Part shown: positions 1 to 9,232 of the stretch, piece after piece
How positions within the stretch are numbered: the first letter of the stretch is position 1
How the letters are laid out: the number at the start of each line of letters is the position of its first letter
From: Bugula neritina
Taxonomy: Eukaryota; Animalia; Bryozoa
Assembly: GCA_964035545.1 (NCBI GenBank)
Contig: CAXIUT010000288.1
Coordinates: 1 to 9,232, forward strand
DNA length: 9,232 bases
Direction: 5' to 3'
Translations under genes and position numbers: made by a program
Notes under the pieces: model-generated
The model's database searches: none
What the model was told of the DNA's origin: nothing
What the model saw: the letters and a program-made list of their open reading frames with translations, nothing else

Positions 1-87
1 CCCAACCCCAACCCCAACCCCAACCCCAACCCCAACCCCAACCCCAACCCCAACCCCAACCCCAACCCCAACCCCAACCCCAACCCC
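1..87 (-). repeat. Left telomere, (CCCCAA)n
   Basis: Perfect C4A2 hexamer array from the first base, followed by AT-rich subtelomeric DNA. Same repeat as Tetrahymena (TTGGGG). Confidence 0.98.
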
Positions 88-195
88 ATAAATAAAATCT
101 CATATTTTTTTCTAATATTCACACAATAAAAGTCATTTTCGAATATGAAATCATAGATAATTTATTACAGATTGATATTAAACAAAACATAGAAG

Positions 196-822
196 TCATA
201 TCTATTTCCATTTCTTACTAAATAATTTTTTCTATAATTATCCAATCTTCTTCCTAGCATTATCCAAATCTTTTTCCATAGATTTCTTATCTTTCCTCAA
301 CTTCTGGCATTGAATCTCGTAGTTTTCACATACTTTGGTTGTTCTTTTGAGGATTTAGCTGAAAGTTGGTGGAATCCAGCTCGATTGATCCATGTTGTTC
401 GTGCTGAACTGTTGGCTATTATTTCTGAGAAATTCTTCAGGGAGGAGAGGCTAGGGGTGCGGTAGATTCAAAGATTGCATCATAATTATTTTTTATTTAC
501 CGCATCTCCCTTTTCTTACACTTTTTGAAGATATCTTATCACAGAGAGTTCTGTTGTCATTTTTATCTTTTTTGCTGCTGCTTCTTGATTTCTTGGTGCT
601 TTGTTGTCTGCTTCTTTTTTGTTTGGAATGGGTGGTCTGTGTGAGCATTTTTTATTCTAGTTTGTGGGGAAGGAAAACTCGTTTGGTGGTGAGGATAGCT
701 TGTTTATAGTTGCTGTGAGATTGATTGCCTCGAATAGAGGTGCTTCTTGCGTGTTTGAACATTTTAAAGGGAGGAGAGGTCGATTCTTTAATTGAAATAT
801 TGCTGATCGTGTTGCGCTTCAT
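196..822 (-). CDS. Hypothetical protein, 208 aa, basic Ser/Lys-rich N-half and probable C-terminal coiled coil
   Basis: ATG at 822 to TGA at 196-198, uninterrupted with TAR=Glu: MKRNTISNISIKESTSPPFK...CENYEIQCQKLRKDKKSMEKDLDNARKKIGELEKKLFSKKWKEI*. More GC-rich than the AT-rich flanks. No family recognised. Confidence 0.75.
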
Positions 823-951
823 TGATTTATCAATAATAATATTGAAGTCTAAATCCTAAATTAAATCATCAAAGTTTTATTTTAAGATAAGAGTTAATGC
901 TTAAGTTTAAAGTTATTATTTGTAAATTAATTAATATTAGACAATTGAGAA

Positions 952-1569
952 ATGTTTGACTACAATTCAATGATGGCGTTGAAGGAACTTGTGGCTGGAG
1001 AAGAGGAAGATCCAGATATGGTGGAAAATCCTTATAAGGGAAGTATGCTTAATCCTGGGCAGATAGGATAGGATGGCGAGAAGAAGGAAGTTGCAAAACC
1101 TCATGCTAAAATTGAAGCTAAAATTGGATAAAAATTTCAACCTAAAATGAAAAAATAAACAGTATAAGAACCAAAGAAACCAGCAGTAGATCCAAAACAC
1201 TAAATCTGGAGTGAGGCTGAAGTGGCAGATTTACCAGTGATAAAGCATGACCCTCGTAAGCAACCAGTCTTCGATTCTTTATACCGTCAGAAAGTGGGCA
1301 CTGAAGATATCTTTCTGGGCATAAATGGATCAGATCCTTCATCTAACTGTTGCCAGTAGATTACTTACAAGATCTAGTTGCCTGGAGCTGCGATGAAGGA
1401 TATTCAAATAGATTTGAATGAGAAGCAGATGGTGGTGCAGACTAAATAATTTTATTTGGTTCAGTATTTCCAGTATAAGACGGATCCTAAACAGACAAAA
1501 GCGAAGTTTATATCGGATAAGGGGATATTGGAATTGGTGATACCAATTTTGAGGAGTGATGATTTGTGA
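952..1569 (+). CDS. DNAAF6: Dynein axonemal assembly factor 6 (PIH1D3/Twister) homolog, 205 aa
   Basis: Intronless ATG-TGA ORF containing IWSEAEV...LYRQKVGTEDIFLGINGSDPSSNCCQEITYKIELPGAAMKDIQIDL... This matches the PIH1D3 signature as I recall it (RQxVGTEDIFLG...CCxELxxKIxLP...DIQID), followed by a C-terminal CS/HSP20-like segment (AKFISDKGILELVIPI). Confidence 0.92.
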
Positions 1570-1703
1570 CCTAAAGATATATTGTTCATCAGATATTCAA
1601 ATTATTATTTGATCATTTATACTACTACAATTATACTATTTCTATTATTTTGATTTTTAATGATACTACAAAATCCAATTCATAATACGTTATTTCGATA
1701 TAA

Positions 1704-2411
1704 ATGAACGATCTCTTCACTTTCAATTCAAGTCAGTTCCAAGCAATCAATCATCCACCTGTTCTACCACCTACTGTTCGTAGAAGAGTTATTAGAACTG
1801 TTTCAGGTAAAAGATAGTTATCACCATTGACGAATCCATCAACTTGTTCTGATAATCATAAATCTAATTAAAAAATTGGCAAAAAAGTCAGCTTTAAAGA
1901 GATCCAGAAAAGCAAATAACACAGTTTTGAAGAGTTAGGGAGTAAAATGAAAAGTATGTAAGATGGAATCGAGATGAAGGAGGAACGATTGACTCAAAGT
2001 ATGCATAAGTAGAGTCAACCTGCCATGAGAAACAAACCTTCTATTGATGAAGGGTTGGAGTAGAAGGGTTTAGATCAGGATGTAGTTCTTTTGAAGATGA
2101 TTCAGACTGAGGAAGAATGTGATAGACGACCTCGCTCAAAAAAAATGAAATCTGTAAAATTGACTCCTAAAGTTATTTGTCCTTTATCTGATCGTAAATT
2201 ACCAAAGGCTTTTAAAAATAACAATGTTAGTACTTTTTTGCCTCCAATTAACAGTTCAGGAAACAAAGGTAGCAAATAAATAAGAACAGATGAACGAGTA
2301 AAAACAAGGGTTCTTATGCATTGTTAGAATGAACTAGCGAAGAGAAGTCAGTATATGCAAGAAGTTGAGTTCCTAAAATGTCAAAGACATTCTTATACTC
2401 CAAAAATATGA
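1704..2411 (+). CDS. Hypothetical protein, 235 aa, Lys/Ser-rich, probably largely disordered
   Basis: ATG 1704 to TGA 2409-2411 in one frame with TAR=Glu (MNDLFTFNSSQFQAINHPPVLPPTVRRRVIR...EVEFLKCQRHSYTPKI*). Contains the track ORF 2091-2279 in frame. Flanked by AT-rich spacers. Confidence 0.75.
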
Positions 2412-2492
2412 CATATTTTGATTTAATTTACTTCATCCTAAATCTTAAAATATTAATCATATAAATGGAATAAAAGATTATAATAATCATGG

Positions 2493-4073
2493 TCATTCTA
2501 ATCCAAAGTGATTGTTTTAAACTGATAAGTAGACGATATATTTATCGAACGTTTATTTATCTGGATAGACTGGTAGTTCTAATCGATTGAAGCAGGTATG
2601 ACTTTTAGGATAGGGTTCAATTGAATTATATGTGACTTGTTTTATTTAAAAAAGTTGAAATTATCCTCGATTGCTCTATAGATATTTGAATCCTTGAAGT
2701 GGAACTCTAGTATTTCCTGTAACAAAGTTCAACATATTTTATAACTGTTCTTGATCCAAAGAATCGAGGTACTCCCAGAACCACTCGATAACAATATCTG
2801 TGGGTTCGTATCCTGTATATTTTATGTTTTGTTTGAGATCGGAGAGATCGATTTTTGATTTGCCGTTGATGATCATATCTAGTTCTTGTGGCTAGAATAC
2901 TGAGAGTAAATCATGGGGGATGATTTTGTAGATGCCGTATCTGAGGTTAACTATCATTTTTATTACTGATGATGTGCAGTAGTGTTTTATTCTTAATTAA
3001 TAAATTATGTACAGAAGTTGGATATACTATGATACGTTTGAGGAGTTGACCATGATATCGAAGCCATTTTATTTTAGTGGGATTGTCAGTTGGGTGCCGT
3101 GTTAGTCGAATTCATAAACACAGAAGTTTTGGGTCAGATCTGTTACTCTTACATCTTTTTATTTGTTTTATTTTGCTTGGTCAAGCATGTAGTTCCATCC
3201 TCTGTAAAACTATCCTCAATAAAAGAATACATCAGCATCGAATGAAAAGATATCATTCATTTGTATGGATTGACTGCAAATTTGTCTGAGTATCGTATAA
3301 TTAAGAAAACACTTCAAAGGTATTTTTTAAAATATGGCCTTCCCGATAACTATTCCTAATATTTTGGCAGCAACCTCAAAAAGTTACTTAACTTGCTCGT
3401 TGAAATTGAATTTATAAAATGTGCCAGAAGTGTGGCAAAGTGACAAAATTCCCAATTCTGGATTAAAAATCTATCTGATGCAGAGAGTCATCCATGATCT
3501 GAGTAGTCCTCCGGCATCTAGGGTATCGGCTGCATCTAGGAATTATATTTTGACTTATTTGTGGAAGTTTATTTTTTAGAATTGTGAGTTGCTGGACATG
3601 AGTATGTTGTTTCTATCGACTTTGAGGACATCTGATAGTTCTTTGTGGAATGGAATTCTATGCTTTTCTAAATTGATTCTGAACCAGATATATTTCTATT
3701 GAAAGCTACGAGTTTTTATAAATTTTGATTATTATTTACCGATCTAGCGTACTATTCTGTATTTGGGCTGACGAGTCCATTAGAACTATGTCCAAGTTTT
3801 GAAGTCTTTTGGGGTCTACATCATGTATTTATTACTTTTAGCTCAAAACTTTCATTAGGGACTTATACTATTTTGCCTTTAGTTAGTTTTGGGTTGTTTA
3901 TTGTAGGAACTGTTTCTGCTTTGAGTGTTGGATTTAAAATTGGTCTAAGATTGTTTATTTTGTGTTGATCTGCATTTATATCTGAGGGTATTGATAGTTT
4001 TACTGCTGAAGGTTTTGGTTGCTTCTCCTCCTGTATTTCTTGGAGGGGTATCATTTGAGCAACAGGTTCCCAT
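2493..4073 (-). CDS. HECT-domain E3 ubiquitin ligase, about 498 aa, four inferred introns (3982-4003, 3816-3835, 3210-3230, 2992-3012)
   Basis: HECT motifs: KVDRNNIL, EVKIEF...DAGGLLRSW, REIFNPELG, GKAIFE, VFEPQELDMIING, IEWFWEYL, LNFVTGNTRVPLQGF, and PKSHTCFNRLELP with the catalytic Cys codon at 2592-2594. Ends in FGLE* (TGA 2493-2495). The N-terminus MGTCCS joins the domain frame through two tiny GT-AG introns. Confidence 0.93.
2992..3012 (-). other. Inferred 21-nt intron (HECT intron 4)
   Basis: GTACATAATTTATTAATTAAG; AT-rich, 3n, no in-frame TGA. Removal gives NVSEYIQLLIKHY, which fits HECT spacing better. Confidence 0.6.
3210..3230 (-). other. Inferred 21-nt intron (HECT intron 3)
   Basis: GTATTCTTTTATTGAGGATAG carries an in-frame TGA inside the HECT domain. 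Removal gives SFDAD-FYRGWNYML. Confidence 0.88.
3816..3835 (-). other. Inferred 20-nt intron (HECT intron 2)
   Basis: GTAATAAATACATGATGTAG carries an in-frame TGA. Removal links the upstream frame (ESFELK) to the HECT frame (TPKDFKTW). Confidence 0.75.
3982..4003 (-). other. Inferred 22-nt intron (HECT intron 1)
   Basis: GTAAAACTATCAATACCCTCAG. Removal joins the MGTCCS...KTFS frame to the NINADQHK frame. Without it the gene would start at ATG 4054. Confidence 0.65.
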
Positions 4074-4479
4074 TTCTATGAAGGATTTAATATTATATAT
4101 CAAGGATAAAAAAGTTGATAAATAGATGTTAGCGTTTGATGATTAATTGTTCTAGATAAGTTTTTAGATCATATATTTGTTAATAAATATTGATATATGG
4201 TTCTATCTTGCAATAATATTTAATTTTATTGAAAAGTTAATGTTAACTATCAAATATTGATTATGCTAAACTTAATTTATATTCAAAGTGTTTCAAGGAT
4301 ATTAGCAGGCTAGTAAGACAACTAGCCTTTCTACAGTCAAATAAACAACCACAGAATATGATCATTTACATAGTAGTATAGATAGTTATTTTCTAATTAT
4401 TCATAAATATAAAATAAAATATATAAAATTAAAATACGTTAATTAATAATTTTTAATTAGATAAAATAAAGAGTCAAAT

Positions 4480-6427
4480 TCAGCATAATCTCTTGATTCC
4501 TGGAATTGGCAATGAGGCTTCAATAGCAAAACTTTTAGGCACAATTTTTGCCAATACTATTGAATCTTCACCACTCTAGCATATAACTTTGAATTGTCCG
4601 CGACCTCTATTCGGAGTCAGCAACTAAAAATTATTATCCTAGTATTACTCTTCATTAAAAGTCAAACCCAATTTTACTTTAGCTGTTGGTCCTATATGCG
4701 TAACGGTATATGCATATCCAGAATCGTAGATGATATCCATGCAGACCCACACATCAGTTTTCCCAAATATTCTTTGTTGATTTTATTTGTTGTTTCTGGC
4801 ATGATCTAGAAACATTCTATTGAGAAATTCTTCTTGGTTGAGGTTGGGTAGCTGAGTCATTTGTATGGCAGATGAGCAGTAGCAACTCAAAGTGGCCTCT
4901 TATGATGATTAGCGACCTGCCAATGATGAAAAGATGACATATTCTCCTGGATTCAGTTCGACTTATAAATTAACGTCGCAGTGGTTGCGGACTGATAGAG
5001 TTTAGACATAGCGATAGTCGTCTCCTTTGTAGTTGGATATTTTCTATGCGAGGATGATGGTTGAAGTGGCATATCTCGGTTCTGGTACTTCTATTCCTCT
5101 TGTATTTTATTGGGTCAATGCGATGGTAGCTTCGCCTCCTTTTGCTGATAGTTCTGTATAAATTGGTGTTGCTTTGGGATATGTGATCTATTCGTAGTAG
5201 TAGTTGGAGTGGTCGTCTATTTTGGCGATGTTGACTAATTGGAAATAATATAAAAATTATTACCAGAACATGAAGAAGATGCCATCGTTTTTATTGCTGT
5301 AGCCTAGTCGTTTTTTATCCATGCTTGATACTGATGACCAGAAATTGTGATCTTTGTCTGAGGCGCCTCCTCGCCACTATTTCTATCCCCAAGGATTTCT
5401 TATTTTTACTAGTTGTCTTGGCCTGTCGAATACACTTAGCTGATTTAAAGATGAACTACCACTGTATAGGCATGTGCTTCTACCAAATTCATCTATTAAA
5501 CCTATGGGTTGACATATGTTCCGCAGCAGATGACCCAATCTCGACGTTATGCTTCTATCATAGTTGAAAACAATTAGTTTGTTTAAGATTCGCTGCCATT
5601 TGTGAGATACTGGAAGGTAGGAGCAGCGCTATAGGCGTGAAGGACTTAATTAGGTAATCCACCTGAATGAACAAAGAAGTACCATCGATGGCTTAGTATG
5701 ATCCGTAGAGTTTGGCCCAGCATTTTTATAGAATCATCACCCATATCTACTATCCCTTTGCTGGGTTGGCTCCCATGATGTTGTGATCGTATTTGCTTAC
5801 AGGAAAATAATCATCGATGACTACTTCTTGATAGACTCCTTTGTGTAGAATTCTGCACATGTAGATGCCGTTTTTATTGACTTATAGACTGGGGAAGATA
5901 GTTTTGATTCTGTAATCTTTTTATGCTAGTCCAGCTATGGCACTCAGGAAGTAGCAGTCGCCGATTCTTCCTTGGAGGATGTCTGAGGGGTCGATGGACC
6001 CTCCGCCGATAAAAACAGGATTTTTTAGAATTTGATCTATTCTTTTCCAAATAACTTTCTCTGTGGTTCTTCCGAGTCCAAATGATCGTTGCTAGGGCGG
6101 GAAGTCAGGATCTGTCCATTTTTTATTGGTTGATGAATACTATTAGAGAAGTATTTGATAATTAGATTTTAGTACTTTTTTCATGACGAATTCTTAAAAT
6201 TCTGAGTTATGTGTTTTGATGAAGTTGAGGACATTATCAAGTTTTTTATGTTTTTGTCCGTTGTCTTTTTTACTCATTCGATCTATGACTCTTGATTTTG
6301 GTCCTGGATGGAACCCTTTGAGAACTATGTCTTTTTATTGGTTCAGTTATGAAAGTGAACTTGACATTTGGAAGATTTATAAGGCGTAGTCTCCTTTTTT
6401 TGGAGTTGTTTAGCAGCAAAAAAACAT
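4480..6427 (-). CDS. Calpain-family (peptidase C2, CysPc) cysteine protease, about 635 aa, two introns (5663-5682, 5440-5459)
   Basis: WTDPDFPP, WKR, DILQGRIGDCYFLSAIAGLAE (catalytic Cys codon 5954-5956), VVIDDYFP, EIWVMILEKCWAKLYGSYEAIDGG, HAYTVL (His), KIRNPWGEKEWRG (Asn), DGIFFMFWEEF. A later LNPGEYVIF resembles calpain domain III. ATG 6427, TGA 4480-4482. Confidence 0.95.
5440..5459 (-). other. 20-nt intron (calpain intron 2)
   Basis: GTAGTTCATCTTTAAATCAG. Removal is needed to connect HAYTV to LSVF...RNPWG in frame. Confidence 0.9.
5663..5682 (-). other. 20-nt intron (calpain intron 1)
   Basis: GTACTTCTTTGTTCATTCAG. Removal restores the conserved SYEAIDGG-LP motif and the reading frame. 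Confidence 0.92.
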
Positions 6428-6505
6428 TGATTATTTTTTGATTAGGGAAATATAAAATATTTTGAAAGCTGTTTTATCAAATAGTATGTTATAATATTAC
6501 TGGTA

Positions 6506-6600
6506 GGGGTTGGGGTTGGGGTTGGGGTTGGGGTTGGGGTTGGGGTTGGGGTTGGGGGTTGGGGTTGGGGTTGGGGTTGGGGTTGGGGTTGGGGTTGGGG
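6506..6600 (+). repeat. Internal telomeric tract (GGGGTT)n, 95 nt
   Basis: G4T2 array with one G5 unit at 6554-6558, oriented like a right chromosome end. No C4A2 partner follows it; the next base is the A of ATG 6601. Confidence 0.97.
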
Positions 6601-7485
6601 ATGGATATCTAAAGTCAAAAATACTATTCAGCTCTCTATGACCGAATTCTTTCTGAATTGGATCTATATCATATCATACCAGCATTGAAAGAATCACAAT
6701 AAAGAGCTCTCAGAAAAATAAATTGGGAATATATTAAACTAACTTTAAAAACAAGGAATCATAAATTTTATAAAAAAAATCCTTTCGATTGTGCTTTAAT
6801 GATATCGAAAGTATCTGGTCCAGTTCTCGCAAAATTAGTGCCTTTTCTTCTTTAATACGAGACCTTTATCAAATGTTTCTATATCTGGGACATCAATATG
6901 AACAAATAATTTTTTATAGAACTTAAAAAAAGTAGAAAACTAACAGGTCTTTTTTTTATAAATTGTAATATTGGAAATAGCTTAGCTCATAAACTTTTAT
7001 AAGCTCCTTTATAAAAACTTAAAAGTTTGTCTCTTACTAATGATCCAATAGATAACAAAGGGTTTAAACATTTGATGAAAGTTAGCTGTTCTTTTTTATC
7101 GACCTTAGAAATGAAAAGTACTAAATTGACAAGTGATAGTCTTAAACTTTGGCAAAAAAAATTAAGATATTAAAATCTATATGGAGTATCTTTATATTCA
7201 AGGAAAAAACAGTTTAATCATTGTCTTTTAATGAAATCTTTAACGCACTTTATTGACTTTAATCAAATAGGCTTGATATAAGTTGAACTAAGAGATGGTT
7301 TTCAAGAGGCTCCTTTTCTTTACTTAAACTATCTAGCTAAAATAAAAAATAGTCCCGATTAACTGACTTAATTTAAGATATTTATTAACGAAAGAGGATA
7401 ATAAAAGAGAGAAGAATTACCTTTTCTGAAAGAAAATAACTAAAATAATGTTCTGAAAAGAGCATTTGAGATTGTAACTTATTGA
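6601..7485 (+). CDS. Leucine-rich-repeat-like protein, paralog 1, 294 aa
   Basis: Uninterrupted ATG-TGA ORF with TAR=Glu (MDIESQKYYSALYDRILSELDLYHIIPALKE...). About three 26-aa units resemble RNI-like LRRs: LTGLFFINCNIGNSLAHKLLEAPLEK / LKSLSLTNDPIDNKGFKHLMKVSCSF / LSTLEMKSTKLTSDSLKLW. Collinear with paralog 2 along its whole length. Confidence 0.8.
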
Positions 7486-7711
7486 ATGATACTTTGATGT
7501 TTTATCTATTATTATGATTTATTTTTTAAAAGAAAGGATTTATTTACATTGTTTTATAATATTTTAGAAAAATTTGTTAACTCTTAATTGATTTAACAAT
7601 AACTTTTTAAATTAATTATTTTTGATGGTTAAAAGTTGAAGGATAAAAGTTATTTTGATGTACTATTTATGTTATAATAAATTTATTTTTTTTGAAGAAT
7701 ATTACTAGTGA

Positions 7712-8597
7712 ATGGATATTTAAAGTAAAATTTATTTTCTCGATCAACAAAGTCGATTATATTCTAAATGGGATCTTTACAATATCTTACCAGTTTTGAA
7801 AGAACCATAATAGATAGCTTTAAGTAAAATAAACAAATAAAATATTATAACAGCTCTGAAGTTGAAAAATTATTAATTTTGCAAAAAAGTACCTCAATAC
7901 AGTGAATATATAATAGTATCAAAAGTATCAAGTCCAGTTTTATCAAAACTAGTGCCTCTTATCCTTAAATACAATATACTCGTCGAAAATATTTAGATAT
8001 GGGACACAAATATCGGTTAATAATTTTTTATTGCTATCAAAGAGTGGTAGAACACCAAAAAGTTATGTTTTTACATGTTGTAATCTCGGAGATAACTTAG
8101 TTTATAAACTTCTTAAGAATCCTTTAGAAAACCTTAACAATTTGTTTGTTTTTTGTGATCCCATTAGTAATAAAGGATTTAAACAGTTGATGAAGATTAG
8201 CTGCCCAAATTTAAATGGCTTGTAGATGAAAAGTACTAACTTAACAATCGATAGTGTTAAACTTTGGCAGAAAATAAGATATGGGAAAAAGATTTGTTCT
8301 ATAGGATTTTTTTCAAAGAAGAAGCAGTTTAACCATTCTATATTTCTTAAATCATTAAATCATTTCATTGATTTTGATGAAGTAAATTTATTAATGATTG
8401 ATTTATGTCTGGGTTTTCGAGATTCTCCTTTTGTTTACTTAAACTATTTAGCTAAAATAAAAAATTCTATGAGTTTTACTCCTGAATTGTCGATTGTTCT
8501 TAATGAGGCGTGGCAGTAAAGGAGAGAATAATTACTTTTTATTTCAGGAGAAATACATAATAATCTTTCAAAGGCATACAATATTTATATTGATTGA
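7712..8597 (+). pseudogene. LRR-like paralog 2 with a one-base (+1) frameshift near 8068-8072 (pseudogene or sequencing error)
   Basis: Starts MDIESKIYF like paralog 1. Homology continues in the +1 frame (CCNLGDNL...KGFKQLMK...YLNYLAKIKNS...TGA 8595-8597). Span is 886 nt (3n+1), and the start frame hits TGA at 8156-8158. Confidence 0.65.
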
Positions 8598-8661
8598 ATG
8601 ATATCTTTTAATAACATCCTTTTTTATTTTTAAATGTAAAATAGTTTATTTTAACTTTACT

Positions 8662-9045
8662 TCACTTAAGTAAATTAAGTTCTCTTCTTTATGCCCTTTT
8701 CTGCCTCTACTGCTCCTTCAAAAACACATAATCATCAATCTACCTTTATCGCTACAACCGGGCTAGCTTCATTCTTGTATTTTCCATCTCTTCCTCAATC
8801 ACACTGTTCAACTTTTCTAGTCTAGCTAGCTAACTTTTTTCAATCTCAATAGCTTAGGCTATTCTAGAACCAAATCTGTGATTTTCAATCAATTGCTCAA
8901 CAGGTAAATTACGACTTATACTGTAGGTAGAAGGCAATATAACTGACTGACTCCTAAATTAGGAAGACCATGTTGAGGAAGTGATGTTAAGTTCTATCTT
9001 CTTGCAAAATGACTACTTTACATTTTAATTATTGACTGATTGCAT
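8662..9045 (-). CDS. Hypothetical protein, 127 aa, Glu/Arg-rich C-terminal coiled coil
   Basis: ATG 9045 to TGA 8662-8664: MQSVNNENVKESFCKK...IAEAIEIEKSELARLEKLNSVIEEEMENTRMKLARLEREREIDDYVFLKEQERQKRAERRELNLLK*. Purine-rich coding strand with AT-rich flanks. Confidence 0.72.
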
Positions 9046-9140
9046 TGATCAAGAGCTAATATAGTAAACTATGATATTATTATAAATAATTATAATAATT
9101 CAATTGACTCTAATCATCAATATTTAAATTATTGGAAATA

Positions 9141-9232
9141 GGGGTTGGGGTTGGGGTTGGGGTTGGGGTTGGGGTTGGGGTTGGGGTTGGGGTTGGGGTT
9201 GGGGTTGGGGTTGGGTTGGGGTTGGGGTTGGG
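9141..9232 (+). repeat. Right telomere, (GGGGTT)n
   Basis: G4T2 array to the last base, with one G3 unit at 9213-9215. Confidence 0.98.

Follow-up and report, generated by a model that had tools for sequence, protein, structure and literature searches.

The window (the whole stretch of DNA analysed here, 9232 nt with an overall GC content of 32.5%) is a ciliate macronuclear chromosome, small and complete in appearance, that is bounded by telomeres of the Tetrahymena/Paramecium type. Its features are collected in Table 1. The open reading frames are sensible only if TAA and TAG are read as glutamine and TGA as stop. Genes are separated by spacers of 64-380 nt with a GC content of 0.14-0.20, and neither tRNA genes nor members of Rfam families are present in the window. 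It holds no human or viral sequence and codes for no toxin. At its two termini (positions 1-9 and 9224-9232) the telomeric repeats are found in equal phase, 5'-CCCAACCCC... and ...GGGGTTGGG-3'. This agreement, which has a chance of 1 in 6, may indicate a defined C-strand end and not an arbitrary truncation.

Table 1. Genes, telomeric tracts and leaders of the 9232-nt window (positions in nt)
Feature	Position	Strand	Remarks
Left terminal C4A2 tract	1-88	+	88 nt; inverted relative to both G4T2 tracts
Gene A	about 241-855	-	
Gene B	952-1569	+	
Gene C	1704-2411	+	
HECT ubiquitin ligase	2493 to about 4080	-	PF00632
Calpain-family cysteine protease	4480-6427	-	PF00648; tiny introns; divergent to LRR1
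AT-rich spacer	6428-6505	.	78 nt, GC 0.19; from calpain ATG to tract
LRR1 leader	6485-6505	.	Last ~21 nt of the spacer, ending in TA; aligned to paralog leader
Internal G4T2 tract	6506-6600	+	95 nt, G-strand on +, as at the right-hand end
"LRR1"	6601-7485	+	Intact 294-codon ORF (TAA/TAG = Gln, TGA = stop); LRR-like by eye
LRR2 leader	7668-7711	+	Proxy "empty site": TATGTTATAAT, ~19-22 extra nt, AATATTACTAGTGA, then ATG at 7712
"LRR2"	7712-8597	+	Tandem paralog of LRR1; open over 294 codons except for one +1 frame change
Gene H	8662-9045	-	ATG at 9045
Right terminal G4T2 tract	9141-9232	+	92 nt; one GGGTT variant unit (9213-9217)

The calpain assignment, made in a preliminary description of this DNA from the sequence, is supported by a match to Pfam PF00648 (E = 1.3e-11). 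The gene starts with the ATG at 6427 and its amino terminus, MFFCC, is common to its relatives. Two tiny GT...AG introns were delimited on the minus strand: one of 20 nt in the calpain gene (about 5663-5682) and one of 21 nt in the HECT gene (3210-3230), whose removal takes an in-frame TGA out of the HECT domain. The frame changes of the calpain gene are identified as tiny introns because related metagenome contigs have them at the same places of the protein. Their coincidence with the positions found in relatives also rules out a noisy single read as the source of the window. The HECT and calpain genes are separated by a spacer (4100-4479) of 380 nt, compared to 64-226 nt for the other spacers, which is very AT-rich, carries short repeats of the ATAAA type and has no match to RNA families or tRNA.

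Database searches were carried out with stop-free protein pieces, the ciliate code being applied for the in-house translations only. The calpain piece retrieved fragments at 52-90% identity and full-length matches at 70-80%. Related ciliate contigs (L004-L013 and L027-L029; GC 34-46%), which come from metagenomes of lakes and other sources, carry calpain genes at about 65-67% DNA identity, and many of them keep the calpain-to-HECT order found at 2493-6427 of the window. One of these contigs has a length of 172 kb. None of these contigs has a homolog of LRR1 or LRR2 or a telomere tract. Since they lack the LRR pair, what adjoins calpain on its right is specific to the lineage of the window, and the contigs are of no use as an empty site. 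Genes A, B, C and H also have no counterpart on them.

LRR1 and LRR2 align end to end with 48% amino-acid identity. Their dN/dS is about 0.5 and their dS about 0.73, so that the duplication is old. The label "LRR" of the preliminary description was not confirmed by comparison to profiles: no stop-free piece of LRR1 or LRR2 is matched by a Pfam profile, and the name reflects only the look of the repeats. The frame change of LRR2 lies somewhere in 8026-8050, probably in the A-run at 8039-8041, and reflects a pseudogene of recent origin or else a homopolymer error. GC3 is 0.20-0.24 in the two paralogs versus 0.27-0.42 in the other genes. This low GC3 and the frame change of LRR2 are compatible with weakly expressed or dispensable genes, which is only a hint. 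The pair is without detectable relatives among 1.84 billion representative proteins, where a phmmer search with the LRR2 piece gave a single match, to an unrelated repeat protein encoded in a eukaryote genome. An exact look-up of the largest stop-free piece of LRR2 (97 aa) in an assembly index gave no record. The amino-terminal piece of LRR1, compared to JGI metagenome contigs by a protein-guided search, yielded only two weak matches of 28 residues, which are irrelevant as they lie on contigs with a GC content of 39-40% and without telomeres.

A telomeric tract lies inside this gene array, immediately in front of LRR1. The preliminary description had placed a G4T2 tract of 95 nt before an ATG within the locus, and this is what is found at 6506-6600. 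Its count of about 16 repeats was close, the exact make-up being 15 full units plus GGGG in the orientation of the right terminal tract: eight perfect GGGGTT units, one GGGGGTT (6554-6560), six more GGGGTT and the final GGGG. With up to one mismatch allowed, a scan of the window found 41 copies of the 12-mer GGGGTTGGGGTT, all of them in the three telomeric tracts, versus 0.05 expected from shuffles. With its 95 nt, the internal tract is as long as the true ends (88 and 92 nt), as had been claimed, except that the left end had been given 87 nt; the 92 nt given for the right end are correct. The order at the junction is ...TATGTTATAATATTACTGGTA, tract, ATGGATATC..., and the tract is followed by a further 2.6 kb of sequence whose first base is the A of the LRR1 ATG. 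The earlier statement that no C4A2 follows on the right side holds as well, a 12-mer scan (up to one mismatch) having found no match in this orientation near 6600. Homopolymer-length anomalies number three in the 9.2 kb, namely the G5 unit of the internal tract, the G3 unit of the right tract and the +1 shift of LRR2. They are compatible with a long-read consensus, which they may reflect without proving it. The rest of the window is clean, and its intron positions are conserved in relatives.

The sequence to the left of the tract was compared to the leader of the paralog. TATGTTATAAT is found at two places only in the window, 6485 and 7668, and so is AATATTACT, at 6493 and 7698. The last 14 nt of the left flank (AATATTACTGGT-A) differ from the 14 nt that immediately precede the LRR2 ATG (AATATTACTAGTGA) by one mismatch and one gap of 1 nt. 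The score of this junction-anchored alignment is equalled at about 8 of roughly 17,900 other positions and strands of the window and in 5 of 3000 shuffles. The homology of the left flank to the paralog leader, proposed earlier, is thus borne out by both the alignment and the unique shared words. The LRR1 leader corresponds to the LRR2 leader minus about 20 nt. On the right side, the LRR1 ATG directly follows the tract and the alignment of LRR1 to LRR2 starts at the ATG of LRR2 itself. Removal of the tract in silico restores a leader and ATG with at most one base missing, taking the LRR2 leader as reference. Note that the "empty site" used here is a paralog leader, neither an allele nor an ortholog. 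Because the left flank is homologous to this leader, the flanks of the tract are contiguous DNA of one locus as far as the paralog can show. Of the earlier notion of a nearly lossless developmental break, the small loss (about one base at most) stands and the word developmental is interpretation: telomerase healing of a vegetative break, insertion in the germline or an artefact of consensus building fits equally well. Calpain, with its ATG at 6427, and LRR1 are divergent genes that would have 78 nt in common, and the tract parts LRR1 from this region, in agreement with the proposal that LRR1 is split from its promoter.

The contiguity of the flanks bears on explanations that join two molecules. 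Since a complete chromosome runs from C4A2 to G4T2 whichever strand is read, a junction of two complete chromosomes needs G4T2 followed by C4A2 together with unrelated flanks; neither is observed and this candidate is discarded. A chimera between species is also out, as genetic code and spacer GC agree across the tract and the GC of gene H matches too. A chimera made in vitro is a further possibility, in which a telomere-ended molecule of 6.6 kb was ligated or template-switched to another fragment while the library was prepared or the whole genome was amplified. Such events are the usual account of telomeres embedded in long reads (PMC6937825), and a fragmented genome is rich in chromosome ends. 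Here, however, the partner must begin at the exact base that continues the left flank, for which the random chance is about one over the genome length. A complete second chromosome should have added a C4A2 tract, which is missing, no microhomology was found that could steer template switching to 6601, and base composition is the same to the left and to the right, like the code and the spacer GC. We therefore consider a chimera made in vitro improbable. The preliminary description had reasoned soundly that one-sided repeats between contiguous flanks do not come from a random chimera, which is very unlikely.

The left side of the tract has the appearance of a chromosome end. Segment 1-6600 carries inverted telomeres, the C4A2 of 88 nt and the G4T2 of 95 nt, and the calpain ATG lies 78 nt from the tract, much as the gene H ATG lies 95 nt from the telomere on the right. 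The calpain side of the tract thus has the architecture of the true right end, and by its sequence segment 1-6600 looks like a complete chromosome. The right side is un-end-like, for a telomere placed there would abut the ATG and leave no leader. The dinucleotide TA precedes the telomere at all three junctions (87-90, 6504-6506 and 9139-9141), which read ...TATTTA/T-GGGG on the left (read outward), ...CTGGTA/GGGG at the internal tract and ...GGAAATA/GGGG on the right. TA amounts to 0.16 of the spacer dinucleotides. Its presence at all junctions may point to a TA-linked rule of cutting or telomere addition in this ciliate. A Cbs-like 15-mer (up to three mismatches), the element of Tetrahymena-type breakage, is not found near the site; as Cbs is removed from macronuclear DNA, this negative carries little weight.

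Judged on these features, the tract most likely marks a second chromosome end in use at this position. In our reading, an internal, alternative site of telomere addition that would serve the calpain side is located here, following the TA at 6504-6505 and at position -1 of LRR1. There is, in our judgement, about an even chance that the 95 nt were written into the sequence when a capped isoform of 6.6 kb was merged with the uncut isoform of 9.2 kb by consensus building or assembly. The locus would then occur in these two forms, the short one consisting of 1-6505 plus a telomere and carrying genes A, B, C, HECT and calpain, and the long one carrying these genes plus LRR1, LRR2 and gene H. The short form would outnumber the uncut form, and its telomere tails would part from the latter precisely where the telomere was added. 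During the correction of reads, the building of a consensus or the merging of contigs, these tails would be kept as an insertion instead of being clipped, with the outcome that the telomere of the short form would be written into the long form as an insertion of 95 nt. We infer here the existence of the short isoform, that of spanning molecules devoid of the tract, and a join made by software.

Several features of the junction are accommodated by such a merging of isoforms. A telomere that abuts an ATG without leader and the lack of C4A2 fit a site serving the calpain side only. A base-exact, lossless insertion is expected where two isoforms are merged at their point of divergence, and a tract with the length of real telomeres is expected if it is the tail of true telomere-ended molecules. 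The G5 unit near the centre of the tract, on the other hand, would fit a fixed genomic sequence equally well. Internal telomere-addition sites and the isoforms that result from them are frequent in ciliates (PMC3558436; PMC6937825; PMC13076228). In corrected long reads of Oxytricha embedded telomeres were met and filtered as artefacts (PMC6937825), and the "multitelomere contigs" of this organism were put down to alternative fragmentation or to internal telomere-like repeats (PMC3558436). A long-read consensus, with which the three homopolymer-length anomalies are compatible, is where artefacts with embedded telomeres have been reported (PMC6937825), and to this extent the anomalies count for merging. 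Against merging, we cannot name a mainstream assembler that does so by design, and local aligners clip tails that do not align. The type of data behind the contig is also relevant. In a de Bruijn graph, chromosome ends all enter the G4T2 repeat node and none exit it in that orientation, and this hub is not left into unique sequence unless reads hold GGGG-ATGGATATC. If the contig was built from short reads, merging therefore cannot account for the tract, which must then exist physically.

The main alternative is that the tract is a real interstitial telomere. Telomerase would have extended the 3' end on the calpain side of a break or nick, and the tract would have been ligated to the distal end, unhealed and still tethered. 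This could have taken place in the developing or the vegetative macronucleus, or once in the germline with subsequent inheritance, and its product would be a single chromosome of 9.2 kb with a tract of 95 bp in the 5' leader of LRR1. A contig assembled from short reads through a de Bruijn graph would speak for this explanation, as it would require reads that span the junction. A one-sided tract between contiguous flanks with at most 1 nt lost is the signature of repair insertions mediated by telomerase, and the tract is nearly pure, like young insertions, next to paralogs that are old (dS about 0.73). Ciliate macronuclei do heal breaks by an active telomerase (PMC13076228). Raw DNA ends were joined beside telomeric repeats in Paramecium, the repeats becoming internal (Katinka & Bourgain 1992, as reported in PMC9543784). 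On the other side, the healing of one end and not the other followed by exact rejoining is a rare chain of events, and a simple repair insertion does not explain a tract of mature-telomere length. To our knowledge this chain has no description at an endogenous ciliate locus. The register of the repeats at the break is mixed: when CTGGTA is compared to GGGGTT, the GGT at -4 to -2 fits, though the last base of the left flank is A and not T. Register with the repeat is not required for de novo telomere addition in ciliates.

The real-telomere explanation also has no independent molecule on its side in the collections that were searched. None of the public collections examined holds a second copy of the locus. 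Exact 21-24-mers of both flanks have no match in IMG/VR, and the left-flank 21-mer, the one scanned against a prokaryote genome collection, gave there seven chance matches of 21-24 nt. Other one-sided G4T2 tracts in IMG/VR are only short coding repeats on phage-like contigs with a GC content of 42-66%. Taking both sides together, a real interstitial telomere is plausible but the less probable reading, the mundane merging of isoforms being slightly ahead. Both had been put forward in the preliminary description, and both are kinds of event that are already known.

Two further explanations were considered. The tract could be made reproducibly in vivo, the locus being cut after TA at -1 of LRR1 whenever a macronucleus develops, the calpain side capped by telomerase and some copies then re-ligated to the raw distal end; we regard this as unlikely. 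It could also be the remnant of a germline element of the Tel-1 or TBE type that was excised imprecisely between leader and ATG. Elements bounded by telomeric repeats are on record for Tetrahymena and Oxytricha, to the extent that they are cited in PMC7285179 and PMC3558436, and the site follows a TA. There is, however, one internal tract only, with no second inverted tract or element sequence beside it, and the flanks are otherwise intact. TBE ends carry telomeric repeats of 17 nt, and the 95-nt tract is far longer. A germline remnant is accordingly the least probable of the explanations given here, and very unlikely.

The locus shares features with several systems. It is like the alternative telomere-addition isoforms of Oxytricha and Paramecium in that a telomere lies between genes inside a longer version of the chromosome. 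In those systems the shorter capped isoform keeps whole genes with short leaders, and assemblies show the extra telomere (PMC3558436; PMC6937825). It differs from them in that the tract is one-sided and found within continuous sequence, with distal DNA again from the very next base, and in that the site abuts an ATG, leaving the distal gene without leader; the isoforms proposed for the present locus are deduced. A second likeness is to the interstitial telomeric sequences (ITS) inserted by telomerase in mammals, which have one orientation, contiguous flanks and little change at the break and are pure when young (PMC2246262). Unlike in these cases (PMC2246262), the empty site is represented here by a paralog, the last base is off register and the tract is as long as a mature telomere. 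A ciliate somatic nucleus, unlike the mammalian situation, is rebuilt in each sexual generation, and the event could for this reason be somatic. In the integration of injected DNA in Paramecium (Katinka & Bourgain 1992, as far as it is presented in PMC9543784) a raw end was also found beside repeats that became internal. The molecules were foreign and integrated at many sites according to that account, whereas the partner here is the distal continuation of the locus itself. Neotelomeres of Paramecium likewise are de novo, non-terminal telomeres on broken somatic chromosomes (PMC13076228). Healing there ends the chromosome and rejoining is not described (PMC13076228). Note that the repeats of the window are pure G4T2, in contrast to the mixture of G4T2 and G3T3 in P. 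tetraurelia.

On either of the two main readings LRR1 is parted from the 78 nt upstream: it would be wholly cut off on the short form, or would lie behind a G-rich repeat of 95 nt. If the tract is the boundary of merged isoforms, as we favour, it is a base-exact flag of an alternative chromosome end and illustrates how these can be written wrongly when fragmented ciliate genomes are assembled. If it is made reproducibly in vivo, LRR1 would be uncoupled from the 78-bp promoter region common with calpain, and the tract could later seed breakage, providing a built-in switch between chromosomes of 9.2 kb and 6.6 kb. If single molecules carry it, the tract would be the record of a somatic or germline break that was healed by telomerase on one side and then rejoined. 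Such an intermediate between fragmentation and end joining was shown for injected Paramecium DNA and is inferred for mammalian interstitial repeats; we know of no demonstration at an endogenous ciliate locus. Single molecules with the tract would also offer a natural test of the effect of a telomere on the gene directly behind it.
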